Shown here one piece after another: positions 1 to 64,000 of a stretch of 64,000 nucleotides of DNA (the first letter of the stretch is position 1; each line of letters begins with the position of its first letter). The stretch is from assembly GCA_965603825.1 (NCBI GenBank), contig CBFDEM010000049.1:1-64000 (forward strand). Direction: 5' to 3'. The translations under genes were made by a program, and so were the position numbers. The notes beneath the pieces were generated by a model. It was not told the origin of the DNA, made no database searches, and saw nothing but the letters and a program-made list of their open reading frames with translations. Source of the DNA: Blepharisma stoltei ATCC 30299. Taxonomy: Eukaryota > Protista > Ciliophora.

Positions 1-2626
1 TAACCCCCTAACACCCCTAACACCCTAACACCACTAACACCCCTAACACCCAAACACCCTAACACCCTAACCCCACACCCTAACACCCTAACACCCTAAC
101 ACCCTAACACCCAACACCCTAACACCAACACCCTAACACCCTAACACCCTAACCACCCTAACACCCTAACACCCTAACACCCTAACACCCTAACACCCCC
201 TAACACCCTAACACCCTAACACCCTAACACCCTAACACCCTAACACCCTAACACCCTAACACCCTAACACCCTAACACCCTAACACCCTAACACCCTAAC
301 ACCCTAACACCCTAACACCCTAACACCCTAACACCCTAACACCCTAACACCCTAACACCCAAACACCCTAACACCCTAACACCCAACACCCCTAACACCC
401 TAACACCCTAACACCCTAACCACCCTAACACCCTAACCCCAACCCTAACACCCTAACACCCAACACCCACACCCTAACACCCTAACACACCCTACACCCC
501 TAACACCCTAACACCCTACACCCAACACCCTAACACCCTAACACCCTAACCCCTAACACCCAAACACCCTAACACCCTAACACCCAACACCCTAACACCC
601 TAACACCCAACCCCTAACACCCTAACACCCAACACCCTAACACCCTAACACCCTAACACCCTAACACCCAACACCCTAACACCCTAACACCCTAACACCC
701 TAACACCCTAACCAACCCTAACACCCTAACACCCTAACACCCTAACACCCTAACACCCCTAACACCCTAACACCCTAACACCCTAACACCCTAACACCCT
801 AACACCCCTAACACCCTAACACCCTAACACCCCACACCCCTAACACCCTAACACCCTAACACCCCTAACACCCTAACACCCTAACACCCAAACACCCTAA
901 CACCCTAACACCCTAACACCCTAACACCCTAACACCCTAACACCCTAACACCCTAACAACCCTAACACCCTAACACCCTAACACCCTAACACCCTAACAC
1001 CCTAACACCCTAACACCCTAACACCCTAACACCCTAACACCCTAACACCCTAACACCCTAACACCCTAACACCCTAACACCCTAACACCCTAACCACCCT
1101 AACACCCTAACACCCTAACACCCTAACACCCTAACACCCTAACACCCTAACACCCTAACACCCTAACACCCCTAACACCCTAACACCCTAACACCCTAAC
1201 ACCCCTAACACCCTAACACCCTAACACCCTAACACCCTAACACCCTAACACCCTAACACCCTAACACCCTAACACCCTAACACCCAACACCCTAACACCC
1301 TAACACCCTAACACCCTAACACCCTAACACCCTAACACCTAACACCTAACACACCCTAACACCCTAACACCCTAACACCCTAACACCCTAACACCCTAAC
1401 ACCCTAACACCCTAACCCCTAACACCCTAACACCCTAACACCCTAACACCCTAACACCCTAACACCCTAACACCCTAACACCCTAACACCCTAACACCCT
1501 AACACCCTAACACCCTAACACCCTAACACCCTAACACCCTAACACCCTAACACCCTAACACCCTAACACCCTAACACCCTAACACCCTAACACCCTAACA
1601 CCCTAACACCCTAACACCCTAACACCCTAACACCCTAACACCCTAACACCCTAACACCCTAACACCCTAACACCCTAACACCCCTAACACCCTAACACCC
1701 TAACACCCTAACACCCTAACACCCTAACACCCTAACACCCTAACACCCTAACACCCTAACACCCTAACACCCTAAACACCCTAACACCCTAACACCCTAA
1801 CACCCTAACACCCTAACACCCCTAACACCCTAACACCCTAACACCCTAACACCCTAACACCCTAACACCCTAACACCCTAACACCCTAACACCCTAACAC
1901 CCTAACACCCTAACACCCTAACACCCTAACACCCTAACACCCTAACACCCTAACACCCTAACCACCCCAAACACCCTAACACCCTAACACCCTAACACCC
2001 TAACACCCCTAACACCCTAACACCCCTAACACCCTAACACCCTAACACCCTAACACCCTAACACCCTAACACCCTAACACCCTAACACCCTAACACCCTA
2101 ACACCCTAACACCCTAACACCCTAACACCCTAACACCCTAACACCCTAACACCCTAACACCCTAACACCCTAACACCCTAACACCCTAACACCCCTAACA
2201 CCCTAACACCCTAACACCCTAACACCCTAACACCCTAACACCCTAACACCCTAACACCCTAACACCCTAACACCCTAACCACCCTACACACCCCTAACAC
2301 CCCTAACACCCTAACACCCTAACACCCTAACACCCTAACACCCTAACACCCTAACACCCTAACACCCTAACACCCTAACACCCTAACACCCTAACACCCT
2401 AACACCCTAACACCCTAACACCCTAACACCCCTAACACCCTAACACCCTAACACCCTAACACCCTAACACCCTAACACCCTAACACCCTAACACCCTAAC
2501 ACCCTAACACCCTAACACCCTAACACCCTAACACCCTAACACCCTAACACCCTAACACCCTAACACCCTAACACCCTAACACCCCTAACACCCTAACACC
2601 CTAACCCCTAACACCCTAACACCCTA
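1..2626. repeat. Telomere, (CCCTAACA)n, C-rich strand at the left chromosome end
   Basis: About 325 tandem copies of the 8-mer with scattered indel variants, ending at ...CCCTA|TAAAAAAATT. CCCTAACA is the heterotrich (Blepharisma/Stentor) telomere unit. Confidence 0.99.
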
Positions 2627-2959
2627 TAAAAAAATTCATCAATTAAAATAAAAAAACCTTTTATAAAATTTTAATTAAAGTGGAGCTATTTAAGCACCAG
2701 CTATACATTTTCAACAAAATTTAAACAATCCTAAAAATTCTAAGAAGAAATTTTAAACAATATTTTAAGGGATCTATAGGCTTCGAAAAATTTCTTAGAT
2801 ATAGCAAATAAGCATATAATTAGGTTTCTAATTTTGGTAGGAGATTAGATGCACTTCTGCCTTTTTCAAATATTTCGATTTTGCAATTTTAAGGATTAAG
2901 GATAGATTAAATTGTAATGGGATTATTTAAGTCCATATCAGGCTCAGATGACCCTAAAA

Positions 2960-3360
2960 TATGATCACACATAACGACGATTTTTCTGACGGTGCCACCA
3001 AAATTCGTGATGTCGGGAAAACTCCCCAATACTGCTTTGATCTTACTCAGGACGAGCGGCCGATAGTGCCCAGGGTATAGAAACCGCTCAATACTTCCTT
3101 CTGACACTACCACACGCCTTATGCAGGCAATATGGAATTCCTTTTAGGCTTAATAGATCGCACGATTTAAATCTGGATATCCAAGAAAATAAAATTATAA
3201 GGATTCGCAGTTGATCTACAGAGATATTTGATGAGTTTGCTATCACTGAGGATGATCAGTATATAATCTATATGAATTTGATAAAAATTAAGATTTGCAT
3301 GATCATCTACTTCAAGAAAGGTGAAGCCTTGGTGGTAGACAAAAAATTAGCTCAATAACT
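2960..3360 (+). pseudogene. Possible decayed WD40-like gene remnant
   Basis: Broken frames give DDFSDGATKIRDV, IDRTI*IW and EFAITEDDQYII, which resemble WD40 blades; several stops and frameshifts. Confidence 0.25.
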
Positions 3361-4477
3361 ACAGATGGCATAGCTTGTATAGATTTACAAGAGATAACAA
3401 ATATTGCTATTGAATATAGTGATTTTTAAATATTGTTGAAAAATCAAACATATTTATGAAATGACTTAAGCTGCATCTATAGTTGTCCAATTGCTTTTTA
3501 TGCTTAAAAGATCTCTGCCTTTTATAACTGTTTCTAGCCAATATCTTAATAATTAATGTTTTTGGTTTAAACTTTTAGAAATGAGATTGAATAATAAACA
3601 AAAAATAGAGCTAACTTATTATCTTTTTTATTTTGGTATTGTTCTATCGGCATCTCCATCTGTGATTTTAAAGACACTAGGTTTTTGATTACAGGTATGT
3701 TGTCTAAATTTCGTCCTCTATTTGCAATTCGATTAAAAATAAAATTACTCCTAAGTTTTCCCAATGAGCTTTTCATCATTCTGTTGTTTTTGCTAAATTT
3801 CATGTCTATGATATCCTCTTTTTGAGTTCTATATAGGGATTTCTTTTTAGCCTTCTTTTTTATAAATGCATTGACAGAAAAATCTCAGCATCCTCGCATA
3901 AGCTTCGCAATAATAATCTTTCATGTTTATATTAAATCATATGGAAAATTTTCAAGATTATTACAAGTCTTTAAAGAAATTTTTAATATTTTAAGGGCTT
4001 TTTTAGCCTATTAAACCCTCCTCCTTCTCCTCTAGTTAATACAAATTCAAAATGGTATAAAAATAATTTCTAATTCAATAAAAGATTTCTAAAGCTCAGC
4101 ATGAAATATTATATGTTATATTAATATTATTAACAGTTTTACTCTCTAGGTTAAACCGATCTCTATGAAAGCCTGTGCCACAAAAATAAATATACATATT
4201 TTTGTCACTATCAAAGAAACAGAGTTTTCTCTGAGATCATGCGAGTGGCCACCACAAAGTCTGATAAGTGAAATATTTCCTAAACTAACTTCGCAATAGC
4301 CTATATGGCATTTATCTTGTTGAAAGAATTTGCACTAATACTCAAAAATTTCAAAAATAAATAATTCATCTTTCTACAAATTATATAATTATAATAATTT
4401 TTAAAGTGATTTATATGCTTCGGCCCTCAATAGTAGATATCCTAATAGTTCTAATAAAATAAATACCATTGAATATA

Positions 4478-5467
4478 ATGAGCAAAATTCCTATATTTGA
4501 CAGCCGCGAATCAATATTAAAAGCTCTTGATGACTGAACTCATGGGTTTACCTTGCAGATACTCGCAATGTACAACTCTCGGCTAGGTGGAATTATAAAA
4601 GACCGTGCTTTAATGAGTATCCCTATAGACGACCACATGGCTCATCGTGGTCATTCAGTCTTCGATACTTTATCTGTAATTGATGGAAAATCATACAAGT
4701 TGCAAGCTCATTTAGATAGAATAATAAGATCTGCTAACCAAGCTAGGATAGAATTGCCCTTAACACGTGAAGAAATGGGAAACGCTTTAAAGCAGCTTGC
4801 AGCCTCTACAAATTTGAGATTCTGCAAACTCAGATATTGAATTTCTGCAGGGCCAGGATCTGTGACTGTTATGCCATGGCCTAAGATGTCGACTTTTTAT
4901 GCAATAGTTTACGCAGGAGATGTAAGGACCGGAAATAGTGATATTAAAAATGAATTTACCTCGTCTATACCTCTAAAGCCAAAATTGTTAGCAACTATGA
5001 AATCGACTAATTATTTATTAAATGCCCTTTGTGCAATGGAATCAAGTGATAAAGGAGGATGAATTGGACTGCAGAAAGATGAAGAAGGGTTTATAACAGA
5101 AGGTCCAGTCGCTAATATTTCCTTTGTGTTGCCTGGAGGGAGGTTTTTGACTCCTCCTTTTGATGATATTTTGAGAGGGACGACTATTCCATCAATAATT
5201 GCTCATGCAAATGAATTAGTGGAGAGAGGATTATTGACGTCAGTTGAGCAGAGGCAGATTCATATAGATGAAGCCAAAACGTGCGAAGAAATGTTTTACT
5301 CAACCGCTGATTCAATTCACCCTGTTTTAGAATGGGATGGAAGAAGAATAGGAAATGGCACAAGAGGTCCGATAGTTGAAGAGCTCATAAATTTTCAATT
5401 GAGAGACTTTGAAAATCCAGAGCTTTTAGAAGAAATCCCTTATAATTTATATACAAGTGAGAATTAA
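4478..5467 (+). CDS. Class IV PLP aminotransferase (D-amino-acid transaminase / ADC lyase-like), 329 aa
   Basis: ATG 4478; ORFs 4553, 4862 and 5126 share one frame, joined by TGA at 4535, 4838 and 5060. Motifs IPIDDHMAHRGHSVFDT, LRY(W)ISAGPG, KSTNYL, EGPVAN, ILRGTT. Confidence 0.9.
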
Positions 5468-5486
5468 TTAATAAAATCTCAATAAA

Positions 5487-6923
5487 ATGTATCAAACTTT
5501 TGATTTCAATGATAGCTTAGACCACAAAAAAGACTTGAAATTCAAAGAAATAGCCCATTATGCAAAAAAACCAGGATCTACCAAGTGATTTCATGATAAT
5601 TCTGGACTTCCTTATTCAACGCTAATGAGTCATTATAAGCCAACTCTTCCAACTACTCCTCAGACAAAAACTCATAGAAATTCTTCTTGAGATTTACTAA
5701 GCCCTACAAATGCCAATTTTACTCACAATTATTCACAAATTATAGAAAATAAACTAAAAGATTCAATCGGAAAAAGCCACCCAGAAAATCAAATGGGTCA
5801 CTGTTATAAATTAACTCCAAAAGAGGCTATATTAAAGGTAGAAGACGCTTTAAAATATTTGAAATTAAGGGAAATTGGGTGCAGCAAACAAGAAGCTATT
5901 ACATTTTGCAGCAGAGATAGGTGCACTCATTCAGTGCCTGAATATGAACTTCCTGCAAGATTACGAACGAACCATAGCTCAAGGACTTTAGTAAACCAAG
6001 AAAATTCGAAATATAAGCTGTATAAGTCAAGTATGGAAGTGGAGTGTTTTGATTCTGTAAATAAAGCAATTACTAATTATTTAATTGCTCATAGGTATGA
6101 ACCTGAACCTTATATGAATTCGTATATAGAAGAATGCCATCAAGATAATCTAACTGAATTAGCGAAAAAAGAAAATAATGAAATAACTATATTGGAAACA
6201 GAAGAATTTATAGACGAGGCCAATAAATTGTACAATTTTAAATTGCCTTTTAGAACTCTGCTAGAAAAAATTATTAATAAGAATACCCTTGAAAAAATAG
6301 AAATTTCGCCTAAAAATTCTACAGTAAAGAATTTTGATGATTTTGCATCGGAAAGGCCATTAATTAGGTTTTCCTCCATAATCACTCCAAAAAAGGAGCC
6401 TAAAAAGAGCAGCCCAGAAAAAATGAGCTTTTCTCAAATTCTTCATCCGCAAACAATCCCAAAGCAAACAGTTAATGAGCAAACTGATCATAATATCCTT
6501 ATAAAATCAGAATCTTCCAAGTCTTATGAATTAAAATTAAAACAATCTCGACGTGATTTTTTAAACATGAAAAATCTCGAAGAAAAAATAAAGCAAAATA
6601 TAATCAATTCCAAATATGAACTTTATGAAAAAATTTGTAAAAAAGCTTCACAAAATGATGCATTAATTAGAAAAAAGCAAGAAAAAAAGCAGCAAATTGA
6701 TGAAGATATGCAAAAACAATTAGAATTAAAATTTGAAGAAATTAAAGAGAAAATGGAAAAAGCCAAGCAGGAAAGATTAAAATTAAAAGAAGGAAAAAAA
6801 ATAAAAGCAAAAGAATACAATAAAAAACATGATCAGAAAGTTGAGGAACTTAGGGTCAGCAAATCTATTGATTTAGAAAATAGGATGAAAATTATGCTAA
6901 AAAGGCAGAAATCGAAATTTTAA
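5487..6923 (+). CDS. Hypothetical protein with C-terminal K/E/Q-rich coiled coil, 478 aa
   Basis: ATG 5487 is in frame with ORF 5793-6923 through two TGA codons; ends in TAA. Confidence 0.7.
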
Positions 6924-7569
6924 TAATTTTTAATTTTTGATTTTTTCTCTAATATCATTGATAATTTCTAAAGCATATGATGATAATTCTTTATTGCACA
7001 AGCAGCAGTTATCACTAGGCCAATAAATTTGGCATAAAACACAAACATCATCTTCGCAACATCTTTTAGGGATAAATCTCTCCCTTTTGAATTTTTCCCC
7101 ACATATTTTGCATATCGCATATAAAATTTTATCGATTTTTATTTTGGTTTCTTCTGATAATTCACGTTTGCATTCTAAGCAGTTACCCATTCCCATTATT
7201 TGAACTAAGCATTCTCTGCAATAATAATGCTTTAAAGGGCAAATAGATGTCAAGCAATTCTTTACAAAATAAACTATTTTTTTACAGCCATCACAATAGC
7301 CTTTTTCAGAAATAAACTCTTGAGTATAATTATCCCATTTTTCCACCTTCCCAGAACGTAAATTAAAAGCAAAACATTCTTTGCATAAATTATCATGAAA
7401 TTCACTAATTTCTTTAATAATTCCGCAGTTCTTGCAACTAAGATATTTCTCCTGATCTGCCTGAGCCAGTAGGAAGTCATATATAGGTTCAATAATTTTT
7501 CAATAATTATCTTTTTTTAGTGGATCCCTACATATTGAGCAAAAAAAGGGTAATTGATTTATTTCAAGC

Positions 7570-8218
7570 ACTTTCATTTTTTAGAGCGAAATGAGTCACA
7601 GCCTGAACAGTATCTTGAACAACTACCTGAAGCACAGCCTGAGCAGCAACTTGAGCAGCAACTTGAGCAGCATCCTGAGCAGCAACTTGACCAGAAACTT
7701 GACCAGCAACTTGACCAGCAACTTGAGCAGCAATTTGAGCAGCAATTTGAACAGCTACATAAACTACATCATGAACAACACCATGAAAATCTATGTGATG
7801 TACAGCCTGAGCGGCAACTTGAACTACGCACTGAGTGGCAACTTGTATCACAGTCAGAGAGGCAACCTGAACTGCAACATGTACAGCTATCTGAAGAGCA
7901 TCTTGAACAACAACCTGCACAGCAAACTGGACAACATGGTCAAACAAAAGTAGGACTACTGGACATGATACTGTGTAGTTGAAGGTATGAAGAAATGGCG
8001 TGAAGCTGGATTGGAGGTGGTAGGCTTGAAGAGGTAAAGGCACTGGACAAAAGCATAAAACAATATCACATGGAAGTGCTAAGAGAGAGAGCAGCAGGTG
8101 CAGCTAGATTGAGAAGGACACAAGAATTAAAACAGAGTAGAATTACGAATTGATTAAAGCTTGATCCATAAGGATCGGTTAGGCGACTATACGTCGCTAG
8201 ATTTTAGATAAAGATAAA
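7570..8218 (+). mobile_element. Truncated or non-autonomous non-LTR retroelement-like insertion
   Basis: Flanked by a perfect 14-bp direct repeat GATTTATTTCAAGC (7556-7569, 8219-8232). One + frame is open (TGA=Trp) to TAA 8169-8171. Two 3' hairpins (GATCC-ATAA-GGATC 8163-8176; GCGAC-TATAC-GTCGC 8183-8197), a short (AAAGAT)n tail, and higher GC than the flanks. Confidence 0.75.
7638..7757 (+). repeat. 12-bp minisatellite (CTTGAGCAGCAA-like) x10, degenerating out to ~7600-7940
   Basis: Directly visible tandem units; explains the overlapping LEQQ / LSSN / QVAA ORFs on both strands. Confidence 0.9.
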
Positions 8219-8628
8219 GATTTATTTCAAGCTCAGAAAGTAATAGCTTCCCATTAGAAGCTTCAAGTATAATATTATTGGCACACTCTCTGCAATACTT
8301 ATGCGAGCAAATTAACTCTATTTCTTTAGGCTTTACTTTGCATTTTTCACAAAAAGGACTTATTGATATATTAATTGACTGCTCAGTATGATTAACTAGG
8401 CTATCAAGGAAGCCCTCTTGGGCCGGATTTTCATTAAGCAAAGAAATGATATTAATTGAACATTTCTAGTAAAATTTTGTTATTAAACCAAGAATATTAT
8501 TTAATAAAATCAAATTTTGCTTATTAATTTAATTAATGCTATCAATAATTTAATTATCAATCCGCTAAACCAAAATGGCTACTTATTTCACTTTAATTTT
8601 ATAAAAAATCAGTTTATAGGCTATAACT

Positions 8629-9016
8629 ATCGTTTATATTTTAAAAAAAAAATCATATCAGAAGGGTCGGAGTTATTTAATTCGCTTTTAGGAATGTTTT
8701 CATCTTGACTTTTACATTCAAATTCTTCTACACTAGCATCCTCTGTAGAATCCTCTGTATTCCCAGATAATAGATCACTTTCACAATTTTTTCATTCAAA
8801 AGACTTTTTCTCTTCATACTTTGGCTCATCTTTATCTAGCAAAAGATCCAATGGTTCATTAATTATTGTAGTTTTATTATCCAATCGAGGTCCCTCTGAA
8901 ATTTGAGAACTAGAAATTTGATTGTAACCCATATCTTCGTTTGCTGGAGATTCATTCTTTGGAGCCAAGTGCAATATTTTTGATTTTGATTTCTTCTTAA
9001 GCTCCTTTTTTCGCAT
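8629..9016 (-). pseudogene. Low-complexity acidic ORF, possibly the detached 5' part of the RING gene
   Basis: ORF 8792-9016 continues through TGA to a TAG near 8629; stops in all frames separate it from the RING ORF. Confidence 0.3.
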
Positions 9017-10439
9017 TTATTAAGGTGGAGCTGAATTATGAATCTACAAATTAATAAAAATATAGATAGAATTTGCAAAATTTGGAGCTTTTTAATTAGA
9101 AAAAGCAAAAAAAAAGCATTAAGCCGATGAAGGCATGCAAAAACAGTTCAAAAATACAAAAAAAAATTATGAGAAAATAAGGGCTTTTCTCGGTTTAATC
9201 ACCCGTAAGCATTTATATTAAAGTGGCATAAATAATGTCGAAATCACTGGCTTGTGTAATAATTCTAAGTAAATTGATCAGATAGAAATTTAGTGAAATT
9301 TTCTTATAAATCTTTGCTTTCCAAAGTTCTCTAATAAATATCTGATAAAAAAGTCTTTTAATTGAGTCTGATGATAACTAATTAAGAGCTCATAAGAGCT
9401 TCGAAATTGCATGCGCAATGTTATAGATAATAAGTCTGATGATAAAAATATATTGGATATGATATAATATAGAAGCTGATTTTAGTGAGTTCTAAGTAAA
9501 TATGCCATCAGGAGTGATCATTTTGATATATCTAAGATAATCATCTTAGAACGCCTACAGTTATCATTGAAAATGATGAATCTCCAATAGTAATTGACTT
9601 TAAGTATGATATAAAAAATAGCCATGAAGAAAAACCTTCATCAAATCAGTTATTTGTGGTAGAAGAGATGAATTCAAATTTAGAAGAATCCCCAGCACAC
9701 TCTCCAGTACATGGAATTCAAAGGGTGGGCTCGACAGATTTCAATTTTCTTAAGGAAAGTCCAAAAACAGTAGAAACTGAAAAAAGCGGTGATGAAATTA
9801 TGGAGGAATTCAAATTAATCAATTAAATAATTAACCTGCTAGAGAAACTTTAATAGGGCTATATTTTTGATTGAAAATTTACCAATGATCTTTATTGATC
9901 CAATTTTAATTTTTATTAATATAAATATTTCACCAGCTGAGAACTCAACAATGAATTCATTATTAAAATACTTTTTAAAATAATGGAAATTACTTAGAAG
10001 CAAAAACATCTATAATGTATTTTAATATGAAAAATAAAACTTTTTATTAGATCTTATTATCAATTATAAAATTTAAAAATTCTTGATTTTTATATGAAGG
10101 AAATTATGTCAAACACATTTTTATCGTATAAAAATTCAAAGAATTTAAAAAAAGCAGCATTGAGTTTATTCTTGATAAAATTTGAGTTAATTAAATTTTA
10201 TACAAGTTTTGAGCTTATTTAAAATAATCATCAATTTCGTATTCTTATGGCATCTCTACTCAAATCTTATACTTAGAAAATATCAAGCTAAATCACTCTT
10301 TCAGCTCTAGCAGTTACACTTTTATTTTTTAAATAAAATACCACTTTCTTTTCTTCCTTCACCAGCTCTCATTATCCCCACAAAATTTACTTCATAAAAT
10401 CTCTCTTTAAATTCCAATTTAACTTAACTATTCCAAAAC

Positions 10440-11768
10440 ATGGCCTCAATTGGCACTGTAATTCGTAAACTCAGCACCAGGCCTGTGACCTCAAACGCTC
10501 GTCCTACAGTTAAAGCTATCAAAGATCCTACCTTTGAAAAACCTTTAGGTTTAAAAACGACCATTCTCCCTACGAAATCCAAGCACCGTCCATCCAATTC
10601 TTATTCAGGCCAAAGCAAAATTCCTCAGTTTTTCAAAGAAAGCCCGCTAAATAAGCCAATCAAGCCTCTTTCGGAGCACACAGGGCTTGCTACTGCAAAA
10701 ATCGCGACTCCGAAAAGCTCAAATCGACATACCATAAAATCAGCTCGCCATAGGCGAGCTACATCTCTTGCTGACAAGCCAGTTTCCCAAAACACCTGAA
10801 GAAAGCCTGAATCTGACGCAGCTCACCATCGAAAATTTTCGCTTGGAAGCACCATAAAACAAAACCTCGCCATCATCTCTTCTTTTTCTCATGAAACTCA
10901 AAAAGGGTTTATTCCAGGAAATCCTGGAAAAGTCAACCAAGACAATTTTTTTGAGCATCCTTGTGTAGCAGGTTACAATGATTTGCATTTATTTGGTGTC
11001 TGTGATGGACATGGGATGTTTGGAGGAGAGGTTTCTGGGTATGTAAAAAAAAGGCTGCCCGAAATGTTGGCAAAGCACCCTGAAATTTACAGTGATCCTA
11101 AAAAAGTGATAGAAAAATCTGTGATAGAAGTAAATGAAGAATTAAAAAGAATTAATATTGACGTTAGTTTTAGTGGAACAACTCTGATTTTTGTATTGAT
11201 TAAAGGGAGCGTTTTATATTGTGCAAATGTGGGAGATTCCAGAGCGCTAATAGCAAGGCAAGTTAATGACACAGGAAATACGACGACGAGTGGAAGGCAT
11301 TGGATGTCTATTGTATTATCAAGAGACCATAAGCCGGACGAAAAAGATGAATCAGCCAGAATTTTCCAATGGGGTGGAAGAGTAGAAAGCTACCAAGACG
11401 AAAATGGGAACCCATTAGGCCCAGCAAGAGTTTGACTGAGAAATCAGGATTTGCCAGGTCTTGCAATGTCAAGATCACTAGGAGACGCAGTAGCAGCGTC
11501 TGTAGGAGTTATATGTGAACCGGAAATTTTAGAATTTCAAATGACTCCTGAAGACAAATTCATAGTTTTAGGAAGTGATGGAGTTTTTGAATTTATTTCA
11601 AATGAAGATATAGTAAAAACTGCTGTCCCTTATTGGAGAATTAATGACAGCAAAGGTGTATGTGAAGCCTTAGCGAAATTTGCCCATGATAGATGGGTGA
11701 CTGAAGAAGAAGTAATTGATGATATCACAGCAGTTTGTGTGTTTTTAAACATTCCTAATAAAAATTAA
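10440..11768 (+). CDS. Protein phosphatase 2C (PPM family), 442 aa
   Basis: One frame with TGA at 10797 and 11433. Motifs NQD, CDGHG, SGTT, NVGDSR, LSRDHKP, GPARV(W), LAMSRSLGD, GSDG, DDIT. Confidence 0.96.
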
Positions 11769-11772
11769 AAAA

Positions 11773-14700
11773 TTATACTGAAATTTTATAAGTTTGGCCG
11801 TCTTCTCTGCGGAGACTTATATCCCCAGTCACCGTCCAATCGATTTTCACTATATTTAAAAATTCCTTATAATTTTGTGCAGAATTAACCACCTTCTGTA
11901 GCGGCACAGTTTTTGATGGTTTTGATGACGATGATAAAATATCATGGAAAAATCCTTTTTCTATCTTAAATATACGCAGCGTACTGCCAATAGCACAATA
12001 AGAAGCGATTTTATTACCTTTTTTATCGAAATCAATAGCACAGACAGCGTCTTCATGGCCTTCAAGAATTTTTCATTGAGACGCAGTTTTTAAGTCATAA
12101 ATCACAATAAATTTATCAAGAGTGCCTATAGCAAGACGTTGGGTTACCTGGCTGAAGGCGACCATTGGAAGCTTATGGACAAGTTTTTTTAGGAGAGTGC
12201 TAGCTTTTTCTAAACAATTTTTCCTTAGAATTGGGTTGTGGGGGTTAAGAGTTTTTAAGATAACTTCAATAATATCAGGCAAAAATCGTGGGAATTCTTC
12301 ATATTTTTGGATTACAAGGTGTTTTAATGAGGACAGACAGGTTTTTGGATACTTTTTATCAGTCTCCATATCTTCCAAATCATGTGACAAAAATTTCAAA
12401 TAAAGCATAAAATCATGGCATGCGATCTTAGTGACCCCTCTATACAAAATTTTCTTATAAACTGCATCATGGCTCCCTGCATCCCTTAAAAATTCTCTAC
12501 AAATTTCCATGATCTGCTCTGTAGTAAAGCATTGTCTCCAAGCTCCAATTCCATTCCCAATTATTTTTGAAGCAATTGCTACGTAATGCGAGATCCCAGT
12601 TTTCGTCATATTTCTTAATGAATTCAGAATATTCTGCACCACTTTTGCATTTAAATCTCTATTTTCATTACAAAAAAGCCCTAAAATCGACACATATAAA
12701 GCTTCAATAAACGACACATTTTTGCTTTCTGTTTCTGCTTTATTTTCTAATAAAAAAATGCAGGATTTCACTAAATTTGTTTTTTTTCTGTTTTCTAGGT
12801 AAGGTAAAACTTGTTTAATTAAGAAGCCACTGGCGAGGTTTCCGTTTAGATATTGTATAACTAAGGCAGAGATATCAGCTGGCTTGTAGTTTTCGTGGAA
12901 GGATAAATGGGAATTCATAAACTGCTTCAGTTTTCTGCGGGTTGAGCCATCTTTATGTTGAAATGCATAAGCAAAAGCCAAGCCTGAGCCTAATAGGCAG
13001 CTAGTTAAATATCCAGAAATTTCATATTTATCGCTACATATAGGAAGCATAAAGGAATAGCAGTTATTGTAGCCTCTTACGCCGATATGGCAAGATACTA
13101 AAGGCTCTTCAAAACTTAAATATTTTTTTAAATACTCCTTAAGGGAAGTATGGCCTTTACACTCAGCTTTTCAGCAAGTAATTAGTCCTAGAAGGTACTC
13201 AGCCTCAGACAATCTTAATGAATTTTCATTAATCCGCTTTATAGCACTGGAGACATTAGCATGAAGAAGTGGAAAATCAGATCCACCAATAGAAATTTGG
13301 TCAACTGTAATAGGAGCTTTATAGCCTTCTTCACATTGAAATTTTATATGGTTTCATAAGAGTTTGTGGATGTATGAGGACACTTCTTTTTCTTTTTCCT
13401 TTACTGGGGATAAAGGAGCGTTTATTTCTTGATTTAGGATAATGTGAATTTGGTCCATAGGGATTGCTCTTTCTAAAGCTTGAATTGCAGTATCAAAAAT
13501 ATATAGTTTTTGATTGTCACATATAATAAACAAGTAATTTTGGGCTAATAATAAATGGGCTTCAATTACATTTGACTGCAGAGGCTGAAAATAACAAAGA
13601 ATATTATTTGTTATAAGCGAAATCAGCAAAATAGACCCATCTTTGCACTGAGATAAAATAATCCTTTTCCAATAATCCAAAATAGAATGGCTGTTATTTT
13701 CACCTAAAATTGAAATCTCTATCACTTTTTTGACTGCAGATGTATGAATAGGGATCACTTGCTCAGGATGGTTTTTCTTTACTTCTGGACGGATTGCAGA
13801 ACTAGCTTGGTTTTGATAACTCGTTTGCGACCTAAAAAACATTCTCGGTGCTTTTGGGTATATTTCGTTTTGTTTTTCAGGACTTTTTGCTTCAATTTCG
13901 TGATTTTCTATTGAAAATTCCCATAGACACATAAGACTGTCTTTTCCACAAGTGACGAGCTTGTTTTTTGTTAAATAAATGCAGGTTATAGGAGCTTTGT
14001 GGTAGGAATAGGTATAGACTAGCTGGTTAGGCTGAAATGGGCACACATAAATATTCCCTAGAGAAGTCCCAATTAAATAAAATGGCCATTTATCAGTTAG
14101 GGCTATAGTGCTAACTGTAATAATTTCGTTTTCTTTGAATAAAAGGTGCAGTCTGCTGTCTGCGTAGCTTTCATGGCCAATGGATTTTAATGAAAATTGT
14201 ATAATATTGGTATTGGTAATCTTGTCAGGCTTGAAATCAAGCAAATTCAAAATAATGATAGATTGATGCTTATAAGAAATAATGAAATCGTTATAAAAAA
14301 TAGTATTATTAAGTGTCCTGTCGATATATGTGGTTTCGCTTTCCAAACTATTTAAGTTATATTCATCATTTGCTAAAACTGTCATGATTTTTGATCCTGA
14401 GCGACTTAAGCTCAATTCATCTTCAGTGATTTCATTTAAAATATTCATAGACTCATACCTCAACAAAACCCCATCATTCAAAAAAACAAAAAAATAATAA
14501 TAAGAAAATCCAATTGAGACTATCGGCTTGTCCATCTCCAAAAATGCTTTTTCTTGGACTTTTGACATGATCCAGTCCTCATGCAAAAATTGTATGCTTT
14601 TCGCGTGAGCAATAGCCATTATCGAGTCAGTCTGGGAAAAACAAAAAGATGTTGGGTTTTCATCAGTATAGACCTTATACACAGCATCCAGCTTAAACCC

Positions 14701-15303
14701 AGGAAAATCGTCTTTTCCATACGAGAAATTTTTCAAATCTGGGATTTTTCAAAACTCGATTTTTCCTCCTAAATCTGACCCTGCAAGATAATTATTTGCC
14801 AAATGGTTTCAGCTTGAAATTCACGATACCTTGTTATCCATCGTATATGTCGCCAAAATTTCCATTGTCCAGCTATCCACTAAGAAAATATTCATAATTT
14901 CTCCAGAAATCGCCAAAAATCGTTGCTGAATAGTGATCATCATATCAAGCCTCGTAGAATTTGGCAGCGTCCCATTTTCTGAAGAAATTATGCACCGGCC
15001 ATCTCTGATGTCTCAGCATCTAATGATACTATCAGCATGAAGAGAAGCAATACACTGATCGCAGCCAATTAAATCAGAATTCAAAGGGGTAATAAAGGTG
15101 AGGGCGCGACACTCAACGTCTTTTCCGATTGTGCAGATCACGTGTGGGAGAAATTTATCTTGAATCTGGGTTCATATACAAATTTCACCAGAATCGCATC
15201 CCGTGCAAATTTTTTTGTCTTTGATAGAGGTACATGTAATGTTATGAATTAAGCCTTGGCTGTTCTTGTTCCAGAATATGAATGGAATATTTTCAAGTGA
15301 CAT
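11773..15303 (-). CDS. WDR7: WD-repeat protein WDR7/WDR72 (rabconnectin-3 beta)-like, ~1176 aa
   Basis: N-terminal IPFIFW..HNITC..ICTGCDSGEICI(W) and RC(W)DIRDGRCI; C-terminal LPMVAF..QRLAIG..IYDLKTASQ(W)KILEGH. Single frame from ATG 15303 to TAA 11773 with TGA read-through. Confidence 0.82.
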
Positions 15304-15935
15304 TTTTATTAATAAATACACAAGATGAGACTTGATAAATGAAGAAACTGGAGTTAAGAAAAATTAATTGGGAGAGATTCTTAAAATAAATGAGGTAGGA
15401 ATGAAAATAGATTTCCTTGATCTTTATATTGTGTGAAGGATTATTAAATAATGATATAATAAAATCTTTATGATTGATATATAAAATTCAAGCAAATGCA
15501 AGATTACCCTGCAATATTAATCTAGAGGCTATTAGTATTGGTCTATAGTGCAACTAATTAAATAAATGAAGCTTAATTTGTATTATTTTTTAATTCTAAA
15601 TTACATCCCTTTAATTCTTCTCTTCAAGTTTTTGATTCTCTAACTTTTTTATTTGTTAAATTATTCAATAATCTGAAATTAAGAATTAAAAATAATTTAA
15701 AAGACTTTTACAAGCATCAAAAAATAACATAAAATATTTAATAGTTGATAAAATAGTGTCGCATCAATTTAAGACTAATTAAACAATAGATGGTTCAATA
15801 TTTTAAGTAAATTTATTAAACACAATTAATTAATTTATTATATTTGTCAAAATTTTATATAATATTGGTAGGATGCGTTTATTTAATAATTGCTATTAAA
15901 TGCAAATTAAATTATTTATTTACAATCTTAATAAC

Positions 15936-17837
15936 ATGGAAGGAGGACTTTTCTCAGGCCTACGCAAGCTTTTATCAGGGTTAGCGTGCTATCAAGCTCG
16001 TCCATCTATAGACATCGATAATTTTATGTCATCTAACCATTTTGACAGTCAAAATAAAACAGCAGAAGACGCAAGTAACACGACTCATTACAACCACGCT
16101 AAAAAATCCCAAAAAACCATCCAAAAGCTGAAAACACATGACGAGACTTCCCCAAAGTTTACAAGAAAAAAATCCTTAACAGTCACAGAAAAAACTCAAG
16201 CAGTCTACCAAGATCAAAATTTCAACGACAAAGATCTCAGCCAATTCCACACAGAGCCTATAAGAAACCCTAAACATTTATACTCAAATAAGCGAAAAAT
16301 CAACGAAATGCTCTGAGAAGCCATAGAAACAGCTGACCCTGACCTCTGCAGAAGTTTATTAGATGAAAAAGTCTATGGATCATTAAAGGCACAATTGTCA
16401 TTTCGAGGAGAAGACAATAAAACCCCCTTACATCTAGCAGTAGAAATCGGGAATATCAAAGTAATAGAAACTTTATTAGAAAAAGCTGAAAATAGCGACA
16501 TAAACTCTCAAGACAATAATTGGCAGACTCCTCTACATATAGCCTGCAAAAACGGCAAGAAAAAAATCGCAAAAATCCTGCTCTCTGCAGGGGCAAGGAC
16601 TGATATCACAGATACCAAAGGGAAAAAACCATTAGATGTTGCCATAGACTATGGATATCAGCCACTTATAGCAATTTTTAATAAGCAGACACAAAAAGCG
16701 GTCCCAGATTCCCCGCTGCCTTCACAGGAAGACGAGACTATTGAAATACAGACCTTTGAAGAAGCAGAAGTCGAACAAATGATGCAAAGACTGTCAACGC
16801 CATTTATCCCTAACGACAAAGGTAAAGAAAAAGCATCAAAAGTCCCTGTTTTTGATGAAGAAGAAAAATCTGAAAAGAAAAAAGTGACTGCCAGCGATTT
16901 TGAAGCCATTTCTCAGCTAGGAAAAGGAAGCTTTGGGGAGGTATTTTTAGTCAAAAAAATAGGCACTGACAAGCTATATGCTATGAAAATTTTGAGAAAA
17001 AATAAAATTATTGGCCAAAATCTCGTAAAATATGCCCTGACTGAAAGAAATGTGATGAGCTATTTTAATCACCCTTTTATTGTAGGGCTAAAATATGCGT
17101 TTCAGACTACTGATAAATTATTTTTAATACTGGATTATTGCCCTGGTGGCGATTTGACGTCTTATATAATAAAAGAAAAAAAATTTGACGAGAAAAGAGC
17201 AAGGATTTATTTATGTGAAATTTTATTAGCACTAGAAGAGCTACATAAACGAGATATTATTTATAGAGATTTAAAGCCAGATAATGTAGTATTAGACGCC
17301 CAAGGCCATGCAATGCTTACTGATTTCGGGTTATCGAAAGAAGGGGTTTTTGATAATAATTCAGCCAAATCGTTTTGTGGGAGTGTTGCATATTTGGCAC
17401 CAGAAATGCTAAAAAGAAAAGGCCATGGGAAAGCAGTGGACTGATATTTATTAGGGGTTTTACTATATGAGATGCTTGTAGGAGTCCCACCTTATTATGC
17501 AAATAATAGGGAGCAGCTATTTTATAACATCCAAAACGCAAAATTAAAACTTCCTCCTTTTTTAAGCCCAGAAGCTAAAAACCTGTTAAAAGGGCTACTA
17601 GAAAGAGACCCGAATAGAAGACTAGGAAGCCATTATGACGCTGAAGAAATCAAAAGATATGAGTTTTTTGATGGGATTGACTGGGCAAAAGTTATGAGAA
17701 GGGAGCTAAAACCGCCAAAGCCTGCCAGAAAATTTATACCGCCGACGAATATGCCACAATATAAAGTTCGAGGGAGGCAGCATTCGCCTGAAAGTGATGC
17801 AAACAGGCTTGAAAATTGGACTTTTATTGCTGAGTAG
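15936..17837 (+). CDS. Ankyrin-repeat AGC-family Ser/Thr kinase (RSK/SGK/Akt-like domain)
   Basis: TPLHLA/TPLHIA ankyrin repeats; GKGSFGEV, YAMK, YRDLKPDN, DFG, APE, AVD(W)Y with TGA at 17442; AGC C-tail. Start at 15936, or 15900. Confidence 0.93.
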
Positions 17838-18223
17838 CTGTAAAAATATGATATATTAATTAAAATAAGGGTATTTATTATGCCAAAATGGCTGAGAGTT
17901 CTAAAATATTGTTCACCAAATAGCTTAAAACTACTTTTTTTCTAGCAAAATATTTTAAAATATTAATATTTCCTTGAAAACTCTCAAAATCCAATTAAAA
18001 AATCTTCAAAAGTAATTTTTTAATAAGCCTTTATTTATCACTTACAAACTTTCCTTCCTCCCTTCCATAATTATTTATTTTTTTAATATTCTCCTCCCTC
18101 TATTTTTCCGCTTTCAATCTCCTATATCCCAATTCCTATCCTTCGCCATTAAAAATCAATGGAGTATCTTTTAATATCTCCTAGATTCCATATGGTTCCA
18201 AAATGGTTTCTTATAATAAATCA

Positions 18224-19342
18224 ATGGACGCCCCACTTGTAGTTGACCTTGGTGGATTTCTCGACCATCTGGCTCACCACCCTCACGAGCCTATTCCTCC
18301 AGCAGTAAGAGACGAATGCCAAAAAGTCGTCGACACTTTCCACAATACAGGGATCTTAATTGCCCGTGACCCTAGAGTTAACGAACAAATCAACTGGGAC
18401 TTCCTCGACATGATGGAGCATTACTTCAGAAGAGCTGGGAATCAGCTTTACAATGGAGAAAAAGTGGCTGAGGTCCACCCTGAACTGCATTTCCAAGTTG
18501 GAGCGACTCCAGAAAATGTCGAAAAGGCGAGGAACCATTGTGAAAGAATTAATAATTTGCCAGAAGACTCAAAGGCGGTGACTGAGTGCCCACCTCAATA
18601 TGATGCTAAGTGGAGATACTTCTGGAGAATCGGAGACTTCTCAGCCCATCGCTCAGACGTCGAATACGAAAACGTCGTCCCTCCAGATTTCCCACAATGG
18701 ACTGAACTAATGAACACCTGGGGATCTCTCATGCTCAGAACCGTAGAAACAGTCGTCAGGATGTTCGAAATCGCTGCTGGCGTCCAGCCAGAAAAAATCG
18801 TGGACATGCTCAGAGGCGCTCCACATCTACTTGCCCCAACTGGCTCTGACCTAAACAAATTTGGCAAAGGATCAGTCTTCGCAGGCTACCATTATGACTT
18901 AAACTTCATCACAATCCACGGAAAATCAAGATTCCCAGGACTTTCAGCGTGGCTTAGAAATAACCAAAAAATTGATGTCGCAGTGCCTAGTGGCTGTTTA
19001 TTGCTTCAAGCTGGGAAACTTTTTGAATATATAACAGGCGGGTACGTCTTGGCAGGATACCATGAGGTCGTTTTTAATGAAAGGACACAAGCAGCGGTAA
19101 ATACAGCAAGAGAGACTGGCAGAATTCTATGGAGAGTCAGCAGTACCTTGTTCAGCCATATCAGACATGACGTGGTTCTGCATCCGATGGAAGAGTTTGC
19201 TGATAGATTTCCATTGCCAAGAGAAGAGACAATAGCGAAGTATCCACCACTTACAGCAGCTGACAGCTTGAAAGAAGAGCTTAGACTGATCAATCTTTGG
19301 AAAAACGAAAACCCAGAGGCACCAGCCAGCAGAGGCTATTAA
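18224..19342 (+). CDS. 2-oxoglutarate/Fe(II) dioxygenase (isopenicillin N synthase-like fold)
   Basis: HYD...H...RVS facial triad and 2OG-binding motif; GKSRFPGL. ATG 18224 follows AT-rich TATAATAAATCA (alternative start 18203). Confidence 0.85.
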   Translation: MDAPLVVDLGGFLDHLAHHPHEPIPPAVRDECQKVVDTFHNTGILIARDPRVNEQINWDFLDMMEHYFRRAGNQLYNGEKVAEVHPELHFQVGATPENVEKARNHCERINNLPEDSKAVTECPPQYDAKWRYFWRIGDFSAHRSDVEYENVVPPDFPQWTELMNTWGSLMLRTVETVVRMFEIAAGVQPEKIVDMLRGAPHLLAPTGSDLNKFGKGSVFAGYHYDLNFITIHGKSRFPGLSAWLRNNQKIDVAVPSGCLLLQAGKLFEYITGGYVLAGYHEVVFNERTQAAVNTARETGRILWRVSSTLFSHIRHDVVLHPMEEFADRFPLPREETIAKYPPLTAADSLKEELRLINLWKNENPEAPASRGY

Positions 19343-20454
19343 TTTAATTAGAAATTAACGTTATAAACATATTTAATAGGAGTAACAGAAATTTGATCAA
19401 GAAAAAAAGCGATTAAAGATTTCTTAGTTATGATGGAAAATACATGAGGACAGAAAAATTAGGCTTGTTGAAGCAGATTTTATGACTCTATTAGAAATGA
19501 TCATAGAAGAGTTTAGAAAAGAGATATAATCGAAATAGAGAAGAGGCCAAGGAAAAAATTATAGGAACTATAGGACGTTAGAAAGAAAAACAATTAGTTA
19601 ATAGATGAAATAGAAGAATTTAATTATTAAGCAAATTATTATATCAATCTGAGGAATTTTGTCGGATTTGGATGAGGATGAAGCTGATTTTGCTGAAATG
19701 GAGGTTAATAGACTTATTTTTTTTGACATTATCTTTATAACATACAGTAGAAAGAGGATTAACAAAGAAGTCTTCCAAAAACCCAAGCACTTAAGATGTT
19801 TGGACAAATTAAAAGAGGAATCAAAAATTTGGAAGAGAAAAGATACAAATTTTAAAATTTAATTTTAATAGAATATGTATGTGAGGAAAATAAAGACTTG
19901 GATTAATTTTTAATCTATATTGTTTATATGCATTGCAATTGCAATAAAATGCAGTAGCATCTTTAAAGAAATCTATCTTGATTTTGGCTTTAGACTTATT
20001 GTATTTGTGATATTAATTGTAAAGCTTCCTTAAGTAAAAATAAATTAATTGCAATAAAATTAAATAGGCATAAGTTTTAATAATTCTTTATATGTAATTA
20101 TAAGATTCTATAATAGCTTTTTCCCTTTTCCTTAAAAAGCTTTCATTTTTTATTTGTTTATTCTAGCCAGAAAAAATGATGACTCATAAAACAAAAATTT
20201 CAATTGTCTTTTTGCTACCCTGCATTATTCTTTAATCTAAATTGCATTTGCTCAAATAATCCTTTACAATTCCTTTTCAATTATTATTTTTCTTCATTTT
20301 CTATTTTAATTATTTACATGCTTTCACAAATCCTTCTCTTGATTACCTACACTTATATTCATTTTTAACGTCACGAAATTTTATAACAGAGATTTTTTAT
20401 CATTCTCTTGAGAAGTAATCCATTTTAGCTGGAAGAGCTATAAAACAATTAAAG

Positions 20455-21093
20455 ATGAATTCTGATCTCAAATACAGTGAGAAACTCAGCTCAAGCCTGA
20501 TTGAAAACTTATACGTTGAAGAGGAGCCGCGGTCCTCTAAATACGAACTTCAGTCAGACGATAGACTTGAGCTTGAAGAACTTATTGATGGCCACCTAAT
20601 TTTAGGATTCTGGGTACACAGACCTGGTTTTAGCCGCCTATCAAGGCTTTTTACCTTAATAACAGTTGTGCTCTTTGAGCTCATGCTTGAAGAAGTGCTA
20701 CTTTTTGTGTATGGGAATAGTGATAATGGAGAAATTATGGGATCCCAAGACTTAGTTTCGAATTACATAAACAAGTACCTGGGTTATACCATTTTGGCAG
20801 TCATTACAGTGATACCGATTGAAGCCTTTATGATAGCTTCCTTGAGCTTAAACAGAAAACAAACATCGAATTGGGCTGCAGCTTCAATTGTGATAGGAAT
20901 TTTGATCATGATTGGATCTGTTGTTGGGATTTTTGTTATGAACTCCCAGATGGATTTTGAATGGTACGCGTTGTGGGGCTTAAGCTTCTTTACCGGAATA
21001 TTGCTAGAAGCTGGCATCGTCGAAAGCTTTTTTATGTTTGCAAGATACTTTGTCATTCAGAGTTTCGGGCCTTTTGACAAATATATAAAATAA
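20455..21093 (+). CDS. Multi-pass membrane protein resembling a polycystin-1-like TM segment (copy A)
   Basis: HLILGFW..PGFSRLSR followed by about 4 hydrophobic helices; paralog of 22450-23079. Confidence 0.65.
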   Translation: MNSDLKYSEKLSSSLIENLYVEEEPRSSKYELQSDDRLELEELIDGHLILGFWVHRPGFSRLSRLFTLITVVLFELMLEEVLLFVYGNSDNGEIMGSQDLVSNYINKYLGYTILAVITVIPIEAFMIASLSLNRKQTSNWAAASIVIGILIMIGSVVGIFVMNSQMDFEWYALWGLSFFTGILLEAGIVESFFMFARYFVIQSFGPFDKYIK

Positions 21094-22449
21094 TGAGATA
21101 AATAACTATTAGGACTTTAATTAATCTCACGAAAAATATTGGTTACTCTCAAAATTTTTGGAGAAAATACCATAAACACTTCATATTTAGTTGACCTCTT
21201 CTTTATCAGTCAATAAAATTTTGGATTAAATTACATAAAACTTACCTGAAGCATTTTTCAGACTTTTCCAGTGCCTAAATTTGTTCATCTAATCAACAAT
21301 TTTACCTTATTCAAGTATTTCAATGCTATTTTCAAGCTAGAGCTGCTTAATATCTCACCTTTATAAATTAATTGATAGAAATTCTATAACATCAAAATCG
21401 AATTTTCTTTTATTATTTAAACGTGCTATATATAGATTATTCAATTCATATTAAAATTGAATAAAGTTTCAAGCTCTTATAGAATAAACCATTTTAATTA
21501 CTTCTATTATTGAGCCTAGCATCGAGGTTTTGTATAATCTCTTCTGAAACTTCTGATGATTTATCGAGCTCTTGAATGTACTTTTCAAGCTTCTCAATGG
21601 TCTTATTTACTCATGATTATTTCCTGGGGAATACTCAATTTAATAGTTCGCTCATGTTGTATAAAATGCCGCACATTCTCGTCTCTTTAATTTAACTTTA
21701 AAGTCATTTTCTATGAGTCAGAAGTATTTTCCGTGAGTCAATAGTACTGGCTTATCCTCGCTGAACTTTATTTTAATTATTTTTCAATTTTACGAAATGA
21801 TTAGAGAAAAAGAATAAAATAAATCATGATTTTATTTCTTAAGATTTAAACTTAATTTCCCAGCTAGCAAGTTCAAATTTAAATTATGGCTCATTTTTCA
21901 TTAATACCTTAACTATCTAGAAGATAAGGATAAGATTTATAATTTAAATCTTAATTATAAATAAAATTGAAGCCTCATTGAATAAAATATTTAAAAGTTT
22001 ATTCAGAAATAGCTTGATATTTTAGCATCAGCATAATAAATTAAAAAAGTAAATAAATTTGACTGCACTAAAATATTTAATATTAAATATAAATGGAATA
22101 AAGCACAAGTGTATTTTGAAAGCTCAACAAATATTATTTATTTTCGTTTTTTTAGGATTATTTGCCGTACCTGATAGTTAAATTGGATAACATTTCTTGC
22201 TTTTTTTAAATTGAGCCTGTAAATTAATTAAATAAGGTTAAAAAGCTCATATAATAGTATACTAGCGAAAAATTATTCAGTTTGATTAAAAAAAAGACTA
22301 TAGAAAGGTGCTTAGATTTTAAGAATTCAAGGTATTCTCTGCATTATAGCAATGCCAAGTGCTCATGAATAATTTCGCAGCATGATTTTGACCTATAGAA
22401 AGTATAATAGAGAGAACTATTTATTTAAGATAAAAACACTATTTGATTT

Positions 22450-23079
22450 TTATTTTTCAATATGTCCAAAACTTTGGATAAAAAAGTATCTAGCAAACAT
22501 GAAAAAGCTCTCAATGATACTAACTTCTAGCAAAATCCCGACCATAAAACTTACAGCCCATAGCCTATTCCATTCATTTCCTGCTTGGGGACTCATAAAA
22601 AAAATCCCAATAGCCGATATTATCATAACTAAAATTCCAACCACAAATGAAGCAGTAGCCCAATTCGACACTTGCTTTCTTTTAAAGCTCAGAGAAGCTA
22701 TCATAAAAGCTTCAATCGGAACCGCTGCAATTATTGCCAAAATTGTATAAACGAAATAATTGTTGATATAATAGATCGCAAAGTCCAGGGCTCCCATAGC
22801 TTCTCCAATGACAATATTACTATCTGTAGAAATCAGAGCTTCTTCGAGCGCCCGCTCAAAAAGCACAATTGTCATTAGGGTAAAAAGCCTTGAGAGATGG
22901 CCAAAATCAGGTCTGCGCACAAAGAAGCCTAGTATGAGATGGCCCTCAATGAGTTCTTCAAGATCAAGTTTCTCATCTGACTGAAGTTTATGCTTATATA
23001 ACTGTAGCTCCTCTTCAACATTTAAGCTTTCAATCAGGCTTGAGCTTGTTTTTTCATTGCATTTTAAATCAAAATCCAT
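22450..23079 (-). CDS. Multi-pass membrane protein (copy B, inverted paralog)
   Basis: Colinear with 20455-21093, including the upstream TAAAACAATTAAAGATG. Confidence 0.65.
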   Translation of the reverse strand: MDFDLKCNEKTSSSLIESLNVEEELQLYKHKLQSDEKLDLEELIEGHLILGFFVRRPDFGHLSRLFTLMTIVLFERALEEALISTDSNIVIGEAMGALDFAIYYINNYFVYTILAIIAAVPIEAFMIASLSFKRKQVSNWATASFVVGILVMIISAIGIFFMSPQAGNEWNRLWAVSFMVGILLEVSIIESFFMFARYFFIQSFGHIEK

Positions 23080-23759
23080 CTTTAATTGTTTTATATTTCT
23101 TTATCCAAAAATGGAAATTTTGTACACTATTCAGTAAAAATTTCGGTTAAAATTTTATGATATACAGAATTACACTGATAAATGTAGGAATAATTGGCAA
23201 TGCATGGAAAACTATGCAAATAATAGAATAACAAATTGGGGACTAAGGTAAATAAAAAGGGCTTTACCTTGCTCGTTAAAATTAATTTAGTGAAGAGTGA
23301 ATAGCAGTCTTGTATGAAAAAAAACAGTGTAACCCCTTTTTTATTGTGATGCCATTTTCTCATGTTAAAATAAAAGAGGGAAAGCTATTATTGAGGATAA
23401 CTATTTTTGATAAAACATTTTTTATACGGAGAATTTCGAAAACTTGTTTTATTCTTGTTTATATATAAGCTTAATTCTATTTTAATCTTTCTAATTTCTT
23501 TATGTATTTTAATAATATATCAGATTCATTAATTTATGCTAATAATAAATTGTTTTGTTATTAGTCTCCTAGATTCTATAGCTAGTCTTTCTTTATTACC
23601 TTCGGAGAATCACTATCCTTATCTTCCTCTGAGAGCTCTTTCTTTTCTTAAGCATTCATAGAAAATGAGCACCTATGAAACTTTATACTGAAGGAAAAGG
23701 AATCTTGCTTTAATAAAAAACCAAGTAAAAAGTAATTTGAAAAAATTGCTAACTAATCG

Positions 23760-24372
23760 TATTTAAAATGTGACTAGATATCCCACGATGGTAACTTCTC
23801 CCTTTTTGGCATCTTCAGTTGGATATGGGCAAAATTAGCCTTAATAGCAGCTGTGCATCAACAGTGCCCATCTTTGCATACTCATCCTTTTTTGTATTTT
23901 CCAAAGTGGTCATGCTATTGCCTAATCTGACTTGAATTTCGCAGCATTGATAGAAAGTTCCAAAATTATTTTCTAAATACTCTGCAAAGTGCATTCATCA
24001 CATATAAACTGATCTAAAAATATCACAGTTTTACTTTTCCTATAAAATTTTTCTCTCACAAGGAAGCTCGCCTCCTCATCACTGAGTTATCTGTTGGGTT
24101 CAATGTTACACTTAACTAAAATCAGTCATAATACAAGATCAATGCTGATTTCCATTCCCTTCAGGGTGCATTCTCATCTGCTTCGCTGGAGAGATTATCC
24201 TTGATCTGCAAGTTAACCAATCCTTTTACTTTACTTTCGCATGAAGGATTTTCCAAAATTTTCTCTAAGATCTCTTTTCTAATCATTGGGTCAATTAATA
24301 CAGTTTCCTTCCTCAATTTTACAATTTTGCTAGAACATTCTGCAAAGACTAAGCTATTAGCAGCAAAATCAT
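23760..24372 (-). pseudogene. Decayed gene with signal-peptide-like start
   Basis: MILLLIA/LVFAECSSK.. needs a frameshift; protein-like frames broken by several TAA/TAG. Confidence 0.35.
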
Positions 24373-24416
24373 TTTGGTTAAATTTATAAGAAGGATGGTT
24401 AATTACAACTATCTAT

Positions 24417-25325
24417 TTAACTAATTTCTTTAGGTTCAAAGCTGCGGCTTGTTGCACTCTGAGGTCTCATTGAAAAAGTTCCACTTTGAGACCTCCCTGA
24501 AAAAGTCGCCCTCCCAGAAAACACACTTTTAGTCCCTGTGGTCTCAGAAATAAAAATCCCTGACCCAGTTGTATGCTTTCCATCAAACCTATTTTTCTCT
24601 CTCCTATGGGCGTTTTGCATTTCTTTTTTGATATTTTGGTATTTTTTAAGCAAACTTTCCATTTCCACTGCCTTGGTTTTCTTCATCTCGTCAAAACCAT
24701 TTTTCGCTTTTTGCCTAAATGCTTGCAATTCATTATCCTGCCTCTTTTGCAGGGCTGCTAAACCTTGTTTAATTTGGCTGTCTCTATCTTGGCCCCAATT
24801 TTCCTTTTCCTTTTCTTCTAGCTCTATCATTTGTTGCTGAATTGCGTGGGCTTCCACGTATTCGTGCTTGGTAACCAAGGTGTCTTGGATTCTTTTGAGG
24901 TTCAAGAATTCAGAAGAATGCTTAGGGATGATAGGGATGGAGTCTTCTAAGGACTTTTTAGTGGTCTCGTACTCGTTTTCCTGCTTCTGCTTCAGCTGGT
25001 TCTCAAGCTCTTTGCATTCTTCACGATACTTCTCCATGCGAGAATCCCAGTCATCGTTAAAATTTTTGAATTCTTCGTTAAAGGTGTTGTCGAGCTCTTC
25101 TAAGGCTTTGTTTTGACGGTCAAGAAGCTTGGCTTCACGACGATCCTTGTGGTCACGCTTGAGCTGGAGAATCCTTTGGTGGGTTTTTTCTGCTTCTAAG
25201 AACTCGCCTTGTTTTTCATAATTGCTGCGCTGCTCTTCTAAGTTTTTGCTGCGTAAGGGTTACATGAGTTCATTGATCTCTTCTAAGTCGTGATCTGTCT
25301 CTAAAGGATTGCTATCTTTATCCAT
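24417..25325 (-). CDS. Coiled-coil protein with one 15-nt intron
   Basis: ATG 25325; an in-frame TAA is removed by intron 25249-25263; continues into ORF 24417-25037. Confidence 0.85.
25249..25263 (-). other. 15-nt spliceosomal intron GTAACCCTTACGCAG
   Basis: GT-AG, A six nt from the 3' end; removal eliminates an in-frame TAA. Confidence 0.9.
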
Positions 25326-25800
25326 TAATTTAAAACTACTATTTAATGGCTAGGTTTAGATTGATTTTTTTGAATTGAAGTAAAGAGAAAGCTAAAAAAT
25401 ATTTTTTGTGTTTTTAGGATATGAGAAGACATTTTTATTTGGAAACAAAAAATGGTCAGATTTTGGGATTTATAAAAATGATAGACTTGTATGTTTCATT
25501 TCTGTATAATGATTTTTGGTAAATAAAAAAATAGAAATTATAGCGTGGGTAAATAGAAATTTTTGACTGTATATAACATTGAGGAGTATTGTATATTTTT
25601 GAAGGAAGATAAGAATTTTGTAAAATTAAGATGGAATTTTTCAATCACTATCAATTGCAATTTCTGAAGTCAAATTAAGTGTATAATTGATATTGGGCTA
25701 TTTCTAAAGCATTTTATTGGAGCAGTTTTGAGTACTTTTAAATTTAATCGTTTTATTGTCCAGTTAATTTAATAATAATTTATTTAGCACATGATTTATA

Positions 25801-27099
25801 ATGTGCAAATTAAATTATTTCATCAGTCTTTCTCTTGTTCTCGGCACGCTTTTCCAGCCTGAACAAATTCATCTTTCTTGAACTGAGAACGAAAATGAAA
25901 TGCGAGCCACCTGGGTAAATTTCCTAAACCTTGAGACTTTTATCAGATATCGCCCAATTTTATGCTCAGATATTATTCCTGACTGACTTTCAGCCCCATC
26001 TTCTTGCACTCCTTTCAATGCAGGCGAAATCATATACCGTCTCCAGTACATCTACACATCGGTAATCCCAAATTTAAGACCAGAATGCTTTTATGAGTAT
26101 TTTATCGAAACTTCAATGACCCAAAGCGAAATTTATATGTTCAGTGGGAGAACTCCAGATGCCTCAGAACCATACCAAGATGCCAAAAATCCATTATCAA
26201 TGGTGGTCTATGGGGACTTAGGAATTGGGAAAAACTCGCTTTTTGTGAAAAATAGTCTTATGCAGGAAATCAAGGTCAGGGATTTTTTGGGGATTATTCA
26301 TATGGGAGATATCGCTTATGATATGCATGAGGACGACGGGATGGTCGGGGATAGGTTTTTAAACTCAATACAAGACATATCAGCAAACTTCGCTTACATG
26401 GTTTTGCCTGGAAACCATGAATTAAAGCATAATCTAACCCATTACCGCACCAAATTCAAAATGCCTTTAAATTCTGCTAATGATGGAACAAGTTTTTTTT
26501 ACTCTTTTAACTTAGGGGCAGCTCATTTTATTATGATTAACACTGAAATGTATATTTCAGACCACCCTGACCAAATTTTGACACAATATAACTGATTGAA
26601 AAAAGACTTAGAAATCGCTAACCAGAACCGACAAGCTTTTCCTTGGATTTTTGTATTTACCCATCGGCCTTTGTACTGCTCTTTAATTGAATTTTCTGAA
26701 TGCACCAGCGAGGCTGAGATATTGAAGTCTGCTTTAGAAGGGCTATGACATGAATATGCTGTGGATATCATGTTTGAGGCTCATAATCATTATTATGAAA
26801 GGTGCACGCCAATATATAAAGATAGAGTTGTAAAGAGCGAGTATGATGATTTTAATACCCATTATAATGCAAATGCAACTTTGTATATTATTAGTGGAAA
26901 TGGAGGAAATAATGAAGGCCATAATGATCCTATTCCAGAAGTTTGACAAGATTGGACTTTAGTTATGACTGATGAGTATGGGTATGGGAAGCTTGATGTC
27001 TTAAACAAAACTCATGTACATTGAACACAATATGGAGCTGTTAGTGGAGATATGGTAGACCATGTATGGCTTATAAAAAATAGACTAAGATTTTATTAA
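25801..27099 (+). CDS. Secreted purple acid phosphatase (ACP7-like), PAP1, 432 aa
   Basis: Signal peptide, PEQIHLS(W), GDLG, GDIAY, GNHE, THRP, AHNHYYER; single frame with several TGA-Trp. Confidence 0.94.
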
Positions 27100-27546
27100 T
27101 TATAGAAAAAATACTATGAATTGCATTTTACATTGAATTTAGCTTTTGGCATTGAATTTTTTAAATAAGAATCACTTTATAAATTATTTTTTTTCTCATG
27201 TATTTATGAAACGAAAATGGAAGTGAATATGCTTGGAAAAGAATTGAAAAGCCAAGAATTCTAAAAGCGGTTCAAGCGTATTGCAAACATAATAAAAGAT
27301 CAGTTTATATTAGATATGCTGATGGACACAGAGAATTTTAAATAAATCAGTGTAAAAACCTTTTTTTAGGTAAACAGATTAGCACTCAAGATTTTTTGCT
27401 GTTAACCCAGGAAAAAATTACGTTTTTTTATTTTGGGGAGTTAGTACATGAGGAAGACAAAGAAAATTAAGTATGGTGTAATAATATATCAAATGTATAT
27501 ATATAATCCCCAATTAAAATCATTAAGTTTAATAGATGCCAGCTAA

Positions 27547-28956
27547 TTATAGCGCTATTTGACTAAAATCATAATCTTTCAACTGTTTTATAAAGCCAGA
27601 ATTCGGGCGCACGATTCGTCTTTTGTGTTTAATTAAATTTCAAGCTGATTCTATGCTCTCTTTTTGAGCTGCAATTATATAGGCTAAAATAATTGTTGGA
27701 CTTCTTGAAATACCTTTATAGCAGTGAACCAATACTTTTTCATTTGATAGTAATATATTGTGAATGAATTTTATTGCTTCAGGGAAATACTGAGAAATAT
27801 TTTCTTTTTCACTATCTTTTACAGGAATAATATGGTAGTTTATATCAGGAAGTTTTTGAACATCCTCATTGTATAAAACGCGAACTATATTTCGAATTCC
27901 TTTCTTTTTCAATTCTTCAACATCTTGGGCCGCTTCGCCTTCCTTTATTCGGCTTTCTCCTGGTACTTTCCTTTGAATGTGGTGTTTTTTGCGTTCTCCT
28001 GAATAAGATATAAAAAGAAAGTCGCCAACGGCTTTGTCATCTTTAAACTTGCCTTTATATAGGCCTTCTCCTTTTATTTCAAGAGTCCCGAATCCTGATT
28101 TTTTGTAATTAGCAACATATCCTTTGTAGATATTTCCATTTTTGTACTTTAATGTTCCTTTTCCTATAGCTGAGTTATAAAGAAAGGTGTCAATATACTG
28201 TGTCCCATTTGAGAGTACCATTCACCCTTTTCCATGATGCATCAAATATTTAAAGAACCCATAATATGAGTATTCATCACTTCAGCTTCTAGCAAGTCCG
28301 TGAGGTCTGTCGAATTGAAATTGCCCGTCCCAATGGATATTACGAGTATTCCATTGGTGCCCAAACCCATGGCAACGGTCATCTTTTCAATCTCCTTCAT
28401 AGCATTTGCCCTTGGGATAGCGAATAAAACCTTTTCCATGCCTATTCCCGTAAACTCAGTCGCCAACATAAAGCAAGCCAAGGTTATTTATCTTTCTTCC
28501 TTTGCCATGATGCTCGCCATCATACCAGTCGCCTTCATAAATATATTTGGAGTCTTCTTCCATGCAAATTCAAATGCCACGCCCATTAGGAATTCTTTTC
28601 TCGTTAATTTCTCCCAAATATGTCTCATCTACTCCAGCTTTCGTGGGCTTGATTCAAGAGGGCCCTATATCTTCAGCTTTAAAGTACATTCCGTTATCTT
28701 CAAGCTCCTGATAGATTTCGTCACAGATCTTTGCACCAAAGTAAGCTTTGAAAGCTTTAAAATTTGTTGCTATTTGAACTATAGATTTAGGTTTGTTTTG
28801 TTTGATATGTTTACGAGCCAAATACCCTCTGATAAAGGCTTGAACATAGACAAGTTGACAACTTGATCCCAAATTGAACTTTTCTATTCTATCTTGCAGT
28901 AATGTGAGATCACTGCTAACCTGATCATTTGCATCATTGCTTGCACAGCTATCCAT
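27547..28956 (-). CDS. IQ-motif + MORN-repeat + dual-specificity phosphatase fusion, 469 aa
   Basis: VQAFIRGYLARK (IQ); YEGDW..HGKG repeats (MORN); VHCYKGISRS catalytic loop and RPNSGFIKQL. One frame from ATG 28956 to TAA 27547 with TGA=Trp. Confidence 0.88.
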
Positions 28957-29151
28957 TTTATTATCTAGAGTTGCTTATTTAAAGTTGGCTTAAATTTAAT
29001 AATTATTATGATAAAAATGAATAAAAACTTAAAAGAAAAAATGAGCATTAAGTCTTGTGTAATCTAAAGTTAAAATGCTAATTCATAAAATCTCTTAATT
29101 TTTTATATAATCTTGTTCAAAAAATATTAATCAATTTCTTATCAATTATTA

Positions 29152-29385
29152 ATGTTAGCCTTTTTTCTATTCGAGTTCGTCCTCTTTCTAAACCTCACTT
29201 TTGTAAATGGGGGGTCTACAAGCTTGAACAAATCAGAATTTCTAACCGAGAGCAACGGAGAAATGTTGTCACCTGGGTCTCATACATCAATGTGGACTCA
29301 TTTGTCGTATATCGTCCTGTTCTCTGTCCAAGTGCAGATACAAGTTGGAAGACGATCCAAGGGACACCCCAAGCTTTTAAAAAGG
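29152..29385 (+). pseudogene. 5' fragment of a PAP2-type phosphatase
   Basis: Colinear with 32233-32470 and its upstream region; frameshifted and truncated. Confidence 0.85.
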
Positions 29386-29414
29386 GCATTGGGTTTTTTT
29401 AAAGTAATTTAATG

Positions 29415-29578
29415 CAGCAGTTTTTGGTACTTTTAAATTTAATCGTTTGTTTGCCTAGGCAATTTAATAATGCTTCATTATGCTCATGATTTATAATGAG
29501 TAAATTAAATTATTTCATTGGCATTTCTCTTGTTCTCGGACGCTTTTCTAGCCTGAACAAATTCATCTTTCCTGAACT
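29415..29578 (+). pseudogene. Upstream region + 5' fragment of a PAP1-type phosphatase
   Basis: Colinear with ~25721-25884 (ATG 29496); frameshifted and truncated after PEQIHLS(W)T. Confidence 0.8.
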
Positions 29579-29899
29579 TAGGAACAGGCACAATGCTTAC
29601 TCCCCCAATTCATATCTCATTTATTGATTATGGTACTATAATCTTTTCAATAGACTTTATTGCATGAGCTACTTTACCAGATGCCTATATTTGATGAAGC
29701 AAATATTTCATTTGTTGTTAGTAAATATTCAAGACAGTTAAAGTTTGATACTAGGATAAAATATTTTCAGTGTTAATTCCTCACTATTCGTGGCTATATA
29801 CCTCGCTTATTCGGTAATAAATACTAAATACACCAGCTTTCTGTCTCAAATAGCCATAGTAGCACATTGAAGAGAATTTTGTTGACTTATTTGGGTAAA

Positions 29900-30110
29900 T
29901 TTTAAAATTTATTTTTATGCTTCCTTGCTTTTTTAACTTCCAGAACTCCAAGTCCTGAATTTTTGTAATTAACTGCATCCCTTTATAGATATCCCCAGTT
30001 CTGCATTATATTTTACCTTTACAACAATCAGTGATCAGGAAGCTTTCAATATTGTCTATTTGAGCAAGGCCTTTCCATATATTTTTAATGGAATGCTATT
30101 CATTACTTTC
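29900..30110 (-). pseudogene. Heavily decayed third MORN-DUSP remnant
   Basis: KGKI*CRTGDIYKG / NYKNSGLGVLEVKKQG matches KGTLKYKNGNIYKGYVANYKKSGFGTLEIKGEG of the intact gene. Confidence 0.55.
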
Positions 30111-30495
30111 AAAAACATTACAGATTATAATAGATAAAGATAGCAAAATTTACTTTAAGCCCCCTTTAGGGGGGTAGCATTTTGATAAATAAAATGAGCA
30201 TCGAAGAAGAAAACTAACTCCTCAGAGTCTGCAAGAAGTTGATAGCAGCACGAGAAATGAAAGTTTGAGCTCTCCAGGATTATCTGATATATATAGCAAC
30301 TCAGGAAAAACAGACCTGGAAATGTCTCACCTGGAGAGTCCATTAAAAGACTAAAGTAATAGAATAGCAGCATAGAATCATCAATCGACTATCACAAGGG
30401 AAGTAGACATAAAAGAAGTGCAAGCGAACTAATAGGCAAGAAAAAGAAGATACTCAATCCTGGATGGCACAGACCAAAAACAAAAAGCTACGAGC

Positions 30496-30536
30496 CAACA
30501 TTTGGCTCAACAGTTTGGCTCAACAGTTTGGCTCAA
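30496..30536 (+). repeat. 13-bp tandem repeat CAACAGTTTGGCT x3
   Basis: Directly visible; the first unit lacks one G. Confidence 0.85.
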
Positions 30537-30741
30537 TTTCAAATAAAGAAGTAATGATTTTTATATAGAAGAAGAAAAGCCAAAAACCCTAAAATCGGTT
30601 GGACTAATGCAATATAACACAATAAAACTTCCTCAATCAAATTTAATATTAAACTTATAAAAATATTTTATAAAATAAAAATTAATATATCATTATTTGC
30701 ATGAAATTTATAGTTGAAGCATAATTAGATGCCATATTTAA

Positions 30742-31997
30742 TTACAACGCTATTTTACTGAAATCATAATCCTTCAGCTGCTTTATAAAGCAATTATTTG
30801 GGCACACAATTGGTCTTTTGCGTTTAATTGAATTTCAAGCTGATTTTAAGCTCTCCTTTTGAGCAGCAATTATATATGCCAATACAATTGTTGGGCTTCT
30901 TGATATTCCTTAAAGCAGTGAACCAACACTTTTTCATTAGATTGCAATGCATTGTGAATGAGTTTTATTGCTGCAGTAAAATACTGAGAAATGCTTTCTT
31001 TTTCACTATCATTTGCAGGGATAATGTGGTAGTTTATATCAGGGATTTTTTGAGCATCCTCATTGCATAAAACACGAACTATATTTCGAATTCCTTTCTT
31101 TTTCAGTTCTTCAGCGATTTGGGTTGCTTCTGCACTTCCTAAATATAACTTTGGCAAATTTTCCATGAAAAATACAAATTTACCTTGATTTGCGGTAAGC
31201 TTTCTGCATTCTCCTGATTAAGATATAAAAAGAAAGTTGCCAATGGCTCTATAAACCTACCTTTATATCAGCCTTCTCCTTTTATTTCAAGACTACCGGA
31301 TCCTGATTTTTTGTAATTAGCAGCATGTCCTTTCTAGATATTTCCATTTTTGTCCTTTAATGCTATTTTTCCTATAGCTGAGTGCAAAAGGAAGGTGCCA
31401 ATTACAGCATTCCATTTGAGATTACGATTCACCCTTTTCCATGCTGCATACCTTTTTTAAAGAATCCATAATATTAGTATTCATCACTTCAGTTTCTGGC
31501 AAGTCCGTGAGGCGTGCCAAATTGAAATTGCCAAACCCAATGGTAAGCCATGATATTGGCCATCATGCCAGTCGCCTTTATAAATACATTTGGAGTCTTG
31601 TTCCAGGCAAATTCTAATGCCACGCCCATTAGGAATTCTTTTCTCGTTAATTTCTCCAAATATATCTCATCTGCTCCCCCTTCCGTGAGCCTGATTCAAG
31701 AGGGCCCTATATCTTCAGCTTTTAAGTAAATTCCGTTACCTTCAAGCTCCTGATAGACTTCGTCACTGATCTTTGCACCAAAGTAAGCTTTGAAAGTTCT
31801 GAAATTTGTTGCTATTTGAACTATAGATTAGGTTTGTTTTGTTTGGTATGTTTACGAGCCAAATACCCTCTGATAAAGGCTTGAGCATAGACAAGTTGAC
31901 AACTCGACCGCAAATAGAATTTTTCTATTCTATCTTTTAGTGATGGAAGATCACTGCTAATCTGATTATTTGCATCATTGCTTGCACAGCTATCCAT
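30742..31997 (-). pseudogene. Pseudogene copy of the IQ-MORN-DUSP gene
   Basis: Colinear with 27547-28956; internal MORN deletion near 31545, stops, and a frameshift in the catalytic loop (HCFK/EYQ). Confidence 0.9.
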
Positions 31998-32232
31998 TTT
32001 ATTATCTAGCGTTGCTTATTTAAAGTTGCATAGGCTAAAATTTAATAAAAATAATTTCTACGATATAAATGACTAAAACTTAAAAGGAAAAACGAAAATT
32101 AATATAATTAAGTCTTATTTAATCTAAAAAATATTTGTACTAATTTTAAAAGTTAAAATACTAATTCATAAAATCTCTTAATTTTTTATATTGGTTTCAA
32201 AAAATATTAACCTAATTTCTTATCAATTATTA

Positions 32233-33552
32233 ATGTCTAACCTTTTTTTTCTATTCCAATTCATCCTCTTCCTAAACCTCACTCTTGTAAACGCGGGGAT
32301 CTACAAGCCTGAGCAAATCAGAATTTCCTGAACCGAGAACAAGGGAGAAATGCGTGTCACCTGGGTCTCATACATCAGTGTAGACTCATTTGTCGTATAT
32401 CGTCCAGTTCTCTGTTTAGGTGAAGACACAACTTGGAAGACGATCCAAGGGACTTCCCAAACTTTTAACGAAGGCGAAATTGTGGTGAAGTTCCAATACA
32501 TATATACCGCTGTCATGAATAACCTTAATAGTGAATGCAGCTATGAATATTATATAAGAAATTCCATAACAGAAAGTGAAATTTATATGTTTAGCGGTCG
32601 GACTCCAGAGACAAGTCCACCCTATTTAGAGACCAAAAGACCTTTATCAATGATTGTTTTCGGTGATTTAGGGATTGGGACCAATGCAATGGCAGTAAAG
32701 GACATTTTACTCCAAGAAGCCAAGCTCAGAAATTTTTTAGGGATTATTCATATGGGAGATATCGCTTATAATCTCGATCAAGACGACGGAACTACAGGTG
32801 ACGGCTTTTTGAATATTATTCAACCTTTGGCTGCAAACTATGCGTATATGGCAATAATTGGAAACCATGAAGGTTACAATAATTCTACTCATTTTAGGAC
32901 TAGATTCAAAATGCCAGTAAACCAAGACAACCAAGGATCTGGCTATTTCTATTCTTTTAATATAGGGCCAGTCCATTGGATAGTTATAAGTACTGAAGTT
33001 TATATAGACAACACCAAAAAAGCATCAGCAGAAATCCAAACTAATTGACTGAAAAAAGACTTAGAAGCTGCTAATAAAAATAGAGAGAATTTTCCATGGA
33101 TTTTTGTCCTTACCCACCATCCTCTTTATTGTTCAACACACTCTGCTGTTACTTGTGGGTCTGAAGCTGAGCTATATCAGAGCATTTTAGAAGATATTTT
33201 ATATGAAAATTCAATAGATATTATGCTACAAGCCCATGTCCATAGCTATGAAAGAGACAAGCCAATCTATAAGAACTTGACTGTAAAAAGTGACTATGAT
33301 GACAAACATACACACATCAATGCAAAAGCCCCATTATATATTTTAAGTGGAAATGCAGGGAATAGAGAAGGCCATAATGAGCCTTTGCCACCTACTTATA
33401 AGGATTGGGGAGTATATATGGCTGATGACTTTGGGTTTGGAAAATTATTTGTTTATAATGAGACACATGTGTTGTGGACCCAGTATAGCGCGACGCTTAT
33501 GAAGGTTGATGACTATGTTTGGCTCATAAAAGATCAGCCTAGATATAATTAA
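32233..33552 (+). CDS. Secreted purple acid phosphatase (ACP7-like), PAP2, 439 aa
   Basis: Signal peptide, PEQIRIS(W), GDLG, GDIAY, GNHE, THHP, AHVHSYER; two TGA-Trp. Confidence 0.94.
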
Positions 33553-33582
33553 TTTTCTTATATAAAAAATAAGTTCATAAGA

Positions 33583-34419
33583 ATGCTTCCTATAGCTGCC
33601 AGATCTTTTTCAAAAACGACTAAAATATGCGATTTAAGCTGGCTTTTTAAGGCGGATAAGCTAAGCCCATCATTTATTAAAGCTGTAGATTCAATGCCAG
33701 AATATAAATTAGAGCTTGAAAATTTTTCGAGGGGTTTTGTATGGAAAAGAGGAGATATTGAGTTTCAGATTTTTGATAAAAATCAGCTTCAAGGGTATAG
33801 GGAAATCATTGCACAATGCTTTGCGTATCATTCTGCTTTTAAAAAGTATGTGGATTTTTCATATGAGGAATGAAGGGATTATGTATTGCCAGAACTTGCA
33901 GAGCAAACTGATTTTTTGAAATTCAGTGTAGCTGCAAGAGTAAAGGGAGAACTAGCTGGAGTGCTATATTCTATGTCGTGGGCATCAAGACCTCAATTTC
34001 CTGTTTATTTAAAGCCAAATTCAAAAGAGGTTTGAGAAAAGTTAAAGAATTTTGCACAACTTATTAATAAAAGCATTCCATTTAACTTTGGCGAGCCTGA
34101 TAGAAGTGGGAAATTATCGCAAGGAACTTTAGACCGCAGTTCAGTTCTTTATTTGGCAGATGTTGGGGTATTGCCTGAATTCAATGGAAAAAATTTATCT
34201 TATGATTTAATGTTTTTATCAGCTTCACTTGGATATCTGTATGAACTAAGGTATGCAATGGCTGTGAGCTTCGACGTAAGGTCATCTTTTATTCAAAAAT
34301 TAGGTGGAGTCTCATTTAAGCCAATTTATTTTAAAGACTGTGAGGTTGAAGGAATAAAACAATACCCTGTTGCAGTTGAAGGAGAAGGAGTATCATGCTT
34401 ATTTTTGAATATGTCATAA
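33583..34419 (+). CDS. GNAT-fold acetyltransferase-like protein (AANAT-like), possible mitochondrial presequence
   Basis: ORFs 33583 and 34153 joined by two TGA codons; GELAGV and YLADVGVLPEFNGKNLS resemble GNAT motif A. Confidence 0.6.
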
Positions 34420-34479
34420 TACTCAAATGGATTATAAATTATTTTGAAAATCAGATTAAAATGATTGTTTATTAAAACT

Positions 34480-35280
34480 ATTCATTTAATTCTTTTAAAT
34501 CTTCTCTCCAGCTTCGAGTAATCTCATCTATTTTTAATTTTTTCTTGGTAATATCTTTTGTCGCCGCGTCTCATTTTTTAGAAGAATTAACACACTATAA
34601 TCTTTGCTTTCTTCTGATCTCTTTAGTTCTTTATTTTCCTCAGTATCAATTTTTCTTTAATATTTAAAATCCAGATCTTTGGGTGCTCATTATTGCTCTC
34701 CTAGAGCTTTTATTCAAAATTCTTCTTTTTGTTTATCGATTTTATTCATATTCTTTTAGCTTTCATAATAGTTTCTTTTATGTCGTGAATATCTTTAGGG
34801 GATTTGAATTGCTTTTATTATATTTTGAGCTAACGGATTTCTTAGAAACAGTTGCTTTTTTTCCTTTTGATCTTGACCCTTAATATACCTTTATAATAGC
34901 TTAAAATTTTCCACTGTCAATATAATTTTTCCGATTTCTTGTGATTAATTTTAATTTCTTCCATGTTTAAAAAGGTTTTCTTTTTGCGCTAATTATTGCA
35001 ACTACCTGAATATTCGACTCTAAGGGCTTGCTTTTTTGTTTAAATTTTCAATGTCTAACTCGATGCATCATGTCACAGTAAATTTTGCTTTATTTCTTTT
35101 GAAATTGTTTTTAACGATTCTTCTAACTAATTTCGAAGATTGTAGATTTGCTCAAAGAAGTTACTCACAATTACTATCCCAACTCCTAAGGATGTCAAAG
35201 CAGAGTAGCTGTACCTTGCTGGCAAAATTATGCTGCAATTTTGTCAATTACTTGATTGTGTATTTTTTGATGATATAATA
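34480..35280 (-). pseudogene. Decayed coding remnant
   Basis: Protein-like K/E-rich frames (..ATKDITKKKLKIDEITRSWREDLKELNE*) interrupted by many TAA/TAG. Confidence 0.3.
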
Positions 35281-36159
35281 ATCTATTTGTTTATAAAAAA
35301 TGTTTAAATTTAACTTATATGTCACTATGTGAATAAGCAGAGATTTCAAGCCTTAATCAATAATAGCTGAATTGCAGTTTTAAACTTTGAATATTATAAT
35401 TAGAATACTAAATATTATTTAACTTTACAAATAAAAACATTAAAACTCCATAAGGGCACTGCATATTTTGATGACTGGGTGAATGCTGATGGAATGCATT
35501 AATTGTAAAAAATTATTAATAGTCACCGCGAAAAGGGATTTATAATTAAAAATTGATGAAGATTGCGAGCTTTTAGTCAAATTTGACAGGTTGGGGATAA
35601 ATTCATTCTCAGCTTGAATAACTAAGTGTTATTTAAAAGGCTTTAATATTTTCTTAAATAAATCCTAGATTTTGAATTGGCATTAAATCAAAAAATAGCT
35701 CTGTATCTGGCATAACCAAAAGAAATTTATTTAATAATAATTAAATTCTTTTATCCCAAGCGTTACCTATCCCCACTTGCTTCTCAATTTGAGTGTTTAA
35801 ATTATTAATATAAAAAACTCCTTCTAATTTATTGCTCTAAATCTAAATAATTCAATAATTTTATAAAAAAAAGCAATTATCCCAAAAAAACCACAATAAT
35901 AAAATAATTTAAGCTTTGGGATCAATCTTAACCTAAATCAAGCTTCAAGAATAATCAATTTTAATTTTCAAGCAAAATCACATGCCTTATTTATTTTATT
36001 TAAATTAATATAAATAATAGATTTTCTATCAAAATAATTCCCATTATTGCCTGAAAGTCTAATCAAAGCTACCAAAAATAGTTTAATGAAAATTCATCTC
36101 TCAATACCTCCTAGCTTATTAATTTTTTGCATATAAATTGTTGTTAGAAGTTAAGATAA

Positions 36160-36894
36160 ATGGCCGAACAGTTAAAAATTAACGTTCCTATAACAAATTT
36201 TACAATTGATTTCAGAAGAAACTGCAGATCGGCAAGTGCTATAAAGCGGAGCGAAACAAAAAGAAGCCTATTAAACTCCTCACAAAAGCTGAACAGAAGT
36301 TTGCACAAGTTTAGCAGAGCTATATCAATAGACCCAAGGCAGTTTAGGTCAAAATCTTATAACTCAACTCCTCCAGAGCCTTTAAGACCAGAGTGTTGGA
36401 GACAACCGTCAGCGAAAATAATGGCAAGCAGTAACAAAAAAGAGCAAAAAGAAACAAACCTTCAATCTTTATTATCAAGCACGACAAATCTAATGAGAAA
36501 ATACACTTGTCTAGGAAATAAAGTCAGCTTTACTCCATTAAGCAACACAATGAAAAAAAGCAACATAAAATACATAGAAAATCTGTGCAATGTGACGATG
36601 AAAGAATTAGAAAAAAGGGACAAACTGAAAATAAGCATAGCACAGCAGTTAATAAGGATGAATAAAATAAAAGAGAATTATAATGATAATGGAAGCTTGA
36701 GGGAAGAAAATTGTAATATTTTGCATTCACACTTTGGAAGGGATAGTCCAATGGTATTTGTTTCAAGAAAGTCGCAGACAAGGAGTACAAGGAACATTAC
36801 AAGGGGGAATCTAAATTTTCAATTGAAAAGTAAACTGAGGATTTCTGGGGAAAATGAAAAATTTGGGGAACTGCATCAATTGGATAATTTATAA
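36160..36894 (+). CDS. Hypothetical basic protein, 244 aa
   Basis: Uninterrupted ORF with AT-rich ATG context and TAA stop. Confidence 0.65.
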   Translation: MAEQLKINVPITNFTIDFRRNCRSASAIKRSETKRSLLNSSQKLNRSLHKFSRAISIDPRQFRSKSYNSTPPEPLRPECWRQPSAKIMASSNKKEQKETNLQSLLSSTTNLMRKYTCLGNKVSFTPLSNTMKKSNIKYIENLCNVTMKELEKRDKLKISIAQQLIRMNKIKENYNDNGSLREENCNILHSHFGRDSPMVFVSRKSQTRSTRNITRGNLNFQLKSKLRISGENEKFGELHQLDNL

Positions 36895-36981
36895 ATCTGC
36901 AAGTGAAGCTGTTAAAATAATTATTAATCTAAGCTGATTTATATAGTGTAATAGCCAATTAACTTATTTTATTGCAAGAAT

Positions 36982-37333
36982 TTATATAATAGCTTGCCAA
37001 TTCGGTTCTATGATTTCTACTAAGCCGCGCCCTTTCCCTTTCTTTGCTGCGTCAAGCTGATGAATCCTTTTGTCCTCTTCCCAAACGTCAGATTCGTAGC
37101 TCATACTATTTCTATCGCTTGGTAAGGGCTCACTATGAGGTCTTCTTTCAGATATTGGTGTTCCGCAGTCAGTTGTTGAACTAGCCTCGCTGACGCTTCT
37201 CATAGGTTACTTAGATACTGTAAAGCGATGTATATGAAAATCCAGAAATCTGAGAGAAAGGAGTTGTCGCTGAATGTGAGCTTTGATGTGAATTCTCACT
37301 GTTTGAACTGTCTCTTTCTTTTTGGCTCTCCAT
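36982..37333 (-). CDS. Small Ser-rich hypothetical protein, structure unresolved
   Basis: ATG 37333 (MESQKERDSS..) stops after 40 codons; ORF 36982-37203 follows in another frame, and no canonical tiny intron joins them. Confidence 0.35.
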
Positions 37334-37465
37334 TTAATATTATAAGAACGCGCAAAAAATGGATTTTAGTTAAGTAAATTAAATTTTTAGATTAGACTGT
37401 TATACAACTGGTATGAAAATTTCTGTGTCAAAAAAATACGAAATTCTATGTAAAAAATAATATAA

Positions 37466-37926
37466 TTAATAAAATCTTAGTCTAATTTTTATAAGCCACA
37501 ATGATCTACCATATCTCCACTAACAGCTCCATATTGGTTCAATGCACATTGTTTTGCTTAAGAAATCAAGCTTCCCATATCCATACTCATCAGTCATAAC
37601 TAAAGTCCAATCTTGTCAAACTTCTGGCATAGGATCATAATGACCTTCATTGTTTCCTCCATTTTCGCTAATAATATAAAAAATTGCATTTCCATTATAA
37701 TGGGCATTAAAATCATCATACCCGCTATTTACAGCTCTATCTTTATATACTGGCCTGCACCTTTCATAATAATGGTTTTGAGCCTTAAGCATGATATCTA
37801 CAGCATATTCATGCCATAGCCCTTCTAAAGCTGACCTCGATATCTCAGCCTCACTGGTGCATTCAGAAAATTCAACTAAAGAGCAGTACAAAGTCCGATG
37901 GGTAAATGCAAAAATCCAAGGGAAAG
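37466..37926 (-). pseudogene. Inverted 3' fragment of a PAP1-type phosphatase
   Basis: Reverse complement matches ~26636-27100; small deletions and degraded metal ligands (AQNH for AHNH). Confidence 0.9.
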
Positions 37927-38194
37927 TCCTGCTAAATATTTAGAAATTAATCTAAAATAGTTTAAATTTTATAAAAGCGATTTAATATCAAATAAAAATT
38001 CTAGAGTTAAAGAAACCAAAAATTAGAAAATAGAAGTCTAGACCTTTATAATTCCAGAATATTCAGGATAAGCACAATTTAAAAATAATTTCCTATCAAT
38101 TCGGCAGCTTATAATTTGCCATCTATTATTTTCTTTTTCCTACTCCTAAATGACTAATCTCCATGGCTCCATTTACGGCTTATAATAATTTGAC

Positions 38195-38860
38195 ATGGTG
38201 GAAGCTCCTCAGCCTGTACAATTCAAGCTTGTCTTAATTGGAGATGGAGGTGTTGGCAAAACCACTTTTGTCAAGCGTCACTTGACTGGTGAATATGAAA
38301 AACGCTATATCGCTACAGTCGGTGTCGATGTGCACCCACTTACATTTTTTACAACTCGCGGTCCAGTCTGCTTCAATGTTTGGGATACTGCAGGCCAAGA
38401 AAAACTTTCAGGACTTAGAGACGGCTATTATATTGGTGGACAATGCGGTATTATCATGTTCGATGTTACCTCACGTATCACATACAAAAATGTACCTAAA
38501 TGGCACAGAGACCTCGTAAGAGTTTGCGAAAACATTCCAATTGTGCTGGTTGGTAACAAAGTCGATGTCAAGGACAGAAAAGTAAAAGCCAAACAAATCA
38601 CATATCACAGAAGACACAACCTCCAGTACTTCGATGTCTCAGCCAAGTCCAACTATCAGTTCGAAAAGCCATTCTTGTGGCTCGCTAGAAGACTCTCAGG
38701 AGACGCTAATCTCATGCTTGTCGAAGCTCCAGTATTGGCTCCTCAAGATGTCCAAATTGACCCAGAACAAATGGCAGAAATCGAAAGAGAAAACGCTGAA
38801 CTCGCAAGCTTGCAAAACGCTCCACTGCCAGCTGAAGATGAAGATGAGAATTTAGGCTAA
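38195..38860 (+). CDS. RAN: Ran GTPase, copy 1
   Basis: [25 protein letters not shown], acidic tail EDEDE. Confidence 0.98.
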
Positions 38861-39118
38861 GGTGCTTATTAATTAATCCTTTTTATTTAATATCCAAGTT
38901 TTAGAATTAATATAGGCTGAGACTAAGTTTTTTGAAGGGCAATATTTGCTTAATTTCTAGAAAAATATTTTATTTCTGATTGACTGAATTATTTGGCTAT
39001 AAATATAAAACTTATAAGAATTTCTAATTTTATATACTTGACTCATAAATAGGAAATTTGATAGTGTAAATAGGAACTAAAATATCTTCCATTTACGCGC
39101 AATATATAAATAATAGAT

Positions 39119-39784
39119 ATGGAAGCTCCACCACAGCCTGTGCAGTTCAAGCTTGTCTTAATCGGAGATGGAGGTGTTGGCAAAACCACCTTTGTCAAGC
39201 GTCACTTGACTGGTGAATACGAAAAGAGATATATCGCCACCGTAGGTGTTGATGTGCACCCACTTACATTTTTTACAACTCGCGGTCCAGTCTGCTTCAA
39301 TGTGTGGGACACTGCAGGCCAAGAAAAACTTTCAGGCCTTAGAGATGGCTATTATATTGGAGGACAATGTGGTATTATCATGTTTGATGTGACCTCACGC
39401 ATCACATACAAAAATGTGCCTAAATGGCACAGAGACCTCGTAAGAGTCTGCGAAAATATTCCAATTGTGCTGGTTGGTAACAAAGTCGATGTCAAGGACA
39501 GAAAAGTAAAAGCCAAACAAATCACATACCACAGAAGACACAACCTCCAGTACTTCGATGTCTCAGCCAAGTCCAACTATCAGTTCGAAAAGCCATTCTT
39601 GTGGCTCGCTAGAAGACTCTCAGGAGACGCTAATCTCATGCTTGTCGAAGCTCCAGTATTAGCTCCTCAAGATGTCCAAATTGACCCAGAACAAATGGCA
39701 GAAATCGAAAGAGAAAACGCTGAACTCGCAAGCTTGCAAAACGCTCCACTGCCAGCTGAAGATGAAGATGAGAACCTCGGTTAA
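39119..39784 (+). CDS. RAN: Ran GTPase, copy 2
   Basis: Protein identical to copy 1 except residues 2-4. Confidence 0.98.
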
Positions 39785-40148
39785 AGTGCACAATAATTAA
39801 TTCATTTTATGAGATTATTTCCATATTAAATCTTTAATAATTATCATTTTATTTTAAATAAATTTAATAAATGTTAATTACTAAAAGCTTAAATAAAAAA
39901 TAAAAGCTAAAGATTAATTATCAGCATTATATGAATATAGATAAGGAAATAAAGCTCCTACTAATTAAATTATTTAATTTAGCATTCCGCACAATTCAAA
40001 TTCAAATTTCTCCCTTTATAAAATCTCCTTCTTTTCTTAATAAAAAATATGGCTTTGCAATTCGTTTTATCGCAAATTTTTTCAACTATAACACAAACTT
40101 TTTCCATAAAAATTCCAGTAGTTTTTTAAAATATATTTCTATACTAAT

Positions 40149-40756
40149 ATGGAGAAGGAGTCAAAGACGTCGACTACTCGCTGTCCTTGCTGTGGAGGCA
40201 TTCAAAATGTCTCTTGCAAGCCTAAGCTGGATCCATTACCTCATAGATGCGCTAGGATGGGGAATAAAGAGGCGCTTTGTGGGCTGATGATGTCAGGAGT
40301 GGATGTGAATCTGATCTCGGAGGTGGATTATGCTACGCCTTTACATAGAGCGGCGGAGAGTGGGTCGGTTGAGTGTGCGCAAGTCCTGGTAGCCCACGGA
40401 GCTTTATTAAATTTAACTGATTCATCAGGTAAAACAGCTTTGCATATTGTAAGAATTAAACATAGGCAGCTGAGAGCGGACATGTCAATTTTGTAGGCTT
40501 CTTATTAGAAAAAAATGCTAAAAAATTATGTCGCAGAGGCTGCAGAAAGTGCTCAATGTTTTGTAAATTAGTATTGAGGAAAAAGCAAAAAGAAGATGAG
40601 TCTAAAAATGTCAGCCCAGCTCATCATATAAATGATGATGAAGAAGAGGAAGGAAATGACCTTGACAAGCTTGACTTTATGGCAGAGCTTGAAAAATTAA
40701 GACCAGCATTGGGAAACATATGTGTGAGTAAAGAAGGTGAAATCATCACTATCTAA
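40149..40756 (+). CDS. Small ankyrin-repeat protein with one 17-nt intron
   Basis: TPLHRAAESG repeat; removing 40449-40465 gives TALHI|AAESGHVNFVGFLLEKNA and joins ORF 40556-40756. Confidence 0.85.
40449..40465 (+). other. 17-nt intron GTAAGAATTAAACATAG
   Basis: GT-AG, A six nt from the 3' end; restores the ankyrin consensus and the frame. Confidence 0.85.
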
Positions 40757-40944
40757 ATAATTTAATTTAATTTCTAATTAAAATAAATTAATTTCAATAA
40801 TTTAAAAATAAATTTTAGCATAAAACAGCATCATAGCTTATTATTAATGCTAAATTTTTAAAATCGACTCAAATATCTTATTATTCACCAGATATAATTC
40901 TATTTAATCCTAAATAAATATGCAATTAACATAAGTTATAATTT

Positions 40945-41595
40945 ATGAATAAATCATATGGGAAACCTATCTCACTAAACAACTCCTTAGCTTCCCCACA
41001 CAACAAAAGCATTTCTTCTATTCCGTCATTCCTTATACGCTCTAAGCCAAAATCAAAAACTCTCCGCAAAAAAGTGTCAAGAACCCAGTCTGAGGTTCAT
41101 TTTTGGAATCCACCAAGCTCGCCAAAACAGCCCATAAACAATTCCACAGAAAAAGTCTCCACAACAATTCTATCGAATTCTCAACTCGGTGAGCCTAGCC
41201 CTCATAATTTATCTAAAGGCTTTGAGCTATGCTACAAGCTCTTTCCAAAACCTTCATTTCTTATGCATTCAGAAACAAAGAAAAAAACACTCAAAATTAA
41301 TTGCGAATTCAGCAATAATGAGGTTGAGAGGTCTATTCAGACTCTGAACCATAAAAGACATTCTACTATTACAAGAAAAGCTTTGGGGAACTTAGTGCCT
41401 GAGCCAGAGCCAACTCCAGTAACTCCAATTGCGCTTAAGAAAAGAAAACACCCAATCAGTTTTTCTAAAATGGTAGAAAATACAGAAAAGAATTGGAAAT
41501 CTGATATAGAAAAAATCCTTGAAAGTCTACAGAGCAGGAAATTAAGAGGAATTTATTTTTACGATAAAATTATAAATAAATGTAAAGTTAAATAA
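40945..41595 (+). CDS. Hypothetical basic S/P/K-rich protein, 216 aa
   Basis: Uninterrupted ORF ending in TAA. Confidence 0.65.
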   Translation: MNKSYGKPISLNNSLASPHNKSISSIPSFLIRSKPKSKTLRKKVSRTQSEVHFWNPPSSPKQPINNSTEKVSTTILSNSQLGEPSPHNLSKGFELCYKLFPKPSFLMHSETKKKTLKINCEFSNNEVERSIQTLNHKRHSTITRKALGNLVPEPEPTPVTPIALKKRKHPISFSKMVENTEKNWKSDIEKILESLQSRKLRGIYFYDKIINKCKVK

Positions 41596-41607
41596 AGATA
41601 GCATTAC

Positions 41608-43755
41608 TTATAAACTTTTTTCCCAATTTTTTATCAGCTCTCCCTTAAGAATTTCTATCGCTTCTGGCCTATTTTTCGGATCTGGCTCTGTCATTGCCAT
41701 CACAATTTGATGCTCTATTGGGTAATTTTTGATAAATTCAGTTGGAAAAGTATGGGATTCTCTCACATCTTTCAGCATCCTATACCTTTCATGGTAAGTT
41801 TCAAACTTATGTGAAAGCTCCAATAAAATAATCCCAAGCGAAAAAATATCTACTTTATGGTTATAATTGGTGCTAAATTCCTGCTCAGGTGCTAAATACA
41901 AAGGAGTCCCTATATTCATTGATAGTGCTGATTTAAGAATTTCAGTATAATCTTCTATATATGAATATTCAGACGATACCATAACTCTAGCTAAGCCTAA
42001 GTCCCCGATTTTTACGTTATCTTTTCCATTGATAAAAATATTGGCAGGTTTTAAATCTCTATGAATTATGGCATGCTCATGAATATATTTAATCCCTTTC
42101 AGCATCTGAGTGAAAAACTGTAAATTTCTTTCTCGGTCGATCTTATGGTTAGGCTGGTCTAGCCATTCTCGTAAATTCATGCCATCACAATACTCCATTT
42201 GGATATATAAATATAAATCAATCATTTTGTCGCCTTCGCTAGCCAGTTTGGAGCTCTGCAAGTTATTTGAGCTTTTTAGGCTTGATAATTCGGTAGCACT
42301 TTGGATGTAACTGCTAGACACCTCACTTTCTTCTATATCTTCCATATAGCTTGGCTCTTTTTCAGCCCAACAAGTGATGTATCTTACTATATATTTAGAT
42401 TGGAGCTGCTTAATTGCGTTTACTTCTGAAAAAAGTTTATGCTTTTTGATGTTTTCTTCAGGGTTAATCTGCATTTTTACTATTTTTATTGCATAAAGCT
42501 GGTCATCAAGGTTATGCTCAGCTAGGTGAACAGAGGCAAAACCGCCGCTTCCTAGGATCCTTTGGTATTTGTAATGCCTTTTATAGTGTCCATCATCTAA
42601 AAAGCTCCTTAATTCTTTATTCGGGATTTTCGGGTCATCAAAAGATTTATAATGGCTTGACTCACTGCTGGATTTGGTGAAATCTGAAGCTTCATTGTTT
42701 ATTTGCGAATTTTCCTTAACGGCGACTGAGTGCTCAGAAAATTCAGGAGACTTCTGAGAATTTTTGGATTCTTCAAAAACTGAAACTTCATGAGCTGAAC
42801 TAATTGCTGATAGATCCAGCTTTGAAATTGGGTATATTTTATGCTCAGTAGCATCAAAATTGTCTAGAAGTTGGTTACTATCTTTATTTAAGCTTTCACT
42901 TGGAGCAGTGCTTTCAGTGTTTCTGGGTTTTTCACAAGGGATTTTTTCGACTTGCAGCCTGCCAACGTGAATTCCAATAACCATAGAAGAAAGGACTAAA
43001 ATAGCGATCCAGTAATAATTTATAATAAAGTCCCAGATCATAGTTCCACAGGTTCCTGCTGAGTTATAATCATAATCCAAACATTCATTTTCTTCTGAAT
43101 TTTCTTCTTCATCTGAGTGCACTATTGTATGATTATACGACTGATCTATAATACTCAATGCGTTTTCCTTTTCTTTTAATCCAGAACTAGCTATCTCCAA
43201 ACTATCATTTGCTACATTTAGCCCTGAATATTGGGTAAAATTCAAATTCCACATTATCTCGCCTGATAAAAAATTCACCGCTTCTAATGAGTAGTCAAAT
43301 TTTCCTAACAAAGCTCGGTTAAAATCCAATTCAGTCCCATACAAAAGTGCAGGCAATTCTTCAATAAAATATTCCTCGTCTTTCTGTACAACCTGATAGA
43401 GTTTTAGCTTTTTTGAGCCGACGATTAAAGTGTCAGGGAATTCTGATAAGTAAAATGGAGACTTGTTCACAGCTTCTTCAATGGAGTAAGGCAATTTTAT
43501 ATATAGTCCTTCTGAATTAATAAGGTATAGGTCGCCTTTATCAGTTGCATGGATCTGTTGAGGACCGATTAGATTTGAAGCGTAGGAAATTAAAGGAGAA
43601 ATTTTGCCTGTAGATAAAGTTGCCAGGTCTGATGAGGAAATTTTGCTTGGGGATTTTAAGATGATGGGATTGGAAGAAGTAAGGGGGAGAAGCCGGTCTT
43701 CAGGTTTTGGCTGAGATGAGTAGCAGCCCAAAATTATGAGGAAGAAAATTAGCAT
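41608..43755 (-). CDS. PERK-like transmembrane eIF2-alpha kinase, 715 aa
   Basis: Signal peptide; luminal KLPYSIEEAVNKSPF..IVGSKK (IRE1/PERK luminal-like); TM helix; kinase with YAIK, IVRYITCW + insert, LYIQMEYC, HRDLKPAN, VKIGDLGL, GTPLYLAPEQ. Confidence 0.88.
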   Translation of the reverse strand: MLIFFLIILGCYSSQPKPEDRLLPLTSSNPIILKSPSKISSSDLATLSTGKISPLISYASNLIGPQQIHATDKGDLYLINSEGLYIKLPYSIEEAVNKSPFYLSEFPDTLIVGSKKLKLYQVVQKDEEYFIEELPALLYGTELDFNRALLGKFDYSLEAVNFLSGEIMWNLNFTQYSGLNVANDSLEIASSGLKEKENALSIIDQSYNHTIVHSDEEENSEENECLDYDYNSAGTCGTMIWDFIINYYWIAILVLSSMVIGIHVGRLQVEKIPCEKPRNTESTAPSESLNKDSNQLLDNFDATEHKIYPISKLDLSAISSAHEVSVFEESKNSQKSPEFSEHSVAVKENSQINNEASDFTKSSSESSHYKSFDDPKIPNKELRSFLDDGHYKRHYKYQRILGSGGFASVHLAEHNLDDQLYAIKIVKMQINPEENIKKHKLFSEVNAIKQLQSKYIVRYITCWAEKEPSYMEDIEESEVSSSYIQSATELSSLKSSNNLQSSKLASEGDKMIDLYLYIQMEYCDGMNLREWLDQPNHKIDRERNLQFFTQMLKGIKYIHEHAIIHRDLKPANIFINGKDNVKIGDLGLARVMVSSEYSYIEDYTEILKSALSMNIGTPLYLAPEQEFSTNYNHKVDIFSLGIILLELSHKFETYHERYRMLKDVRESHTFPTEFIKNYPIEHQIVMAMTEPDPKNRPEAIEILKGELIKNWEKSL

Positions 43756-44464
43756 TTTTAAACGTGTTTTATATTTATTTTCTAATAAGCGTTTGCAAAG
43801 AAAATAATGGGTTTCAAATATGAGTATTAGAAATTAACTTATTGAGATCACGAATATAAAGAATTTTCAAGACTTTGTTGAGTAGAGAATAGTTTTTTAG
43901 TAGGAAAAATTGAAAAATTATAATGGTTTTTCCTAGTAGGAAAAAGTATTATTGATATTCATAAATAAGGTCTTGCATAATTTAGCACGATAAATCTCTT
44001 GGATAGACAGATTTTGTAGAGTTATTTGTGAATACTTAATCAAAATATTAAATAATTAATCTCTGTCAATGTCTTTTGAAGGATGAGTAGGTTAAAATTA
44101 GATATTTAATAGTTTTATAAGCAAAAATGTTTATATTCAATATACAATCTATTTCAATCTATTATAAAGTATTGATAAATCCTCCAAATTGTCTGTCACA
44201 AGCAAAGAAGCTTTATCTTAAAATTCTAAATTATAAAATATCTCCTCTTTTCAAACCTCAGCATAATAATGATATCATATTTCTATTTATTTTTTAATTC
44301 AAAGCTACAATTACTTGAACATTATAGGTTTGGGGATATTATTATTCTTTTTATTGAAAATAATTTATTATAATTATCACAATAAATTCAATCCAAAACT
44401 TATAATAAAATGTTTTTTCACAGATTTTCAACTATAATATCTTTTAATTAATAAAATCAGTACT

Positions 44465-45790
44465 TTAGGAGGAATAATTATATGAAAGAATAGTTTTCCT
44501 AAACGAAGCAGCACACAGAAGAGGCACAAATGGATGTCACGACACATCTCTAATTAATTTCGTTTCTTGTAAAGGCCCATCATACGGATCCTTCAATATT
44601 CTAGCTGTTTTTCCAGTAACAGAGTCAAAAATATGCACATCGCCATCAGAGCTCCCTGTATATATAAATCTCTGCCCTGTCGAAAACAATGGAGAAAAGA
44701 AGCATCTAATGCACGTCCCAAACACCGCATGACCCCTAAAAGTCATCAATGAAGTATCCGCAGCCAGTTTTTTCGTATAATTTTTCAAAGGATAGCGTTC
44801 CCATCTGTAGTCAAAATACGTCTGGTATCGATGACTTCGTTTAAACTCTATATACACCTTTTGGCTTGTCATAGTTCTGATATCCCACAGCTTTAAAGTC
44901 TGGTCTTTGCTGTTCGAAACCAAAGAAATCCCATCATACTTAGGCGACACATAAGTAACTCCTTCTCTATGCCCTACCAAAACTCCTTGAGGTAGCCCAT
45001 CATATTTTAAGCACCTTAAATCCCAAATTTTGATGCAAGACTCATCAGAGCCTGATGCTATAATATTGGATTTTTCTGGGTCCATAAAGCAAACAGAATT
45101 CACGTCGTCATCATGAGCTTTCTGTACAGAACACACAAGTTTTTTCTTTACCAGGTCATACATCTCTAGGGAGCGCCTATTTGTGCCGACTATCACCTTG
45201 TTGCTGTCACCTGAAAATTTGACACTGAAAATTCCAGCGTTTGTATCAATAGCGTCATAAGTTGTAACTCCGTTGATGCTTCCTTGGGTAAAATTATAGT
45301 CGTCTATATTGGAATCGTCTATTGGGGTTAGCCTAAGCTTGGATTCGAAACTGGAAAGGATTAAGTATTTTTCGCAAGGGCTCAGGTCTACATCATTAAA
45401 AGACCAAAATGAGCCATTTACATCAAGGGATTTTTGAAGAGTCCAATTCAATGGGTCAGTTGTATTAAATATTCTGATTTGCTTTTGGGTTGTACAATAA
45501 TACATGTCTCCCGACTGGGAAAACTGCCCATTAAAAACCCAGTTGTCAAACAATGGGCCTTCGGAATAAAGCTAAATATTTGATACTTTATTAGGGATTA
45601 GCCTATTTGAGCAGGAAAAATTTCATGGGCCTGGAAGGCCAAATTCTCGGTTCATGATAGAATCTTGAACTGGTCCGTATTCTAAATCTTCAGCTGTGAG
45701 AAAGGAATCAGAAAAGCTTCTATCATCAGGAACATCGTCTGCTGATTGATAAGCCTGGTTAGTGCCAGACTGGAATGAAAAACCATTCAT
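44465..45790 (-). CDS. DCAF11: DCAF11/WDR23 (LEC14B-like) WD40 protein with one 15-nt intron
   Basis: AHDDDVNSV, GHREGVTYV, SKDQTLKLWDIR, FDYRW, TFRGHAV..IRCFFSP..TGQRFIYTGS, RDVS(W)HP; ATG 45790. Confidence 0.88.
45572..45586 (-). other. 15-nt intron GTATCAAATATTTAG
   Basis: GT-AG, A at position 10; removes an in-frame TAG. Confidence 0.9.
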
Positions 45791-47179
45791 TAAATATTAT
45801 AATCAGATTTAAGGATTATTTTTTCCTTTAATTTGATTATACCAACTATATAGACATGAACCAATTTTGTTTAGAATGAAAGTGGAAAAACTAAAAAATA
45901 AACCGTTTCCATTAGGAAGACTCATGGAAAATATATAATTGAAATAAAAAGTAGCTCTTCTAGAAGGAATTGGAAATTTCGATTGCAGATAGTATTTAAT
46001 GAGGCAATCTTTCTTATTTTAAATAATAGAATGTGCTAAAACGTCAAAAATTTAAATTTGTTGACTGGTAATTAGTTCAGGCCTACTGATTTTATATTAT
46101 TAAAAAGGATGGCTAATCTTAATAGTAATTGCTATAATTAAATCTGAATATTTTTAAAATGCAACACTGCACTTTAAAGTTAAGAATTGCAATGCTTTGT
46201 GAAAATACTAAAATTGAGACAAAGATAGCTTAATTGTTATGTAAATTTCATTAGTTTTACTCACAAAAAAATTGAAAAGTATAGAGAAACTAAATAGAGC
46301 TTAATATAAACAACACAGCATGAGAATTAATTGCTAATGCATGTGAATTAGGGCTACTGGAGCCTACTTTTATACTCAAATATTGTTTATATTTAAAATT
46401 TAGCACAAGAAGAAAAAGACAGTTTTGTTGTCTTTCTATGCTGTTTAATGATTCCTAATAATACCAATAGAGCTTGATATTTTGTTTCTTATATACCAGA
46501 ATTAAATTATAAAGTAATTAAGATAATGCTCTTTGCTTAATAATAGTGATGATAATTATTTTTAGTAGTCGTTTAATATAAAAATTATAGCTTACAATAC
46601 AAAAATGTTTTATATCTAATCATTGGCTGAAGTCTAAAAAAGGCTTTAATCTATCACATTATATTATAATTTTTTTCAATCGAGTTTAAGGTATTTAAAT
46701 CCTTAAAACTAATATTTAAGCAAATATGAAATTAAAACCTCAGTGCTCTCAAAAAAAAATGCTTCTATAAGAAAACACTAAGTTTTGAACTTAAAATTGG
46801 TGTGATTCTTGCAAAGCAATACAAAGAAAATAAAATCTTAATATTATGAAATAGCCCCCACAAAAATAGAAATAATTTTTCAGTCAAAAGTCACCTTCAT
46901 TATTAGCATAATGCTCTATGATTTATATATGCTGACTTCTCAACCTGGAGCGATCAAATCCTGTATTTTTGATATTAATATAATCAACAAAGTAAAATAG
47001 TAATTTATATAATATTTAATATCTAAATTAATGATATATTTAAACTAATAATAAACTATGATATATATATTAGCTGCCATCTAAATTAGGGCGCAACTAC
47101 TGGTAGAATCCTAAGAGAATAGGGTTCAGCCTGCTTAGAAAATAAAATTCTGCATTTATAATTTAAAAATGTCAGTGTG

Positions 47180-47711
47180 GATTTCTGAAAAAGGTTATTG
47201 AAATAGCTAAGTGACTATAATAAAATAGTCTTGGAACTTTTGGAGAGCTCAAATGTGATAAAGCCAACAGGATCAGAATAAAGCATCATATAAATCAGAG
47301 TATTAAATATTAATCTAGATAAACAAAATAACAATTGCTTTTTGATAACTCACTTATAGTGCCCAATAAATTTGTCTAAAACCATTTTATAAAGGGCTTC
47401 CAATACAGTTTGTTTGAAGATTTCAGTATTTTGTAAATTCAGTATCGATTTCTGAAGATCAGGCTATTGAATGGTTAAGTGACTATAATAAAATAGTCTT
47501 GCAACTTTTGGAGGGTTCAATTTTATTAAAGTCATCAGAATTAAGTTTTGAAGAGGAAGAAGAGGAGGAAACAAAAGAAGAGCTTTCAGAAAATGTAGAT
47601 ATAGACTTATGGAGAGTAGGATATGAAAAATTGGCTGTAGAAATAAATGACTTAAAACAAAGAAACCCAGCTTTTTTAGTTCAGAAAATGAGGCTGCAAT
47701 TCAAAATTTAG
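47180..47711 (+). pseudogene. Decayed ORF with an internal ~70-bp imperfect direct repeat
   Basis: AAGTGACTATAATAAAATAGTCTTG occurs at ~47209 and ~47477 (LSDYNKIVL); stops upstream of ORF 47499-47711. Confidence 0.35.
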
Positions 47712-48235
47712 ATCTTTTTCAAGAAGAAAACATTTTTATTGTGTTTGTCTACTCAGCCATAAATTATCAATGGCTTGCTATTGATCCGAATATATTATCT
47801 CCTCTAAAATGCTGGACCTTTACTTTTAACTCTTTTAAATACGTGCTGATTTCATTTTTTTATTATTTGGAATCGTAAAAAAGCTATGATTTTCTTGATT
47901 TTTGGAGGATTTTCTACACTTCATGCATAGAAACTCTTGAATCAGAGTGATATTTGGTAAACTAACACTGGAAAGCTCTTCTAATTTTGATAATAAGCAG
48001 ACTAAAATCTCTTTTGAATCTTGCTGGCCTAATGAATCAAGCTATATAGAGATTACTAATGGAAATTCTTAGTTAACTTGATTTTCAAAAGTTCTTAAAG
48101 CTTAAAAATTGTGAAAGGACTTCTGATAAAGTTCTGCTTCAAAAAATTGTATCGGTAATAATAATGATTCATAATAGTATTGAAAGTCTCTAAGCTGTAA
48201 AATCAATTACTTCATTCTGGTATTAAAATAAATAA

Positions 48236-49795
48236 ATGGGTACATGTAAATCATTTCCTTGCTTGCACAACGAAACAATAGAAAGCGGATTCTACACTTC
48301 TGCAGACGCTTTTCCACTTAAACTAACTCCAACACAAAGTACTAGTGGACGGAAATCCTCTGATTCTCCTCAACGAAATTTAGATCTAGCCAAAACTAGC
48401 CCAATACTTAAAATCCACCGTGCAAATTTTGTTCATATCTCTCAAGGCAGAATCACTGATTTCTATCATATGCAAGAACCTCTGGGGAATGGCAGCTTTG
48501 GTCGTGTATATAAAGCATTACATATAAGCACAGGAATTTATCGAGCTGTCAAAGCAATTTCTAAGCGGCATCTGGATGCTGATGATCAAGCTCTGCTACT
48601 TAAAGAAGTGGAAATCTTAAAAAGCTTAGACCACCCTAACATTTTGAAGATTTTTGAAGTCATTGAAGATAACAACACCTTTTACATCATCACAGAGCTC
48701 TGCACAGGAGGCGAAATTTTTGATAAAATTGTTTCTCAAGGCCACGTGTCAGAAAACAATGCTGCATGGTATATGTATCAGGTATTATCTGCTCTGTCTT
48801 GCTGCTATAAAAATGGGATTGTGCATAGAGACTTAAAACCAGAAAATTTGTTACTGAGGGACAAGGAAAGCGATTCGCCTTTAAAACTAATTGATTTCGG
48901 AACTTCCAGAAGATTCAAAGCCAATCGGAAGCTTAAATCAGTGATTGGGACTGCTTATTATATAGCTCCAGAAGTAATTGAAGGCCGCTATGATTCTAAA
49001 TGTGACATATGGAGCTCAGGAGTTATCTTATATACCATGCTCTGTGGCAATCCTCCATTTAACGGAACCAGTGACAAAGAAATCATGACCAAAATATCCC
49101 GAGGAGTCTTTACTTTTTCCAACCAAGAATGGACTTACGTCTCCAAAGAAGCCAAATATTTAATCAAAAAAATGCTCACAAAAAATCCAGAGACCAGACC
49201 GAACGCTGAAGAGCTCCTTAAAGATCCTTGAATCATTGAGAGAGCCAGGAATAAAATCGAGGACAACATAATCAATGGTAATACCTTGTCCAATTTGAGA
49301 AGCTGGAAGGCTAATTATAAGCTCCAACAAGCCGTGTTGGCTTATATTGCTTCTCAGCTGATCACAGAAGAAGAGACTGAAGAGATCAGAAAAGCTTTTA
49401 TTGCAATTGACGAAAACGGTGACGGAAAACTAAGCGCTGAAGAGTTGAAGCAAGGCTTTGAAAAGGCGTCTATTGGAAAAGATATCAATGTAGAAGAAAT
49501 TTTGGCTAATTGTGACACTGATTATAATGGATATATTGACTATAATGAATTTTTGACTGCTACATTAGACTGGCACAAGGCACTGTCTGATGATAGGCTA
49601 CAAGCAACTTTTAATGCAATTGACACTGATAAGAGTGGGACGCTGTCAGTAAGCGAAATTAAGAACTTTTTAGGAGGAGACCAGCAGATTGAAAATACTG
49701 TGTGGGAGAAAATAATAAAAGATGCGGACACAAATGGGGATGGAGTCATTGATTTCAATGAATTCAAGGCTGCAATGATGAAACACATAGTGTAA
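48236..49795 (+). CDS. Calcium-dependent protein kinase (CDPK), 519 aa
   Basis: MGTC acylation motif; kinase (GNGSFG, HRDLKPEN, DFG, APE); DP(W) TGA at 49229; junction domain and four EF-hands. Confidence 0.96.
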
Positions 49796-49840
49796 ATTAA
49801 TAAATAAGGAGGAATTATTGTGTTAATAACTATAATACAA

Positions 49841-51736
49841 TTAGAAACAAAGCCATCTATTCCGCTGGGCCCTTCGAGACCGTCCCCTCCTCTGCTTAGT
49901 CTTTTTTTCTTCAATAATTTCTTCTTTTTGTATTTCTTCAGGTGTATAATTGACTGAGCCTTTATTAAAAACATGCTTGATAAAATCTACCTTCTTCATA
50001 AATGGGCTTCGATTGTCATAAGCTTGGATCCCCATCACATCGTTATAGTCAGAAATCCTTTCTGCTGTATGGAAAAGCAAGCCTTGTGTGTAGTCATTTA
50101 ATTTTAGCCTCATGGCTATGTCGTCTTCAAGGATCCCTCAAATATTATTCAATGCTTTTACAATGGAGCTCTTGCCTGGACGCTTTAGCGACTCGATTTC
50201 TGACAGAATTCGCCTTAGTAAAGCATTGGAAGTCGCAACATATTCATTTACATTGGTAGCTTCAATAGACTTGCTAATGATTTCTAACGCAGTTTCTTTG
50301 ACAGCTTCATGCATATTAATAATCGCTATTAGGTCATTTTCAATATTATCCTGTTTTCTATTATAAAAAAGCAACTTCAGCTCTTTTTCTCTTGATCCTA
50401 TCATTTGTTTGTAAATTATTTCTTTTTTTTGTGACTCTGCCAGGTCAGCCACCATGCTTTTTTTCTCATCTGACAGTTTTTCAAGCAGATCTTGCTTTAT
50501 CGTTAAATCTGAATAAAACGTAGATTTTGTGCTTTCGATGGATTTCACGATCTCATGTAGTGAATCACGTTTATTTTTTATTTCTAGTATTTTCACAGTA
50601 TTTTTGTCCTCTTTGGCTAGCAGCTTGCGGATATCATTTTCTCTGTGCTCAATTTCAGTCCAGTATTCAGCTTCTTTCTGCTCTAGGTCATGCAGACTTG
50701 TTTCGATTTCTTCTATTTCTTTGGTGAGTCTCATGATATCAGTATCTTTATTGTTTAATTCTGTTTCTAACGTGCTCATGTGAGAGAGGTTTTTTCTGAT
50801 CATGGCTTGCATTTCTTGAAGAGCTGTATCAGGGCCTTGGGCGAATTCAGGGTTTTTTTCAGCGTTTTGACTGTAAAGCTCTTCTTCCAAGATTGCTACT
50901 TTTTTAGTCAATAAGTCGACCCTTCGTTTTAAGTCTTCGTTTTCCAGCTTGATTTTTCTGGCTTCTGATTTGCTAACACCTGAACCTCCTGTAATATTGC
51001 TATTCATCGATCCGCCCATATTGCTCCTATAGAAAAAATTGTTGCCTCTGCCTCCTACAACTTCTATTTCTGTTGTCTTATCCCATGGGTGATTTTCTAT
51101 TTCTCTTGGGACTAAAAACCTTACTTGTTTTGCCCCTTTGTCATCTACCATAACTCCAAGCTGAAAGTTCCTGTTATCTCCTCAGGCATAAACGACTCCA
51201 TTTTGGCTGATCCCATATGAGAAATTAGGCCCAGCCGCAATTCTAACGATTTCTGAAATAAATTCTAATTTTGTAGGCAGATTTCGATCATTTGTGTCCC
51301 CAAGCCCAAGCTGCCCAAATTTATTAAACCCTCAGCACCATATAAACTTATCATTATCAAGGGCGAGGACGTGGCTTTCTCCAGCTGCAATAGACACGAT
51401 GAACCGACTTCTGAGATCATAAATTAATTTAGGGATTTTAGAGTCGTCACGTTTTTCTAAGGCTCGGCCGAGAGCATTGGTTGTGTCTCCCCAAGAGAAG
51501 ACTTGACCGGTTGTGCTTAATATAAAAGTGTTGAATTTTGAGCAGCATATTTGTTGGACTCGGCAGTTTTCAGGGATTTGTTCAAAGAAAAGGATTGCTT
51601 TGTTAATTTGTGTCCCGACTGCTGTTTCAGGCTGGCCTGTTATGTAGACTTCACTGGCACTTGAGCAGTCTTTTCTAGATTTTCCACAGACGTCACAGAG
51701 CCCATTTGGTCCAGCAATGTAGTCGTGGGCTTCCAT
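49841..51736 (-). CDS. RCC1-repeat + coiled-coil protein, 631 aa
   Basis: VFSWG, IAAGESHVLAL..C(W)GFNKFGQLGLG, VYA(W)GDN; ORFs 51332, 50138 and 49841 lie in one frame via three TGA codons. Confidence 0.85.
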
Positions 51737-51845
51737 CTTTTAAATAGCTGTGACATTCTTATTATAAGACTTCTGTAGTATAATAACTCATTAAGGCTAA
51801 TAGAAAGTCTATAAGATTTTATTATTCAAAATAATTATTTAAATA

Positions 51846-53126
51846 ATGGAAGATTTCCAAGATATGACGATCCTCCAAATTAGGAAAAGGCTCAATGAGC
51901 TGAATGCTTTCGTCCCCTCCAGCGTCACAAGAAAGCAAGACTTGATCGACAAATTAGTCGAAGCAATCCAAAAGCAGCAACAGCCTGAAAGAAATCCTCC
52001 TAAGAGATCAGTCTCTCCTATCTCTTCATTCCAGAGGCAAAAAACAGAGCCTGCTTTCTCTAGAAACTCCATTCCTCAAGCCCAAGCTGTATCCCCTCCA
52101 AGAAGGGTCGGTGCAATCCCTTACAACCCTAGCTCAATAAAGCTGTCAAATCAGAAAACTGATGTTTTCCGCCAAAGGATGGAGGCTGCTTTTCCTTCAG
52201 AAGAAAAAGAGTCATTAGAAGTCAAAAGCTCAAGCGCAACTTTAATAAAGGAAAGTCTTTCCCAAATCGGGACATTCATAGGGATCCTTTTAGCAATTTT
52301 ATTTGCTGCTTATTTGGTTAAAGTTTATATGGCTAAGCCAATATTTTGTGGGGAAGGGATCTATGAAAATTGCATAAAATGCCCTGAGCATGCTATTTGT
52401 AAAGGAGGCTCAATGAGCTGTGAGCCAGGGTTTGAGAGAGATAGAACTGCATGTGTAGAAGACGAGAAGGTTAAGAAAAAGGCCTATACGAGACTGTGGG
52501 AGCTTGAAAGCTACGTGATAAGTCAAGCGACACATAAATGGCTTGAAACTCGTACAGAATTCATGATTGACTTTGAAGATTACTCCCGCCAATTTTTAGA
52601 AACAGAAGAAGGGCTTATTGTGTCGAGGCTTAAAGAGCTCATCAAAGCCAAAGTTTCACTAAAAATTGACAGCTTAGACGACCCTTTGAAGCTCATAATC
52701 CACGCCAAGAAGCCATTTTTAGGTCTCTACGCCCAGATTATAGAGTTCCTCCAAGACCATAAATACTCTCTCACAATCGGTCTCCTCATTTCCCTCTTCT
52801 TCATCTACAAGTACATCTGTTACCGCCAGCGTAAAGTTCTGCTTCAGCAAGCCAGAAAAATGTACGAAATGATCAGCTCACAAATCAAAGCCAACGTCGA
52901 CGACACCTTGGAGCACGGCGTAATGGAGTCCACCATCAAGTCTGACATCGAAAATCAGCTGGGCAAAAGCCTCACCAGGAAACTATGGCCTATCATTGAA
53001 GAATTGCGAAGAAAGGACAAGAACGTCTGCAAGTTCGAGATGATCGTCTCTGGGAGACCCAGAATTCTCTGGCAGTGGAAAGAAGAGGTGAAGCCTGTGA
53101 TCGGCAACAAAATGAAGTACTTCTAA
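51846..53126 (+). CDS. LEM/HeH-domain inner nuclear membrane protein (MAN1/Src1-like)
   Basis: N-terminal MTILQIRKRL..RKQDLI helix-extension-helix; two TM helices flanking a Cys-rich CPEHAIC..CEPGF lumen; C-terminal WQW. Confidence 0.8.
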   Translation: MEDFQDMTILQIRKRLNELNAFVPSSVTRKQDLIDKLVEAIQKQQQPERNPPKRSVSPISSFQRQKTEPAFSRNSIPQAQAVSPPRRVGAIPYNPSSIKLSNQKTDVFRQRMEAAFPSEEKESLEVKSSSATLIKESLSQIGTFIGILLAILFAAYLVKVYMAKPIFCGEGIYENCIKCPEHAICKGGSMSCEPGFERDRTACVEDEKVKKKAYTRLWELESYVISQATHKWLETRTEFMIDFEDYSRQFLETEEGLIVSRLKELIKAKVSLKIDSLDDPLKLIIHAKKPFLGLYAQIIEFLQDHKYSLTIGLLISLFFIYKYICYRQRKVLLQQARKMYEMISSQIKANVDDTLEHGVMESTIKSDIENQLGKSLTRKLWPIIEELRRKDKNVCKFEMIVSGRPRILWQWKEEVKPVIGNKMKYF

Positions 53127-53156
53127 TCTTTAACAGGTATTATCATAATTAATAAA

Positions 53157-53441
53157 ATGAAAGGAGACCCACGCCGACCCAGCAACGTGATCTATTACAA
53201 GCAGACAATTGACGAGAAGAAAGAGACGCCGCCTGACTATTACCACTTTATCGCAGTGCTCTTCGCTATGTTTGGCTTCATGTTCAAATCCAAATGGGGA
53301 GGGTGGCTCGCCCTGCTGACTTTCTGCTGCGGATTCACCAGTGCGAGGTCACAGACTACAGATTACGGCCAGCTGATCACAACTTTTAGCATGATAATTG
53401 TGAGTTTGGTGACCAACTATATGTGGATTTTCAAGTCATAA
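53157..53441 (+). CDS. PAT complex subunit Asterix (WDR83OS/PAT10)-like
   Basis: DPRRP..Y..PDY..F.M.G...K.KW..W signature; three TM segments; 94 aa. Confidence 0.85.
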   Translation: MKGDPRRPSNVIYYKQTIDEKKETPPDYYHFIAVLFAMFGFMFKSKWGGWLALLTFCCGFTSARSQTTDYGQLITTFSMIIVSLVTNYMWIFKS

Positions 53442-53548
53442 CTAAATTATTCAATAAAACAGTATTCATTTTCAGCTATTTTGCCTTTTGCCATAAATCT
53501 CATATATAAAAATAATAAAATTTACAAGCAAAATAGTATTTTGGTATA

Positions 53549-56440
53549 TTAAACTAAAGGATACTTCGGAAATTTTATAATCCACTTGAAATCCATCGTC
53601 ACTTCTACCCTGCAGTCGCTTCCGTTTGAAATAGACTCTTCTTTTTCAACACACTGGACTTTCCGAGGGTTCATCGCCTCTTCTTCTAGCACATCAATCA
53701 GGTATTCGCACCGTTCTTCAAGTTCGTCAAGACTTTTAGACTGGAATCAGACGTTGAACCGGAACTCAGGAGACTCTTGGATTTTTATCTTTATGTCGTC
53801 CCAGCTCCCATATTCCATTTCTAGCAGACATTTCACTAAAAACAAGTCCTCTTCCTTCGAAAAATTGGTAGGTTCTTGGTCTTCAGGGTAGCTTAAAGTT
53901 AGCCCACCTTCAGACCGGCTTCGTTTTGCCTTTAAAATCACGTCGATTTCGGCAAGTCTTTCTCTGTCCAGTTCTCCTTGGTTGATTCTTTCTACAAATT
54001 CCTCGCCGTTTGGCAGGTTTTTATACTTCCTCCAAAAGTGCTTGGAATATTTGACCACTTCCCTGATGCTTTTTGTGCCGATTTCTTCAGCGATTTTGTC
54101 AAACTCGTCTTTTCCATATATTTCGCAGGCTAAAATGAAATTATTGAAGTCCTTTTTTGTCCAGTTTAAAAATCCGTTTCTAAGCAAAGCTTTTCTTTGA
54201 GCTTTATCTTTATCAGTGAACCTTTCTGGCTTCTCAACTGGTGGGTCTCCTCGTCTTCTTTTGGTTTTTGTATTCAAAAATTCATTCCATTTATCTTCTT
54301 TATTGTCCAAATCGTCTAGTTCTTGCTCGTCAAAAAACTGGTGAGGGTGTCCTCCGTTGACTAGAGCCCTCCAGCCTTTTTTCTTATTTTTCTTATGCTG
54401 GTTGTTAAGATCTTTATTGACCTCATAAAGCTCGTTTTTCTTTCTGTTCCTTCTGCCTAGGCTGATATGGGTTTTTTCTACCTTTTTGTAGTCTTCGCCT
54501 TCAAAATGGTAAAGAGAGGCCCCATCAAAGCTTAAATTATTCAGGTTAAAAGCCTGCTCAATGTTTTTCAGCTCTTCATTGATTTCTTCAGTCTTTTCTT
54601 GGGCGTACTTGAGGATTTTATCAATATCCTGATCAGGAATTGTGTTCCCAGTGCTTTTTAACACCTGCTGGGCGCCGAATTGGACGATGTTTTTCATGTC
54701 TTGGACAGATGGAGCTTTGTTTTGCTGTGTCAGTCCACCTCTTTGTATTACAAGATGATCCATTTTTAGCTTTTTGGCGGCCCGTTCTGCGATTTTTTCT
54801 TCGACAGTGCCTTCAGTGACGAACCTATACACAGTGACGGTTTGGGTTTGGCCAATTCTATGAGCTCGATCCATAGCTTGTAGATCAACCTGAGGGTTTC
54901 AGTCAGAATCATAAATTATCACAGTATTGGCTGCATGCAAATTGATCCCCAGACCTCCAGCCCTTGTAGATAAAATAAAAATTTTAACGTCAGACTCACG
55001 GTTTTGGAATTTTTCTATTTGAAGTTCTCGGTCTATGTATGGGGTATTCCCGTCAATCCTGCAGTACTTGTAGCCTTTATAGCTTAAAAAGTCGTCGAGG
55101 ATGTCTAAAAGCCTGGTCATTTGTGTAAAAATCAAAATTTTGGAGCCTTTTTCGATTAATCGTGGGATCAGTTTGTCGAGAAATTTAAATTTCATGCAAG
55201 CTTCAACCAAGTGAGGTCCGTCTGCATAAGGAGGGCCTGGCTCTATGCCGTCAAACAGATATGGGTGATTGCAGACCTTCCTGAGCTGCATAATGGTGTT
55301 CATATATTGACTCCTTTCGCCAAACCCATTGACGACCTCTATATTTTTGGTCAATAAATTTTTATAAAGCTCCCTCTGGGCATCTGTCATGCCTAAAAAT
55401 ACATAAAGTTCCTTTTTGGGCGGCAGCTTGGTCTCTACCTCTTTTTTAAGCCTTCTCAGCATAAAAGGCCTCAGAATCCTATGGAGCTGCCTTACTAGAA
55501 ACTCTTGATCATCTTGGTTATGAGCGCCGCTCAAGTTAAACCAAGTGTCAAAATCCTGAGAACTTGAAAAAGTAGCTGGCATCAGAAAATTCAGCAGAGA
55601 CCAAAGCTCATGCAAGCTATTCTGCAGCGGTGTCCCTGTTATCAACAGTCTATGTTTAGTCGAAAAAAGCCTTACAATCTGTGATAAAACTGACTTCTCA
55701 TTTTTAATCCTATGAGCTTCATCTATTATCAGATAATTCCACTTCACAGTCTTCAAAGTCGTCTTTTCAGCCATGACTATTTCATAGGTGGTCAATAGGA
55801 CGAAATACGTGTTCGTTCTGGGGACTTTTGCTCTCAACTGTTCTCGCTCCTCTTGGTTCCCATAAAATTCGAAAATTTGTAGAGAAGGAGCCCAGTGCTT
55901 GAATTCTTTGACTCAGTTAGAAAGGGTGCTTTTAGGGACTATGATTATGTTAGGGGAGGTTTCGCCTTGTATATAAATCTGAGCGAGAAGGGAGATTGTT
56001 TGTAAAGTCTTGCCTAAGCCCATTTCGTCAGCGAGGACTCCGTTGATGTTGCAGGCGTGCATTTTAAGCAGCCAGTTGAGGCCTTCTAATTGATAATCAC
56101 GCAGTGTGCCACCTACGATGGTTGCTGGTTGGGATTCAAGCCTGGTAGTATATAGTGAGTTATCAGAACTGATGAGATCTTTTTCATCTTCATTTTCAGG
56201 ACCGTGGTGACGCTTTCCATGCTCCACGTCGCTAGAAGTCCGTTGGTGGAACTGGCTGAGGTTGCGAGTGTAGGTGTCTATTTCGTTCATGAGGTACTGA
56301 AGCTTGGTTTGAGAATCAATAGGAGCCATAATGGGAGGTCCTCCAGCATTTGACTCAGGAATATACTCCGTGTCTTTGTCGCTGTAGTTAAACTCTTCTT
56401 CTTTATAAACTCCACGCATCTCTGTTTCTCGTCCAGCCAT
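53549..56440 (-). CDS. ISWI: ISWI-family SNF2 chromatin-remodelling ATPase, 963 aa
   Basis: LADEMGLGKTLQ, DEAH, TGTPLQN, QLRKVCNHPYLF, YDSD(W)NPQVDLQAMDRAHRIGQ, and a SANT/SLIDE-like C-terminus; three TGA-Trp. Confidence 0.95.
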
Positions 56441-57566
56441 GATTATTAAATCTTAGATTTTTTAGTTAGGCAAAGAAGCTGTAAATTTGTATTTAAATCA
56501 AAAAAGGGGAATTATTTTAAGTAATTTATCATGAGAAATTATATGGCTTATTAAGGACATTAAATTCAGTAGTTATTTGAAAATTAGTTGGTTTTGGGGA
56601 AGGGCAAGAGATCTTTTAATATTATCAACAATTATTTCAATTTTTATTTGAAGTTGGCTATAGAAACTTCTTTATTATGCATTGGGTAAGGAGCTTGTCC
56701 ATATCGTTTTCTTAATGGCTCAATGCTTTGGGAGGATATAATGGCAGTATCAATTTTTAAATCTTAAACCCAAGCTCTTAGAAGCTGCCTCTAGCGAGAC
56801 TTTTTCCTTAGAGTTGGGAGCTTTCTTTCGCTTTTTCTTCATTTTCAAACAAAAATTTATCATTATTTAGAATAACTTATAAATTTAGATTTGTAGCAAA
56901 CATAATGGAGACATTTTCATTCTCAATTTGATAATTCCTTTTTATCTTTGCAACAACAAAAAAATCGATATTTGTCGCTTGTGTAGGACTCAGATTTTTG
57001 CAAACAAAGAAAAGGATAGCTCCTCTCATTATTTAGCAATGCTTGAGCTAAAGCCTTATGAGATTTTACTACAATCTGTAGCATTTATTCTTCTACATAA
57101 ATACTTTATCGTGTCCTTTTTGCCAATAAAGTCAATGGCAATCGAAGAGCATTTTATAGGGCTTATAATGAAATTTTAATTAAATTATTAATTTTAAGTA
57201 CCTTAGACTGCATGAATTAGCAGTCCCGGTTTTTCGCATCTTTTCAAAGATTTCTTCTAATGCCAAAAGGATTAGCTGAAATATATACAGTAAACCTGCG
57301 CAAAAAGACTTAGACCTGAATTAAAAAATATTTGATCTTATTCAAAAGCGCACATAAACAAGCTTAAAGAAAGATACGATTTATTTTCAAGAACCTTTCC
57401 CTCTCACAAATTGCTTATTACATAGGATTTAGTAGCAGCATTTACGCGAGCCAAGCACAACCTAAAATAGTGTCCCAAATCCTGGCTCTATCAAGCAACT
57501 TAATAAAATACTATTTGATATTAAATATTCCATTTGAAATATAAATCTCAAAGGTGAAACTATTAA

Positions 57567-58101
57567 TTATAAATTGCCCTGGCTGCTTCCGCTTTTCATA
57601 TGGCTATGATTTATCCTGCTTAGATTAGATTGATTTATGAAGCTTTGCTTTAGTTGGCTGTCATCGGTCTCATTTCCGGAAAGATCTGAAGGAGAATAGC
57701 TAGTATTTACATAAGCTTTTTCTTTTGTGATCTGAATAAGAAATTACCTCATGCAGCTTTTTCCAATTTTCAATTAGCGACTCGAAAATTGCCTTTTTAG
57801 AGCTTGAATCATCTATATAATAATCGTAATCAAAAGTAGCGCTTTCTTCTCCTCCTTCTTCCTCGCCTTCTCCTTCCTCTTCTTCTTCTTCTTCCTCTTC
57901 TTCTCCTTCCTCTCCTTCTTCGCCTTCTTCGCCTTCTTCTTGACTTCCTTCCTCTTCATCATTCTCCCCATCATTTTCTTCTGAAGTTTCACCCTTTTGT
58001 GTTTCCTCTTTATCTTCAGGGAAATTGGATAGCTCTTTTCTTAGTTTAACATTTTCAGCTTTATCTTTTTCTTCAGTTTTCCTACTCTCAGCACAACCCA
58101 T
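57567..58101 (-). CDS. N-acylated (MGC) Glu/Gly-rich acidic protein with a probable 16-nt intron
   Basis: ORF 57700-58101; splicing 57732-57747 extends it (ITKEKAYVNTSYSPSDLSG..) to TAA 57567. Confidence 0.65.
57732..57747 (-). other. 16-nt intron GTAATTTCTTATTCAG
   Basis: GTA..AG, A six nt from the 3' end, falls at a codon boundary. Confidence 0.7.
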
Positions 58102-58290
58102 TTATTTATATTTTAAATTTTTTTTGCAAAACTTAAATTTGATTAATTTCGCTGTTTTGAATTCTTAAATAACCAATTTCACAAATAATTAAGTTTTTAT
58201 AAATTTTCTATGGCATTCTTTAATATAAAACATAGTCCAATTTCCTCATAATAAATAGTCGTGCTATTATAATATATTTGAAAACTAAAA

Positions 58291-58677
58291 ATGAATTGTT
58301 TTTCGATTTTTGACAAAAGTATTATCCAGCGATGCTTTCCTCGAAAAGACTTAGCTATAACTCCTCTCAATCAAGCAACCCTAACTCTAGAAGAAGAGCA
58401 GTCTCCTCAACCTACAAAATTTGAGCCTATGCCTGAAAGCGTGATTCCTATTCAAATAAGCCAGAAAAGGCAGGAAGACGACTCTTCACTGCTTGACAAC
58501 ATGCTAAAGAATATTGAGCCGAAGTATTCAGCCCCCAAAAAAGTAAATTTTATTGTTTTGACTAAAGATGTTGATAGAAATGGAGAGAGGAGGCCTGAAT
58601 CCAAAAGTAGGTTTGACTTAGAAGAAGATGAATTCAAAGATCTAGGTGATGAGCCTGAAGATTTGAAGCTTGGCTAA
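58291..58677 (+). CDS. Hypothetical protein, 128 aa
   Basis: Uninterrupted ORF, divergent from the gene starting at 58101. Confidence 0.6.
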   Translation: MNCFSIFDKSIIQRCFPRKDLAITPLNQATLTLEEEQSPQPTKFEPMPESVIPIQISQKRQEDDSSLLDNMLKNIEPKYSAPKKVNFIVLTKDVDRNGERRPESKSRFDLEEDEFKDLGDEPEDLKLG

Positions 58678-58978
58678 AATTGCAAGGTGTAATTAAAAAT
58701 GGGGGTAGCCTAGAATTTTATAAGGAATTTTCTTAAAGGAATTTATTAAGCTTAGTTTTCTCAGGTTGAAAGTTTATCATTTCCAGGCTTATTTAGTATT
58801 AATTTTGATATAAATTTTTAATAAACTTTAGAAGTTTATGAGAAATTCATTGTTTTATTTTATTTATCATCCATAAGGGTTTTATAATAGAAAAACCTGC
58901 ATTAAGACTGAAACTTCTAAAACATCTCAAAGTAAAATCAGGAATTTTATATAAAGAAGGCCAATTAATTATGTAAAA

Positions 58979-60211
58979 TTATTCGAGACTCATACTTAAA
59001 GAATCAGGCGGAAGAGTATAATATGAAATTTTACCAGCCACCCAATCATGAAGCACTATCTTGGCCGAAGCATCAAGGTCAGGGATCCCTCCTTTCTTCA
59101 TCTTTCCTCTCGCCCTAGCGATGTGAGCCAGAAACTCAATTCCTTCTTGAAATTGAGGGATTTTATAATAATTCATCAATTGATCTGGAGCCACTTTCTG
59201 CAGAATAGCTTGAACTGGAGTGATAGGATCTTCTACGCTTTCTATATTAATCACATTTCTTAGAACCATTTCTGGGTTTTCTCTCCCATCACTTTTCGCA
59301 AAGACAACTCCAGGACAGTCCAAAATTTTAATTTTGCTTTCAATTTCCACCTCTTGGACTCCTGTTGTAAAACCAGGGGTGCTTGAGACTCCTACCACTT
59401 TGGTTCTTTTTAGACTGTTAATCAAGCTGCTTTTTCCTACATTTGGGTATCCAGCCACTCCAATGGTGACTGCTGTCATAACATTTCCGCTTCTCATATA
59501 GTTTTTAATCAATCCCATCAAAGCTTCAGAGCCCACAGTCTTTTTTGAGTCAAGAATATCATTGGCTAGCTCTGTGTTTACGTTTTTTCTGTGTAAATTT
59601 GACGAACTCAAACCTTTTTGCTGATTTTGTGTATTGCATCTAAAAAGCACAACTGGCAGATATTGGCTTAAATGATTATACCAGCCCAAAGCTACGTCTC
59701 CAGGGACAAGATCGATTTTATTGAGCACTATGATAATTTTCTTGTGCCCGAAAGACAGGACCTTATTCTCAAGCTCTATGCTTCGACAGCCAAGTGGGTC
59801 TCGGGCGTCTAAGACTTCAAGGATAATATCAGAGGATTCAATGACTTGGGTGATGTCTTTGTGGTAGGATTTCATGGAGTGGTCTGTGTAGGTCTTGACC
59901 TCTTCTTCCTCTTCTTTGCTGGTATAAAGCTGGGCTTTTGATTGAGCCTCGATCACTTTGTCAAGTAAGCTTTGGTGTCTTGATGCTTCTTGGCTGCTGG
60001 ATAAAGCCTGGATTTGTCTTTCTCTCTCTTCAGTCGGCTTTTTTCTTTTGAGCTCTTCAAGCAGCTTCTTTTTGAATTCGCCAACTCTTGGGAGATCAGG
60101 GGTTTTTTTAAGCTTGCAGACTGGGATTGCTTTGTATTTGTTGTTTTTCATGGTAGGGTGGGGTTTTTTCTTCTTGTTGTTTTGCTTGTCTATGTGGTAA
60201 TTACCTTTCAT
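58979..60211 (-). CDS. GNL3: Nucleolar circularly permuted GTPase (GNL3/nucleostemin/Nug1-like)
   Basis: Basic N-terminus, EVLDARDPLGCR, NKIDL, GYPNVGKSS, DCPG, KGGIPD..A..VLHDW. Confidence 0.9.
   Translation of the reverse strand: MKGNYHIDKQNNKKKKPHPTMKNNKYKAIPVCKLKKTPDLPRVGEFKKKLLEELKRKKPTEERERQIQALSSSQEASRHQSLLDKVIEAQSKAQLYTSKEEEEEVKTYTDHSMKSYHKDITQVIESSDIILEVLDARDPLGCRSIELENKVLSFGHKKIIIVLNKIDLVPGDVALGWYNHLSQYLPVVLFRCNTQNQQKGLSSSNLHRKNVNTELANDILDSKKTVGSEALMGLIKNYMRSGNVMTAVTIGVAGYPNVGKSSLINSLKRTKVVGVSSTPGFTTGVQEVEIESKIKILDCPGVVFAKSDGRENPEMVLRNVINIESVEDPITPVQAILQKVAPDQLMNYYKIPQFQEGIEFLAHIARARGKMKKGGIPDLDASAKIVLHDWVAGKISYYTLPPDSLSMSLE
60190..60204 (-). other. Probable stop-free 15-nt intron GTAATTACCACATAG
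   Basis: Matches the local intron pattern (GTAA, A at position 10, TAG), 7 nt after the start; the frame is unaffected either way. Confidence 0.65.
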
Positions 60212-60286
60212 TAGCCCTATTTATTTTCTGTGAATTTATATAATCATGTAAAATCAATAGAAATCTTAAATTAACTGTAATTAACC

Positions 60287-61654
60287 TTATTTTTTTCTTT
60301 TTCTCCCTGAGGATGGCTGAAAAGTGCAGCCTTCTAATTCTGCTTGTTCCCTCATCAATTTTAGCTTGCTTGCTTTTAGTTCTTTTAATTGAGCAGTCCA
60401 CATGAGTCTTTCATATACATCTTGTGGCATTGAGGATCTCCTTTTTTCTGCTAATTTTGCTGATCTTGGATTAATTAGCACAATTTTTTCTTCCACAACA
60501 GGCTTGGCCTCTTTCTTTAGTAGATGGGCTTTGTCTTCTACATTCAGTGACTGCATCAATTCTCCCATATGCTCCATAAACCTATCAAAGTCATTTTCTT
60601 CTTTGCTCTCTTCGAGAAAGTTCAAATATGGAGTCAAAATCACAATACTTTTTACGTCTAAGTGCTCGATTTTTATTGAGTTAGACGATATCAACCCATC
60701 ACTATCATAGTCTAAAGACTTAAATAGCTGCTCAAGCTGCTTCCTCTGGAAATTCCTAAAGATTTTTTGAGACTCCTCACATACTTTTTTGGCAGTGCTG
60801 CTTGCTTCCCAGAATTTCTGGGTTTTTTCTAAATTTTCCTGCTGTTTTGCAGTTTGGTTATCTTTCAGTGAATAAAGATAGTCCCAAATAGACCCATTTC
60901 TAGACCTGCTCGTCCTAGATCCATTATTAATAGTAGGATGAAACAGTTCCTGCCCATTTGTTTGGTCAACTGACGCTTCTAGAGATTCTAATTGTTTTTT
61001 CCGCGCTTTCATGTCTTCATAAAACTTTTTTTTGGAGTTATAAAGTCTTTCAAAGATAGCTTCCTTTGATTCAGACGAGTTCCTGATATGACTTTGAATT
61101 CTAGGCCTAAAGGAGCATTGGCTAGTGCTTTGTTCAGACAATGAGCTGTTTCTAGACCTTCTTTCTCCAGCATCGTTATATAGGTCAGAGTACACGTCTC
61201 TGCTTGAAGATCGGCTTCTAGAAGTCCTTGATCCGCTTATTGTAGGCTTGAATGAGCATTCGCTGAGCTCAGCATTTTGTTTTGCTTCTTTTAATTCGCT
61301 TATATGGCTTTTATATGTTTTTCCAGCTTCTATAAGCAGGTCTTCAGCTTTTAAGTTTGGTCTCCGCAGCATCTGCTTGGAAGCTTTGTCGATGGTTGGG
61401 CGGAAAGTTTCGTTTTTTTTCCTCTCGTCCTCGATTTTCTTACGCTCGATTTCGATGATTTTCATAGTTTCCTGCTTGAATTTCAGACCTTTCGCATAAA
61501 AGTCAGTTTTTAATTTTGGGGTAGAATTGGTGCTAGTAGTTTTTTTGAAACTTCCAGACTCTGAAGAAGACAAGGATCTTGAAAGGGCTTGCTTCGTATT
61601 TTTATAGAGTCGATGGTAGATACTTCCTCTTGTTTTTTTACTAGAGCTCGACAT
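60287..61654 (-). CDS. Hypothetical protein with repeated (E/Q)C(S/T)FxP and 'ERLY' motifs and an EF-hand-like segment
   Basis: 455-aa ORF; ETFRP, ECSFKP, QCSFRP, ELFHP, GCTFQP; LDYDSDGLIS. Confidence 0.75.
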   Translation of the reverse strand: MSSSSKKTRGSIYHRLYKNTKQALSRSLSSSESGSFKKTTSTNSTPKLKTDFYAKGLKFKQETMKIIEIERKKIEDERKKNETFRPTIDKASKQMLRRPNLKAEDLLIEAGKTYKSHISELKEAKQNAELSECSFKPTISGSRTSRSRSSSRDVYSDLYNDAGERRSRNSSLSEQSTSQCSFRPRIQSHIRNSSESKEAIFERLYNSKKKFYEDMKARKKQLESLEASVDQTNGQELFHPTINNGSRTSRSRNGSIWDYLYSLKDNQTAKQQENLEKTQKFWEASSTAKKVCEESQKIFRNFQRKQLEQLFKSLDYDSDGLISSNSIKIEHLDVKSIVILTPYLNFLEESKEENDFDRFMEHMGELMQSLNVEDKAHLLKKEAKPVVEEKIVLINPRSAKLAEKRRSSMPQDVYERLMWTAQLKELKASKLKLMREQAELEGCTFQPSSGRKRKK

Positions 61655-62164
61655 TTAATTTTTTATATTAAAATGAATTGGTTTATATGGAAATTGATAA
61701 AACCAGAGTTTTAATTGAAATTTCAGCATATGTACTCTATAAGCTGTTTTTGATCTCTGTAAAGCTGTTCTCCAAAGCAATAAATTAATCTAGATAATTA
61801 ATGTAGTGAAAGTTTATGAACTAGTTATTGAATTTTGAGTTGGCTTTTCAACAAAATTGAAAATATCTTCTGCAACTATTGAACATTAACTCACAGCGAA
61901 AATAGCAATAAATAGGCTTAATAGATTCATAAAGATTATTTTGATTTGAAAAAATACCTTGCTAAACTGAGAGTAAATGATTATTAAGATACTTAATATA
62001 GCTTTTCTTATCTTTAAATAAATTGAGCAATATAATTAAAGCAAATTATTCATTAATAACAAAGTTTAAATGAGGATTACTATTGTATAGGGTATCTGAA
62101 ATTTATCCTAGATTTTATGCATTTGATAAATATGATTAGGCCGACATATTTAAAGGTTGTTTAA

Positions 62165-64000
62165 ATGCTCTCAAAGAGGCTCCTAAGGAACATTTATATA
62201 CAAGGAAGAGGTGAAAACTTCCGCAAACTGTCAAAGGAAGAAAAGCTAGAGGCAGAGCGAAATTTTTATGAGGAGCTTCAAAAATCAAAAGGAACATTCC
62301 CAAAATTCCGAAATCCCCTATCAATCTTTAAATCACTTGGCTATCAGCTTGAACCACCTGTCGCCGATATCAAAGAAGCTGAAATAAATATCAAAGGAGA
62401 TAGATTTATTGATGAGTACTCATGAATGCAAGATGACAATAATTACCAGCAGTGAGAAGACTACATTAAAGATGAAACCATATACACAGAGTCATTCACA
62501 GCCAAAGACTTCTATACCATAAATGACCTCGTGAGAGAGTTTAGGGAAAGAGCTCCAAAGACCATCTTCCAGGTGGTCGAACAAAAAGGGTGTAATTTAC
62601 ATTTAGATATCTCTATACTTTTGAAAACAACTGCTTGGTAAGGAAATTTGGGGATACCGTTGAGGTCGTTTTAAGCTATGAGGAAATGAAAAACCACCCA
62701 ATTCTAAAATTCAATGAAAAGTTTCAGAGAATGCTTAAAGAAATTTCTTTTCCAATAGTAAACACTCAATTCTCACATGATCATAGAATGATTGCCTTTT
62801 CAATACAAGTAGAGGAAAAGGTTGGAATCATTGTAAAAGATATGGTGAATAAGGCTATGACTGGATTTTTTGTTGAGGGCGTCGATGAATTTTGCATTTT
62901 TGATAAACTGTATGGACTTTATTATATTGAAAAAGATAATGATACTAATAAAGGGAAAAAGTGTTTTAGGGCAGATCTGAACCCTGAGTTATCAAAAGAA
63001 GAACAGATACTGAGAGAAGCTCAGCTAAAAATAGGCAAAACTTTTCTTGTTAAATCTGAGCTTATCTATGAAGAAAAAGATCCCAGCTTCAACGTTGAAG
63101 TATGTGATACTTTAAGTGCAGAATATATTTTGGTAAAAACCAGCAATATGCAAAATGACTTGAAGCTTATTTCCAACGAAATTCGATTTAGGCCAAGCAA
63201 CAGAGGCGATTTAGAATTTTTAATAATCCAAGAGAGAAAAGAAGGAGTGTTCTATGAAGTAAGGCATCAAGGCGAAAATTTCTTTATTTTAGTAACATCT
63301 CTAGATGAGCCAAATAGAAAAGTGCTGAAGGCATCTATTCCTCCATATCATTCTTTTAATCCACCACAGGAACCTTTATTGATTTCAGAATCCAAAGAGC
63401 TTATTGGGAGCTTTATAGGTGCAAAAACGCATATAGAGCATCGAAATAATATTTCTATTGACTATTTAGAGACTTATAAAGAACACTCAGTTCAAGTACT
63501 GACTGATACAGAAACCTCTTTGCAGTACATTGAGGCTCAAAATCTCCTTTCTGGGACAACAGATATAGTAGCTTATGATACTTATGAAGGCCAACTGAAA
63601 ATTGCAAATAATAAATCATACAGGATCCATGTGATGCCTGAAAAGCAAGACTATCTTTCGCATTTTTTCAATTATAAACTGTCAACTCTTCATTCTCCTA
63701 ATAAAATAATCAAATACAACCTCAACTCAAAAGTAAATGAACTAATTGACCTTGAGCAGCACATAACTAATGTCCGGCTTGAAGATTATTCATCAGAAAG
63801 GATTGTTCTGCCTGCAACTGATAAGCAACTTATACCAGTTACCCTGGTTTATAATAAAAAATATGCAAAAAGTGGCATGGAAGCGAATGTAATTTTGCAT
63901 ACTTTTGGAGGGGAAACAAAGAACACACATCAGTTTATGCTGGATTACACTTGGCTAAGCATGCTAGATAGGGGCTATTTGTGGGCGATTCCACATATAA
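62165..64000 (+). CDS. Oligopeptidase B / S9A prolyl-oligopeptidase family protein (runs past the window end)
   Basis: GDRFIDEYS(W)M, FSHDHRMIAFS, LIYEEKDPSF, YSSERI..ATD..IPVTLVY, MLDRGYLWAIPHI. Needs TGA=Trp and removal of 17 nt at 62590-62606. Confidence 0.85.
62590..62606 (+). other. 17-nt intron GTGTAATTTACATTTAG (contains a nested canonical 15-mer)
   Basis: Only the 17-nt excision gives QKG|YLYTF and the long open downstream frame. Confidence 0.6.

Follow-up and report, generated by a model that had tools for sequence, protein, structure and literature searches.

A LINE, probably retained only in part, in a RING-finger gene of Blepharisma stoltei ATCC 30299

How new mobile-element insertions become DNA to be eliminated is an open question in ciliate genome editing, and retroelements are its least documented case. 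In Tetrahymena, the REP non-LTR elements are reportedly germline-limited (Fillingham et al. 2004, cited in PMC9942856); they sit in large, imprecisely deleted germline regions, and we know of no description of a retained terminal shell of such an element inside a gene. The element described here resembles them in being LINE-like and, as we propose, eliminated in large part from the macronucleus (MAC).

Non-LTR retrotransposons are known from the B. stoltei MAC and IES sequences, in the families LINE and LINE/RTE-X (Seah et al. 2023, PMC9942856). The MAC LINEs can be partly excised and some contain internal IESs, of which those described measure 173–182 bp and interrupt the endonuclease domain in six copies of ~4.1 kb; the same study conjectured that foreign DNA within genes, where good cut sites are wanting, would be excised only in part and would stay deleterious (PMC9942856). 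About 75% of Blepharisma IESs have TA-containing terminal direct repeats and 16.5%, a class of 6,566 IESs, have terminal repeats without TA. In the stringent LINEs of the L2 clade, such as eel UnaL2 and zebrafish ZfL2, the ORF2 protein recognises a 3′ stem-loop (PMC1636434, PMC4176376).

Here we analyse an insert in a RING-finger gene within a 64,000-nucleotide stretch of ATCC 30299 DNA (the window, to which all coordinates refer). Like the LINEs of PMC9942856, it comes from the same organism, is of the kind in which ORF1 is followed by an ORF2 with APE and RT, and is found in somatic copies; unlike them, it lacks about 87% of the element, joined at a 12-bp repeat without TA, is intragenic, is absent from strain HT-IV, has an interior that falls outside the published MAC+IES record and belongs to a lineage with no DNA-level relative in the MAC, the nearest standing at ~30% protein identity. 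With UnaL2 and ZfL2 it shares a conserved 3′ stem-loop just before a short tandem-repeat tail and a few bases common to tail and target at the 3′ junction, whereas here the loop of the first hairpin holds the ORF2 stop, so that almost no 3′UTR precedes the structure; the likeness is drawn from sequence and folds, and RepeatClassifier (PMC9942856) calls the MAC families RTE-X. As with the TA-bound IESs cut by PiggyMac-type excisases in Paramecium and Blepharisma, germline DNA appears to be missing from the soma and joined at a terminal direct repeat, but that repeat has no TA, lies inside the mobile element rather than at its ends, and its use leaves the host gene unrestored.

The insert, its empty site and the interrupted gene

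Two perfect 14-bp repeats, spaced by 663 bp, enclose 649 bp (7570–8218) with a GC content of 43%, against ~30% in the flanks, in antisense orientation to the host gene (Table 1). A preliminary description of this DNA had proposed an antisense insert of this length between identical 14-mers, with a TA in both copies (7560–7561 and 8223–8224), two hairpins and an (AAAGAT)n tail whose GAT overlaps the duplication, and each of these particulars was borne out, the insert itself by both the repeats and the empty site. A 14-mer repeat by itself is weak evidence of a target-site duplication (TSD), with ~8 chance pairs per 64 kb in Markov-1 simulations. The insertion is settled by DNA and RNA contigs of another strain, in which a naturally empty site has the 14-mer exactly once (joint 7555→8219, skipping 663 positions, with 14 common to both sides). 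An intron reading was rejected: the host frame is full of stops across the insert, and GT..AG ends are absent.

Table 1. Features of the insert and its host gene (window coordinates)
Feature	Position	Strand	Basis or remarks
Host gene part downstream of the insert	6930..7556	-	Last RING CxxC (CSIC) and more Cys-rich modules; stop at 6930–6932
Excision junction, within host coding sequence, of an ordinary TA-bound IES of 209 bp	7202..7207	.	X7 contig 16 and the published MAC+IES record
Left 14-bp TSD copy, GATTTATTTCAAGC	7556..7569	+	Of host origin; minus-strand translation ..LEIN; single in the empty allele
True LINE 5′ end	7570..7594	+	21-nt 5′UTR, ORF1 ATG (7591–7593) and one more base
12-bp junction repeat without TA, AGAGCGAAATGA	7583..7594	+	One copy kept in the MAC; two in the germline form, at the ORF1 start and inside ORF2
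3′ part of LINE ORF2 (TGA=Trp)	7584..8171	+	Stop TAA at 8169–8171; tblastn and profile
C-terminal motif QSRITNWL	8133..8156	+	Instance of the family-wide Q-x-[KR]-I-T-x-W-[LIMF]; PIP-box-like
3′ hairpin 1	8162..8177	+	6-bp stem; AUAA loop holds the ORF2 stop codon; folds and covariation
3′ hairpin 2	8182..8198	+	GGCGAC / GUCGCU stem, 5-nt loop; folds
Short-repeat tail TAGAT(AAAGAT)2	8205..8221	+	Final GAT doubles as the opening 3 nt of the right TSD copy
Right 14-bp TSD copy	8219..8232	+	Repeat match and empty-site joint
Host gene part upstream of the insert	8220..8465	-	First six metal ligands of a C3HC4 RING

The strain with the empty site is ~3% diverged, its DNA run is entirely free of the insert, and it is almost certainly HT-IV; the search for an empty site in other strains that the preliminary description had recommended thus found one. 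Because the empty site occurs in this diverged strain and its transcripts, we regard the insertion as strain-specific, and because the only empty-site molecules found carry the other strain's SNPs, we read them as the uninserted allele. The preliminary description had seen in the TA of both TSD copies a means of seamless repair by TA-to-TA excision of all 663 bp. On that account a 5′-truncated retrocopy would be excised as a 663-bp IES in at least part of the MAC copies, restoring the RING gene, and the empty-site contig from an RNA run might seem to bear it out. That contig, however, has 19 substitutions and a 10-nt indel that are mostly common to the other strain's DNA run, and the RNA time course mixed ATCC 30299 and HT-IV cells (PMC9942856). 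The 7555→8219 joint is absent from the ATCC 30299 MAC (X1) and MIC-enriched (X7) contigs, in which rare forms can be hidden; the MAC assembly and every MAC-type run contain the insert (share 1.00); and, as set out below, the insert is not 5′-truncated. Excision of the whole segment is therefore not supported, and we hold it to be highly improbable.

Deleting 663 bp restores a minus-strand host frame (TGA=Trp) that reads CEKC..CSHKYCREC..(25 aa)..CSIC and supplies the last CxxC of a predicted C3HC4 RING, as previously noted from the letters; the full ligand pattern C-x2-C..C-x-H-x2-C-x2-C..C-x2-C is present in the translation without the insert. The upstream host piece alone matches positions 1–31 of 40 of Pfam zf-C3HC4 with an E value of 0.0077, which falls below the cut-off because the domain is cut by the insert. 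The downstream part has seven MAC paralogues, the nearest 45% identical. In the MAC form the host frame enters the LINE tail and stops after 10 codons, and the gene is left broken in the ATCC 30299 MAC, where the somatic shell is retained. A transcript covers 7541–8213.

Kinship of the insert with non-LTR retrotransposons

When the insert or its 3′ 283 bp was used to search the B. stoltei MAC genome at the DNA level, the self-match was all that came back; at this level the lineage is unique in the MAC. Rfam over 7500–9500 gave no match. The ORF2 part consists of a Gln/Glu-rich 12-bp minisatellite linker (~7592–7755) followed by a conserved C-terminal domain (7938–8168), and with tblastn (code 4) the insert matches ORF2 C-termini downstream of RVT_1 with E values from 2e-19 to 1e-6. 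In seven relatives (C45, C43, C4, C60, C21, C25 and C2) the matching region shares its strand with RVT_1 and follows it ~0.9 kb farther downstream, and a profile built on the C-terminal domain has 13 matches in the MAC. The 649-bp MAC form itself is without RT and endonuclease domains. A role for the C-terminal motif like that of a PIP box may be supposed from its resemblance.

Against 1.84 billion proteins the same profile gave seven matches, with no full-length ORF2 bearing this C-terminus on record; a homologous-protein search with the repeat-rich 136-aa piece gave no match. Five of the seven matches were read: four are annotated products of the insert and three relatives (C21 twice, C43) and the fifth is an unplaced fragment of 54 aa, while the remaining two (P0004 and P0005) matched in many short stretches. 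The only contigs encoding the annotated 68-aa product or the C21 relative were in MAC and MAC+IES records, neither of which has an IES formed by a LINE interior.

The 3′ end bears a conserved covarying stem-loop followed by a short tandem-repeat tail, as in stringent-type LINEs. For hairpin 1, 95.5% of cells across 11 elements are paired and five of the six pairs have changed on both sides; none of 500 shuffles reaches the score and slid controls give 17–52%, with sequences taken at profile-found ORF ends but windows picked by eye, which favours pairing. Hairpin 2 was predicted separately in all five elements folded, with differing stem sequences, and rests on these folds rather than on column counts, its stem and loop being too variable for MAFFT to align correctly. 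The arrangement of two hairpins and a tail recurs in at least 11 places, at least 10 of them other elements, with different flanks; the tails of relatives are TAAGAT, (TAGA)n, (ATAGA)n and (TTGA)n, and three relatives have TSDs of 12, 15 and 16 bp that start with GA(T/A) and overlap the tail. A mini-insert has a TSD of 13 bp, and a 55-bp stub lies 1.2 kb away.

That the insert is a non-LTR (LINE) retrotransposon is thus strongly supported, and with it the retroelement origin and the hallmarks of target priming (TSD, 3′ stem-loops, tail and GAT microhomology) first suggested in the preliminary description. Other copies sharing the 3′ end, which it had named as the check, are wanting at the DNA level, where the insert finds itself alone, and are present at the level of protein and structure in at least 10 other elements. 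One might take the insert for a processed retrocopy of a cellular mRNA or for captured foreign DNA, given that no second DNA copy exists in the MAC and that its content is GC-richer and repeat-rich; but RVT_1-bearing LINEs have homologues of its ORF end, its stop-in-loop hairpin, its tail and its 5′ end, and this homology refutes both origins, to which we give next to no credence.

A proposed germline long form and the probable loss of its interior

The 5′ end of the insert, together with its run-on in X7, forms an ungapped alignment with that of the C21 relative, matching at 44 of 55 positions. The relative starts at the same base, directly after its own TSD, and the predicted ORF1 start, MKKKTVALKSA, has counterparts in MSQKRKKTVTLKAAQ and MDLQKKKTVVLKAAH of the C21 and C45 elements. 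By this homology the insert is not 5′-truncated, and the preliminary picture of a truncated retrocopy is not borne out: the 649 bp appear to be the leftover 5′ and 3′ ends of one element.

What lies between these ends is indicated by two contigs of X7, the most MIC-enriched fraction (the share of MAC words across X4–X7 is 1.00, 0.98, 0.95 and 0.91, a trend that fits the four sucrose-gradient fractions in PMC9942856). Contig 16 runs from the host flank, with ~204 extra nucleotides at the 7202–7207 IES site, through the TSD and the insert up to 7594, and then continues for 2582 nt unlike the window; because it carries the 209-bp IES, we identify it as germline-type DNA. Contig 17 has 1864 nt unlike the window, in frame with ORF2, and then matches 7583–8212. 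Together with the retained ends these would give, if contigs 16 and 17 meet, 25+2582+1864+624 nt, or ~5.1 kb, against a spacing of ~5.2 kb from ORF1 to the 3′ end in an intact C21 relative; the germline form rests on these two Logan contigs and their 30-nt run-ons in one run. Neither 30-nt run-on has a match in the 41-Mb MAC assembly with up to 3 mismatches, which is why we take the LINE interior as absent from the MAC. Contigs 16 and 17 fully explain the X7 depth in the bin 7564–7710, so X7 contains no MAC-form junction contig; contigs provide neither read-level phasing nor frequencies, and their depths were not used for copy number or expression.

An interior of at least 4.4 kb, in the X7 contigs and absent from the MAC assembly, thus appears germline-limited. 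The idea of a retroelement on its way to becoming an IES, put forward for the insert as a whole, survives in this other form, with the non-TA 12-bp repeat inside the LINE as the boundary, and is not supported for the whole insert. Evidence against a germline-limited interior comes from contig 49 of the published MAC+IES hybrid record (GCA_914767885.1), which lacks the interior: the 209-bp IES nearby is there, but 7570–8218 is without any insertion. The closest relative (C21) is also a shell of 5′ and 3′ ends, 2666 bp long, with no IES there in that record, so internal deletions can exist without a recorded IES.

The presence of the short form in that record, the likewise internally deleted C21 shell, and high contig depths suggesting that the LINE is multicopy in MIC-enriched DNA would all agree with a 649-bp form in both nuclei, its deletion made at insertion, for instance by RT template switching at 12-nt homology, and with X7 contigs that are de Bruijn-graph chimeras with another full-length copy. 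This we think rather improbable. Because the retained 5′ segment (25 nt) is shorter than k=31, a contig from host flank to ORF1 needs real 31-mers containing at least 5 nt of this TSD and a long-form base; for a match to arise by chance, some other copy would have to follow CAAGC, with odds of ~1/1024 per copy. Contig 16, moreover, also bears the known IES of this locus, and X7 is without the MAC junction.

Loss of the interior from the same full-length germline insertion need not have been programmed. Three quarters of IESs have TA in their terminal repeat, whereas the 12-bp direct repeat at this junction lacks it; the published IES set lists no IES here, ATCC 30299 has been in clonal growth for more than 50 years (PMC9942856), and by our own estimate about one 12-bp repeat pair is expected by chance per 5-kb element. 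A spontaneous microhomology-mediated deletion between the 12-bp repeats in the amitotic MAC, arisen during this clonal culture and fixed by assortment, is accordingly conceivable. We nonetheless consider it unlikely: the MAC assembly and MAC-type runs have only the short form, with no mixture of short and long visible, IESs bounded by non-TA repeats are a recognised class (6,566), and other Blepharisma LINEs carry programmed IESs.

A proposed history of the locus and its uses

The account that we favour, and think probable, is that a full-length germline LINE in the RING gene had its interior eliminated in the MAC and left a shell. A ~5.1-kb element with an ORF2 of the APE/RT type would have entered the gene by target-primed reverse transcription, in the ATCC 30299 lineage after its split from HT-IV. 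From the anatomy of the site, the bottom strand would have been nicked at 5′-..AAATC^AATT-3′, the nicked 3′ end, base-paired with GAU at the end of the RNA tail, would have served as primer for the cDNA, and a second nick 14 bp away would have given rise to the TSD.

The germline would retain the entire element, and the MAC would lose ~4.4 kb of interior, and with it all coding capacity, through a break that joins the two copies of AGAGCGAAATGA. The 649-bp shell would then comprise the first 25 nt and the last ~624–636 nt, with one 12-bp copy shared, together with both TSDs. Programmed elimination during macronuclear development would be the likeliest cause; the interior, an IES on this view, would have a terminal repeat lacking TA, be marked as foreign and be cut at boundaries that do not match the ends of the element. 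The ATCC 30299 host gene would thereby stay interrupted, while HT-IV has and transcribes an intact allele.

More tentatively, this could be a freshly born IES, a strain-specific full-length LINE recognised as foreign and gutted in each new MAC without evolved boundaries, although we rate this as the lesser prospect. The retained stubs could then mirror a memory of the parental MAC, through genome scanning by small RNAs, rather than the chemistry of the cut site. If so, the excision pattern would depend on the cytoplasmic parent in crosses of ATCC 30299 with HT-IV, and in progeny with cytoplasm from HT-IV, where the old MAC carries the empty site, the entire element might be removed, perhaps at points within the TSD, and the RING gene thereby repaired.

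Partial excision of LINEs in B. stoltei is already published, and the locus illustrates it instructively without adding a new principle. Its ends provide the first anatomy that we have found for Blepharisma LINEs (TSDs of 12–16 bp starting with GA(T/A), a stop within a covarying AUAA loop, microsatellite tails and a C-terminal Q-x-K-I-T-x-W-L), with no description of the TSDs, the stop-in-loop hairpin or the tails found in PMC9942856 and its SI, and they can be used in finding more stubs, such as the one of 55 bp. The locus differs between two strains for which laboratory crosses are routine and, because it is strain-polymorphic in crossable strains, PCR at a single locus can test how boundaries are chosen, how small RNAs are targeted and whether excision is inherited maternally. 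With a LINE that is dated, strain-polymorphic and intragenic, a germline form that appears complete and a somatic form that is a defined shell, it offers a dated case of a retroelement only partly removed by ciliate genome editing.

A LINE remnant in a putative RING-finger gene

The insert sits on contig 49, about 5 kb in from the telomere, in a stretch whose reading frames are open only when TGA is read as Trp; telomere repeats and genetic code fit the MAC (macronuclear) genome of B. stoltei ATCC 30299 (PMC9942806). As the preliminary description held, it is bounded by two identical 14-bp repeats, and removal of 663 bp regains a single host frame (CEKC..CSHKYCREC..CSIC, with more Cys-rich modules). 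The host piece upstream of the insert, searched alone, matches positions 1–31 of the 40 in Pfam zf-C3HC4 (E = 0.0077). In the MAC form of ATCC 30299, the host frame exits the RING past the sixth ligand and terminates 10 codons into the LINE tail; this loss may be tolerable because there are at least seven paralogues, of which the closest shares 45% identity. As 14-mer repeat pairs are no rarity in DNA this AT-rich (about 8 expected by chance per 64 kb in Markov-1 simulations), proof of a target-site duplication (TSD) must come from other evidence. Public annotation places three chimeric genes over the insert region.

Features in the window and two related elements elsewhere in the MAC assembly
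Feature	Position	Strand	Details
Telomere repeats	1–2626		2.6 kb of CCCTAACA
Host-frame stop	6930–6932	−	
Ordinary TA-bound IES junction	7202–7207		209 bp, 26% GC; within host coding region; present in a MIC-enriched contig and the published MAC+IES record
TSD copies	7556–7569; 8219–8232		GATTTATTTCAAGC
Insert	7570–8218		649 bp; GC 43% (flanks ~30%)
Open frame of insert	7572 to TAA 8169	+	
Annotated chimeric gene 1	ATG 7575–7577	−	215 aa, starts MKVLEINQLPFFCSIC..; ATG in LINE 5′ end
Annotated chimeric gene 2	7591–7953	+	120 aa; ORF1 ATG joined out of frame to ORF2 repeats
Annotated chimeric gene 3	7965–8171	+	68 aa; ORF2 C terminus
ORF2 last-residue motif	8133–8156		Q-x-[KR]-I-T-x-W-[LIMF]
Second LINE 3′-end insertion	9365–9445		55 bp (9378–9432); 13-bp TSDs AGTCTGATGATAA; tail TAGATAATA
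C21 shell (L046)	C21:529.7–532.4 kb		2666 bp; true 5′ and 3′ ends, TSDs; without APE and RT
C45 element (L049)	C45:71.8–75.4 kb		3543 bp; true 5′ and 3′ ends, TSDs

The last ~80 residues of the insert's open frame match the ORF2 C-terminal ends of several B. stoltei LINEs (tblastn, code 4; E values of 1e-10 to 1e-6, and 2e-19 for the element on contig C21), each lying ~0.9 kb downstream of RVT_1 matches on the same strand. Searched with a profile of this C-terminal domain, the MAC yields 13 places and a set of 1.84 billion proteins yields seven matches; of the five sequences fetched from those seven, four correspond to annotated products, one from the insert and the others from three relatives. 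Because the C21 relative runs from a zinc knuckle (weak zf-RVT) through a ~450-aa Gln/Pro/Ser-rich linker to the C-terminal domain, the 12-bp Gln-rich minisatellite of the insert is assigned to the ORF2 linker. Copies sharing the 3′ end, as sought in the preliminary description, thus exist as several LINEs at the level of protein and of hairpins and tail, and are absent at the DNA level, where the MAC assembly (41.46 Mb, 64 contigs) holds no second copy of the insert. The last residues of ORF2 follow one pattern in all relatives (L045, L046, L047, L049, L053 and L056), a PIP-box-like motif and putative recruiter of PCNA. Many of the genome's RVT_1 matches sit no more than ~13 kb from a contig end (C59, C11, C9, C1 and C23).

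Architecture of the 3′ end and target sites

Among relatives whose 3′ ends were read, the ORF2 stop codon sits within a hairpin loop that reads AUAA, or in one case UUAA, on a stem of 5–6 bp, the C25 relative being a variant with a GAAA loop; most continue with a second hairpin and then a short-repeat tail of (AAAGAT)2, TAAGAT, (TAGA)n, (ATAGA)n or (TTGA)n. Across 11 elements, 95.5% of the cells of hairpin 1 are paired (slid controls, 17–52%), with the elements located by the protein profile and the 20-nt windows picked by eye, which favours pairing; changes occur on both sides in five of six pairs, and the covariation score was reached by none of 500 shuffles. Hairpins and repeat tail, initially read as retroelement marks, are therefore recurrent among relatives, with covariation in the first hairpin. 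Rfam contains no family matching the LINE 3′ hairpin. In stringent-type LINEs, the ORF2 protein recognises a 3′ stem-loop adjoining the repeat tail (PMC4176376), and the insert and its relatives appear to have the same architecture.

The TSDs of three relatives, of 15, 12 and 16 bp (GATTGCTTTTATCTG, GATGAATTATTT and GAAAGAGATAAAGGCA), each start with GA(T/A), which also closes the tail, as it does in the window. From these four cases, we infer that cDNA would be primed by a nicked bottom strand ending ..(A/T)TC-3′, paired to the RNA tail's final bases.

The tiny second insertion carries a hairpin of the stop-in-loop type (AGCTC-ATAA-GAGCT) and a second hairpin ahead of its tail; 56 nt of its site sit in a very high-depth contig of the MIC-enriched run, which suggests that its family is abundant in the germline, and HT-IV contigs skip 9322–9517 around it. 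At 8192–8221, a 69-nt side contig of X1 (ATCC MAC DNA) shares 30 nt and then diverges at about the depth of the main path, and contigs of X7 (the most MIC-enriched run) and X8 (RNA) also end at 8212/8213; the (AAAGAT)n tail may vary in length among macronuclear copies.

An uninserted allele in a second strain

Contigs of four public runs were compared with positions 5800–10200; all read evidence is from Logan contigs, with run identities deduced from coded labels and papers. The DNA run X12 belongs to the MAC-genome study, diverges by ~3% and shows visible heterozygosity; its depth over the insert is essentially zero, and it has a joint from 7555 to 8219 that skips 663 nt and retains one 14-mer. 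An 855-nt contig of X8 has the same joint, with 19 substitutions and a 10-nt indel that are mostly common to X12. Published Illumina DNA covers both ATCC 30299 and HT-IV, a heterozygous strain, and the RNA time course came from mating cells of both, mixed (PMC9942856, PMC9942806). Given the shared variants and mixed-strain RNA, the empty site is no excision product but a transcribed allele without the insertion, almost certainly that of HT-IV. The empty site that the preliminary description would look for in other strains was thus found; the 14-bp repeat is a genuine TSD, and the insertion a lineage-specific event of ATCC 30299.

Excision of the whole 663 bp in the same strain, also proposed, is not borne out: contigs of the ATCC runs X1 and X7, from which rare molecules could escape, contain no 7555-to-8219 joint. 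The TA in both TSD copies is real; as a pointer to TA-to-TA excision it says nothing specific, because any breakpoint pair within the TSD would repair the gene.

X8 has no ATCC-allele RNA contig over 6976–7416. A 673-nt contig, giving neither strand nor level of the RNA, is identical to the MAC form over 7541–8213, where the sole other contig is that of HT-IV. Further upstream in the host gene, HT-IV DNA and RNA contigs diverge from ATCC 30299 at 8436/8437 and match again near 8740; the ATCC frame there meets a stop with no in-frame ATG, and the HT-IV transcript reads on in frame through 5 or more codons. Either a second lesion or inserted AT-rich DNA may be present in the ATCC allele at 8437–8740.

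A probable long form in germline-type DNA

Contig sets of X4–X7, from one study, grow from 44 to 84 Mb with MAC-word shares of 1.00, 0.98, 0.95 and 0.91, a trend that fits the four sucrose-gradient fractions of a published MIC-enrichment experiment (PMC9942856). In the C21 and C45 relatives, the TSD is followed directly by a short 5′UTR and the ORF1 ATG, and the C21 element starts with ACTTTCATTTTT, identical to the window from 7570. Contig 16 of X7 (3460 nt) comprises 6927–7207, ~204 extra nt (the 209-bp IES of the hybrid MAC+IES record GCA_914767885.1), 7202–7594 and 2582 nt unlike the window, starting AAAAGAAAACGGTGGCAC... Joined to this run-on, 7570–7594 aligns gap-free with the C21 5′ end (44 of 55 positions) and gives an ORF1 start of MKKKTVALKSA, compared with MSQKRKKTVTLKAAQ and MDLQKKKTVVLKAAH in relatives. 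In contig 17 (2494 nt), 1864 nt unlike the window precede a mismatch-free match to 7583–8212; in the last 30 nt ahead of 7583 the ORF2 frame carries on (..WTDQDWIDKE running into ERNESQ). The two matches overlap by 12 nt (AGAGCGAAATGA, 7583–7594), neither run-on is in the MAC assembly, and the long form defined by matches and run-ons together sums to ~5.1 kb, close to an intact relative on C21, in which ORF1 start and 3′ end lie ~5.2 kb apart. The insert is therefore a shell with true 5′ and 3′ ends, and no 5′-truncated copy.

That the short form occupies both nuclei would agree with the hybrid record, which has no insertion inside 7570–8218, but we consider it improbable given that contigs 16 and 17 run into long-form sequence. 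As the 25-nt 5′ stub is shorter than k = 31, the path from host flank to ORF1 requires real 31-mers with at least 5 nt of the locus TSD plus a long-form base, making a chimera with another copy unlikely (~1/1024 per copy); X7 depth in the bin 7564–7710 equals that of contigs 16 and 17 alone, with no MAC-form junction contig there. We favour, as the probable course, a full-length element in the germline whose interior is eliminated during development, and rate it no higher because the hybrid record shows no insertion and the long form was observed as two contigs of X7. From the same germline state, spontaneous deletion of the interior in the vegetative macronucleus seems rather unlikely. The C21 shell also has no IES in the published record, the germline part of which is incomplete according to its authors (PMC9942856): either the long-read caller missed long, LINE-sized IESs or some shells are germline deletions. 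Of the idea of a retroelement turning into an IES, the retroelement origin stands; the MAC insert is a shell lacking its interior, with no whole-insert excision product among the contigs of X1 and X7.

Seah et al. described LINE sequences from the macronucleus of Blepharisma, IESs of 173–182 bp within the endonuclease domain of six copies, coverage dips that suggest partial excision, and non-TA terminal repeats in 16.5% of IESs (PMC9942856). They conjectured that foreign DNA lacking suitable cut sites is marked yet only partly excised, and is still deleterious when intragenic (PMC9942856). The locus at 7570–8218, apparently unlisted, would on the favoured reading be a concrete case of this conjecture.
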